64,000 nt of DNA from Alloascoidea hylecoeti (taxonomy: Eukaryota), in assembly GCA_001600815.1 (NCBI GenBank), contig BCKZ01000017.1, positions 1 through 64,000 of the forward strand, given 5' to 3'. Below the pieces are notes generated by a model. It was not told the DNA's origin. It saw nothing but the letters and a program-made list of their open reading frames with translations, and did no database searches. Below, in pieces: positions 1-64,000 of this stretch (position 1 is the stretch's first letter; each line of letters opens with the position of its first letter). The position numbers and the translations under genes are program-made.

Positions 1-441
1 TTTGTCCTGGATTCAGGTTCATCTTGTCATTTGGTCACAAGCAAAGATTTATTAACAAATGTACATCCTTCTTGTACAACAATTAAAGGCATTGATAATG
101 TTGAATCAAAAGTAAAAGAAGGAGATCTGCAAATTGGTAATTTAACATTACATCATGTTAAGCTATATCCACAAGCTGCAAAAAACATCATTTCTGGAGA
201 TTTACTTACCAAATTGGGCTATAATATAAATCTAAACAAAGAACATGCAACAATCACCAAGAATGGAGAAACAGTTTTGAAGGCAAAGAAGAACAACACA
301 CTCTGGGAAATCAAACCAAAAGATTTTATCAAGGATACAGTATTGAACATCAGTGATGATATGGATCTCTTACAATTACATATCAATAATGGACATGCCA
401 GTGCTGAGGCGTTAAAAGCTCAAAAAGGCAAATCCATGTAA
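1..441 (+). mobile_element. Ty1/copia retrotransposon pol fragment (aspartic protease + GAG-pre-integrase region), truncated
   Basis: Frame 1 reads FVLDSGSSCHL (copia protease D-S-G motif), NIISGDLL, and LLQLHINNGHAS (resembles the LWHxRLGH pre-integrase motif). It stops at 441 with no integrase core. Confidence 0.85.
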
Positions 442-671
442 TCGTTACCAGTAGAGATGAGACTGTCGAGACTAAAAAATTGATTTTCAAATGTTAAATC
501 AATTGAAGGACCTTGACCAGTATCAGGTGACCGATGGTGTGTCATTGCTTCGGTTTAATAAAAGTTTGTAATAAAGGTTTTAAAAGTTTTGTGATAAAAT
601 AAGTATTGTGAAAGTTTTACTAGTAGTAGGTGAAAGTTGACAAGACGTAAAGATTGGAAATCTATTAATTT

Positions 672-844
672 TGTTACTTTTTCAATTAGTAATAGTACTG
701 ATGGTTATAATAAAAATAGGATGGAGAACTAAATCCAAGGTGGATTTAGTCTCCTTTTATATTAATATTTATGTATATAAGATATATAAATATAGTTATA
801 AATATTAAATAATAAATTGAAGTATGTAAGAAGTATTTTCAACA
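672..844. mobile_element. LTR-like segment
   Basis: TGTTAC...TTCAACA ends, a TATAAAAGGAG box on the minus strand and an internal hairpin (GGAGAACTAAATCC/GGATTTAGTCTCC), next to the copia fragment. No TSD found; left boundary uncertain. Confidence 0.3.
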
Positions 845-2236
845 GGTGGTCACACAGCCATCACGGACAGTCATCTGACTCGCGCAAAGCAGGCGGCTCC
901 TTATTTACCAGCAGAGTGGAAGTAGTACCATAGTGGAATCACACTAGCTCCTTCGGCGGCTCTCAGTAGCAGACACCGCAAGATGCGGCTATGGAGGTAA
1001 GCTGGACCAGGAAAAGAAGGACTCATAAAAAGTGCACTTTCCTTCTGTGAATATTAGAGTTGAAAGTTACTGTTTCCCATTCCTCTTATGTGTGCATTGT
1101 CTGACCTCTCTGCTTGATAGGGGAAAGCACACTCAATATGTTCGGATTCCTCTCTGGGGATCGTAGTCGTACCTCTCTTGTTGATATCTGCCCTAGGTTT
1201 CCCCATGACACGGCACACAGATTACCCGTTATAATATATCATGATATCCTCTATAGATGAAATTAAGGATGTATATGAAAACCTCATTGGATGTCTCTGC
1301 TTAATGTAGTATCGTTCCCAACTGCTCAGCAAGAAGAGCGTTCAAATTGTGGCAACTGATCACTTGCGGCGAGAAGTGAGGCATTCCGAGGTACCCAAGG
1401 TTATTCATCTACTGTATGCGAATATATATCAGCAGTCGGCAACGCAAATGTATCAGTAATCTTGGGTACTCCATGTGGTTTTAAGAAGCCTCACGTAGAG
1501 GAGGGAAAACCATAACCGCAATAGTGACTCAACGCGAAGGGGATATCCTCTGACGGAAAGAGAGATACAAGCACACTTGCAACAAGTAGTTGTAACAGTG
1601 TCTAAAATTATAGATTTTGGACTTTAAAGGTAGAGATATGGAATTGTTGTTCACCCATCCAATTGTGCTTTGGCATGCATGATAGCATTCGAGAAGTTTA
1701 AAGTATTTCCATTGACAGATTAACAACTCAGATGAGTCAATTCGTTGAGTATTCACTCTGACACTACAGGATGTGGGTGGATCATTCTTATAATGGGCAG
1801 TTAATGTTGTCTCTCATTATTTTTGGTACCAACCATGGTGATTAGAGAATATCCAATACCTTTAATTCTAGGAAATAATATATTGAACGTATAAATGAGA
1901 TCAAAAATGCTCTATGTAGACTACGTACTATCCCCGTGAAAAGGGATGGTTAAAGTTCAAAGTGCCTGTTCTTTCAGTTGCGCCAAAAAGCCAATCGACT
2001 CTTTAGTGAACTGTTCTAAGAGTGTAATATATCCAACACACCCCCACCTTAGGCAGGTCACTTTACTAATCGCCATATTTGCTCACCCCCGTGATCTTTC
2101 GGGTTTCGGACTTCTTGCAGACTGACTCGGACATTTTACTTTCGGGCCTTTTATGCGTTACCCTACTAAGCCTCAACTAGACTGATGTAAATTACTACGG
2201 CGGACTCGAACCTGATGCCTCTCGTGACCGCGCCGC

Positions 2237-2513
2237 TAGTTGCTTTATCAAAGTTAATAAAGAATCAGCGTCTTCCGGCATTGATGGAACGAATCTTAAT
2301 CTATCTGTTTCTTATTCTTTTTAATATCTATGGAAAAGACTACTTTTTATGTTTCACCATCAATCCTTTATGCAGATAACATGTTTCAAATAGTGATATA
2401 TAAGAAGTAGTCTTTTCCATAGATATTAAAAAGAATAAGAAACAGATAGATTAAGATTCGTTCCATCAATGCCGGAAGACACTGATTCTTTATTAACTTT
2501 GATAAAGCAACTA
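2237..2513. repeat. Near-perfect long inverted repeat (~115-120 bp arms, ~40 bp spacer)
   Basis: 2237-~2355 (TAGTTGCTTTATCAAAG...GGAAAAGACTACTT) is the reverse complement of ~2395-2513 with only a few mismatches. Confidence 0.95.
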
Positions 2514-3459
2514 CAAGAACAGGGATTAAAATGTTATATAGATTTATACGACTGATAACAGGAGAGATTAGATGATGCCATCCTGTGGCGTTATATTGTG
2601 CAAGAATTGAGAGAAATAAAGAATTTACAATCTTTTGCAAAAACAGAACGCTAATGCATTGAACAGACTTTTGTCGGAACTTGATTGGTTATTAAATTGG
2701 ATTAAGAATAGAATGAAAATCAAAGGAGAACAGTATAATTGTGGAGTATGAATGGCTACATAGGAGCTGTTAGTTCCGTGCACTAAATGAGGATTCGTAT
2801 GATCGATCTTGCTTAGGGAATAACAAGTATTCATGACGATTGTTGTCACTAGTTCTTTGTAGAGAACAATTATGATGCTGTTCCACCAGTGATCAATCAA
2901 TAGGAAATTCTATACTTTCATATCCGATGGTTTTCATTAATATTCAACCAAGCTAAGTTTCGTTATTCACCTTACATTTTTAACAGACATAAGATATATA
3001 ACCTCATTTTAAGTCATTCTATTTCTTAATCTCAAGCCAAAAATGCCGAATGTTTTGCCCAATCTAACCAGTTATATATTCCGTACCCCTCTTGTAATTT
3101 AATACTATTTAAATTTCGCTAGAAATAAAGTGCTACGAAATTCAAGTTTTAACTACCTTTATATTGAGTTGCATCACATTGTTATATTATAATTACATCT
3201 TTGGAAGTGAATGAGTGATAAAAGAATAGGAATTAAAGAATACTGCAACTCACGACAAGTATAGAATATAAACCATAACGTAATTACTAGAGAAATGCTA
3301 TTTGATGCTACTCAGAATTCACTCTTGGCATATCCTCAGAAAACTAACTGACAATTAGATACTTTTTAAACAGTTGATAGTTAACAGTTTAATGGTAGTA
3401 TCACAGAGAACTAATTGATTGGGGAATATATTTCAAGCTATTTAGGAAAAGCATGCTAA

Positions 3460-5120
3460 AATGAGGTATCTCTCTATCTACTAATAGAACTATCTTCGAG
3501 AATAATTAGCAATCGCTGTTGGGGTTGATTCAGGATATTTTAAACTAACTAGCCTTTACTTTTGATATTAATTAGTGAAGCTGCGGAAACTTATTTAGAG
3601 TTACCTTGGTAAATTTGGTAGTGCCGAGTGTGTGCCAACGTGTGAAAATTAATTGGTTACAAGTTGACTATGGATGGACTCGAAAATTATTTAGCAAATA
3701 CGCAGGAATATAATTAGCACTAAGTTAGGAAATTATTTAGCGACCTGTTTGAATTAATAATTAGTTAGTTATCAGAAAATCAGCTTGTGGTATGGAATAT
3801 ATTTAGCGATTTTGCAGAAATTTAATTAGCGATTTTGGATATTAATTAGCGCTTTCCAAAGAAACATTATTGGTTAGATCTAAGAATCAATTAAAGTTTG
3901 GTGAGGGAGTTAGTTGGTGATATGCCAGGGAGCTTAACATTCTTCTTTTTAGCATGAGATGTTCCATGGCATGATCAACCAAAGGTAAACGAGCAGCTGC
4001 GGTACCCAAAACACGAACCATTACGACCACTATTTTGGGAGCTATTAGTGCACAATGCACATGGTCCTCTTTTATTTGAAGTGAAAGTTCGGCAACAGAT
4101 GAAGAATAAAAAACGAAAAACTACAGAGCTAGCTCCTACATGTAATAACTAGAAGGGGTATATAATTTTGATTAATAGTATTAAATCCAATTAAAATCTT
4201 CTGATTACTCTTTTGGAAAAGGATGAAATGTGGATAGAAATGTTTCGCCGTGAAGGCGATACCACCAGAATATTATAAACATTTTTGTGCTTTGACTTTC
4301 TTCAAGATATATTAATGCAAATTGAAGGAACCATTATAGTTAATATTGTTAAAGTTCAAAGTAAACCCAATAAATATTAATAAATAGAAAACTAAGTAAC
4401 ATTTTATTTTTTCTCCAATAAAGTACAGTTTAATGACTTAACAGTTAAAATTTTACCTCTCTACTGGGTGATGACTAATTGACCACCTCACGGAACTCTA
4501 ATCATTTCTCAGATGCAACACTAATTAATTTTCCTCGGGAAGCATTTTCAAGTATATGTGTTATAAAGTCGCTAGGTACACATATTCCATACACATCACA
4601 AGTCAATTTTCTGATAACTAACTATTGATCCAAACCGATCGCTAAATAATTGTATCTTGGTGCTAATTATATTCCTGCGTATCAGCTCAATAATTTTCGA
4701 ATCCAAGACCAACTTGTAACTAATTAATTTCCACATGTTCTTAATGGAATAAGAACCAGAAAGGACATTTCCATTAGAACCACGAATTTCAAATAAAGAT
4801 TTGGCCGAATATAAGTCAACAGATAATAAATATAATTAGAATAAAACTAATAAAGAATTAACTTAAGCTGAAAATTAATCGACGTAAAGTTCACTGTAGC
4901 GTATAACTCTAATAAAAGATCTTACAAGCAATTTATAACCACTTGGTGATAGATTCCTTAAAATGTTAGCACACAGCACTACCAAATTTACCCACTTAAC
5001 TCCAACTAAGTTTCCGCACGATCACTAATTAGTATCGAAGGGCCAAATATGTTACTAAAATGTCACGAATACACTCACAGATCGATCACTAATTATGTTT
5101 GAAAATGGAGCTATCAATAA
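3460..5120. mobile_element. Degenerate foldback-like DNA transposon: long diverged inverted arms around a Tc1/mariner transposase remnant
   Basis: ~3560-3810 aligns in inverted orientation with ~4565-4740 plus ~4965-5040 (e.g. ATACGCAGGAATATAATTAGCAC, GGTAAATTTGGTAGTGC). The arms are built of ~20-bp AATTAATTAGCG-like subrepeats. Outer boundaries are approximate. Confidence 0.7.
3951..4140 (+). pseudogene. IS630-Tc1-mariner DDE transposase fragment
   Basis: Reads SMRCSMA*STKGKRAAAVPKTRTITTTILGAISAQ then EVKVRQQMKNKKRK. This matches the MRRxxAWSxKGxxAxxxVPxTRxxxxTILGAIS stretch of fungal Tc1-like transposases. Confidence 0.75.
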
Positions 5121-5833
5121 GTGGAAAGACTGTATAATTGGCAAAATCCGATCTAAATGATATTGCTACATACTTCGTTCTTATAAAAAGTCCTAAATAG
5201 AAAATAAATAAGTACAGGTACATGAAACTCATCAAAATCTTTGTTTGTGTAGTAAATACGTATCAGTATTTCTTGTCTACTTTGGAATGTATTTCTTTTA
5301 TGGCTGGTTACGGTATTCATAGAAATAGCAGATTTCAAAATTTAAGCAAATAGGGCTTCTGCCTCTTTGCCTCCCAAATAGTAGTGGGTTGTTTCGCCCC
5401 TAAGAGCATCTAGAGTCCCATCAATCTATCTTACTTAGCCATCGTGAAAGGGTGCTACATTTCAAAGTTTCTCGGTTTAGACTTATACGAACTATGTGAT
5501 ATCGTTTAGTATGGGAGTTTTTGAAGAGTCAAGAAAATACGGAAGATTCCACTGTTGATTACGAATGAAGAATACCATCTTCTACAATTAAAGTGATCTT
5601 TAATAAGATATCATTTTTGTACCATACATCAATTCATTTATCTACCCCTATAAAAAAGGCTATGATATATTAAACGACTTGTTCATAATACTATATAGTA
5701 TATAATTTGTTGTTATTAGATCAGAGATCTCAAGATGCTTCACTAACATGATCATGAATTAGCTGAAATACAAATCGGTATATCAAAGCAAAAGAAAAGA
5801 AGGAGAATTCAGTTGATGTTCTTAAGTTGTTTA

Positions 5834-8197
5834 TTAGTATAATCTTTTTGAGCCAGTATATTTTTCAATCAATTCATGCTCTGTTCTCAAGGTATCTTCT
5901 CTATAGATAATTCTAATATCAGGTACATTACTCTTCTCAACATCATTACAATCATTATAATTCTCACCAAGCCAATGCCTTTTCAATTCACCTTCAAAAC
6001 CAGATTGTAACACTGAATTTCTTGCTAATTCACAAAGATCTACTTGTGATAATTTATAGATCTGTGCGGCAACTGAAAACTCTTCAATCAATGGTTCTCT
6101 TGTGAATGAAAATTGTAATGGATCATCTGTTGATAACGAAACATTTAGACCTCGTTTGAAGTAAGAAGGAAATGGATTTTTATCATATGTTAAAAATAAA
6201 GCATTATTTGATAATGGTGACATTGCAATACCAATTTGATCCAAATAGTATAAATATTGGATGAAAGGCAATTTCCTTAACAATATACCATGATTTATTC
6301 CTTGAGCGACAAGATAAGCAGAAGCTAAATGTTCAGGATCTCCTGCTTCGCCACAATGTGGTCTAAAAACAAATGTATTGAATCCACGACGTTGTCTCCA
6401 ATGATTTAAAGAGATAAGATTTGCATACATGTAATACATCCAATATGAATATGGAGGACTATTCTTTTGAGTCCATTTTGTAGGAGATGGGAATAAATGA
6501 TGTTCTCTTCGATCTTTTTTAGATTCATCATCAACTGAATCAAATCCAACAACTCTTGATAAAAAGATATGTAGCTTTGGATGAGAAGTTGGATCTTTTG
6601 TAACTTCATATAGAGGTTGAAATAAATTTTTAATTATATCATTAAAACTTTCAATAATGTTAGATCTTTTATAGATATCGTATAATCTTGGGATTTGAAT
6701 TAACCATCTCACATTATGAGAAATCACTTTATTATCAATCACCCAAGCTGCCAATTTATCCCATTCATCAATTGATCTTCCATAAATTGAAATCCTATAC
6801 TCGGCCATTTGGTATTTACTTTGTTCCAAATCATCTAAAACTTGCTTTGTGATTTCTGCTAAATACTTCCCTTTAATGAAATTATCAGTTTTTAAAAAGA
6901 TCTCTCTTAAACGAGATTCGCCAATTGGATTATATTTAAGATTAAATTTATCAAATCGATGGAAAGCATCTCGATGAGCATGCATATCTAAAGTATCGAT
7001 ACTTAAATCATAAGCAGTTAAATTCAATGATTCAAAAACTTCACTCAATGTTAAATCTTTACCATCTCTAAATATAACAATTTCATCTGCATTTTTTTTC
7101 ATCTTAGACTTAATGAAACGTAATAGGTGTTTTTGATTCATACAAGCAGAATGATGAACATGGGTATCAACTTTTCTAACGTTATAAAAATCACGATGTG
7201 GATTTCTTTTTGAAGCGGAAATTTCTTGATATTCATTTAATAGAGAATATAAGTTAAATCTTGCATCTAAGTATTGCAATCTTTTAAAAGCAAATGATTT
7301 GGCAGGTCCATCACTTGAAATTGAGAGCAATGATTCCAAATCTCTATAATATTCGCCGATTGTTGGAATATGACTAATAGCAGAACCATTAGAAGTAAGT
7401 CTTTCATCATATACTTGATAAACACCGGTCTCTGAATTATCAATATTAAAATCCCAGTTTTTATCTAACCCAGGAATTTTATAGTTATCTATGTCAAAAC
7501 CTTCATCGCCCCTTGGAACTTGAGATTTTATATAATCAGGTTTGAATTCTTTTTTATCTATATGCCAGACGGTAGGAGGTGGAGGAGGATCAATTTTCCA
7601 AGTGGCTATATCATCCTTTGGATTATCACCATGCTTCTGTAAGGATAATGATTGATATTTCTCTCTTAAATCTCGACATAATTTCACCTTTGAGTACAAA
7701 TTTGATAATTCAATAAATTCCATAGAATTAGAATTAAGTTCATCATCATCTGCACCGACTCCTTGTAATGAGTAATTTGCATTTGCAGTCAATCCAATTT
7801 CTCTGGTTGCGTTGGCGTCATTCAATTGGTGAGGTGAAATGCTAGATAAAGGCAATGGTGGTGGTAAACTGAATTCGGCTTTCGATGGCTTTCTGCCCGC
7901 AAAGGACAATTTATGATGGGATGAAGTTACAGGACTAGAAGAAACTTCGAATGCCCTTAATTTTGCATCCTGTTCATACATGCTTCGCTCTTCAGCGTAT
8001 GAAAAAGATTGATCATCACGGTAAACACTTTCATTATCTTCCATTGCGATTGGCACTTCTAATGCATTATTAGGGTCAAGCACAAGATTATTAATTGCTG
8101 AAGACAGTTGCGAGTCAACGGCCGAAATTTTGTTGTTTCTATCCTCCTCAACGCCGGAAACAGTGATTTTTTCATCCTGTTTATTATCTGCTCCCAT
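5834..8197 (-). CDS. AMD1: AMP deaminase
   Basis: 787-aa ORF with RKVDTHVHHSACM, FRPHCGEAG and SLSTDDPLQF signature motifs. Confidence 0.97.
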   Translation of the reverse strand: MGADNKQDEKITVSGVEEDRNNKISAVDSQLSSAINNLVLDPNNALEVPIAMEDNESVYRDDQSFSYAEERSMYEQDAKLRAFEVSSSPVTSSHHKLSFAGRKPSKAEFSLPPPLPLSSISPHQLNDANATREIGLTANANYSLQGVGADDDELNSNSMEFIELSNLYSKVKLCRDLREKYQSLSLQKHGDNPKDDIATWKIDPPPPPTVWHIDKKEFKPDYIKSQVPRGDEGFDIDNYKIPGLDKNWDFNIDNSETGVYQVYDERLTSNGSAISHIPTIGEYYRDLESLLSISSDGPAKSFAFKRLQYLDARFNLYSLLNEYQEISASKRNPHRDFYNVRKVDTHVHHSACMNQKHLLRFIKSKMKKNADEIVIFRDGKDLTLSEVFESLNLTAYDLSIDTLDMHAHRDAFHRFDKFNLKYNPIGESRLREIFLKTDNFIKGKYLAEITKQVLDDLEQSKYQMAEYRISIYGRSIDEWDKLAAWVIDNKVISHNVRWLIQIPRLYDIYKRSNIIESFNDIIKNLFQPLYEVTKDPTSHPKLHIFLSRVVGFDSVDDESKKDRREHHLFPSPTKWTQKNSPPYSYWMYYMYANLISLNHWRQRRGFNTFVFRPHCGEAGDPEHLASAYLVAQGINHGILLRKLPFIQYLYYLDQIGIAMSPLSNNALFLTYDKNPFPSYFKRGLNVSLSTDDPLQFSFTREPLIEEFSVAAQIYKLSQVDLCELARNSVLQSGFEGELKRHWLGENYNDCNDVEKSNVPDIRIIYREDTLRTEHELIEKYTGSKRLY

Positions 8198-8492
8198 TTG
8201 TATAATTAGACAAGAAAAAAGATTCGAAGAAGGTTTGAAATTGAAGAAAATTCTTAATTAATATAAGCTTTAAAGACCCACGCGCAGACATTACTGGATA
8301 CAACTGCATGAATATTGACGACTTCCCGAAACATCTGAACTCTGCATGAAAGTATACCGGGTAACCCCTAAGCTGTCTTTTGTTTACAACTTTCTGATTT
8401 CTTGTTTTCTTTTTTCTGAACTCATCAAACAAAGAATTCGAAGTAAATAAGTTAATAAATAAATAGACAAACAATAAAAGAGCAACAAAGAA

Positions 8493-11400
8493 ATGAGTTC
8501 GGAAGAATACTTGCAACCTGGTATGTTTGGAATCTCTTACTTAATTATTTTCATGCCCTTATATCATCCATGATTCATTCAATTCACTTTCTCCCCTCCT
8601 TCACATTCTAACACATTTTAGGGTTTGAACCATCAACTTTACGTGTCTCCGATCTTAAGCAAATTCTTCAATCTTATAATGTTGACATCCCAGCAACCTC
8701 AAAAAAAGCTGATTTAGTCAAATTATTTCAAGATCATATTTCCGCAAATTCTTCCCGTTTATTAAAACTACAACGAAATTTGAATGATGATGATGGTTCA
8801 ATGATACCTACTACAACCCCGAGACGAAGTCGAAGAACTAGATCTGTTTCTCCTCTGAAAAAAGGAGTAGTGTCAAAATCTACGAGATCACCTAGTCCTA
8901 GAAAGTCTCCAAGGCGGAAAACAAGAAATATTACTGCCTCTCCTGCACCGGATGATACTTCCTCCAAGATTCAAGAAATCCCAAAGCTGGAACCTCCATC
9001 TAGTACCACATTCATTAGAGCTCGATCACCGAGGGCAAGGAAAACAACAAAAAGTTTTGTAGAATCTCCTTCACCCAATAAATCAGTAAAAAGAAATAGG
9101 ACACCTTCCGTCAAGGAGTCCAAAATTAAGACTGAGGATGCAATTTCTAAAGCTGAACAAGAGGTAAAACCTTTAAAATCTACACGAAAACGAAAAGTTG
9201 CAAAATCAAGATTAAAATCAGCGAGCCCAATCGCTGCGGTTCCAATAAGGGGCCGGACTCGCCAAGCTACAGAAGATATTAAAGAAGAGAGTGAAGAGGA
9301 TATTGAAAAAAAGTCTAAAGACGAAATTATTAAGGGGGAGAAACGAAAGCAATCAACGCCTCTCCGTACTCCAAAACAGGAAGTGGTTAGAACACCAAAG
9401 GTAACCCCAAAGATAACTCCAAAGGTAACTCCAAAGGTAACTCCAAAGGTAACTCCAAGCAGCAACACTAAGGGAGATCCAGGTGTTGCAGAAAAGGTGG
9501 AAACCCCAAAAGATAAAATAAAACCAATTTTATTTGGAAAAGTGTCAGATTCGGAAGAAGAAGAAGAGAAACTTTTTTTCGAAACTAGAAATATCATTGA
9601 AGGTCCTAAATTGATTCCTAAAACCTCTGCAGTTGCTTCTAAGGAAAATTCAATTTCTCTTAAAGAATCTCTAAAGGCCTTAGAAACAGAACAATTTAAA
9701 TCTGATGATACAATAAAGGTAGACCTCGAACTTAAGTCCTCAGAAGTAACCAGAAATTCACGGAATTCTGAGACGGAACAAAGACAAGAAACAGTTGTTG
9801 TCGCTGAACCAAATGAGAAATCTTCAATCACTAATAAGCTCGAGAAAACTGAATCACTAGAACCACAAGAAACTACTTTCTCATCTAGAAATGTATTTCA
9901 ATCTCCAATGTCTACATTCTCTAGAAAAAGATCAATTGGAGCAGTTATAGAGGACTCACCATCTGAAAATACAGATGATGCTCCACGTAAGAAAGTTGCT
10001 TTGTCATCGACTAATGAGGCTCCAGTCTTTTCTAAAAAGGTTCAACCAGACCTCATAAACGAGGATGTGATAATGAATACATCAGCTGATCAAACAGAAT
10101 TTGAAGATGCTGAAGAAACTCCATTGAAAAAATCATTTTTAAGTTTTTCTCCATCTAGTTTTTCCCCGTTCAGTTTATTTAAGAAGACAGCTGTACAACC
10201 ATCGAGTAATGGCATTAATGAGGTTGAAGAAGAAAGTAAAGAACCAGAAAATAACCACGAATTACCATTAAATGGCCAAACGGAACAACTAGAATCATCT
10301 TTTATTGATGCAGATGAAGTCAATTCCAGTCTGTTAGTAGAGTCTAATGATAATTCAATCTTATATGCCCCATTACCTAATACTCAAAGAACAGCATTTG
10401 TTTCTCCTCAGACGTTCAATAATAATAATGGTGATGTAATCACAGATCATACAGAATCTATACAATGTAGAACAACTGTTATGCCTCCTTTAAATTCTTT
10501 AAGGCTTTCAAGTCAATTTGCAAATCAATTGGGTTTAACTACATCAAATGCTAAACTGGTATTTAATTCAGGTGCTAAGAAAATACTTAAGGATGTCAAA
10601 GGCTCGACCTCCCCTCAAGGTCAATTGTCATCTCCTAACTCATCTGCTGTATTTGAAGCATCATCATTCGCGCCAACTGATGAAGATGATGAAACCGACA
10701 GGGATTATTCATTTGAGATTCAACAACGTGAATTAGACGTCGAAAATTTGAAAAATGAAATTAATGCTGATATTAAAAATATTGAAACCGAACCAAACTC
10801 AGAACTAAACCAAAAAAAATTTGACATTCAAACACTTTTGAAAGGATTTTTATTTTGGCTTGTAATTATACCTACTGTGGCTTATGGTTACTTTTGGAGA
10901 TCTGAAAAATTTAATATTGGATTTTGTAATACTAAACTATCACATAAATCTCTATTAGATGTTGATTATTTAAAACAATTTGACATTTATGAAAGTTTAA
11001 CTGAATCAATTAAACCTAGTTGTATACAATGTCCAGTACATGGAACTTGTTCTAATAATTTTAAAGTTACCTGTGATACAGATTTTGTTTTGCAAAAAAG
11101 CTGGGAAAGTCTTGGTGGTATTTTACCCGTTGCACCTAAATGTGTGCCTGATACAGCAAAAGAAGGTAAAGTTCAGGCAATGACAAATAAAGGATTGAGT
11201 CTCTTAAGGATGAAGAATGCTAATGTTGAGTGTGGAAGGGGTAATATTAAAGATGCTGGATTAACTACCGAAGATTTAAAGCAAAAATTACATGATAAGA
11301 AAGCCGTAAGTATACTATTTAGTAATTTTAGATGGAAATATGCGCTAACAATTATTATTATAGGTTTGGTTAAAAGATGATGAATTTGATGAACTATGGA

Positions 11401-12057
11401 ATAAAGCGAAAACAATTCTTCCCCATTATTCAGAGATAATTGTAAGGCATGAATACTTTTTGCTTGTTTTTTCTTTAGTTTCATACACAGTGACTAACCT
11501 TATTTTTTGCTCTATAGACCCAGGACATTCTCAAGCCTAGAGAAAATCAAAGCTTTAACAACTCCAATTTGGAAACGAAACTCGAAAAATACACGCTTAT
11601 TCGATCAACGTCCACTGCCTACACTGGATTCGGATGTATGATTAAAAGGTTGATTTTTTATTATTTACCTTATATTACTGGCATAACTACATTGATAGTT
11701 GGATATTTTGGTATATCGCATCAAATAAAGTATTCTAAGAAGTTTAATAACCAATCAAGCAGGTTAGTTCGTGTGACTTTAAATAAGTTACAAAAGCAAC
11801 AATCAAAAGGTGATTCGAAAAGTGGAGATAATCAAACGAATTCACATGTTCCTATTTCACAATTGCGTGATATTTTATTATTTGATGGTGCTAACGAATC
11901 GATTGATAATAAAATCAATAAGACAAAACTTTGGGCTGAAGTATGCCGAAAAGTAGAATCAAATACGAATGTTAGAGCACGTCAATTAGAAGTTCATGGT
12001 GAGATTATGCGTGTTTGGGAATGGGTTGGCGATTTATCTATTCCAATTGACGAATAA
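8493..12057 (+). CDS. SRC1: Inner nuclear membrane LEM/HeH-domain protein (Src1/Heh1/Man1 family), 4 exons
   Basis: Exons 8493-8520, 8622-11305, 11364-11441 and 11518-12057 join in frame; introns have GT..CTAAC..AG. The N-terminus is HeH-like (YLQPGFEPSTLRVSDLKQIL...KKADLVKLF). It has a TM segment, a Cys-rich lumenal domain (CIQCPVHGTC), a second TM and an MSC C-terminus (VESNTNVRARQLEVHGEIMRVWEW). Confidence 0.92.
9392..9458 (+). repeat. Coding minisatellite (12-bp unit, TPKV repeats) in SRC1
   Basis: ACTCCAAAGGTA-type units encode TPKVTPKITPKVTPKVTPKVTP. Confidence 0.9.
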
Positions 12058-12289
12058 AAAAAAGATTCAGTGGATACTGAAAAATATATATATATATATA
12101 TATATATGTATTGCTTATTAAGTAATCTAAGATTTCAATGTTATGATTTTTTTATCTATTAAAAAAAATGTGTCATAATAGCACTCATGTGTGACTACTA
12201 GATTTGTTTATATCTTTATATTTGTATATATTTTATCGATGAACCACAAATATTTTTCATAGCATGCCAGCTAATTTAACAAGACACAT

Positions 12290-12798
12290 TTATTTTTTTT
12301 CCTCTTTCAATTTTGCTTCTAGTTTACTGATGTGCTTCTCGAGATTATAAATAGATTGTTGCAGCTTTAAAACATCACCAATGACTACTGATTTCGATTC
12401 ATCAAAGTTTTGGACCACACCATAATAAGTAGAAATTCCAGAAAGTGTAATACCAAATATAAAACCAACGATGCTATAGTTTAGTTAATTAGTTTTTCTC
12501 TCTTTTTTAGAATATAACAAATTTAGGCATACCCTCCTTTAATTCCACCGTATTTTACGTTTATAGTCGTATTGGTATGCTTTGGTTTAAATTCAACGAC
12601 AGGCTTTTTAATTTCCTCTTTTACAACATTCGCTGTGTCTTTCACAGCTTCTTTTGGGGTTTGTAGGTTAACCTTGGTCGGCCCTTTAATTGTTTCTGCA
12701 GCCTTCTTTGCAACATTATCAACAGCTTTATAAGTAGATGTTGAAAAGCCACGAACCGTTTGTCTTCGAAATAGCAGTGATAGAGTTCCTCTGAGCAT
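12290..12798 (-). CDS. Small uncharacterised predicted mitochondrial membrane protein, 2 exons
   Basis: ATG at 12798 (MLRGTLSLLFRRQTVRGFSTS, presequence-like). Intron 12474-12532 (GTATGC...TAG). Exon 2 reads GGIKGGIVGFIFGITLSGISTYY (TM) then a coiled coil ending EEKK*. Resembles a conserved fungal GxFRGGxxGFxxG family. Confidence 0.8.
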
Positions 12799-13613
12799 TG
12801 TGTGGTAATATAGTGTTGTGAAAGGAAAAGAGCACACAAATGTACAAATGTAAGGCTATTTATTTCCTATATGCTTTAATTACTAGTCTCTTGTTTGGAT
12901 GGTTTCTGCCAAATGCGGGTAACTATTCCACCAGATCGTCCAGCTCAGGTCCATCCAAATCATGAAATGTGTTTATATGGCTTTTATGATTTATATAATT
13001 ATGAAGTAAAGTGTGATTCCTGAGCTATATATATACTTTCACTCAATGGAAATATGGTGCTATAGTATCACCGAAAATTAAAATAAGGAAAAAAATATAT
13101 AATATGGTGGAAAAAACCCAGAGCCAAAAATATAAATTTAAGAGTCTTCAAAATTAATAATACAGATTTTCGAGTTGATTTGTTAGACAATTTCCAAATT
13201 TGCTCTTTATTTGCTCTTATTTGCTCATTCGGCTGGTATCCTTTGCCTTTTTTGATCTTTATACAAGTTTAAGATTTCTAAATGGTTTAACTTGCTCACT
13301 TTATGTGGCTAAAGTTTGGAGTATAAATATCTTTCAAATTGTTGTTAAATATCCTACCGTGCCTTTCAATTTTTTTTTTATTATGATGAAGGTGTTCTAG
13401 TCAAATAATCATGAAATATAACACAACAAAATGAAATCTACTTTTGAGGTTAAATATTTATTAAAATTTATTAAACTTTCATATAAAATAGCGTTAATTA
13501 CAACATATTTTCATTAAGGAAGGAGTTATTCACATATTCAATTATAAAGGTCCATCCTTGAGATCACAAAATAAGCAAACAAAAATTTTAGCATAAAAAG
13601 AAACATATGGGGC

Positions 13614-15482
13614 CTACGATGTGGAATTACGATGCAGCGAACCAATTTCTTCGGTGATTTCTTCATTATCATCTTCGATATACTCAACGCCTAAACCTTT
13701 GGCTACATCTTTATCAAGAGTCTCGGGTGGTGTTGCCATGCCATATAAGGCAATTGCAATGATTCCCAATATACCTGAAATACATGAGAATACCATAGCA
13801 ACAATACCTCTAGCTGTGAAACCTGTAGGAATTGTAGCTTGCTGAACATTTTCACCTGTCAAGTCAAGATAGTCTGATGTTATACCAGCAGCATTACCGG
13901 ACTTACCAACACCAACTGCCTCACAAACATCGAAATAATTATCAGAAAGAGTTTGATTTTCTTGAATAACCAATGGGGCTTCAACCAATATTAAATCAAG
14001 GCCTTGTTCCATATGCCATTCAACATGACAGTGGAAAATCCAAGCTCCTGGATTATCTGCTTTAAATCTAATGACAATATAACCTTGTTTTCTCACAAAG
14101 ACCGTGTCACGCTTCATAGGAATTTCAGGCCAGTCCATATGATCATTGGGATTAAAGTTAAGTGGTAACTCATCATCAGGAACTGAATGTGATCTTTCAA
14201 TAAGCTGAAAGTGATGACCATGCATATGAAAACCATGTGTACCTGTATCATTATTGTTTAAAATTATCTCCACAATCTCATTATGTTGCAATACAATTGA
14301 GTGTGTGTTTGTACCGTATATGGTTTGAGTTGTTGCTAAGTCACCAGATGTCATGATTGTAGTCAAGGTTGGAACTTTAGGTGCAACATAGGTAATATTA
14401 TTAAAAAATGCATAGTTGATACCATCAATTAAATTATCCATAATAACAGCAACTTCAATAGTATAATCTGGATCTTGATAAATTTCCTCTTCGTCGTATG
14501 GTGTTAGGTAGAAATCATCACCATATGGAATAAATGGTTCATCTTCATCAATATCAATAACAGGAGGTTCTGGCAATTCTGCACTTTCGTTATAGACAAT
14601 CCAATTTCGGGTTGTTAAAACCATATCATCATACATTATATCTAACATTGTTGTATCATAATGTGTTACAATATTGTAATTCTTTGAGGTATCATTTTTA
14701 GTGGTTAATAGGAATGCATACCTTTGACCGGTGGTAACCAGTAATTGGTAAGTCTCATTCTTCTTTGTATAAATACCATCAACTTCGACGACCGTAATGT
14801 TATGATCTTCGATCCAAAAATATTGAGAAATAAAGGCACCCATATTGATCAATCTAACTAGATAAGTTTTACCTGGCTCTACATTCCATGTATAATTAGT
14901 GGTTTCATTCATAATCAGGTTTTGGGGAATTGGTTCAGCACCGGTCGGGTTATATAAGTTCAAGAACTCAGCTTTCAATACAGACATTTCTTTATGATAC
15001 CAGTCACAAATAGTTAAGGTAACATCTTCATCATAGTCGTCTGAATAGGGAAAGTCATCACCATGAACAATCAAAGGAGCTCTAAATCCGTCAGGATATT
15101 GACCACCTTCGTGTGAATGATACCAATAAGTACCACTTTGCTCCAAAGTAAAGTTATAAGTGTACGTTTGGTTTGGAGCAATCGGGCATTGCGTGACAAA
15201 CGGTACGCCATCATTTAAATTAGTTCCGTTTTGCCAAAGTCCATGAAAATGCATTGATGTGTTTCGATCTGATAATCCATTAGTGAAATTAATAATAACA
15301 CGGTCGCCTTTATCGAACTCAAGAGATGGCCATGGCCACTTGCCATTACAACCCAGTACTCTTCGCTCATGAATACCATCGGGGTTAGCTGTAGTCCAAC
15401 CTATAGTCATATTATATTCCCATGTCTTTGCTGTTATACCTGTCACAAGAGCTAACAACAGAATTATTGAATCGAAATACAT
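13614..15482 (-). CDS. FET3: Iron-uptake multicopper ferroxidase (Fet3 family)
   Basis: Signal peptide, Cu-binding motifs HFHG, WYHSH, HGFHMHGH and HCHVEWH, NPTGAEPIPQN, and a C-terminal TM (GFTARGIVAMVFSC). Confidence 0.93.
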   Translation of the reverse strand: MYFDSIILLLALVTGITAKTWEYNMTIGWTTANPDGIHERRVLGCNGKWPWPSLEFDKGDRVIINFTNGLSDRNTSMHFHGLWQNGTNLNDGVPFVTQCPIAPNQTYTYNFTLEQSGTYWYHSHEGGQYPDGFRAPLIVHGDDFPYSDDYDEDVTLTICDWYHKEMSVLKAEFLNLYNPTGAEPIPQNLIMNETTNYTWNVEPGKTYLVRLINMGAFISQYFWIEDHNITVVEVDGIYTKKNETYQLLVTTGQRYAFLLTTKNDTSKNYNIVTHYDTTMLDIMYDDMVLTTRNWIVYNESAELPEPPVIDIDEDEPFIPYGDDFYLTPYDEEEIYQDPDYTIEVAVIMDNLIDGINYAFFNNITYVAPKVPTLTTIMTSGDLATTQTIYGTNTHSIVLQHNEIVEIILNNNDTGTHGFHMHGHHFQLIERSHSVPDDELPLNFNPNDHMDWPEIPMKRDTVFVRKQGYIVIRFKADNPGAWIFHCHVEWHMEQGLDLILVEAPLVIQENQTLSDNYFDVCEAVGVGKSGNAAGITSDYLDLTGENVQQATIPTGFTARGIVAMVFSCISGILGIIAIALYGMATPPETLDKDVAKGLGVEYIEDDNEEITEEIGSLHRNSTS

Positions 15483-17832
15483 TTTAACTTCTCAAATAAG
15501 AACTGATCGATAAAAATTAACAGCTTAAATGGAAAGATTAACATTTGGGTACGAAAGACCTTTTATATCAGAAGAGAACTTCATTTACACTTTTTCTGTT
15601 CAGAATATTTACATCGGCTAATGAACAAATTAAAATTATCTTTATAATTATTAATTATAAATATGAACATTAATTAATGCTAACAAGCGATGGAAAAGAT
15701 AAGATTGAATTAACTATGATCATGAGTTCATACTAATTCATAGGTAAGATTGGCATGGCTTTTGAAATTCTCTACTTAATTAATTCGCTTAAGCATCCTC
15801 TTCTTATAAACAGCCATACAGGTCTCAATAAACAAGAGCCCTGCATGAAAAAGTCATCTTTATAGAATCCTTTACTTTGAAATGACATATAAATAGTTTT
15901 ATAGGTGGATAGGAGTCTTTAGGACGCATGCTTACTAGCAAAAGGCATCTAAATTAAAACCACATTACACATGATTTTTCTTTCACGCCGAAAAGCTAAG
16001 GTTATACAGTGCACTTGTAATATACACACATTATTATAATTACAATTATCTTACTAAAACGGTAGTAAAAAAAAATAAAACCTCTAGCTTCAGCCTAAAA
16101 ACAGAACTCGAATTGATCATGATTATATTATCATCATGATATTAACAGTATGTATCATTTAATTGAAAGATAGCGTGTGTAGCCGAATTTTCTTAACTGA
16201 AAGAAAAAACTATAATAATTGTAAGTTCAACAGATTTTAAATTTAATATAATAACTAGATCTAGATATAAATATCGAGAGAAAAAGAATATGTATTATTA
16301 TTTATGAGAAGGCCCTGGAAAGGAAAATGGATATAAGGATTAGCCTTATAGTATACGAGAGAGATCAAACCTGTAACTGTATGAAGAAAAAAAATTATTT
16401 ACAATAAATCCAAAATAGATTAATTAAAATAAAAATAATGTCGTGTGATTTCTGGTGCCATCTTTAATTAAGCTCAAGATTATCTAGATTATCTTGCGAT
16501 TGCAGATTATTAAATAATACCTACATTATAAGTTTTTATACAGTGATACAACAGAAACTTCATTCCGAGCCTTTAAGTTTTACAACTGGCTAGTCATAGG
16601 GTGACTTTATTTTCGAAGGTTGTTACTCGGAGTTTGGCCCTTGAACTTTTATAGTCCCTTGCATTCTAAAGTATTTTAATATTTATATCATACTTCTGGT
16701 TCCTACTATGATATAATGATTATTCTCTCAGAGTCTAATAATTTAAGGTCACTTCCAGAAGCTTAAGAGTTCTATTCAAAATTTGATAAAATTATCTGCC
16801 CCGAACCATTAATTAATGTTTTCTTCAAAATTATCTGTTTTTATTTCGTGTAGTGTATTGCTGATTGATAGGCGTTCGGTGATGACCAGTACAAATTTGA
16901 GAGCTCAAGGACTCAAGGGGAGGTGTTGTCAAATTTTAATATTGTTGTTCCACTATATTAAGGAGCGGAATTGGTATTTGCTTCATGATCAAGCTTAATA
17001 TGCAAATATTATTAATTAAATTTAAAATGAATTGATTGATTAATCGAGTGATTAATCAAACATTTCAAAACTTCTTTTTCTGTAGTTCTTTCAATAAACT
17101 TCTATACTTCATTTAACCCAACTTTAGCTATGCACTTATAAGTTTACATCTTGCTGTGAGCTGATCCTTACATTATATTAGAGCCTTTGAATATATGCCC
17201 CCATCATCCAGTCATGAGTAAGATTTTCTTTTCTTAAAGATACATTCTTTTGTTTGGTATATACCTTAAAACTTAACCCGAGAAGACCCAATTCAAGAAG
17301 AATATTTTAAGTTTCACTAAGTTAGATGTAATTTTTATTTTATTGTGATCTATTGGTATATTTATTAAAACAGTATTATAAAACTATTACAAGCGCTGAT
17401 GATTAAAATTGTTTATAAGATATATGATATTGCGAAATTGTGATAGCGATTGTGAAGACAGATATAAGGCTTATACATATGTACAATAATAGAATTCGAA
17501 TATGGTATACCGATTAATGAGAATTACAAAAATGTTTAAAATTATTAGATACCAAGTATTACCAACACAATAATTAAGTTTTTTAAAAACTATTCATATA
17601 TCTTGGAACTACAATTTGCACTTAATGGTATTAATACTGTTTGATGTATACGAGAACCATGATAATTATCATTTTCTAATTATAAACAGCGCCATAGCAG
17701 AGGTTAATATTATCATAAAACGTCATGATCAAGCTTACGTAGCAGTTCATAAAATTGAAATTAGTATATCAAGAACCCATATTTCCTAGTAAACGAATAC
17801 AGTAGGTCAGATGTGTTTGCGGTCTGAAAATT

Positions 17833-18220
17833 TTCTTGAATAAAGAAGCAATTCTCAAGGAAATATTACTAAATAAAATATAAATAACATTTTTTAACCT
17901 GTCTAAACATCACAGGAGACAATTAGAGTAATCAATATGCCCTCCATTTATTTCCACAGTAGTTTTAATCTGACCTCTTAACTCTGAAAGTATTACTGAA
18001 AGATGATCCTTGGCCCTCTTGAGTCTAGCACTAATTTTTGTCGAGCCACTTTTGAGCTCGTGACAAACGGTTTTAAGCTAACAAAATCTTGATTAAAAGA
18101 GCATTCTTCAAGAAATTCTTATTAAATAAAATATCTTATGTGTAGCGTAACCTATCGAAACATCATTGGAGACAATTACAGTAGTTGATATGCCTTAAGT
18201 TTTATTCTACAACTTGTTTT
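17833..18220 (+). repeat. Diverged direct repeat, ~135-bp units ~255 bp apart
   Basis: 17833-17970 and 18088-18220 share TCTTGA.TAAA, TAAATAAAATAT, TAACCT.TC.AAACATCA..GGAGACAATTA.AGTA and ATATGCC in the same order. Confidence 0.75.
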
Positions 18221-18901
18221 CGTAGAAGTGATGCTTCAGTCAAAAAGTGATTGATCTGGTTGATCCCATAACTCTAGAAACTTCTAAAAAATGCTTCTTG
18301 ATCTTCTTGACACTCCCTTATTTACTACTCCTTTCATACCTAACTTTTTGAGCTTATCCCACATAGTTTTCGATGAGATTCAGCTCTGGGGAGTTCACGG
18401 GCTAACATACTTGTTCCATTTGAATTCCCTCCTTGTTGGGTTTTGATATTATGATTGGGGGATTGTCCTTTTGAAGAATAATACTTTAAAAGCCCTAAAT
18501 TAAAGGTATTTCTACCCGTTATAATACTTTTCTGATATACGCTTCTTAACTGGGGATTCCCTTTGTAACAGAGGAATATGGCGTTTTTTTTTCGTCGGGC
18601 ATTTTTGTAATCCTCTTTCAGGTGCCTACGAGTATTCAAAGATACCTTTATGGCCTGTAACTCAGTCGTGTGTTCTACAGTGCAAGATGTTTTGAAAGGA
18701 AGCTAGACGCATCTCCCGAAATTCTGAAGAGCACCTACAATTCTGCCATTTGTAGATACGTATGACATGATGAGACCAAAGAAACGAGATATTACTTTTG
18801 CTTTCTAGTTAGCAGAGCCATTTATATTTTCAATGGGGTTAAATTATTAAGTTTTCAAATAAAGTTTATCAGATATATACGCGAGTGAAACATTTTCAGA
18901 C

Positions 18902-20406
18902 TGTCGTCGCACCATAAGTAAAAGGGTGAAGGTGAACTAACCACAATATAAAAACTTTCTAGATAATAAAAGAGACTGCAGATCACCTGTTTGTACCAGC
19001 ACTCAATAACTGGTAAATGGAAGAAGCAATAGTCCTTTTAACTCAGATACTCAATGCTTAACTCTCACTCAAGTTAGGTGAAATGTTCAATCAAACAAGG
19101 CTAGTCAATCAAAAATATATGTTTTCTTGATCTTTTCTAGTAAACAAGGGGGATAGTTAGTTTATTAAAAGAATTTATCATTAGCTACTATCCCCGAACT
19201 TACTACCAAAGCATTGGCGTTTGAAGCAGCAGCACGAAAATAATTAGAAGGGATATTAATATTAATATTGATCTCTCTATGTATGATTCTCTTAATTCGC
19301 ATCGTCATTCTTACTTGAGATTTCACTTTCTCGATCATGGCTCACCTCATTAAAACTATAGACTCTTAGAATTATATATTATAGTAATCATAATTTTTCA
19401 GAGTATTATTGATTAAATTTAAAACTTATGCTTTCTCAGACTCCACTCCACTCCAAAAAAAAAAAGGCAAGACGACAGCCAGCTACTGAATACTCTAAAA
19501 GACATTAAAATATTCTTAAAATCGTCCATAATATTTTTTATGAACGTTTATGCTGTGTTCAATATTAATTGGATTCAGGTCTGGTGAAAAAGAAAGCCAC
19601 TACAGCACCTCTATCTCCTTGTCACAAGACCAATTCATCGTCATCCCCACTTTATAGATAGGAAGGCAAGCACTGGAGCCATAACCCTGAAAAATATTCA
19701 ATTGGACTGTATAAATAGCTGGAATCTATCCTTTTAATCCCCAAAAGGTATTTTTAAAGAGAGAAGTATATGAGGATTTACCTGAAAGATTTAAATCCAT
19801 CAAGTTTTTAAAAGAAACTTACGCAGCATGGTTAGAAAAGTCCAAAATCTTTTGTAAAAATATCTGATGCTGATTTATGCAAATTTCTTCAAGTATGCAA
19901 GAGACTTTATTAGCTCATCTGCATATTTTCACAGTGCTCGCATTTATCTCTAAAAAGAAGTACAATATTACTCTTAACAGGGATTCTTTAAACAATATTC
20001 TAAATTGATACATATATGAGGTTATATGTACAGTATGTCACAATTTTTTGCGGTCTTGTCGTGTTACTGCCTCAAACACCAATGTTTTGGCAATAAGTTC
20101 TGGGATAGTAACTGTTGATAAAATCGATCATTCTTTTAATAAACTAACTATCCCCCTTGTTTACTAGAAAAGATCAAGAACATATATTTTTGATTGACTA
20201 GCCTTGTTTGATTGAACATTTCACCTAACTTGAGTGAGAGTTAAGCATTGAGTATCTGAGTTAAAAGGACTATTGCTTCTTCCATTTACCAGTTATTGAG
20301 TGCTGGTACAAACAGGTTCTGCAGTCTCTTTTATTATCTAGAAAGTTTTTATATTGTGGTTAGTTCACCTTCACCCTTTTACTTATATTTAAGTGGTGCG
20401 ACCACA
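18902..20406 (-). mobile_element. Non-autonomous Tc1/mariner element: ~260-bp near-identical inverted repeats around a decayed transposase
   Basis: 18914-19174 is the reverse complement of 20130-20386 apart from a few small indels/substitutions. The interior minus strand reads IFQGYGSSACLPIYKVGMTMNWSCDKEIEVL*WLSFSPDLNPINIEH, i.e. the Tc1 FQQDNAPxH...WPxxSPDLNPIE signature (~19545-19700). Confidence 0.85.
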
Positions 20407-20414
20407 ACTAAATT

Positions 20415-20592
20415 CAGTCATTTCACTTAATTTCGGCTATACGGTTAATATTGAGCCACCATTCAAACTGAATGGTTAGATACATGATATAAAAATATTC
20501 GGCCTTGTTGATGATTATTATTAATTATCTATTCATCATCATCTAACTAATAATACAACTCAAGAGGTGGTCGAAATTAAGTAAAATTACTA
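20415..20592. mobile_element. MITE-like element with ~24-bp imperfect TIRs
   Basis: Left CAGTCATTTCACTTAATTTCGGCTA; reverse complement of right end TAGTAATTTTACTTAATTTCGACCA. Confidence 0.6.
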
Positions 20593-21051
20593 TTATGTAT
20601 TGCAAAGAAAGAATATATTATGATAACTAAAAGCATTTAAATTTTAACAAGACCGATATAATCTAAAAGTTAAACGAACAAATTTAAACGTAAACATAAG
20701 TGAAATAAAAAAGAAAAACAGCAATATTGATATAAATTTTAAGTTAGCAAGTATCATATAAGTTAATAATTTTTAACATTAACATAATTTATATATTAAT
20801 AGGTGGTGCTTCGTTATAAAAAAGATGAAGCTTTAATAATAATAAAAAAATAAAAAGTCTAGTTATTAAAGTAAATTGATAGTGAAGTCCATTTTATTTT
20901 TTAAGAGCTGGTCGTTTTTGCATTATTCATAATCTTTGATTGTATCGTATTATATTTGTGTTTTATCTTTTTCAATTTATATTTTAATCTAATTTTAATG
21001 GAGTTCACAGTTTATAATTTATATTTTATAATTTTATAATTTTATAATTTT

Positions 21052-23367
21052 TTATGATTTCTTACCCCAGGGTAAACCCTTCCAAAGTGATCTTCTCTTC
21101 TTCCTTTTAGTACTATCGATAGAACTAGAGGAGCTTAATGTAGGATATAATCTACTACTTGATGGAGCAGGAGGACTGCTTTTAGCAACTTTCAATTCAG
21201 GACCAAAAGTTGAAGATTGTTGTTTGATTCTTTTAATTTCAGGCATTTGAATTGAAATTGATGGGTTCGGTGGAATTCCAGGATCATTATCTAAATCACT
21301 ATTTGATGTGTCCTTACCTTTACCTTTACCTTTACCATTTTCATTTCCAAACGAATTAGAATGAAAACTTAAATTAGGAACGGACCCTCTTGTAAGAGGA
21401 GTACGAAACGATGATGAAGATGTTTCTTGTTCAATATTTTCTTGCCTAACAGTTGATAAAGAATGACCATTCGAAGAGGAAATAGGAGGAGTTTTAACAC
21501 GTTCATGATTTAAAGTTGTTGAAATTGAAGGAATCTCAACATCATCGAATCTAAATTGAGTTGTAGAATAACCAGAATATGACATCTGTCTTTTAAAAAT
21601 CTGTGGGCGTGTTGGTATAGCCGCTGAGCTGTGTGTTTGGTAATTATCACCAAGTGGTGAAGGACCAGGTCTACTAGAAACACTCGGAGATCTTGATGAA
21701 GACAGAGAAATTTTTGCAATTTCTTTATCTAAATCATCAAGCAAAGAAGATTGATGGCTTACTCTTTCTTTTTCTTTTGTAAGAGATTCACTTCTAGAAG
21801 AATCCGAAGCTTTTGCTAAAATAGCTTTAAAATGTATCTCATTAAATTTTAAATTAACAGTTCCATGTATAGATTCTGCATTTGATTTTTGATGTGCAAT
21901 ATTTTCATTGCTATTGTCATATAAAATTTTTAACCTTCCTTTTAAAATTTTCATAACCTTAATTTCGAAATTAGCCATAGTATTTCCAGGTACTAATATA
22001 ACAGGAACAGGACTTTTAACTAATAATCTATCAGATAACTTTTTACTGTCATCACTCCTATTAGTCGTAGTGGCAGTATTTTTAGCACCAGTAACAATTA
22101 AAGTAGGCTGATATAACTCGACTCCTTCTTTTAGTGTATCTTTTGTTGAACCAACAATAATATCAACACGTACCGATATTACCAAATTAGGATCAATTAA
22201 ATAAGAAACATAATTAATTATATCTTTTGCAATCGTTGCAATTGATCTTCTTGTTTCAGCGCTTTGAGCACTAGTATTATTATCTGAATCAATTTCATTT
22301 CCGGCGAGATGATGATTTATACTAATATTTGGATCCAAACTTTTAATTCTACTAAGTGGATTTCGATTTCTACCCCTATCACGACTTGGACTTGCTCTGA
22401 TGTTTGAAACCGAACGAGATCTTGGATGATATATATCATCATCATAATTGGAATGTCTTGCGATTCTATTAGCTTCGGATTCAGAAACAGAAGCAGTTAT
22501 AACCAAATAATCACCATTTTTCAAAAATAAGGTAGATAAATAATCCAATGCAACCCAAGTATGCCTACGACCAGAAATATAGCATAGAATACAACGCCGT
22601 TGAAAATTCTTTGCAGTTAATTTATCATATTTCAATATTTCTTGTTTAATTGAACTTTTTGTAGAATTATGAGCAGTATTGGTTTTAACAAGTGGACTTG
22701 GTACATAAACATCATCATCTTGATTGTGATGTTGATTCTCATGTTGGATTAAATTTTTAATTCTATCTCTATCATTATTTTTATGTTTATTTTTATCATT
22801 ATTTCGATTTTGTGGTTTATTTGCATCATCTTTCAATTTTTTTGCTTCTTTCTCTTTTGATATTCTCGCATCTTCTTCCTTCAGTAATTCTTGTATCTTC
22901 AAATTTCTATCTCTTGCGTGTCGATAATAATCTCTATGAGAAGCGGAGACGCTATAACTTCTACTTTTCGTAATTGGTTTTGTGGGATAAATTGTTGTGC
23001 CATCGCTATTTAGTTGGAAGTTATTACCAGTAGGACTTAACGCCCGAGGACTGAGAGTTCCAGAAGATCTTCTGGTTGGGCTGCCCACACGGACAAGAGC
23101 GCTCCTTATATCCATTCGGTCCCGCAAAGTAATGCCATCGTCTTCGTTTGCGTATCTTCCCGGTGAGATGTAATAAGGATCAAAAGTATCAAACGAGATG
23201 CTGTAAGAAAGTTTGCCGTCATTTGTGGTTCGTCTGCGAGCACTGTCTGCGGGTGTCTGTTCCGAGGATGCACCGGCGTGGGATGAATGCGGCCGAGGAT
23301 CCGATTGAGGGTCCACTTGAGGGTCGTGAGGGGAAGGGCTGTCCCGAAGACTGCTAGGGTTTCTCAT
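21052..23367 (-). CDS. Ser-rich protein with a universal-stress-protein (UspA)-like domain
   Basis: Long ORF; first in-frame ATG at 23367 (MRNPSS). Central RRCILCYISGRRHTWVALDY...GDYLVI...PTLIVTG...LLVKSPVPVILV fits a USP fold; flanks are disordered. Confidence 0.7.
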   Translation of the reverse strand: MRNPSSLRDSPSPHDPQVDPQSDPRPHSSHAGASSEQTPADSARRRTTNDGKLSYSISFDTFDPYYISPGRYANEDDGITLRDRMDIRSALVRVGSPTRRSSGTLSPRALSPTGNNFQLNSDGTTIYPTKPITKSRSYSVSASHRDYYRHARDRNLKIQELLKEEDARISKEKEAKKLKDDANKPQNRNNDKNKHKNNDRDRIKNLIQHENQHHNQDDDVYVPSPLVKTNTAHNSTKSSIKQEILKYDKLTAKNFQRRCILCYISGRRHTWVALDYLSTLFLKNGDYLVITASVSESEANRIARHSNYDDDIYHPRSRSVSNIRASPSRDRGRNRNPLSRIKSLDPNISINHHLAGNEIDSDNNTSAQSAETRRSIATIAKDIINYVSYLIDPNLVISVRVDIIVGSTKDTLKEGVELYQPTLIVTGAKNTATTTNRSDDSKKLSDRLLVKSPVPVILVPGNTMANFEIKVMKILKGRLKILYDNSNENIAHQKSNAESIHGTVNLKFNEIHFKAILAKASDSSRSESLTKEKERVSHQSSLLDDLDKEIAKISLSSSRSPSVSSRPGPSPLGDNYQTHSSAAIPTRPQIFKRQMSYSGYSTTQFRFDDVEIPSISTTLNHERVKTPPISSSNGHSLSTVRQENIEQETSSSSFRTPLTRGSVPNLSFHSNSFGNENGKGKGKGKDTSNSDLDNDPGIPPNPSISIQMPEIKRIKQQSSTFGPELKVAKSSPPAPSSSRLYPTLSSSSSIDSTKRKKRRSLWKGLPWGKKS

Positions 23368-23536
23368 TGGGGCTGCACGTATTGGAGGAAGACAAATTTT
23401 TGTTTTGTTTCTGATTTGCAATTGTATGTTTATCCTGCATATGCACGCCAATCCCAATACGGAGCTCCAATTGCTTTTTGCAGCAGAACACTAGCCCGAT
23501 CTGGAAACAGACAGCGCAGCACAGCCTCCGGATGGC

Positions 23537-23608
23537 TGATTGGCTGGATACCGTTGCCACCGCTGAGTCAGCAGATGCTACGTGGCCGAAAACGAATTTT
23601 TATATAAA
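23537..23608 (+). promoter_or_regulatory. HAC1 promoter elements: CCAAT (reverse), TGAGTCA (Gcn4/AP-1 type), TACGTGGC (UPRE-2-like), TATA
   Basis: GATTGG near 23538, TGAGTCA 23564-23570, TACGTGGC 23579-23586 and TATATAAA 23601-23608, all within ~110 bp of the ATG at 23645. Confidence 0.55.
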
Positions 23609-23644
23609 TATTGACTTCTCGTTTTTTTTTACCTCTTAATATTA

Positions 23645-24651
23645 ATGAGTTTCCCAAACATGAATACTACCGGTTTGGCCTCTCCACCACAGGATTCCCC
23701 GTCTCCCTCTTTGTCCCCAGGCCCCAACTCTATAACCGTTACAGTCGGGTCCGGCTCTAATAAACGGAAACAGGTGGTGGAAATGCCGCTACCCCCCGGC
23801 TCTCTGACTCCTAGAAAGCGTGCCAGAACTCAAGATGAAAAGGAGCAACGGCGTATCGAAAGGATAATGAGAAATAGACAGGCGGCTCATGCTTCCCGAG
23901 AAAAGAAACGTAAATATATGGAAAACTTGGAAAACCGTTGCGAGAATTTGACGAAAGAAAATAAATCCTTACAAGACCAGTTAAATGAAACAAAATTAAA
24001 ACAAACGGAGCTCGTAAATCAACATCATACTATGATGGATCAAATTAAACAGCTGACTAGTATTATTCAACAGACTACGGGTCTTAAAATCCCTTCTTTG
24101 GAATTTAAAAATCCCAAGGATAAGTCTCTGCAGTTTGATTCTCCAGCTTCAATATCATTTTCTACTGATGAGGATCAGAAAAGTACTCATGTTTCTTCTA
24201 TACCTGAGGAAGAACAGGTCATCAACGAAATGGAAACTACATCTACTTCAAATTTTGAGAGTAACCCTTCGCGTTATCCAGCAGTGATAATGCAGAAAAC
24301 CTTCCCGCTGCGTCGGCTGTTACTCCAAATGAAGATTTCATTTCTGATAAATTACATTATGACTTGTTGTCTCATGACTCAAGTGATGCCGATTTTGGCA
24401 ATGAAGATCTATCAACAATATTGTTTACACCAGATGAAAATATCCAAGACATCAGCCTTGAATCCCTCAACCCAAAAGAAACTGAAAAATCTAAACCAAC
24501 TTCAGAACATGAAATACCACTTGACCTTGAAGAATCAATCATCTTTAACAGCTCACATCCAATTGACGAATGGTTTCATACAAAGGACGAAACTATATTT
24601 GAAAATATTGAAAATGAAGACAACTTCTGGTTAATAGATGTTACAAACTAA
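23645..24651 (+). CDS. HAC1: UPR bZIP transcription factor Hac1 (spliced form: 23645-24281 + 24308-24651, 326 aa; unspliced ORF 23645-24634, 329 aa)
   Basis: bZIP PRKRARTQDEKEQRRIERIMRNRQAAHASREKKR and the RYPAVIM motif at the Ire1 site. Removing 24282-24307 joins frame 1 to the acidic ORF ending at 24651. Confidence 0.93.
24282..24307 (+). other. Predicted Ire1-cleaved non-spliceosomal intron (26 nt)
   Basis: 5' loop CAG|CAGT on an 8-bp stem (GCGTTATC/GATAATGC). 3' loop CCG|CTGC on an interrupted stem. Basal exon-exon stem TTTGAGAGTAAC (24254-24265)/GTTACTCCAAA (24319-24329). Confidence 0.78.
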
Positions 24652-24838
24652 TAAAGTATATAATAGGAAATGGATTCTTTACACATTAAAATAAAATGAA
24701 AAAATCTTTTTATTCAAGGAGAAGGTATAATTACTTTTTTCTTTCTTTTTTACATGATTATATTTATAAATAAGAGGTATTTTTTATTGTTCTTTTCTTT
24801 TTGATGTTTCGAAATATTAATTGGTATGATAGAATTAT

Positions 24839-24869
24839 GTCTTGGCGCGTCCCTCAGACTGCGACTGAC
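24839..24869 (+). promoter_or_regulatory. HAC1 3'UTR bipartite element (3'BE)-like stem-loop
   Basis: TGGCGCG (24843-24849) and GCGAC (24861-24865), separated by a small GTC/GAC hairpin and closed by GTC/GAC, form a GC-rich island in an AT-rich 3'UTR. Confidence 0.8.
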
Positions 24870-25696
24870 TTTTTTTCGATATCAGTAATATAATCATATC
24901 AACAACTTGAGTTACAATTCAAGAGTTATCTTCTATCTATTTATTAATCATTATGAGAATGGAAATTGTGTTATCCCTACTTTTTTGAGAATTATTTTTT
25001 GTTTTTTATTTCTACTTCCTACTTACTTATACAGTTTGTCTATCTATATGGTTTTTGATGTCTCACTATTCATGGTTATCGGTTGTTTCCCTTTGGTTTT
25101 GTTTATTTATTATCTTTTTTTACTTCTTTATTAAAATTGATTATTTAAGGTCTATTAATATTAATAGTGTTACACTCCTTTCAAACAATTATTAATATAT
25201 TTCATAAAATTAATGGTTAACTCTTTTGGGTCTTTTTTGTTTGTTTTGCTTTTCTATTCTTCTACTACATCTTCATTTTTATAATTTTTTTTTCAATTTT
25301 TTATTTTAAACTTATAAGTTTAGTAACATTACTATTTTCTTGTTGCTTTCTGTTGTCAATAGATTAATTATTAATATCATTATACATGCTTATTAATTCT
25401 ATTTATCAGTTTAAACACTTTCTAACGTTTCGACTGTAGGTAATAGATATCGATATCTTAGATCTAGAACTTATCCAATGCAACTTTATGATAGACGGCA
25501 ACTCAAGGCAAATATGTAAATTTATGCAAAAGGTCAGATTTCTATCCCAATATAATTTTTTAAAAGGATCAAACAGGATGAAGTCCTGCAATCATGTCAT
25601 TAGAGGTTGGACAGCACTGTACACGGAGTGTTGCAACGACAGTAAATTCGTGGCCCTGATCAAATGTGGTGTAGCGACCAATTACTAACTACGCGT

Positions 25697-25891
25697 TAGA
25701 GTTGCGCTCGGGCGAAAGCTCGGGTATTTCAGAGGTGCCCTCCGAGTCCGAGTTCGAGTTTGATACTCCCTTACACCTAAAACACGTGATAATATTTCCT
25801 TTACCTACCTCTCCATAATTACACAATCCAACCTACCGATATTACATTATTATCTGAAATTTTGCTCGGAACGAACCCGATCTCAACTCTA
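25697..25891. mobile_element. hAT-type MITE (195 bp)
   Basis: TIRs TAGAGTTGCGCTCGGG / reverse complement TAGAGTTGAGATCGGG (14/16). Subterminal CTCGG/CCGAG repeats. Flanks CTACGCGT and CTAGTACGCGT resemble a disturbed 8-bp TSD. Confidence 0.7.
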
Positions 25892-28555
25892 CTAGTACGC
25901 GTACGCGTATACTTAGCAGTATACAATGTCTGTGTATAGTACTGAGTCCTCGCTCCTGACTCCTGACGATGGTATAAACCTATAGCGATAACAGTTACGG
26001 TACTACTAAGGGTCGAAAAACTGAGATCAAGATCCCCATGCTTGCGATGTAAGGTAAGTTAACATCTTAATAAGGTTGCGGAGCAAACCATCTAGGAATC
26101 CCACCCCGCTCCAAGGATCAACAACACTGATATAATGATGAGTCCTAAAAATTGCTATATTTACTTTCTATCAAAACATACAATAGAATTTTGTAATCCA
26201 TCCTGAACGTTCTTAGTGTTAATAATTTAACTTAACTTAATTTAACATAGTGTTATAGTTACGACCTGATTGTTCTTCAATTATTTTTCTGTGTGTGTAT
26301 TGGTCAAATTATAAATGATTTTTGATGATAAAAAGTTTTACTTTTTAACTAATATTATAAGATATTTTAATTATCAAGATTTTTCTTTATATCGGTAAGA
26401 ATATCTTTTAAATTTCACCAGGTTAATATAACCTTTTCGTGGATCTTTTCATCACCTATTCATTTTTTATGAGACGATGATATGTCTTTTAATAGTTTAT
26501 CTGAATAAATTTTCAGAAAGACTTTTGATTGTCAGTTTAGGAACTAATAATCAAAATGACTAAAATGGCAATAGACATAATAATCGGATTTACAATTCTT
26601 ATATAGGCTATATGAGGTAAGATATGTGTTTGTCATTGTTATATTTGCCATGAGCTCAAATAATCGATTGCGATAACTTGTAATTTATATATCTAGCTTA
26701 ATCAGATGTAGTATATGAATATTCATTAAGGGATCTTATACATATCTCTTATACCTAGCAATTGTGAAGAAATTTTTGCACTTTACCATCTTGCATGGTA
26801 TATTTGTAATTGAATATTAGAGAATATTGTGTATCATATCTAACATTAATGTTGCAATTTGTCGTAATATTTTAAAATTTGGAGTTCAAAGAATTATTGG
26901 ACATGATATATTTTGATAAGGATACTACTATTAATTTCATTTTATAGTTAATTACAACCACTTTCGCTATAAATATCTTTTATACACACTTATTCTGTAG
27001 TGTTTTTTCAAAATCATAGTAATCTATGGTATATTTATGGAGTTGAGACTTTTGGACCTTCATATCTAGATCTACTGGCTTACATTATCTAGGCAAAAGG
27101 AGGACTCTATAATATTAAATATTCTTCATTTATTCTACAGTACTATCGATATCTAAGATTTTTTCTTCCTTTTTTCTGGTTCACCAGATTCTACCGGTAA
27201 TAGAATGCCTAACAAGCTTTTAATTAAGTATATTTTGTTATATAAATATTGACCAGTGGATCATTATCTGATCAAAAATGTCCACAAACAAGCAATATAG
27301 CATACTAAAGCATGGATCACAAAGTGAGGTCGGACTTCCCGAATCCCTATGCACTTCATGAATGTGGACTTAAATAATAAAATCCTTTATTCAAGACATG
27401 TTAAATATGTCCTTCTAAAGGTGTTGGTAAATCAACAAGAAAATAATTGTTAAATTACAATCAAAATCACCATCGACACCTTTAGATTTTTTAAATAGAA
27501 TACATATGGGGAAACAACAACAAGTTCATATATTGCCATTGAAATATATTTGATTAAAGTTGGTAATAAATATTCATCTTTACGGGTTGATAATCTTTTC
27601 TTTTTGTTATTATCAAGTTTAATAAATTTCAATCAGTTATATTAGCTCTTTGAGTAAAAGGTTTTTGATGGAGCTATTGAATATTTGTCTATCCATGTGA
27701 TGCCTTAAACAGAAGAAGCTTGAGACGATTAACTATTCAACATTAACTGACTGTGTAAATTAGAATTTAACAGAAAAACAATGATTCTACTCTAAAAATT
27801 TACCTTAATAAGATCCCAGAGAGATTACTTATGATAATGCAAATTTAAAACATTCAGATATTAGGAATTTATTATTCAAATCTTGTGTTTATGAATTCAG
27901 TGCCAAAGAGCTTCTCTGGGTATAATTAGCTTCTACATAAGAAATTTCTACGTGATGAGGATCTATTTTAATGATATAGAAGCATTTAGATCACTCTCCA
28001 AATGAGGATCTTCCAACATCATGCAGGATCAAAGAATCAAATACTTTTGCTAGATTAATCTGAATGAAGCGGTTGTTCAATTAAATGATTACAATAATAG
28101 ATCAGACCCTTATCTCTTGGAAATATATATGCCAATACGTATATGGAAACTAGAATTGACACTAGAGATGAGACAGGTAGATGTTGCACAGTTTGTGTTA
28201 TCATTTTATTGGGTTTGAAAGTGAAAGTTAACTTTGATGATAATTGATTAAATTGAGCAAATCACATTTTATAGTTCATGTATTTTTGATCGATAATAAT
28301 TGGTGGGGTACGTGTGTTAACGGACACATCTGTCGTGTTTCTCTGAATATAGAGATTTTAAACAAAATCCGGGGTATTCACCATGCATATGCATATGCAT
28401 CCACAAAACCATAATAGTCTGCGAATGCGGACAATAACAAACAAGTTACTCCGCTTCACCTCCACACATCTTCTATATATATTCTTGACTCGTTTTTTTA
28501 TTCTAACTTCCTATTTAACTGTTAGAAATAAGTCTAAAATCAAAATACATCCATA

Positions 28556-29821
28556 ATGTTGAGACGTTTAAACCCCTTCAATTTAAACGGCTCTAGAGTC
28601 ATCTCTTCAATTTCAACCAATCAAGTTCGTTATTTTGGTCAGTTTAAATATGACAATCCTCTAAATTTAACAAGCTTGTTAACGGAAGATGAACGTGCAG
28701 TTGCAGAAGCTGCAAATGAATATTGTCAGGCTCAACTCCAACCAAGAATCATTGATGCCTATCGTAATGAGAAATTTGATAAATCAATAATGCGTGAATT
28801 TGGTTCAATGGGTTTACTTGGTCCACAAATCGAAGGATATGGTTGTTCCGGTATTGGTACTGTTGCGTATGGTTTAATCGCAAGAGAAGTTGAAAGAGTC
28901 GACTCTGGTTATAGAAGTGCCATGAGTGTTCAGTCCTCTTTGGTTATGCTACCAATTTCGGAATTTGGTTCTGAAGAACAGAAGGAAAGATTTATACCAA
29001 AACTGGCAACAGGTGAATTAATTGGTTGTTTTGGATTGACTGAACCAAATTATGGCTCTGATCCAGGCAGCATGATTACAAATGCAAAATTACATCCAAT
29101 TAAAAAAGATACTTATATTTTAAATGGTGCAAAAACCTGGATTACTAATTCTCCAATTGCTGATTTATTAGTCGTCTGGGCCAAATTAGATGGTAAAATC
29201 CGTGGATTTTTGGTCGAAAGAGAAAAAGCAGGTCCTGGACTGAGTACCCCGGCAATACACGGAAAAACTGCCTTAAGGGCAAGTATAACTGGTATGATTC
29301 AATTGGATAATGTTGAAGTACCAGCTGATAATCTTTTGCCAAAAGCTTTTGGTCTGAAAGGTCCATTTACCTGTCTTAACTCTGCAAGATATGGTATAGC
29401 ATGGGGTGCCATAGGTGCTTTAGAAGAAGCTGTCAAAATAACCCGTCAATACGCTTTAGAAAGAACCCAATTCGGCAACCCATTAGCAAAGTACCAATTA
29501 ATTCAAATGAAATTATCACAGGCTGTTACCGATATTGCCTATGGCCAACTGGCATGTCTACAAGTTGGTAGATTGAAGGATGCACATAGCCCTGACTTTT
29601 GTCCAGAGATGATTTCATTGATAAAGAAACAGAATACCGATAGAGCTTTGTACAATTCTAGAAAACTAATGGAAGTTTTTGGTGGTAATGGTATTGCTGA
29701 TGAATATCATATCTCAAGAATAGCAAATAATCTATTTGTTGTTCAAACTTATGAGGGACAATCTGATATTCATGGTTTAATTTTAGGTAGAGCAATTACT
29801 GGTGAAAATGGTTTCTTTTAG
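28556..29821 (+). CDS. Glutaryl-CoA dehydrogenase, mitochondrial
   Basis: Presequence-like N-terminus, EVERVDSGYRSAMSVQSSLVM, GCFGLTEPNYGSDP and TYEGQSDIHGLILGRAITG. Confidence 0.93.
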   Translation: MLRRLNPFNLNGSRVISSISTNQVRYFGQFKYDNPLNLTSLLTEDERAVAEAANEYCQAQLQPRIIDAYRNEKFDKSIMREFGSMGLLGPQIEGYGCSGIGTVAYGLIAREVERVDSGYRSAMSVQSSLVMLPISEFGSEEQKERFIPKLATGELIGCFGLTEPNYGSDPGSMITNAKLHPIKKDTYILNGAKTWITNSPIADLLVVWAKLDGKIRGFLVEREKAGPGLSTPAIHGKTALRASITGMIQLDNVEVPADNLLPKAFGLKGPFTCLNSARYGIAWGAIGALEEAVKITRQYALERTQFGNPLAKYQLIQMKLSQAVTDIAYGQLACLQVGRLKDAHSPDFCPEMISLIKKQNTDRALYNSRKLMEVFGGNGIADEYHISRIANNLFVVQTYEGQSDIHGLILGRAITGENGFF

Positions 29822-29898
29822 AATAATAAAAAAAAGAAACTAATATTATATACGAATGAATCATATATACGAGAAGTAAATCATAGAATAAATATCCT

Positions 29899-30936
29899 CT
29901 AGCTAAGATTATAACGACTCTTCAAATTAGTCCACCAATCCCTAAACATCCAGCCATCAAAGTCGGTAATTACAGTTGAAGAACCCGAATTCATAATGAA
30001 TTCAGTGACTCCAGTAGGGGTCCAATCATAAAAATCATCCAATGCGTAAGTATGTCCTACTTCATGAAGATAAATGTGAATATTTTCGGTACCAGTTTCA
30101 ATAGCATTTATGAAATATTCTAAACCTATCCTTTGACCCCAATCACCACCAGCTCCACCATTCATACCTTCTGTCAACCAAAGTGAATGATCATAATGTT
30201 GATCTGATCCAGCTGCACAACTGGAATAATCATTATCCGTATGGAAAAACCTACCACAGTTTTCAGAACATTGAGGAATACCATCCGAATCTGTATCAGT
30301 ATAAATATTAAGACCAGTCGTACCACCTTCAACAAGATCCTTTGATTTAACAGCCCAGCCAACAACTGATACTGGGACACTTGTATATGGAAAGCCATCA
30401 TAGCCAATTAACCAATCCATCCATTTAGAATATTGCTTTTTTAAAGCAGCTTCGATTTCTGTTCTATATGTTTTAGTAAGTTTTGTACTATTGGTGTCCC
30501 ATCGAACACAGTAATTTATTTTCCCTTTATGGGCCATAACTTGATCAAATCCATAATTCTTGAATCCGGTGGGATTGGAGTAAGTTGACATTTCATGAGC
30601 CCAAACTTGAGATAGTGGAGTGACAAGTGAGGCGGGTGGATCCCATGTTGACTTGCGGGCTGTGGTGGTTTTGCGGGCTGTGGTGGTCTTGCGGGCTGTG
30701 GTTGTCTTCTTAGCACGAGCAACAAGATTAATACCATCATCAGCGGTCGCAGTGCCACTAGGAGCGTAAACTGTTTCTAAAGTAGATTTATAAACATCAT
30801 TATTACTAACCACAGCTTCTGAAGATGGGAAAGAACAAATTGAAGTAACAGCGACACTGGCAGATTCAGCATTGACTCTGAAGGATAATAGTACTGCTAC
30901 TCCTAAGAGAGTAACCGATCTAAATGAATTCTTCAT
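29899..30936 (-). CDS. Secreted neutral zinc-metallopeptidase-like protein (HExxH)
   Basis: Signal peptide, Ser/Thr linker with TTARK repeats, INYCVRWD, GGAGGDWGQR and HEVGHTYALDDFY. Confidence 0.8.
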   Translation of the reverse strand: MKNSFRSVTLLGVAVLLSFRVNAESASVAVTSICSFPSSEAVVSNNDVYKSTLETVYAPSGTATADDGINLVARAKKTTTARKTTTARKTTTARKSTWDPPASLVTPLSQVWAHEMSTYSNPTGFKNYGFDQVMAHKGKINYCVRWDTNSTKLTKTYRTEIEAALKKQYSKWMDWLIGYDGFPYTSVPVSVVGWAVKSKDLVEGGTTGLNIYTDTDSDGIPQCSENCGRFFHTDNDYSSCAAGSDQHYDHSLWLTEGMNGGAGGDWGQRIGLEYFINAIETGTENIHIYLHEVGHTYALDDFYDWTPTGVTEFIMNSGSSTVITDFDGWMFRDWWTNLKSRYNLS

Positions 30937-32232
30937 TCTAATTATGGTGATAAGAAATTATGAATATCAGGATATTCTTATTTTATATAGCAAAAACTTA
31001 AGAAGATAATAAGTATTATAAAATCCATATTAATAGTACAAAGTCAATAAATTTATTCAAAAGGCGCTCTAGTAATATAATGATAATAAAATGTATATTT
31101 TTGGGGGTATTGATGAAAAGAATCCGTATATCTTACGATTTTACGCTTGAAACGTGTTTGAGGAAATTGAGAGATTGCCCTTAGCTTCTGGAGAGACCAT
31201 TAAATTATAACAAAACATGCACAGCATGTCTTATTAATAATTTGGGGCGTATATATTTAAGGGATTTGAGCAATTACGAAGTACGATAATATACTAACTT
31301 AGCGCTATGATTTCAATGATAATATTATATCCACGACGATTACGCCACTTTCTAATTGTGGTGAAGCTTCAGGATTGCCTCAAATAATGAAAGGGGACAC
31401 AAACTTTGAGATATGTGCCTTTTTAATTATGCAGGGACCAGGGGCCCAGAAAAGGGCAGGAAGATTAATTAATCCGTTTGTCTCTGACCCTGAAGTCTCA
31501 TAACATTTCCTATGGCTGATATGATTTTTGATATACAGTCACAAGAAAGAAGATTGGTGCACTTGAATTATGAAAAAAGAATAGGAACTTTTAAATATAA
31601 ATTAAGTGGCATTACTTTATTATGAATGATAAAGTTTAAAAGACAAATAGTGATCGATGTGTTATAACCAAACGTTTTACATATTAGCACATTTCATATA
31701 ATGCCTCTCTGACTTATTTACATCTCGGATTCTTATAATAAGCTGGGTTTTTAATGGAATTATCGTCTATCGCCTTTATAGAAACCCCAATAAATTAAAT
31801 TGTAACAGTTGCATCATTTATATAACAAACCTAGGAGTAAAAGCTAGTATTTCTAATCATATTTATAGTACGGCACAAACATGTAGCTTTATAATTAAAT
31901 GATCAATTCCTAGAGAATCAAATTATAGATCTGCAAAAAGACAAATAGATTTATACTAGTATAAACTTAACGGAAATAACAAAGGTAATCTTATTTAATG
32001 GTCAGTACATAATCACCTGGAGAAGCATAGTAAAAAATAACATCCTTTTATAAAACTGTATAATCTATTTAGAAAAAAAATGAACATTTGCAAACAATGT
32101 ATAAGGGGATAAGAAAAGTTATCACCTGAAATAATTATTATAAAAACACTAATGTATAAATATGGCCATTGTATAAACCACAAAAATAAAATAAAATAAA
32201 AAACCCAGAAAAAAACAAATGAGGATTTAATT

Positions 32233-32265
32233 CTAAACAATTAACCAGGACCCACTCATATCCTC

Positions 32266-32318
<53 letters not shown>

Positions 32319-35300
32319 CATTACTTGGTTTTGATTTTGAGGTTGAAGTTGAAGTTGAAGGTGAAGTTGATTTAGATTCCTCTTGTTGATTTTTATTGTT
32401 AATCTTCTTTGCTTTAATTAAAGATTTAGCATATTCTAAATCTCTATAAATGGCTAGAATAGCAGTTCCAACACCATCTTCATTTGAAATCTTTTCGCCA
32501 ATATGTTTAGCTTTCATAATAATTCTTTGATTTAAAGTAACTTGTTTAATTGCCTTGGATAATGAAGATAGAGTTAATTTTTTTAACATTACACCAACAC
32601 CAAGATCTTCAACTCTATTTGCATAAAAAAATTGATCAGCGAAGAAAGGTTTAATAACAGTTGGTAAGCCATATCTTAAAGAAGCGCCAGTTGTCCCACA
32701 ACCACCATGGTGAACAGCGGCATCTATTTGTGGGAATAACCAATCATGTGGGATTGATTTAACTGAATATACCTCAGCACATTTGGAAATTAGTTTATCA
32801 CTTTCTTTATCAATCGCATCTTTATTTGATGAAACTCTATCAGACCATCCTTTTGATAGGATACAACGAACATCTGATTTAACTACTGCATTAAGAACAG
32901 TTTTCGTTAATTCTGATGGATTATTGATAACAATTGATCCAAAACCAATATATATTAATTTTTTGTTATCTTTTTTAGCCTTTGATATAAAATTTAATAA
33001 ATCTGCTGGAGGTTTATAATCATCTTTTTGATTTAAAAACCAATATCCAGTAACTTTAATCCAATCACTAAAATCAACAGATGGTGGGAAAACAGATGGA
33101 CTTACCATATATAAAAATGGAACTTTATTTTGTTGTAATAAATCAAGATTTGTCTTTTCAAGTTTTAAAGTATTGATTCTCCATTTATTAACTTGATTAC
33201 TTATACCTTTCCAAAAAATATTTTCAAACATAACATAAGTTAAATAATTATAAGAACCACCCATTTTTTGTTCAGGTACAATGAAAGCATGAGGATAAGC
33301 TCTTGTTCTTGTCCATGGCATTGTAAATGCTCTAAAATAAGGAATTTGTAAAGCTTCAGCAATATGAATACCTGCCATAGCAGAAGGACTTTCGATTAAT
33401 ACATCAGAATCTTGACAAGCAATCCAACTTGATTCTAATAGCTCATCTATCCATGATTTAAAATGAACTAAAGAATCTCTTATAAAAGAAACAGATAATG
33501 AACCATGTTCAATCATCAATTGCATTAATTTGGTTGGATTTCCAGCGATTTCAGAAAATTTTAAATTATTCTCTTCAATCCAATCTTTAAATTCAAGATG
33601 AGTTACAATTTTAACTGAATGACCTTGTTCAATCAATCTTTTACCGAGAGCGATATATGGCTGAACATCACCTCTTGAACCAATAGTTAACATTGTAAAT
33701 CTATATTTAATCTTGACGTTTTTTGGTTTTAAACTGCTAAAATTAATTTCTTCATCCATTATTATTGGTTTAGGGAAACCTTGTTCACTTCTTAATGCAT
33801 CTTCATAACTATATAATCTTGCAGTATCAATTAAATTTTTTGTTAGTGAATGTGGTGAATCATCTAACTGACTATCAGTTAATTTTGTATTTAATGACGA
33901 AGTTAAAGATAATGTATTTTTTTGTTTTTGAATGTTATCTAATTGTTTTAATAAAACTAATTCACAATCATCTCTTGCAACTGAATTACTAAATTCAAAA
34001 AAGATTTCTTCATGACCTTTTATAACAATAACAAGACCAGAATAACCAAATCTAAAACCTTTTTCTTTATAAACATTTTCAATATCATCATATGGTAATA
34101 TCATTTTAATTTTTGTTAATGATTTTGGTAATAAACTTCTATAACATATATTTTTTAAACCTAAATATATTTTTCCATATATTGGGATTGTTTTTTGTAA
34201 ATAAGAATAATAACTTGCAATTAAAGATTCTGAATTTAATAAAGCAAAATGAGAACGATAATGTTCATTTGATTTTGAAATATTTGCTGGTGATGAAATG
34301 ACTTGAGTTTCATCATTATTTGGTAAAATATTCCTAAATCCTTCATTACTATTAGTATTAATTATATCAGAAGAACTATAATGCTTATGATTCGCAGACC
34401 ACATTTCACTAACTTTTGATAATGACGAACCAACTGTTTTTGGAATAGCACGGTGTTTAACCCAATCAGACCATCCATAACTATTATTTGTGTTAATACT
34501 TGGATTTGGTTCTATATGAATATCAGGTGGTTGAGATGATAATGAAGCAGTACTACTTTCCATTGAAAAACTTGACATATTCGGAGATGAAGGTAGTATT
34601 TGACTCATTGATGGAGATAATGGAGGTGAAAGAATTGGATTTTTGGGGGAATCATTATCAGGTATAGAATGAGATTCGGTTATTGTGATATGTTTTTTTA
34701 GTGGTATAAGACTTTCAAAATTAGAGCCTGAAAGAGACTTTGAATGTGTATGTGAATTTGAAGAACTAGATCTTGATCTTGATCTAGAACGATGATGAAA
34801 AGCATCACCTAATACTTTTCTATGATTAAACAATTCAGAAACATCCATATCATCACACATTTTCATTAAGGGTTTTGGAGAAGTTGCTGATCTGTTTCTT
34901 GAAGCTGATTTAGAAGTTGATCTTAAACGTGATAAAAGACCAGTTATACTACCAGTTGTTCCAGATCGGTCTCTACCGTTATCTGATCTTGACCTCGATC
35001 TTGATCTTGAAGGAGATGTAGGTTGAGATTTTAAAAGATCTCTTTGATTTTTTTCTCTTAATAATTCCTTTTCATGTTCTTTAGTTGTATCTAAAATAGT
35101 CAAATTTCTATTTTCAGCTTCTTGTAACTCTTTCTTTTCGTTATTTTTTTCATTAAAATTTAAATTTATTTTTGAAATATCATCATCATTTGATTTGAAA
35201 AAAGTAAAAAAATAATCATCAATTACAAAAGAATTTGAATCTTCAATAATTTTAATTTTTAAAGTTTTACCAACTTCAAAAATTGGGATTTCTTCCAAAT

Positions 35301-36428
35301 CAATTATATTCTCAAAAGGTATTATAATTTTAACAAAGTCACCCAAATTTTTAGATTGAAAAATCTGTTTCTGTAAAGCAACGATCCAAACTTTCGCCGA
35401 ATGAGGAGAATCTGTTACAAAATGATACGTTTTATCATCTGTGTATAGATTAAAATGACAACTTTCTTCAATATCATTTGTAGTTGATGATAGCTCACTA
35501 TTAGTTTCAGTTTCAGGAGATGATGGTGATTTTTGTGGAGAAGATAATAAAGGTACAGATATTGAAGGCAAAGAAGGTAGAGGTATAGGAAATCCAGTAT
35601 TTTTAATTTTATTACTAACTTTACTATTAGATTTAGTATTAATTGGTATAATTTCAGCTTTTGTTGTATATCTTAAATCGATTCTAATTGTTGGGAAATA
35701 TAGATCAGATGGATTTGAATATAATGATAAAGTGTTATCACGTAATACAGCCCAATAACGGGAAGATTTATGAGATTTTGGGTTTGATTTATAATTTATA
35801 TTTGAAGATAAGAGAGTTGTTCCTTGAGGATCAGGTAAATAAGCGAAAAAGGCCAAAAATGATTTTGTAGCATATAAATGGCCTTGTAAAAGAACATCTC
35901 TTAGCAACCAACAGGGATAGTCTAAATGTATAAAAGGAAGTTAGCTTTGCATAATATATTGTTGATGTAGAAATGAAATAAAGATAAAAAAAACTGACCT
36001 TCTATAAAAATATCATCCGGTTGAATATCAAACAGATTATTCAGTTTTTCATATAAAGACTTTGCCTTATCATGAACGTTTCGAACATCTAAATACAGAT
36101 TTGGCTGTAATTCTTGATAATAGTTTAAAATACTTTCTTGAAAAGGACTTGTTGGAATAAAGTTATTTAGATGATTATCTTCAGAAATCTCCGAATTAAT
36201 CTTTAAACTCGTGATTGTATCATCGTCTGCATCGGATTTGCCACCTGAACTGGCCAGGTCCTCATTTTCTTCTTTAATGTGATTATCTACAAAGTCCATA
36301 TTTTTGTAAACGGAAGCCGTTGTCAGGAAAGATAACATGGCCGAGCCTGCCGCGAAGGGGACGCAGACGTCCTGGTCCAAAGCATCGTCAGCCGAAGGTT
36401 CAAGATGGGGATCCGGAGGTGGGTACAT
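32233..36428 (-). CDS. ATG26: Sterol 3-beta-glucosyltransferase (PH/GRAM + GT domain), 2 exons
   Basis: Exons 36428-35999 and 35921-32233; intron 35922-35998 (GTCAGT..GCTAAC..TAG) gives ...FIEDYPCWLLRDVLLQG. Motifs TIGSRGDVQPY, ESPSAMAGIHIAEAL and HHGGCGTT. Poly-Asn near the C-terminus. Confidence 0.95.
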
Positions 36429-37038
36429 TAAATAGCCAGAATTATATATGTTTTTATGGTGAAGGAGGAAAAAAAGAAGAAGTTCAAGTGATTTGATTTT
36501 GAGACTTTTGGCTTATCGGATCACGTTATAATTATAATATGAAAGTAATTATAGGAAATTATGGCAAATTTTGCAGAGAAAAAGATTAAAATGCAAAAAT
36601 GAGTAAAAATGGATAAAATGAAGACAAAAATAATTTAAATATATTTATTTATAAATTTTTGTTTATATTTATAAAATATAACGTATAATTTGAAACAGGC
36701 GATAACAGTATTTATGTCCCGGAAATTTTCCAACGAAAGGTACGGGTGATTCATAGACTTCCTGATTAATAAATATATCCATATTGAAATACTTTTTCTC
36801 TGGGTCTTAAATTTCTTTTCTTCTTCTTTTTCTTTTTTTTTTTTCTTTTCCTTTTCTTCTATTTTATATTGGTTGTTCTATTATTATTCCACTTTTAATG
36901 AAGTCTTAAGAAACATTCTACAACATATATCAGTATATAGTCCTCGTATTATTTTGTCAACGTCAACTTAAATCAAGATCAGAATCAGAATCAAAGACAC
37001 ATTATTACTATTAATACTACTATTAGTAGAATATTAGT

Positions 37039-39363
37039 ATGAAAGGGTTACTCCAATCAAGGTTAATACTTAGTCCTATTAAAAACACTATAACAACGAT
37101 TAATCCCAGATCTATACTTATAGGACAGCAACTATTTCGGAATAGAAACACTATAACGACCCTTATTGGATCATCAATAAATAGTAATACCTATTCACCA
37201 AGGAGTTTATTATCATTAGGTCTTAATAAAAATTTTAAATTTCGCAATTATAAATGCCCAACTATTAATATTGGTTATTCTAATTCAAAGTTTTTGGATT
37301 TAAATAACCGAGGTATTTTGTACCGGAATTTCTCAACAGTTTTTAAAAAAGAAGCAGAAGTTAAAGATGATATTATAACACCTAAAAATACTGAAATTTC
37401 AACGGATCCTAAGTGTATAAATAATACTCCTATTCGGACCACTGTTTCTAGTGCAAAATTATCTCCTTCGACAACTTCATCCGGTTATAAAGATATATTG
37501 CGTACGTTTTCAATAGCAAAAAAAGAATTATTCCCAATGTTTGGCGCTTTCATTTTACTTTTAATATCATCAGCAATTGGAATGTCATTGCCATTAATAA
37601 TTGGTAAAATTTTAGATGTTTCAACTCTTGAAAATAAAATTATATTTGGTTTACAATTTAATACTTTTTATACTATTTTAGGTTTTGCTTTTGTAATTGG
37701 CGCTTTAGCTAATTTTGGTAGAATTGTTTTAATAAGAATAATTGGTGAAAGAGTTGTTGCAAGAATGAGATCTTATTGTTATAGGAAAACTATTTCACAA
37801 GATGCTGAATTTTTTGATTCTAATCGTGTTGGTGATTTAATTTCAAGATTAGGTAATGATGTTAATATTGTTTCAAGATCAGTCACTTTAAATGTTTCCG
37901 ATGGTTTAAAAGCAATCGTTTCTGGTGTTGTTGGTTTATCAATGATGGGATATGTTAGTCCTCAATTAACTTGTGTTATGTTATTAGTTGCTCCTCCTTT
38001 AGCATTTGGAGCTTTAAATTATGGTAAAAGAATTAGGAAAATTTCAAGAGATTTACAAGAATCTGTTGGTGTTTTAACAAAAGTAAGTGAGGAACAATTA
38101 GGTATTGTTAAAACTATACAATCTTTCAATGGTGAAGTTAAAGAAGTTTCTAAATATAATAATCAAGTTAGAAATGTTTTCAATATTGGTAAAAAAGAAG
38201 CAATAACAAGTGGTGTTTTTTTCGGTTCAACTGGTTTAATTGGTAATATGACTATTTTATCTTTATTAATTTATGGTACAAATCTTGTTTCTAGTAATAT
38301 TTTAACAATTGGTGATTTAACTTCTTTTATGATGTATGCTGCTTATACAGGTTCTGCAACTTTTGGTTTATCAAATTTTTATTCCGAATTAATGAAAGGT
38401 GCAGGTGCTGCTTCAAGAATTTTTGAATTAACTGATAAAGTTCCAAAAATTAAAACAACAAAAGGTCTAAAATTAAAAAATGCAAAAGGTTTAATTTCTT
38501 TTAATCATATTAATTTTCATTATCCAACAAGAACAAATGTTACAATTTTTAATGATTTAAATTTTCAAATTCCTCAAGGCTCAAACGTTTGTCTTGTTGG
38601 ACCTTCAGGTGGTGGCAAATCAACAATTATTTCGTTATTATTAAGATTTTATGATCCTGTTAGTGGATCAATTGAAATTGATGGTGAAAATATAAATAAA
38701 TTTAGTGTTAAATCATTACGTGATAAAATTGGTGTTGTTCAACAAGAACCAGTTTTATTAAATGGATCAATTTATGAAAATGTTTCATATGGTATTAAAA
38801 ATGCAACAAGACAAAAAGTTGAAGAAGCATGTAAATTAGCAAACTGTAAATTTTTAGATTCATTCCCATTGGGTTTAGATACACAAGTTGGACCAAGAGG
38901 TACACAATTAAGTGGTGGACAAAAACAAAGGATTGCAATCGCAAGAACATTAATTAAAAATCCTCATGTTTTAATATTAGATGAAGCAACTTCTGCACTT
39001 GATTCAGAATCTGAAAATTTAATTAATGATACTTTAAATTATTTAATTGAAAAAGGTTCAATTACAATTATATCAATCGCTCATAGATTATCAACTATTC
39101 AAAGATCAAATTTAATAATTGTTTTAAATAATAATGGAAGTGTAGCAGAAATTGGAAAATTTAATGAATTATATTCAAATAAAAATTCTCATTTATGGAA
39201 TTTATTATTTAATAAAGATAACTCAGAAAAGAAAGTTTCCAAAGATAATGATTATAATCATGAACAATTAGAAAATGAAAAGGAAAAGGAAAAGAATGAT
39301 TTAAAACAATCTATTGATATACCACCAATTCCAAAACCTATTAATCCTGAAATATCGGCTTAA
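37039..39363 (+). CDS. Mitochondrial half-size ABC transporter (Mdl1/Mdl2, ABCB10-like)
   Basis: Long presequence-like N-terminus, TM domain, Walker A GPSGGGKST, LSGGQKQRIAIAR and LILDEATSALD. Confidence 0.92.
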   Translation: MKGLLQSRLILSPIKNTITTINPRSILIGQQLFRNRNTITTLIGSSINSNTYSPRSLLSLGLNKNFKFRNYKCPTINIGYSNSKFLDLNNRGILYRNFSTVFKKEAEVKDDIITPKNTEISTDPKCINNTPIRTTVSSAKLSPSTTSSGYKDILRTFSIAKKELFPMFGAFILLLISSAIGMSLPLIIGKILDVSTLENKIIFGLQFNTFYTILGFAFVIGALANFGRIVLIRIIGERVVARMRSYCYRKTISQDAEFFDSNRVGDLISRLGNDVNIVSRSVTLNVSDGLKAIVSGVVGLSMMGYVSPQLTCVMLLVAPPLAFGALNYGKRIRKISRDLQESVGVLTKVSEEQLGIVKTIQSFNGEVKEVSKYNNQVRNVFNIGKKEAITSGVFFGSTGLIGNMTILSLLIYGTNLVSSNILTIGDLTSFMMYAAYTGSATFGLSNFYSELMKGAGAASRIFELTDKVPKIKTTKGLKLKNAKGLISFNHINFHYPTRTNVTIFNDLNFQIPQGSNVCLVGPSGGGKSTIISLLLRFYDPVSGSIEIDGENINKFSVKSLRDKIGVVQQEPVLLNGSIYENVSYGIKNATRQKVEEACKLANCKFLDSFPLGLDTQVGPRGTQLSGGQKQRIAIARTLIKNPHVLILDEATSALDSESENLINDTLNYLIEKGSITIISIAHRLSTIQRSNLIIVLNNNGSVAEIGKFNELYSNKNSHLWNLLFNKDNSEKKVSKDNDYNHEQLENEKEKEKNDLKQSIDIPPIPKPINPEISA

Positions 39364-39457
39364 TATCTCCATCATTTGCCTTAAGCTTACGTTTTGGCAT
39401 CTTTATAGATTGTAAATAATATATATATATAAAGTATTGGGTTAGCATAGAACATAT

Positions 39458-39498
39458 TTTTTATAAATATTTAACATTTTATTTAAATTTATTTATTA
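39458..39498 (+). repeat. Left copy of ~41-bp direct repeat
   Basis: TTTTTATAAATATTTAACATTTTATTTAAATTTATTTATTA; identical to 42012-42053 except for one T indel. Confidence 0.9.
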
Positions 39499-39561
39499 CA
39501 TAGACTCTTAAACAAGGCTAGTCAATCAAAATTTTCTTCTTGATCTAAAATAGGGGTAGTC

Positions 39562-40044
39562 ACCACTTGGCCAAAGGTCATTGAAGCTCTCTAACTATTG
39601 AGAGAAAAGGGATATTTAACTGATTTCAATGGAACTGACATTACATACAGACAAGTAACCGTCATCGGAACTGGAAATACTCCTTTAGAGTCTCTCCTTC
39701 AAAAGAAAAATCGCGATTACTTTTTTGATGCCCCGTTAAATTCATTGAACTCTACTTTTCCTGTTACCCTTAGCCCAATCGCTTCTGCAGATCTCAAAAC
39801 CTATGTTGGAAGGCCTGGCCTAAATGGTTTAAATAATGCTGATATGAAAACATTACAAACACAAATAGAAAAAGCACACTCTTTAGGTATCAAAACAAGA
39901 TATTGGAACATTCCTATTTGGCCTAATAGAAAAAGAAATGCTGTTTGGAAACAAATAGCTGATTCAGGTGGAGACTTTCTATTAGCTGATAATTTAAATG
40001 CGGCAGTACAATTTTACGATTGTAATATATATAAACATTGTTGA
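39562..40044 (+). pseudogene. 5'-truncated AIM6-family fragment (duplicate of 55256-55738)
   Basis: About 480 bp with ~7 differences from the minus-strand copy; in-frame TAA at 39592-39594; no N-terminal half. Confidence 0.88.
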
Positions 40045-40356
40045 AATACATTATACAAGTTGTAGATTACTAGGGCCATATAAGGTTTTACCAAAACCAA
40101 CCTAAATGTATACAATTGATATGAATATCAAATTATATAGTTATGTATAGTCATATATAGTCATTTTAAATTAATATTGTCGAAGTATACAAAACTAAAA
40201 CAATAAAATATAGTATACACAAGTTTTAAATATGGCAAGTACTAAAAAGTACAGTAGTTTACATAATTATCGACCACTTATTCACATATACATTCGCCCA
40301 CGGCATGAATCAATGATTTGAATATGTAATAAAATTTGACCCTATGACCCAATAAA

Positions 40357-40535
40357 TATGGTAACACGATTTAAATATATGTATAAAGGTGAACTAACCA
40401 TACTAAAATAACTTTCCAGATAATGAAAGAGACTGCAGAATACTTGTTTGTAACACTCAATAACCCGTAACTGGAATAAGCAATAGTCCTTTTAACTCAG
40501 ATACTCAATGCCTAACTAAATTTAGGTGTAATAGT
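40357..40535 (+). repeat. Diverged third copy (outer half) of the 18.9/20.4-kb terminal repeat
   Basis: GGTGAACTAACCA...AAAGAGACTGCAGA...AAGCAATAGTCCTTTTAACTCAGATACTCAATGC matches 18931-19065. The inner half (AAACAAGGCTAGTCAATCAAAA) lies at 39510-39560. Confidence 0.88.
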
Positions 40536-42011
40536 CACTTTCCAAGTAATATTAATGTAACTGCATTTAATAAAGCAGTTATGTTGGTATAAAGCTATTA
40601 TTTTCATCACAACCCATTACTTGAAATACGAACCGAAAATCAAAAATCAAGACACCGTTTTTTTCAAAAACTTCTAAAAATCCGAAATAGAATTAAAAAA
40701 TATATAAGCCTAGCTATGTATATTTATAGATTTTCAATTGGAGAATCGGGCAATGCCTTATTCAGGCGTTCTACTATACCAGAATTTCTGACAGCTGGAC
40801 TAAGAGACTCTTTTTTGGCCCGGGAATTGATTTCATATCTCAATCATTTAATATCCTTTACTGGACCTTCTAGAATACACCGAGTATTTGCAATGTTTGA
40901 CATTATACGGGTTATAATTAAGTACTTTGCCGAAGGATTTTTTTATATTGCAGGTAATTCATTGATTGGATTCTGTTAGCAACTTAGCGCCCTTAACCAC
41001 CATATGGCTGCCACACTATGGGAATGGGTGCCATCGAGTCAATTAAATTATCAAAGATATCTTGATTCACTAGGACGAAGCATTTTGAAGGAGACATGAG
41101 GATTATGTAATTTTTCACCATTACATATGAAAGCCTCATAATCGCGATTCCTGCCAGGTGATGAACTTTTGTGAACTTTTATGATAATGCATATGAGGAG
41201 ATTCCACATTTGGTCAATTGGGGTACGCTCAAAAAGGCGACCACTCTAACACATCTCTTCCAGAAGTCGTATGTAGGGAAGTGCGGCGATTCATTTTTTC
41301 TGCTATTAGAGTCCCCAATCACTCTATGCAGTGGAACACAACTTCCTTTCCAAATTTCAGCCGTTACCCTTAGTCTTAGAGACCCAGACTTCATCGTATT
41401 ATAGATATTTAAATTTGAAATGCAAAGGTCTAGTGTGACTGTCGTGGAGCATATACCTTTCCTGATCCGGATTTTGTAACGACTGAACATTCGTCACTGT
41501 ATACAACACCACCCCGAACGTACGGTTACCACTAAAATCTATCTTTAGATTATATCATTTTGTTTCCTGAGTTCTTCTCGTTCAGAGAATGGTTTTACAT
41601 GCCGAAAATATCCCATATTCATGCCTTTAAAGTTTCTTAGGTGGACTTTGATATTCTACTGTTGAGCTTTTAAGCCAGCTCATCAAACGTATTCAAAGGG
41701 GAAGCTTCTACGATCTTCAGGATTTGATTCACTGCGCTTTTAAAGTGTTTCCGTTCGAGAAGGTGTTATGCCAAAAAGTTGTTGCCGTATTTTTACAGGC
41801 AAGTGCAATATTAAACCTTCTGGCTATTTCAGCAATTCACGTTATATTATACTGCAGTTCGCTTAGTTGGTTACAATTTCCCCTTAATTTCCCTGTTTCC
41901 TGAAATCTCGCCCTACCGGAATTCTAGAGACCCTTTGTATGGTATAGAAGGACGGTTTTGTTTTTGGAAGGGAGTTCAAAAAAGTGTTCTAGTTTAACCT
42001 TTCAATGACTG

Positions 42012-42053
42012 TTTTTATAAATATTTTAACATTTTATTTAAATTTATTTATTA
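42012..42053 (+). repeat. Right copy of ~41-bp direct repeat (overlaps RPP40 stop codon)
   Basis: See 39458-39498. Confidence 0.9.
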
Positions 42054-43226
42054 GATACTTGCCAAGTAATATAACTATCATTTAATAAAGCAATTGTATA
42101 ATTATTTTCACCACGTCCATTATTTGAAATATGATGTTCTAATCCAAATGTGAATGGAGTATTTTCAACACCATGAACAGTTACACTTGACCAATTCCAA
42201 TTTGTTTTATTATGATCAATAATATTTATTAATTTTTCAATTAATGAAGATGGTAGTAATCCACCATCCCATCTTATTTGAGTAATATCTTGTCGTTCTT
42301 CTTTAATATCTTCTTCTTCTTGATATATATTTGGAATTTGATATTGTGATAAATAAGAATCAATAGGTTTTGAATCAATTAATCTTTCAGATGTTAAATT
42401 TACAAGTGATATCCATTCTAAGAAATCATAACTCCATGATTCAAATTCAATTACATTTTCTTGTTCATTTTCTTGTTCATTTTCATCTTCAATTTGAATT
42501 TCATTTTCATTAATTTTCAATTTCAACCTCTCAGTTGATAAATAATTTGGAATTAATAAAGATCCTAAATTTTTAAAAGTTGGTTTTATAATTTTATAAT
42601 TTAACGGTAAACAAGGTAATAATTGTGGATCAATCATCATTGAATTTCCATTTAATGATGATGAAATTGTCATTATTATCTTAAAACATTTATTTAAAAC
42701 ATTTGTTAATGACCATAATAATCTATCAAATGAATAATTTCCAGGTATCATATTTTTTGATTTTAAATTATATTTAATAATATAACGAATTAATGATTTT
42801 TTACCTTTACCAATATTAAATAATGTTTTTGAACCAATTAATCCTGCTTTTTCGTATGATGTTTCAGTTAATGATAAAATTAAATTTGAATTATAAATTG
42901 AAATTGAATCATCATGTAATAATTTTGAATCTGTTATTATTGAAGTATTATTATCAATTATATAGTTTTTTAAAAATGGAATTTGTAAAAAATTTATAAA
43001 TGGACATTGAAATATATAACAATGTATAGTTTGATTTGAAAGTTGTGATCTGATTTCTTCTACTTTTGATGTTGGTAATAAAAAGTCAATCTATTTAATA
43101 TCATTAGTTAGAAATATTTTTATTCTAAACATCAAATATACATACTCTATTTGGAAATCTATGAGTTTTTATTTGATGTATCTTTTGTTTGTCATTTCTT
43201 GTAGAAACGATAATATTTGTAGACAT
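42044..43226 (-). CDS. RPP40: RNase P/MRP subunit p40-like protein, 2 exons
   Basis: Exon 43226-43146 (27 codons), intron 43091-43145 (GTATGT..CTAAC..TAG), exon 43090-42044 open. LILSLTETSYEKAGLIG, FDRLLWSL, EWISLV...IDSYLSQY and WSSVTVHG match the Rpp40 family pattern. Confidence 0.78.
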
Positions 43227-43325
43227 AATATAAAATTTGATGAGACATGATTTTTCACTTTTCCCTTTCTATAATCTCAATTACATAAACATTACATAAT
43301 ATCGATGGATTACCTAATCATAAAA

Positions 43326-43331
43326 CACGTG
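43326..43331. promoter_or_regulatory. CACGTG (Cbf1-type) site in the divergent RPP40/MET2 promoter
   Basis: AAACACGTGTTT palindrome ~165 bp upstream of the MET2 ATG. Cbf1 sites typify yeast MET promoters. Confidence 0.5.
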
Positions 43332-43492
43332 TTTGCACCTCATTTACTAAATGACATTTTTAAATTGTTTAATAGTTGTACTTAACTTTAAAATTGATCA
43401 TTTCATTTCACTTTGCTTAAACTTATAAAATTGATAAATAAAGATAAAATAAAATCAGATAAACTGTTAAGAAATATCAATATAAAATATTA

Positions 43493-44960
43493 ATGATGGT
43501 TGGAAAAGGAACTCGTTATAGTATGTCTTTTATGTCTTTATGATTGTGATGAGTCAGTGTACTAACGAAAAAATTAAAATTTAGAACACATTTTATCACA
43601 AGATGAAAATCCATTTTCAAAATTGGTTTTACAACAAGATATTGCAATTATACCATCATTTAAATTAGAATCAGGGGTTATATTAAAAAATTTCCCAGTT
43701 GCTTATAAAACATGGGGATGTTTAAATTCTAACAAAACAAATGCAATGGTGATTTGTCATGCATTAACTGGGTCTTCCGATGTTACTGATTGGTGGGGTC
43801 CATTAATTGGTAATGGAAGAGCTTTTGATACTTCAAGATTTTTCATTGTTTGTTTAAATTCATTAGGATCTCCTTATGGATCAGCTTCACCGGTAACAAA
43901 TAATTCTGAAACTGGTAGAAGATATGGACCTGAATTTCCATTAGTTTCTATCCGAGATGATGTTAATATTCATAAATTAATACTTGATGATCTTGGAGTT
44001 AAACAAATTGCTACAGTTATTGGCGGTTCAATGGGTGGTATGCTTGTAATGGAATATGCTTTCTTTGGGATAGATTATGTTAGAACGATTATTCCTTTAG
44101 CAACTTCAGCAAGACATAGTGCATGGTGTATATCATGGGGAGAAGCACAACGACAATCAATATATTCCGATCCAAAATATGATGATGGTTATTATTCATT
44201 ATCCGATGCTCCATTAAATGGTTTGGGAGCAGCAAGAATGGCAGCATTATTAACATATCGCTCAAGAAATAGTTTTGAAAAAAGATTTGGTAGAGAAGTA
44301 CCAAATCCCAATCGTTTTAAAACAATTAATGGAGTTCAATTTCGAATTCCAACAACACCAGAAGAAGAAAATTGGTTAGTTAATAATCATGGTATTAAAA
44401 ATGGTAAAAGATTATCAATATCATCAAGTACTTCAAGTACGATTTCTAAATCTAATTCATGTGATTCAATTAGTAGTATATCATCATCATCAACAAGTAA
44501 TAAGATTCAGTATTTTTCAGCACAAAGTTATTTAAGATATCAAGCAGATAAATTTGTTAAAAGATTTGATTCAAATTGTTATATAGCAATAACACGTAAA
44601 TTAGATTCTCATGATATTTCAAGAGATCGATTTGAAACAATTGAAGAATCATTAAGATCATTAGAACAACAAGCATTAATAATTGGAATTGAATCAGATG
44701 GATTATTTACTTATACAGAACAAGAATTAATAGCTAAATACATGCCAAATGGTAAATTGGCAAAGATTGATTCACCAGAAGGACATGATGCATTTTTATT
44801 AGAATTTTCAGCAGTTAATAAATTAATTGTTGAATTTTTAAAAGAGAATTGTTCAGATATTATGCAACAAGAAGGAGTTAAATGGGAAGAAAATGATATT
44901 GGAGAACAGGTTGGAGAAAGTTTATTTGGAGAAGCAGAGGATGGAGTTACTAACTGGTAA
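43493..44960 (+). CDS. MET2: Homoserine O-acetyltransferase, 2 exons
   Basis: Exon 43493-43520, intron 43521-43584 (GTATGT..TACTAAC..TAG), in frame with the 43623 ORF. Motifs CHALTGS, GGSMGGM, SDGLF and SPEGHDAFLLE. Confidence 0.96.
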
Positions 44961-45113
44961 CATCCATATGTCACCATAGTTTAGAATATAGCTGGTATCT
45001 GTGACACAGACACCCATGCACCTATTTAGTTTGAGCCGTACGCTAAAAGATATAAATATTGTTTTTTCTTTCTTTCATGAAAATAATTATAATATCATAA
45101 TATTGAAATAATA

Positions 45114-45716
45114 ATGAAAGTATCAATAATTTATAAAATATTGTCAACATTTTTCCTAATAAATCTAATCAATGGGTTTGAATTATCACAAGATATTACG
45201 GATTTAATATTATTAAGATCATCATCGCAGATATTAACGGTTATTTCAAGGATTTCATTTTTCGGCAGTTTAATGGGGTTTTCATTGGTTAATATCTGTC
45301 AAGAGTGTTTTGAAGTTGTTGAGAATGAGGCCGTTTTGGAACAAATGAGGTTGGTTGACCGTAAGAACAAGGCGCAAGAAAGAGGAGATTACGAATATTT
45401 GAGGATGTTGGAGGAAGAAAAAAGACTTCAAATAGAAGAGGATATCAGTGATGAGGATGTTGATTATGATGAATTTGACAAGCTAGATATGGAGGAAGAT
45501 GCAGGAGCCGCAGATGCAGGAGCCGCAGATGTGGATCCAGAAGAGGCGAGAAGAGCGCACACCTCGCTGGAAACTGCGCCGGAAAAGATGCTCGAAGAAC
45601 GTCCGTTTGAGATCTACCTCGTGAACAGTTCGGCGTGCTGGAAGAAGGTGATCCGGTACGGTTCCGGATGGATTGGGGTCGGAACGGTGGTTGCATGGGT
45701 GTATATGATGCAATAA
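45114..45716 (+). CDS. Hypothetical protein: signal peptide, acidic middle, C-terminal hydrophobic tail
   Basis: 200-aa ATG-initiated ORF with a hydrophobic N-terminus and a GWIGVGTVVAWVY C-terminus; family not recognised. Confidence 0.65.
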   Translation: MKVSIIYKILSTFFLINLINGFELSQDITDLILLRSSSQILTVISRISFFGSLMGFSLVNICQECFEVVENEAVLEQMRLVDRKNKAQERGDYEYLRMLEEEKRLQIEEDISDEDVDYDEFDKLDMEEDAGAADAGAADVDPEEARRAHTSLETAPEKMLEERPFEIYLVNSSACWKKVIRYGSGWIGVGTVVAWVYMMQ

Positions 45717-45939
45717 TACTCATAAACTCTAAAGCTAAAAGGACCGAGATTTAATATCAATTTTAATAATAATTTAATTACAAGGTTGATCCCTGCAGGT
45801 GTGCTATTATATATTTTGGAAATTTGTATTTATTTCTTTCTTTTCCTCCGTTTTCTCACTTTCTATTTCCCCATTAATTTTTTACTTTCAATTTATTTAT
45901 TTCATTCGTTATTTCTGTTCAAAACTAATCAAAAGCAAA

Positions 45940-46731
45940 ATGGTCGTTCCTCCTCCTCGCGACATGTTTTTACTACGAGAGCACGCCTACAAAGACACAG
46001 GTCTGATTGACTACGTTTTACCTCATTCAAGTCTCTTCCACTACTCCTTCGAAGAAGAGTCTCCGGTGAGCCCCATCCAAACCTTCATCCAGGAAAATAC
46101 GAACAACATCATCGCTTTCTCCGTCGCAATTCTCGTCTTCTACTACTATCTGTTGATCTTCAAAAACTTCTCTGTGATAGACTGTTGTTCATACATATTA
46201 AATCTATTTTTAAGACAACACTTACATGACAACTCAGATATCGGACTTCAATTATCTTCAAATGATGTCAACGTTCACATTCATGACAAGGTATCTGAAA
46301 AGTTATTGGAAATCAAAAATAAAAAATCCATGCGTGAACATCAGCCATTGCCATTATACTCATCTCCATCTCCTGATGATTTAAAGCGTTTCGTTAGTCA
46401 TAACAAGAACTCTTCAGTCTCTTCATATAATTATCCGGAACTAATTTTTAGTCCGGCTTCTTCTTCTGTAAATCCATCTCCACATACAGCTACACAATCA
46501 AGATTTAGTCTAAATTCAACAAATACACCAAAATCTTCAAGTTCATCTTCTCTTTCATCTATTGAAAATGACTCAAATGATAATTCAACTAATAATTCAA
46601 ATGTTAATAATGATAGTATTGATTTTTCAAATTTTAAACTAATTAATAATTTATTTAATGATAAACCAATCTTAAACGAAAAATTAGGTTTAGCCATTGG
46701 TTTTGATCAAAAATATATGCATATTTCGTAA
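45940..46731 (+). CDS. Hypothetical single-pass membrane protein with Ser/Asn-rich tail
   Basis: First ATG at 45940 in AAAATG context; TM IIAFSVAILVFYYYLLIF; 263 aa. Confidence 0.65.
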   Translation: MVVPPPRDMFLLREHAYKDTGLIDYVLPHSSLFHYSFEEESPVSPIQTFIQENTNNIIAFSVAILVFYYYLLIFKNFSVIDCCSYILNLFLRQHLHDNSDIGLQLSSNDVNVHIHDKVSEKLLEIKNKKSMREHQPLPLYSSPSPDDLKRFVSHNKNSSVSSYNYPELIFSPASSSVNPSPHTATQSRFSLNSTNTPKSSSSSSLSSIENDSNDNSTNNSNVNNDSIDFSNFKLINNLFNDKPILNEKLGLAIGFDQKYMHIS

Positions 46732-47395
46732 AACCGTTTCAACTTTCAACTTCTAAACCGATTGGTTTACTATATTTATTTACCTATATATAATTAGGGT
46801 TTAATTTTTTTTTTTTGTTTAAACCTTATAATTACAAAGATTAAAGTGGTGAAGTTATAAAGAGGAGAGATTTCTTGATTTGCATTTAACAACACAATCA
46901 TTTATTACGATTTATCATCATTAGCATTAACTTTTTTTTTTATAAATTTTTATAATTTTTTCAACTTCACTTTATTTTACCATTTTAATTTCGGTTTTCA
47001 ATTTCACATTTTACATTTCAACTCATATAACTACTTATTTCTTATCTTTCATTACTTGCTATCAAAAGATTTACATCAATATTCATTCATTCTTTAAAAA
47101 TTAATTAGTTTAGTCATTTATAAAAGCTTTAAATTTAATTTAAATTTAAATTATGTAATCTAAATCCATTACGATACCTATGATACTTTTGTTTAACTTT
47201 TGTCTACTGTGTTTTGTATGAACTGCAGGCATGAAAAGAGGGACCACACTGCCCGCTGTGCCTAGGTAAAAAGTAAAAGAGGCTGTGTGAATGGATGTTA
47301 TAAGACAATTGGTACTTCCTCTTTTTTTTTTTTTTTTGATTTTAATCTAATCTCAAGGGAAGGCTTAGATCTAAATATCTTAAACTTTAAAAACA

Positions 47396-47968
47396 ATGGG
47401 GAAAACGGTATCAAAATTATCTCATGATGATATTCAACATTTAAAAAAAGAAACTTATTTTGATAAAAAAGAATTACAACAATGGTATAAAGGATTTTTA
47501 AAAGATTGTCCAAATGGTATATTAACAAAAGATGAATTCTTAAAAATTTATAAACAATTTTTCCCATTTGGTGAGCCAAAAGATTTTAGTAATTATGTTT
47601 TTAAATTATTTGATAAAGATAATTCAAATACAATTGATTTCCATGAATTTATTTTAGCATTAAGTATAACAAGTAGAGGATCACTTGAAGAAAAATTAAA
47701 TTGGTCTTTTCAATTATATGATTTAAATAAAGATGGTAAAATTGATTATAATGAAATGTTATTAATTGTTAGCGCTATTTATAAAATGATTGGAAATATG
47801 GTTAAATTACCTGATGATGAATCGACTCCTGAAAAAAGAGTTGAAAAGATATTTAAATTAATGGATAAAGATTCAAATGGAGAATTATCTTTTGATGAAT
47901 TTAGAGAAGGTTCTAAAGTTGATCCAATTATTATATCTGCTATGAATTTATATGATGGTTTAGTGTGA
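47396..47968 (+). CDS. FRQ1: Frequenin / neuronal calcium sensor-1 orthologue
   Basis: 190 aa, MGKTVSKL myristoylation motif, [16 protein letters not shown] hands and the LYDGLV C-terminus. Confidence 0.97.
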
Positions 47969-48789
47969 CTTAATATAAATTTAAAAGTCGCACGACCTCT
48001 TGACCTCAATCCAACTACAATGTAACATTCATTTAATCTCATTATGACAATAACACAATCACAACCACTTTATTGGATTTCTTTTCCTTCTATATTAAAA
48101 TAAAATATTAATGGTAAAAAAGTAAATTTTACATATCGATAGAATCTCAATATTAGTACAATACACATTTCATACATTTTACGTATCTTACTATTGCAAC
48201 ACTCCTACTTTTCTCGAGTGTTAAACTTCTTCAATTAGCATTATGTTATATGTTTAATAGAGTTTTCGGTCTACAACCATACACTTCTAAAATTAGATAC
48301 ATCACATAACTCAAATGATTAATGTTGTAGATGATATCATATATACATGATTCAATCATGCTTATTTTAAATAGTCCCAGTGCCTTACATCAAGTTACCC
48401 ATACATATTAAAGGAAATGTAATATCGATATTAATATCGCATTAAAGTCAAGCTAAAATCTACAACTTCCAATTGATTAGTTTTTTTTTTTATAATCATA
48501 ACATTAACATTAATATTAACATAGATCGATCTAAATTTAAATTTAATATTAATTTAACATCTACTCATAAATATAAATACTTTAACAAGAAAAAAAAAAT
48601 ATTAATATTAATGTTGAATATGCAGGTTTATAGTCACTCGAAAAACTTTCTTTGATAAAAAGTTAACGCTCATTGATTACAAATCATCATATGTAATTAA
48701 ATAAAAAGATACATTTATCGAATTAAATCATGAACATATTAATATTTTATTTCCATGTTAAGGTGATTTAAATGAATATTTAAGGAAAT

Positions 48790-49010
48790 ATTTGTCCAAC
48801 AATGGATATCCCTCATAAAAAAATCATAAATGCGTCAAGTTTTAAATCCGTTTTAAGCGCGTTTTTGTGTTTATTCGTACACGTGATACCAAATCCGGAA
48901 ATTTTGGTGTTCATATTATCGAAGAAAACTACATATAGTGCGGGTTTCTTGATAGCTTTAATATTTGACAGAATGTTATATCTCTCCGAATATTCCGGTT
49001 TCAACTTTTC
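48790..49010 (-). pseudogene. Possible hAT transposase C-terminal dimerisation-domain remnant
   Basis: RYNILSNIKAIKKPA...ISGFGITCTNKHKNALKTDLKLDAFMIFL loosely fits YPxLxxxAxxxLxIPA...FSxxGxxxTxxRNxLxxxxLxALMFL. Confidence 0.3.
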
Positions 49011-52000
49011 TGAATTCGAATACAGGGTACTTCAACATATTATTATATAATTAGTTGCAATGGAAATTCATATCTTAAGATTAGTTTTATAAATCAGCCT
49101 ATAAAACTAGTACTATAATTTAAAGAGCTCGAGAGGTTGGTTGATTTGACTATTAGTAGTAATTTCTTGTCCAATTCATGGATTAAATAATTGGTTTCCA
49201 CTTTCCTCCTCATCTCTCTGAATTATAATCATGAATCTGAGTATGGATGAGACGTTTAGTTTTGAATATAAAGCCCAGTTGTTACATTCAATCTCTTTGT
49301 TGCAATTGATATCGAATTGAATTGATTGTAATTGATTGCAATTGAGATATAATACGTAGAGATCTCGTAAAAGCTAATAATATTTTAATTAAGGCTTCAA
49401 AACAACATAAAAGAAGCTTAGGTGTTAGCGCCATAAGGTCGCACGATGTCTGAATCTGATCGACTGTTCAAGATTGAACAATGGACATTGCACATTCAAC
49501 AAGAAGTGATAATATTTCTAATTTTGGATCATGAAGTGAACATGGGTTAATATTTATCAACAGTCGATAAGATGTCGTTATATATAAAAAAAAAATAGAA
49601 GCTCAATTAAAAACGTGTTACCCAAATCAAAACTGGCCATAATCATATGCATTGCAGTAAGCTTCCTGTTATTTCCGCATTTGGATAGATATTTATTGTT
49701 ACTCCGGAAACATATATTCTGACAATCCAATTTGGTAATTTAAATGCCGATATTTTATTATACAGATTATCGAAATTTATCGTTCCAATAACTATTTACT
49801 TTATTAACAAAAAAAAATGTACGATTCATTTTTTCATTCACGAAACAAAATATAAAGTACGAAACAAAATATAAAGTATTTGTGTAATTTAGCGAACATT
49901 TTTGGCATTTATTTCAATATTAATGAAAGATTTTTGATCCAATTACGGAAATTACCAGTTCAAGAAAGATTCAGATCCGGATTAAGATAAACAAGATCAT
50001 TTCTATATCGGGAAACTATCATATTAATAAATGACCATCAATTTCAATTAAAGACTCATAATAGATCTTAATTAAAGACTATTAGCCGTAGGTGGTTGCA
50101 ATTAGGGTTGGCGATCCTTTTTTTTTATTTTTTTCAATCATTCTTTTCGTTTTAACTTCATATTCATTCCAAAATTATATTTTCTATAACCATTAATTAT
50201 AAGTTCAGTTACAACCAATTACAAAATGTCTCTTCAATAATAAAGTAAATGAAACAATGTTCATTAACATAAGTATAAATTGATTTTAATTAAAGTTATG
50301 ATTAGTAATTGGAAGCTTATCGATTTTTTATCCTATGAAATATTTTTATGATAATGTTGGCCGGCCATAACAATAATTATATCCATCGTACACTGTAATG
50401 TTTCTTTAAAATTGGTGCCAGCAAGTAGTTCTAGATCTATTACGATATTTGATTTATCTATGTGCAAAATTGAGTTTCGACAGTCATATTATATATTCTA
50501 TGTAACTGTGATAAGATTAGAAAACATTGAAAATAATACATGTTCTATAGCTATAACTAATAAGATTAGAATACATTTAAGTGAGTACGTGGTACGTATG
50601 AAACTTTGCGATTCGTACAAGTACACATTTTACTACACCTACTTCTGGTAATATAAGAGTGGTTTGGGAGAAGCTTAAGTGGCAGCCGTGCAAAACAAAA
50701 TTTGTTTTATAGTTCGCCTAATATATGTATAATATGTTAACTATCACATACGACGTCTACTTAACAGCAAATCAACAAGTAATGTACAGTTTAGGGATAT
50801 TTATCGAAAGAAAAAAAAATCTTATAAGTCATATGTCGTTTGAATTTATGTGCAACATTTAGTTGTCTGCCAACTATGTGTGAGTGAGAGTTAACACGAA
50901 TTACGTTTCGTACGGCTACCAATTACACATTCTTTATTTTACCAAGAATAGGTGTACTATCGCAACCTGTCATATTTGCAGAAGCTATGACCATTCGACA
51001 CATATATTTTCAAACTACCACAATAGTGCTAGCTAGTGCGTAAGCCATAGGTCTATATAAAAAAGTGCAACAGATATTCGACTCAAGCTTATTGGAATTT
51101 CGACGGTTTGTGTGTGTCAGCTAATTTCGTAAACGTGTTCTATAACTAAGTTTCAAGTATTCCTAATTAGACTTAAATATATATATATATTGTTTAACTT
51201 TAATCTTATCATCAATATATTGTTTATTTAAAGTTTGGCCCCTGTTATTATTATTACCCTTGGACACTCAGGCCCCCTAGAAAGTTAGTAGAAACACGGT
51301 CACGATTTCAATTAATGAAAATAAACTATAACTACTTTGATGTCATCAAAAGGCATTTTCTAGAAAATAAGCGAGTTACAACTGGAATAACTTTATAAGT
51401 TAATAGATTTTATAAGACCCTAGTTACAGATTGTTCAAAAATTAATAATCTAAAGAAAAGGTTCTCAATATATTACTTTTTTAATTGAGTTATTTCACTG
51501 TATAAATTTTCATGTTTAACTTTACCAATAGTGGAAGATATAGGTATTAAGGATGTAAGTAGGTCCGTCTATAATTCAACGCATGTTTATGTGAAACCTG
51601 AATGAAAACATAACTACGGATCACTAACTATCGCTACTGATAACAAAACGTAAAATATCATCAGATAACTTTAGAGGCAATTTTATAATTCCATTACATT
51701 TCCTCATTTGTCAAGAAGCTATAATGTTAAAAACTTAAGGTTATAATTGGAAATGTTAGACACTATTGTATATAAATCATGTCAAACATTAATTGAAGTT
51801 AAGTTAATATCCAATCGACTACAACGAATATCTAAATGTAGATCTTTATATGCATATTATTATATAAATAGTTAATTTTACACCTGAAAATGATACATTT
51901 CAATCGAAGTCAATATAAGATAACACGATAACCTTTCTAAAGGATCAGCGCTAATATTCTTATAGATGTTTATTTATTGATTAGGTAAAGCTAATGCCAA

Positions 52001-53699
52001 ATAAAAATTAATGCAAAGTTAAAATCCTAATTATATAAATTATATTTAGTAGTCTCTTCTTATGGATAACCATTTTTTACATTCAATCTGTTGTAGCTAA
52101 ATACCAACCAAATGCAACTCCTTTTCGAAAAATTTACGTCAATTGTTGATTCGCCCGTCCCAAATTTATAATATTCGCTGTTAACAATTCTTTTAACATC
52201 TGAATTTTCTACTTTTCCGTTGATTAAACTTATTGCTTTCTGTAGCGTGCTGACTGCCAAGTCCCAGAAATTATCAGATAACTTTGATTTACTAAGTCCA
52301 GCCATAGCTTAATTTAATATAATGTGACTCTCCCTTTTAAATTATCCATGATTTTCAAACAAACATTATATCCAATTTCCGGGAATTATTTATTTTTTCT
52401 ATTTTCTTTTCTAGACCTGCTTGGTTTACAATAAGATTATACAGATCGTTAAACGTTTTTAAACTATTCTCTGAGAAATTTTGCTCAACAAAAGAGGGAA
52501 ATACACATTCTGTCTTTAAATAACAATAGATCATGCGCTTTGCTAAATTTTGAGGCCACAAATGGTTCAGAAATATCGATGAAAGTTCCAATTATCCAAT
52601 ATAGATATTATCCTGAGACATCACTGCAACTTACAATTACGAATATAATTAATATTATTTCGAATTTGAAAACTTATATGCAATCTACCCGATTTGTCAA
52701 CTCTCTTATCTTCTCTTATATTGAATCTGTCCCTGTGAACAATTTGATAGCCTCCAACTCAATATTCTAGGAACTGCAATCCCTTCATGTACGATAACAT
52801 CAAAATCATTCGTTACAATCCAATTGGCCCACTGTGGTATGAAGATGCAATTAAATTCATTTTATCTTCAAATTGAATTTTTAGTAAAGCATATCCTAGA
52901 TAATTCTACTTCGGTGATGATTCTTAACCAGGGAAGCATTCCCGTATCCTTCGGAAATACATATAAATATTTTTCATTATTTACTAATTGCTATACTATA
53001 CCCAGATCTGAGTGAAGCAAAACTTCGTTCTGTAAATTTAGTCTACCATATTGTTCAATTCTAGTCATTTCGGTATTAGAATATTTTGTATTAAAGCGAC
53101 TGTCAGTCTCATAGTATCTACATAATAATAAACGGATGAATATGCATAGTCACTTTCCATTGTAAAATATTAGCCATAACTCTATAATGGTTTTTGGTTA
53201 TATTCTTGTACAACCCAACCCAACCCATATGCCCTTATTTTGGCTTTAATTAACTCTTGGACATACTGTAGAAATGTGATCTTCCCTAGGTATTGTTTGG
53301 AAGTACTATATATCATTACAGAGCTGCGTTTTTTTTTTTCACATTTTTAACGCGTTTGCAGAAAAAGTACACGATTCTCCTTGGTTATTATATGACCCAA
53401 AGTACTTCAGGGTCACCTTCATATCATCGTTCCAGAGGGGAAAAGACGTACTCTATAGTTGATTTTGGTAAATATTTTATGACTTCAATTGGAAGATCTA
53501 AATAGTTATATAAGAGATTGTCAATTGGGACGTTGGTGAGTTGCAACTGTGATTGATATTATCACCACCTGTATCTTCAGGCTAAGATTCTGACATCGAT
53601 ATTTTTCCTGTCCCTTAAATAATATATTTGATTAGTAAGTTAAAAGTTACCATAAGAATAAAAAGTTTAAGCTCCAGCCAGTTATAAACATTGGGACCT

Positions 53700-53956
53700 T
53701 GTTAGGATCCCCGGTTATTAATATTTATTATATATTAAACATACATTGGAAATTTAAAAGATGCTCGTACTATTTCGATTGATTGGTCTACATCTAGTCT
53801 TTAGTGGAAACTACATACCAATAATTAGGGATTAACTATAAGTTTTACAAAAAGATGGGGAAATTACATTGTCCCAAGGTGATTATTATATTTATAAACT
53901 TTTAACAAACTTCAATATGTTGGATTGTAATCCCGGGATTATTCCAATAAGTAACA
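53700..53956. mobile_element. Possible LTR next to copia remnant
   Basis: TGTTA...TAACA termini, 257 bp, immediately before the copia RT/RNase H remnant; no matching TSD. Confidence 0.3.
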
Positions 53957-54019
53957 ATGATTAATTTGAGGAAAGAAGTCTTATTGTATTGCCTGATAAT
54001 GTGAAACAATTATAATGGT

Positions 54020-54620
54020 CGGATCACTCATATTTCTGATGAATTTCACTCAACCCGGCCTTTGCCACACCATTTTTTTATTAACCAGGAAAATGTGCGC
54101 TCCTTCTTGGAAAGACTGGTATCTTGGTAAATCCACCTTGGGATATTTACCAAGTTGAAGGGTATTACATTTCATTCTCCAAGAAGCCTTAATGATACAC
54201 AATTATGTTGTTATGCAGATGCATCATTTGCTCCTTCTGATTTGTTTTCTATTTATGGGTACTTTATTTAAACAAGAGGTGATCATGTTCCTAATTGGAG
54301 ATCAGGTAAGTTGTCGATTTCAGCTATGAGTACTCCCGAAAGTGAGCTTTATGCTTATACCGAAATGATCAAAGATGTGAAATATTGGTCAAGTTTAGGT
54401 GATTCATTAAACATCAACAGTGGTTATCATAACATGGAGATTTGCACCTTTGAAGATAATCAAAGCACCATTGCAATGATTGGTAATAAGTCAACGCAAC
54501 AAGCATTTTGGCATTTTATCTCAGAAAATTTATTGCTCGCCATTTCTTATCGCAGGGTAACCACATTAATTGAGAGATTTCAACAGATGGATTATTCAAC
54601 AAAACATGAACATTCCTAAG
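54020..54620 (+). mobile_element. Ty1/copia RT-RNase H remnant
   Basis: YADASFA, WRSGKLSISAMSTPESELYA and FEDNQSTIAMI are the copia RNase H D-E-D motifs; interrupted by stops and frameshifts. Confidence 0.88.
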
Positions 54621-55255
54621 ATTTGTGCATCTTGATAATGCACCAGGAGTTATGGGAATCAAATTTGATTGACTGTTTCTTGGCCTTAAATTGGACTTTG
54701 CAGTTGCGATACGATCGCGATTGCAAGAAGTTCGAGAACGATATGAAGGACGATTATAATTGGAAGTTGATTCTCCTAACATAACTAAAAGAGCTGAATT
54801 ATAGTAATAGTAATAAGGATTTGATAAATAGGACAAAAAAATCAACAACAGGTAATGCAGCAACATGTGCATGCATATAACAGAAAAATATAAAAACACT
54901 TGAAACAGAAGCAGATAGAAAATTTGAACTTTGAAATTTAGGAATATAAAAGATTGTGAATCAAGGAATCGGATGATATAATTTAAAATGATTCTGAAAG
55001 ACGGAAGTTAAATCGAAAAATGGTAAGCGAAACGTGATAGTATTGGTAGCCAGTTGTTTACTGATTTTAATATTTGATATACCATTGTAAACTATGAGAT
55101 ATAGCGGATCAGTCTTCACTTCCAGAAGCGAAGCTTTTGATTTTTGGTGATTTTCTATAGATTATCACAATTGCATCTATCTGATATGAGATTGAATAAA
55201 TATTCTACCAAACATATTTGTGCCTTATAAATCAATCCTCTTAGGTTCATGTGAC

Positions 55256-56176
55256 TTAACAATGTTTATATATATTACAATCGTAAAATTGTACTGCCGC
55301 ATTTAAATTATCAGCTAATAGAAAGTCTCCATCTGAATCAGCTATTTGTTTTCAAACAGCATTTCTTTTTCTATTAGGCCAATTAGGAATGTTCCAATAT
55401 CTTGTTTTGATACCTAAAGAGTGTGCTTTTTCTATTTGTGTTTGTAATGTTTTCATATCAGCATTATTTAAACCATTTAGGCCAGGCCTTCCAACATAGG
55501 TTTTGAGATCTGCAGAAGCGATTGGGCTAAGGGTAACAGGAAAAGTAGAGTTCAATGAATTTAACGGGGCATCAAAAAAGTAATCGCGATTTTTCTTTTG
55601 AAGGAGAGACTCCAATGGAGTATTTCCAGTTCCGATGACGGTTACTTGTCTGCATGTAATGTCAGTTCCATTGAAATCAGTTAAATATCCCTTTTCTCTC
55701 AATAGTTAGAGAGCTTCAATGACCTTTGGCCAAGTGGTCGCGCCATTAGATTTAACATCAACAAACAAGTATAAAGTAGCACTAGCATTGGATTGAAATA
55801 TGCCATCAACATATTGGTTAAATTCTGGTTAATGGTTAGCCTCAGCTGAATTATAGATGGGATCATGGGACTTATTAAGTGTTTCAAGGATTGGTTGGAT
55901 ATATAAACTGTCGAATGTTCTCTTTTTATTTAAAGAGTGAGTATTATGTCCAACATATATTGTTGGATCATTATTGTCCAGGATCCAAACATCAGCTTCT
56001 ATACTTTGAACCCCTCTTTCCACAGCATCATAAAAAGGATGCTTTCTCAGATAATCATTGTGTGAATGAATCTGACGAACAGGAACATCCGTGGTACTCT
56101 CGGGGTCAGTTGCGCTGCTGATACCTGAAGTTGCAATTAAATATGTTAAAAACAAATACACGTTACAGGTTTTCAT
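55256..56176 (-). pseudogene. AIM6: Full-length AIM6-family (PLC-like phosphodiesterase fold) pseudogene
   Basis: Single 307-codon frame with signal peptide, HSHNDY, SIEADVW, VGH, LFVDVK and TRYW. In-frame stops at 55829-55831, 55706-55708 and 55352-55354. Confidence 0.85.
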
Positions 56177-58399
56177 TTTAAATTGAGATGCAAAATATAA
56201 TTACAATTGGATATATATATATAAGCCGGAGATATATTGTTGATGTCATGGTTTTATGACTATATACTATGTGTTGGATTGGGAATATGCGAAAATGGAT
56301 CTTTTGTTTTATTCCCAGTACCCTGTTATGTAATGGGTAAAATGATTAAGGTTTCAGGGTATATTCTGTTAAATCCTACTCAATATATCCTAAATGATAT
56401 TAAACTATCCAAGATGTTTCATTATCTTGATCTGATGAACAATAAGTATTAACGTTTTTTCACCATCCTTAATTCAATATAAGAGATAAGTTCATTAACT
56501 ACCTATTTAGTATGTATAGAATGTTTAGTATTTACCCTTTTAATATATAAGTTTTGTCAGTTATAATGTATTCAGATGATATTCTTGAATAAAACTATCA
56601 TCTTTTCGATGTTCTATTCTGCCTATTGTGATGATTATATGTAGGATTATTACTAGGACATATATAACTATTATTTTATACCGGTAAAAATTAGATTTAA
56701 CCCTGCCATCCCTTTCCCCATTTCCAATCTAAATATAAAATTCATCTCTAATTAATTGAAATGTAAACTTTAAATAAATAAATAACCGGGGTTTCGTCGC
56801 CATTTTTGAAACTAAATATAACCAGGCTTATAGTATTTACTTTCTCTGTTTTCAATTCTAAAATGATTTGTAGCAAGCAAGACTTTCGAAAAATCCACCT
56901 CTTCAAGATATGAATTAGATGTTAAGTGTATGTGAATCTTTGGATTCCCGTATATCTGAATCAATTGCAAAAGCCTACAACTTTTCAGGGCTCTGGGGCA
57001 AACATTTTCAACATTGGATATCAATACCAATACCAATTTCCCTTTATTCAATTGCTTAGCTGCAAGTTGTGAACCTTGAAGACTTTTTAAACCTATTAAT
57101 ATTAAATTAATTCAAGTAGGCTAATTTCTATCCATATTAGACCTATATTTTGTCTGTTTATTAAACAAATGTTTATTAAGCCTAGTTTTAATGAGTTGTA
57201 TCCTCTCCTAATTTATAAATAGTTCCGATAATTGTGGAATTTGATTATTCAGGATATTACTCTCTAGTGTGTGTGTGCCATGGTTGGCAACATCTCAAGA
57301 TCACCTGGATCATAATGTATTTCAGCAATGTATAATTTAGATTAATTACTATATAAAGCCTGGTATATGCTACCTTTAATAAAATTATTAATCAGTTTTA
57401 TCAGAATTAATCTAAAAAATGAACTATAACAAGATGATTGTTCCCCTGCCGATTTTGTTTTTGAACACGATCAGCTCAAGTAATTGATTTTTGCTGGATT
57501 TGAAGACCACACCAAACTAAAACATTACGACCTATATGGGGGATCCTTTTGCGGATGTTAAGCATTTAGTATTGGCTGCTGGTTATAACCATTTCAAACA
57601 AAGGCAAAATGTACTGAAAATAAATATGAGCCCCACAGAGGCTATCAAAGAGATGGAAGTTACTGCTGGTCCTTCTAGAAATGAAAAGTTTGATAAGTGA
57701 TAGCCTAAATGTTAAGTGTGACAACCACAATAGATGCCGTCTGTCTCATCTGGTGAAGGGATCTTGGGCAGCTTGAATGACGATAATTTAGGTAGCTTCT
57801 GGATGCGCACCCAAGTTAGTAATATGACATACCGGAGGTTGTGGATATGACATACCGGAAGCAACACTCAAAAGACGGGTGTCAGCCAGGGCGCTGATAT
57901 CACGCCCAGCACGGGCTCGTTTAACACCGTCAGTGGTGCGCTTCTTTTTTTGTATTCTAGCACTATTGGCCTTCATTAAGCTACTCCTCATTATTACTAC
58001 ACACACAAATTTTACGAAAATAAAAATAAAGTGTATAAATAAAAGATATAAGTCAAGTGATATGGTAAAAGATATGAGGAGAAAAACAGGAAAATTTGTT
58101 TAAATAAGAATTTGAAGTAATATCCTGATCTGTGTTGTGGATTACATATAAAAACTGTATCTTCCATTTGGATGGTGTGTGTGTCAGCATTATATAATCG
58201 GTCAACCCGGAGACCCGTTCTCCAAGCGTGAACATGACCTGGGTGATGAGTGTAGAAGGCGGGAAAAAGAAAAATCTTTGCTACATTAAAACGCGATTTT
58301 CTTGAAAATGTAAGAAACGATTTTAATAAAACTTTGAAATAAACATAATATGATATTGAAGAATATTATTCTTAAATTTGAGTTTAATTCTATCGTTAA

Positions 58400-58700
58400 A
58401 TATTTGTTGAAGTTGATTTTTCAAACGGGACGTCGATATTGTCCAATTTATATATTTAGGTGTCCCCATTTAATCTCCACTTGATTAAAAATACGCTCCT
58501 GCGAGTTAGCGACATATTTTGTTGATTTCTTCACATCTGGGTTCATTCCATTCTTCGATTAAAACATTTTATATCTTTTCGAAGGTATTTGGGAACATTG
58601 TTATGGCCTTAAAATATTTGTGGGATCAACCACCCTAAACTCCATATTGGATTAAAGTTTGGTGAAGGTGCAGCACACTTATGAACTTTTTTTCAACCTC
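58400..58700 (+). mobile_element. Possible L1-clade non-LTR retrotransposon RT remnant
   Basis: QFIYLGVPI (RT YLG motif), followed by NTLL and WEHCYGLKIFVG (cf. WxxxCxPKxxGGLG); heavily decayed. Confidence 0.35.
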
Positions 58701-60752
58701 TCTTTCCCTTAATCAACAATCCAATTCCTTGGGAGGATACTATTTCCTTCACACATACCGTAACCTCTGAGGTTAAATAATCTTAGAAACCTTTTATGGA
58801 TATATATCATAAATATGTATTATGTTTTGTTTTAAGTAGACTATATAAATCCTCCATGACCTGGACTCTACCCCTAATAGAAAATAATTAAATAACCATA
58901 TCTGTTTCTGGGTAATCCTGTTTCTAATTATAAATAGCATATACTGGTAGTTTTTTTTTTTTTTTTTTTTTTTAATAAACCATATATTTTGCATTTTANA
59001 TTATCATTATCATCTGATTGATATGCATGGTACGTGCATTAAAACTCATCATAAATCTACTGGCATTCTTTCTTCTCATCAAACTGTTCTATTACTTTCA
59101 AAAATGAGAAATTATCAAAATCTAAAGAAGCTCCTAAGATAACCTTTCTATGATAATTTAAGGAATTATAATGGGGGCTTAAAGTGTTTCTTGTGGACAA
59201 TCTATGAATCCATAATTAACTAATATTAATATTAATCGGCCTCATTAAAAACATGTTAAAATGACAGCACAATCAGTCTCTACCGATAATAAAAATATCA
59301 CAGTGAGTTATTGATCATCAAAAAAATAAAATAAAAGTAAGCATTTGCCGAGAGTGGAAGGGTTCTCGTGATTGTTTACTATGTGAATGAAAAAGAAAAA
59401 TTGTTGTTGAAATATATATTAAAAGTACATAGTTTGTCGCCTAGTTTATTCTACAACACCAGCTTGTTTAGCCCTTTATATTAAACAGCAAAATCATTAT
59501 CCTGCTAAAAAGCTACTTCTCATTTGATAGAGCCCTTAAACATATCATCTGAAGTTCTGGTGGTCACTCAGTGGCGGTACAAAGAGGAATTACTTTTGAG
59601 CACCAGTAGATTGGTCAAATTTTCGCGTTTTGAAGTGTTACGACAGAATTTATAAATTTACTCAATTCTTACAGTTCACTACAGTTATATCCCTTCAAAG
59701 ATATCTAGACTATTCTACAAAACTGGAGGTATCATATGACTCCCATATTTCACTTTCAGGTAGTTATGGCACGCTGAAAATCGAGCTTAAAGATTGGAAC
59801 TGGTGGGCTGAGGGCTCAATTCACTGAATTGTGAAAGAACCATCACACCGCAACAAATATTGCAGAAAAAAAAAAATCAACCTTTATTCTCAGAATTATG
59901 AAATTAAGTAGATTTTAGTTATATAATTTATAATAATATATAATTGTTGTTGGTTTTGCAATTTGTGGCTGAAATGTAACAGTTTTGGGTTTCCGAGTTC
60001 CCTAAGATTATGGTACATTATTATATTTTTTTTCTTTATAAATATCTAATATAATTCAATATTTTATAATATTATACAATCATAATCTCTAAATATTATT
60101 ATACACTGAAACACAAAGTAATGTCAATATCGAAATGGAAATTTAATATTATAAGGTGGAAAAAGAATTCTATTAGTATAAAGAGTATTTATAATATATT
60201 TTAGCCCTATGACTTTAGGTTATTTCTATAAATACAGAATATCGACAACAAAACATTATAATTTAATTACGAAACTGATAATGGCAAAATTATTCAGATA
60301 TTTCTTAAGATTATCATTATAATTATTGATTGGTAACAATTGCAATTTACTTTAGCTTACATATTACCCGGCACACATTTCTTTTTTACTGCTTCAACCT
60401 TCAAAACCCATCTTCTCCAAATATAAATTCTCTTGAATATTATTATTCCGCCTTTAATCTTCCAGCTTCTTCCTATATAACTACGAAGATCGTTCTGTTT
60501 TTATAAAGATTTGCCATTTTTACAACAGCATCCAAAAAAAATAGCCAACTTCTTCGGCACTGAAAGATTATATTAAACTAGGCGTTTCTCTATTTTTATC
60601 AGATTTATACTTAAATCTTACATTTTTATAGCTCTTTTTCAACCAATACAAACGGGATATTTCGAATTTAACTGACACAATTAATCATATAAAAAAACAA
60701 AAAAGATAACAATTGCAAATAAATATTAAAATAATACAGAATAGGAAAGAAA

Positions 60753-62633
<1,881 letters not shown>

Positions 62634-62731
62634 GTATGGTACTTATTTGAATTTTTTCATTCTCATTTATATTATTATATTTTTTGCATTATCTTCTCAC
62701 ATTCTTTATTTATTGATTAATGTACCTATAT

Positions 62732-62763
<32 letters not shown>

Positions 62764-63563
62764 GTTTTGCATTAAAAAATTTCATCATCATTAATGATTA
62801 CACGAAAATGGGATTTTAATTATAATTCTTTTTCTTTCTACCTTTATCCTACTTGCTATATACATTTTAAACATGTATATAACGAATGTGATAATTTTCT
62901 ACATTTTGAAATATTTTTCATATAAATTCAGGGATTAGGGAAGAAGTCTAGATCAAATGATTCGGTTATTACCAATTAATTTTGTTAATAAATACAAAGC
63001 AAGCGAATGAGGAAACAAACATCACAGGTAATTATAAAAAACAGTTTATTATTTCTTTTTTTATTCAAATGTTAACATCGGTCTAATATTAACATTGTTG
63101 GATTAAACAGGTAGAGTATGTGGTCTTTTAATTTCAATTCGCTTCACTTACTTCATATTCTTCTTTTTTCTTTTTTCCTCTTTCCTCTTTCCTTTCTCTT
63201 TTCTCCTTTTTTCTTTTTTAATTTTCACTCTTAGTATAAAATTTGCTATGGTATGATAGGTAAGTGAATTAGATCATGATTAAATTATTATATGAGACAC
63301 ATTGAAACCGAAGAAAACGAGTAGATAAATTGACAATTCCCTAAAATTCAGCTGGGTAGATTTTAATTGCAATTAATTGAGTAGTTTTAAGTTCCTTGGC
63401 AATTTACAAAATGGATTTAATCTAATCATACTTTTTTATAACTATAACCATTAATATATAGAGTGGACTGGATATCCATATACTAGGTTTTCGTTAGGTA
63501 CCCGTTTCTTGGTCTTACTTTTTTTTACTCTGCTGAAATATCTATTATTTAAAGATTATTAAC

Positions 63564-63578
63564 TATTATTATTATTAA

Positions 63579-63630
<52 letters not shown>

Positions 63631-63631
63631 G
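63564..63631. repeat. (ATT)n microsatellite
   Basis: Long, nearly pure TAT/ATT run. Confidence 0.95.
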
Positions 63632-64000
63632 TTATCATTTTAATCTAATTTTTTATTGTTTTTATCTTTTGTAATGCAAACAAATATTTTTTCTATTTAT
63701 TTAAACTTAAGCTTAACTAACTTTCAAATATATTTTTTAAACTGTTAGCCTATAAAGGATATAAAAACACATGAATTACAACAACGACACGAACTTGAAA
63801 GTTATCTAAATAAAATAATGAATGGGTATATCTATCAGTAACTATAAAACACCATGAACACCATATCACATATTTCAAACATCGAATTGGCATCTTGTTA
63901 ATATCAAAATCTACAAAGCAAGTACAAAACAATTGGATATCATACATTTTTTTGATTATTTAATAAAGATGTCAATTAATTAACGGCAACAAAATAATCA

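What the first reader, a model, noticed from the sequence alone, without database searches (positions are those of the whole stretch)
24308..24651. Dual-coding HAC1 3' region: unspliced frame encodes a hydrophobic XBP1u-like segment
Seen: two overlapping frames both stay open for ~110 codons in AT-rich DNA. The spliced frame is acidic (activation-domain-like). The unspliced frame carries LLLQMKISFLINYIMTCCLMTQVMPILAM followed by ~75 basic/Gln-rich residues. Known: XBP1u uses a hydrophobic region plus translational pausing to bring its mRNA to the ER. Inference: unspliced Hac1 here may be a functional membrane-targeting protein; the tail is long enough for the hydrophobic segment to leave the ribosome before termination.
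Basis: partly seen in the sequence, partly recalled or inferred. Interest (0 to 1): 0.72.

Follow-up and report, generated by a model that had tools for sequence, protein, structure and literature searches.

The report
Yeast HAC1 with long unspliced tail
This is a yeast's ordinary ER-stress switch gene (HAC1). Its unspliced form keeps a long, mildly hydrophobic tail, as moulds do and related yeasts mostly do not; whether that tail helps carry the mRNA to the ER, as in animals, is possible but unshown.

Summary
Real: a HAC1 gene with a predicted 26-nt Ire1 intron (24282-24307). After it the spliced frame runs 113 codons and the unspliced frame 107.

- Open frame: longer than synonymous nulls give (P 0.001-0.01), also in a paralogue (P 0.001-0.024).
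- Hydrophobic stretch: weak (KD 1.65) and no stronger than the acidic spliced frame produces by itself (P 0.2-0.6).
- Nearest outside homologues stop early: 47 of 47 measurable tails are 3-61 aa.
- No arrest peptide is evident.
- In 31 filamentous-type loci the same region has 0 stops against 28 expected and excess hydrophobicity in 28 of 31; Lipomyces tails look alike.

So the tail is probably a retained HacA(u)-type feature, a kind already in print. Most likely the 3'BE docks the mRNA and the tail keeps unspliced Hac1 inactive; stall-free co-translational tethering remains possible (about 0.25). A third paralogue lacks both splice site and 3'BE. The scan noted an XBP1u-like fungal HAC1 before, in another genome.

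The parts
23579..23584 (+). TACGTG hexamer just upstream of a TATA-like run at 23601; possible Hac1 autoregulation site (motif meaning recalled, not tested)
23645..24634 (+). HAC1 unspliced ORF, 329 aa (second in-frame ATG at 23660)
23837..24001 (+). bZIP domain (PF00170)
24259..24265 (+). 5' arm of the extended stem (pairs with 24319-24325, bringing the two exons together)
   Evidence: folds
24274..24290 (+). 5' Ire1 hairpin: 5-bp stem, 7-nt CNG|CNGN loop, predicted cut after G24281; identical in paralogue L002
   Evidence: closing-pair probability 0.94
24282..24307 (+). predicted 26-nt unconventional (Ire1) intron, no in-frame stop
   Evidence: no RNA evidence
24304..24312 (+). 3' Ire1 loop, predicted cut after G24307; stem weak here (closing-pair probability 0.002), position set by alignment to the well-formed hairpin of L002
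24308..24651 (+). exon 2, spliced frame: acidic activation-domain-like C-terminus (113 full codons; spliced protein 326 aa)
24317..24403 (+). unspliced frame: moderately hydrophobic stretch, aa 225-253 (KD 1.65; not above synonymous null)
24404..24634 (+). unspliced frame: 76-aa basic/Gln, acid-free tail; its stop lies 17 nt before the spliced stop
24843..24865 (+). 3' bipartite element (3'BE)-type motif in a 3'UTR stem-loop, 192 nt after the spliced stop
   Evidence: only 3 matches in the 24.8-Mb genome, 2 of them in HAC1 3'UTRs

Best explanation
A short-intron fungal HAC1. SHOWN in sequence: bZIP, twin Ire1 loops with an extended stem, a frameshifting 26-nt intron, an acidic spliced C-terminus, a 3'BE, and an Ire1 with a [+]-box in the same genome. 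INFERRED: under ER stress the mRNA docks on Ire1 clusters mainly through the 3'BE, and loss of the intron switches on the activation domain. The intron is too short to block translation, so unstressed cells probably translate Hac1(u). Its 116-aa frame-shifted tail is a HacA(u)-type tail, as in filamentous ascomycetes and Lipomyces, that this lineage kept while most related yeasts cut it short. Selection keeps the frame open. The tail's most likely job is to keep the unspliced bZIP inactive: no acidic domain, and an exposed hydrophobic, acid-free stretch that favours degradation or loose membrane retention. A stop next to the spliced stop may also spare the precursor from decay. The hydrophobic stretch is mostly the shadow of the acidic frame, so it costs nothing to keep.
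For: The 3'BE pattern has 3 matches in the genome, 2 of them in the two intron-bearing HAC1 paralogues. The Ire1 linker on G000:C5 has a basic, glycine-spaced stretch flanked by acidic sequence, fitting the [+]-box description in PMC4279078 section 8. Stop avoidance in both paralogues: Fisher-combined P 0.002 with each gene's own codon usage. Tail type: Lipomyces and Pezizomycotina tails of about 200-300 aa with a hydrophobic stretch near the intron; the window tail scores 10.4 bits on their joint profile, reached by 1 of 500 synonymous nulls. Hydrophobicity is not above null here. An uncharged hydrophobic stretch acts as a degron in yeast, and S. cerevisiae Hac1(u) is removed through a C-terminal degron (PMC10493509; PMC8002603). 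Verticillium Hac1(u)-HA gave no immunoblot band (PMC8071499).
Against: No RNA, protein or half-life data exist for this organism. The 3'BE works only on translationally repressed mRNA in S. cerevisiae (PMC4279078), and no block is shown here, so the mRNA may need another route. Filamentous loci have both a 3'BE and a selected hydrophobic stretch (13 of 32 loci with a 3'BE, 12 of them inside the unspliced ORF), so a 3'BE does not exclude peptide targeting. A degron needs only about 10 aa, so it does not explain 107 open codons. The separate profiles score the window tail weakly (P 0.07-0.15), and L002 scores on none. Retention versus re-extension is not resolved: the tree's backbone is open.
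Confidence: 0.4

Rival explanations
1. Stall-free co-translational tethering. The hydrophobic stretch leaves the ribosome with about 76 codons still to translate, is caught by SRP or a similar factor, and brings the mRNA to the ER, working alongside the 3'BE.
For: 105 aa from the start of the stretch to the stop fits the 'about 100 or more' aa proposed for algal and liverwort bZIP60 orthologues that do not stall (PMC11077094 Discussion). XBP1u HR2 is itself only moderately hydrophobic (PMC6624018). In 31 filamentous-type loci: 0 stops against 28.1 expected in the first 60 codons, and KD above null in 28 of 31, against 16 of 31 in the bZIP control. In this AT-rich gene the null is already high (1.64-1.77), so the test has little power.
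Against: No hydrophobic excess in either paralogue. The nearest outside homologues lack any such tail. The L002 tail is only 74 aa from the YPA motif and diverged. The loci are kin, not independent. The last-exon-1 control is biased the other way (3 of 31), so codon usage is not uniform along these genes.
Confidence: 0.25
2. Neutral by-product. An acidic frame read +1 in AT-rich DNA gives I/M/T/K/L-rich text, and the open length is luck or a decaying relic with no present function.
For: Composition and hydropathy are reproduced by synonymous nulls. 29% of comparable +1-frame windows in other window genes reach KD 1.65. Only about 9 codon contexts had to avoid a stop. No tail homologue among 28 candidates. 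The locus was picked after the fact.
Against: The unselected paralogue also avoids stops (P 0.001-0.024), and 0 of 481 control runs reach 100 codons. There is a weak joint-profile match.
Confidence: 0.28
3. A true XBP1u counterpart: an HR2-like segment plus a C-terminal arrest peptide, as the main route to Ire1.
For: 26-nt frameshifting intron, a hydrophobic stretch right after it, and a basic tail. Arrest peptides differ in sequence between animals and plants (PMC11077094), so lack of similarity is not proof of absence.
Against: Known stalls lie about 50 aa after the hydrophobic region; here the stop is 76 aa after its end. The tail has no Trp, whereas W249 and W256 frame the XBP1u turn. No match among solved chains at E 10. 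The C-termini of the two paralogues do not align. The 3'BE and [+]-box are present; per PMC4279078 animals lack the [+]-box and 3'BE-based recruitment.
Confidence: 0.07

Closest known systems
Filamentous-ascomycete hacA/HAC1 (Aspergillus HacA(u), Verticillium Hac1(u))
   Same: Short frameshifting Ire1 intron, unspliced ORF running on through exon 2, a hydrophobic stretch soon after the intron, and a 3'BE in many loci. The long conserved unspliced C-terminus is in print (PMC13703316, PMC3197630, PMC7580959; passages read).
   Different: Tail of 116 aa, not 150-300. It ends just before the spliced stop, so the 3'BE is outside the ORF rather than inside it. It lacks the later conserved LLRRLL..SP.LARP block seen in many loci. 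No significant pairwise homology.
Short-intron HAC1 of Yarrowia, Geotrichum, Sugiyamaella, Blastobotrys, Nadsonia (nearest named homologues)
   Same: Most similar bZIP; same HPA-type splice context; 26-nt intron and 3'BE in the relative L004.
   Different: Their unspliced frames stop after 3-61 aa (median 23); one (L005) stops inside the intron.
Metazoan XBP1u (HR2 plus arrest peptide, SRP targeting)
   Same: 26-nt intron, dual-coded exon 2, moderately hydrophobic stretch in the unspliced frame.
   Different: No arrest peptide evident; 76 rather than about 52 residues after the stretch; 3'BE and Ire1 [+]-box present.
S. cerevisiae HAC1
   Same: 3'BE in the 3'UTR and Ire1 [+]-box docking.
   Different: No 252-nt intron pairing with the 5'UTR and no in-intron stop with a 10-aa degron.
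Plant and algal bZIP60(u)
   Same: Hydrophobic region lost on splicing; non-stalling orthologues have about 100 or more aa after its start, as here (105).
   Different: Per PMC11077094, Arabidopsis bZIP60(u) has a transmembrane domain and an N-terminal activation domain; here the stretch scores as marginal and the acidic domain is in the overlapping frame.

Membership tests
Fungal HAC1/HacA (Ire1 substrate) | bZIP homologous to Hac1 | tested here: met
Fungal HAC1/HacA (Ire1 substrate) | two 7-nt CNG|CNG loops with stems and an extended stem | tested here: met
   5' hairpin strong; 3' loop present with a weak stem, fixed by the paralogue. Rfam gave only two chance matches.
Fungal HAC1/HacA (Ire1 substrate) | splicing switches to an acidic C-terminus | tested here: met
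   in silico only
Fungal HAC1/HacA (Ire1 substrate) | 3'BE in the mRNA and [+]-box in Ire1 | tested here: met
   (3'BE letters recalled, then found in many fetched HAC1 loci)
Fungal HAC1/HacA (Ire1 substrate) | stress-induced splicing seen in RNA | not testable with these tools
   no RNA holder listed
HacA(u)-type long unspliced tail | unspliced frame open through exon 2 beyond null | tested here: met
   P 0.001-0.01
HacA(u)-type long unspliced tail | sequence homology to filamentous or Lipomyces tails | tested here: inconclusive
   joint profile P 0.002; separate profiles P 0.07 and 0.15; paralogue negative
XBP1u-type targeting module | moderately hydrophobic region in the unspliced frame | tested here: inconclusive
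   present (KD 1.65) but equal to null
XBP1u-type targeting module | C-terminal arrest peptide with XBP1u-like residues about 50 aa after the hydrophobic region | tested here: not met
   stop 76 aa after, no Trp, no PDB match, not conserved in the paralogue; an unrelated arrest sequence is not excluded
XBP1u-type targeting module | tail conserved among orthologues | tested here: not met
   47 of 47 measurable nearest outside homologues have 3-61 aa; no truly close orthologue available
XBP1u-type targeting module | ribosome pausing, SRP binding, ER association needed for splicing | not testable with these tools
   needs experiment

The most novel reading that the evidence does not exclude
Nascent-peptide targeting of the UPR mRNA is not confined to animals and plants. 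Ascomycete Hac1(u) ancestrally carries a selected HR2-like segment just after the Ire1 intron (filamentous fungi, Lipomyces) that tethers the translating mRNA to the ER without an arrest peptide, alongside the 3'BE. Most budding yeasts lost it; this yeast kept it, and its three paralogues (long tail, shorter tail, no splice site) form a natural series for testing both routes in one cell.
Probability: 0.25. Interest if true: 0.65.

Novelty: new member of a known kind. Interest (0 to 1): 0.38.

Why it matters
The usual contrast is that yeast brings HAC1 mRNA to Ire1 by an RNA element while animals use the nascent XBP1u peptide. How short-intron fungal mRNAs, which cannot use the intron-5'UTR block, reach Ire1, and what HacA(u) does, are named as open questions in reviews (PMC13703316, PMC7580959). 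If the tail tethers the mRNA, both routes coexist in fungi, and a budding yeast that has both would make this testable. If not, this is an ordinary HAC1 whose second frame is a relic or a safety catch. The cross-fungal selection signal (0 stops against 28 expected; excess hydrophobicity in 28 of 31) is stronger than anything at this locus alone.

Tried and rejected
- Rfam at E up to 5: only two chance matches.
- Tail homologues: region search, 1 of 28 candidates scored, and it was the protein itself. Spliced-frame search among longer proteins: 0 of 243 candidates (weak evidence). PDB sequences: 0.
- A true transmembrane helix: rejected, the stretch scores far weaker than a real one (no dedicated TM predictor was available).
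- An alternative 3' cut 9 nt downstream (35-nt intron, same frame): considered, less likely because L002 aligns with the 26-nt site.
- Whole-genome duplication as the origin of the three paralogues: no shared neighbours among ORFs of 120 aa or more within about 10 kb on each side, and a paralogue of the upstream neighbour lies on another contig. Not supported, not excluded; WGDs in Dipodascales are published (PMC12424943, passages).
- L009 was dropped after because its intron was mis-called (44 nt); its near-duplicate L012 stayed.
- The maximum-likelihood tree was the quick version only.
- Hooks and Griffiths-Jones 2011 is not held; Aragon 2009, Mulder 2004 and Nekrutenko 2006 were seen only as citations.
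- No structure or complex prediction was run: the tail has no alignment, and no binding claim is made.

Full report
What is there. The region is exon 2 of a HAC1 gene in an AT-rich budding-yeast genome (lineage inferred from the nearest named homologues: Sugiyamaella, Blastobotrys, Yarrowia, Geotrichum, Nadsonia). ATG 23645 opens 329 codons with a bZIP. A 5' hairpin with a 7-nt CNG|CNGN loop (24274-24290) and a 3' loop (24305-24311) sit inside a 7-bp extended stem. Cutting after G24281 and G24307 removes 26 nt and switches to an acidic frame ending at 24651. The 3' stem is weak here, but the paralogue L002 has the same loops with good stems and a 23-nt intron. Splicing is predicted only.

Is the overlap more than chance? 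Length, yes. Holding the spliced peptide fixed and redrawing synonymous codons, 107 open codons arise with P 0.0013 to 0.0105; no same-shift run in 13 other ORFs of the window reaches 100 (0 of 481, longest 91). The paralogue, not preselected, stays open 63 codons with P 0.001 to 0.024 (combined 0.002). The signal rests on about nine codon contexts, so it is modest. Hydrophobicity, no. KD 1.65 equals the null (P 0.22-0.63), because Asp, Asn, His and Tyr codons ending in T give Ile or Met when read +1, and Glu gives Lys or Arg. On a summed insertion scale the stretch is +3.7 against -1.8 for a presumed real TM helix in the window. In AT-rich DNA this test has little power, so it is uninformative rather than negative.

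Orthologues. The three HAC1 copies of this genome (two of them represented in the tree by the database proteins P0002 and P0003) form their own clade (SH-aLRT 99, quick tree); no close outside orthologue was found. Of the 49 next-best proteins (P0004-P0052), 47 show the HPA-type motif, and all 47 end 3-61 aa after it (median 23; none at 70 or more). These are predicted proteins; DNA confirms early stops for L004 and L005. The tails of the two intron-bearing paralogues align only over 24 aa.

The wider picture runs the other way. Lipomyces and Pezizomycotina proteins have tails of about 200-300 aa with a hydrophobic stretch soon after the intron. Of 83 loci held (80 plus three own), 35 were analysed (19 redundant, 14 with no intron called, 14 without the motif and L003 were left out); L009 was then dropped as mis-called. 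In the 31 filamentous-type loci (type inferred from 20-26-nt introns and sequence, not from labels) the first 60 codons of exon 2 hold 0 stops against 28.1 expected, and KD exceeds the null median in 28 of 31. The bZIP control gives 46 against 46.5 stops and 16 of 31; the last-exon-1 control gives 55 against 44.8 and 3 of 31. These loci are related, and codon usage varies along the gene, so the P values overstate. The window tail scores 10.4 bits on a joint profile of these tails (1 of 500 nulls), but only P 0.07 and 0.15 on the separate profiles, and L002 scores on none.

A 3'BE-type motif lies at 24843-24865 in a stem-loop. The pattern occurs three times in 24.8 Mb, twice in HAC1 3'UTRs. The genome's Ire1 has a basic, glycine-spaced linker stretch fitting the [+]-box. 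This is the fungal RNA-docking route. It does not exclude peptide targeting: 13 of 32 loci have a 3'BE, 12 of them inside the unspliced ORF, and the S. cerevisiae 3'BE needs translational repression, which a 26-nt intron cannot give by pairing with the 5'UTR (said of C. albicans in PMC13703316).

Mechanism. Best reading (0.40): the 3'BE docks the mRNA; the retained tail keeps Hac1(u) inactive and short-lived. Rivals: neutral by-product (0.28); stall-free tethering, for which 105 aa after the start of the stretch matches the geometry proposed for non-stalling bZIP60 orthologues (0.25); a true XBP1u module with an arrest peptide (0.07), for which spacing (76 against about 52 aa), residues and conservation all fail.

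What is in print. Overlapping frames and a long conserved HacA(u) tail are known; polysome association and possible functions, including SRP-type targeting, have been raised (PMC7580959, PMC3197630, PMC13703316: passages read). Verticillium Hac1(u) was not detected (PMC8071499, passages). PMC11077094: passages and Discussion. PMC4279078: passages and section 8. PMC6624018, PMC8002603, PMC10493509, PMC6627864, PMC4891664, PMC9325865, PMC12424943: passages only. No supplements were read; they may hold relevant alignments. In searches of this partial library, and in the passages read, I found no paper that quantifies a selected hydrophobic segment in fungal Hac1(u); most listed papers were seen only as listings, and subscription papers are missing. 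An earlier AI note of this scan (e1-7507555) describes an XBP1u-like unspliced HAC1 in an Endogonales fungus; I did not check it.

Verdict. Observation confirmed; interpretation partly supported. A new member of a known kind; interest 0.38, carried mainly by the chance that fungi use both targeting routes and by the three-paralogue series.

Noticed in passing
L003 (G000:C22:120664-124023, gene on the minus strand): Third HAC1 paralogue, 266 aa, bZIP plus an acidic C-terminus, with no CNG|CNG splice loops and no 3'BE. It may be an Ire1-independent, constitutive or inhibitory Hac1.
   Followed up: partly
L002:1483-2837 (G000:C4): Second intron-bearing paralogue: 23-nt intron, 3'BE, unspliced 367 aa, spliced 443 aa with a long poly-Asn tract; its unspliced frame closes at Leu-Asn repeats.
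   Followed up: yes
L092:3163-4414 (G000:C3): A second, degenerate Ire1 kinase/RNase copy split over two frames, with no luminal domain seen upstream; probably a pseudogene. A third short RNase-domain match lies on C45.
   Followed up: partly
filamentous-type loci, e.g. L012, L014, L017, L030, L034, L077: The 3'BE lies inside the unspliced ORF (12 of 13 loci with a 3'BE) and coincides with a conserved LLRRLL..SP.LARP block, so that stretch may be constrained as RNA element and as protein.
   Followed up: partly
window 23579-23610: TACGTG hexamer and TATA-like run in a 277-bp intergenic region shared head-to-head with a 771-aa gene (21052-23367, minus strand); possible Hac1 autoregulation and co-regulation (motif meaning recalled).
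   Followed up: no
window 21052-23367: 771-aa Ser/Arg-rich protein with no Pfam match above cut-off and a 30%-identical paralogue on G000:C12.
   Followed up: no
window 29899-30936 (minus strand): 345-aa secreted-looking ORF with a short KKTTTAR-type repeat and a HEVGH zinc-protease-like motif; family not tested.
   Followed up: no
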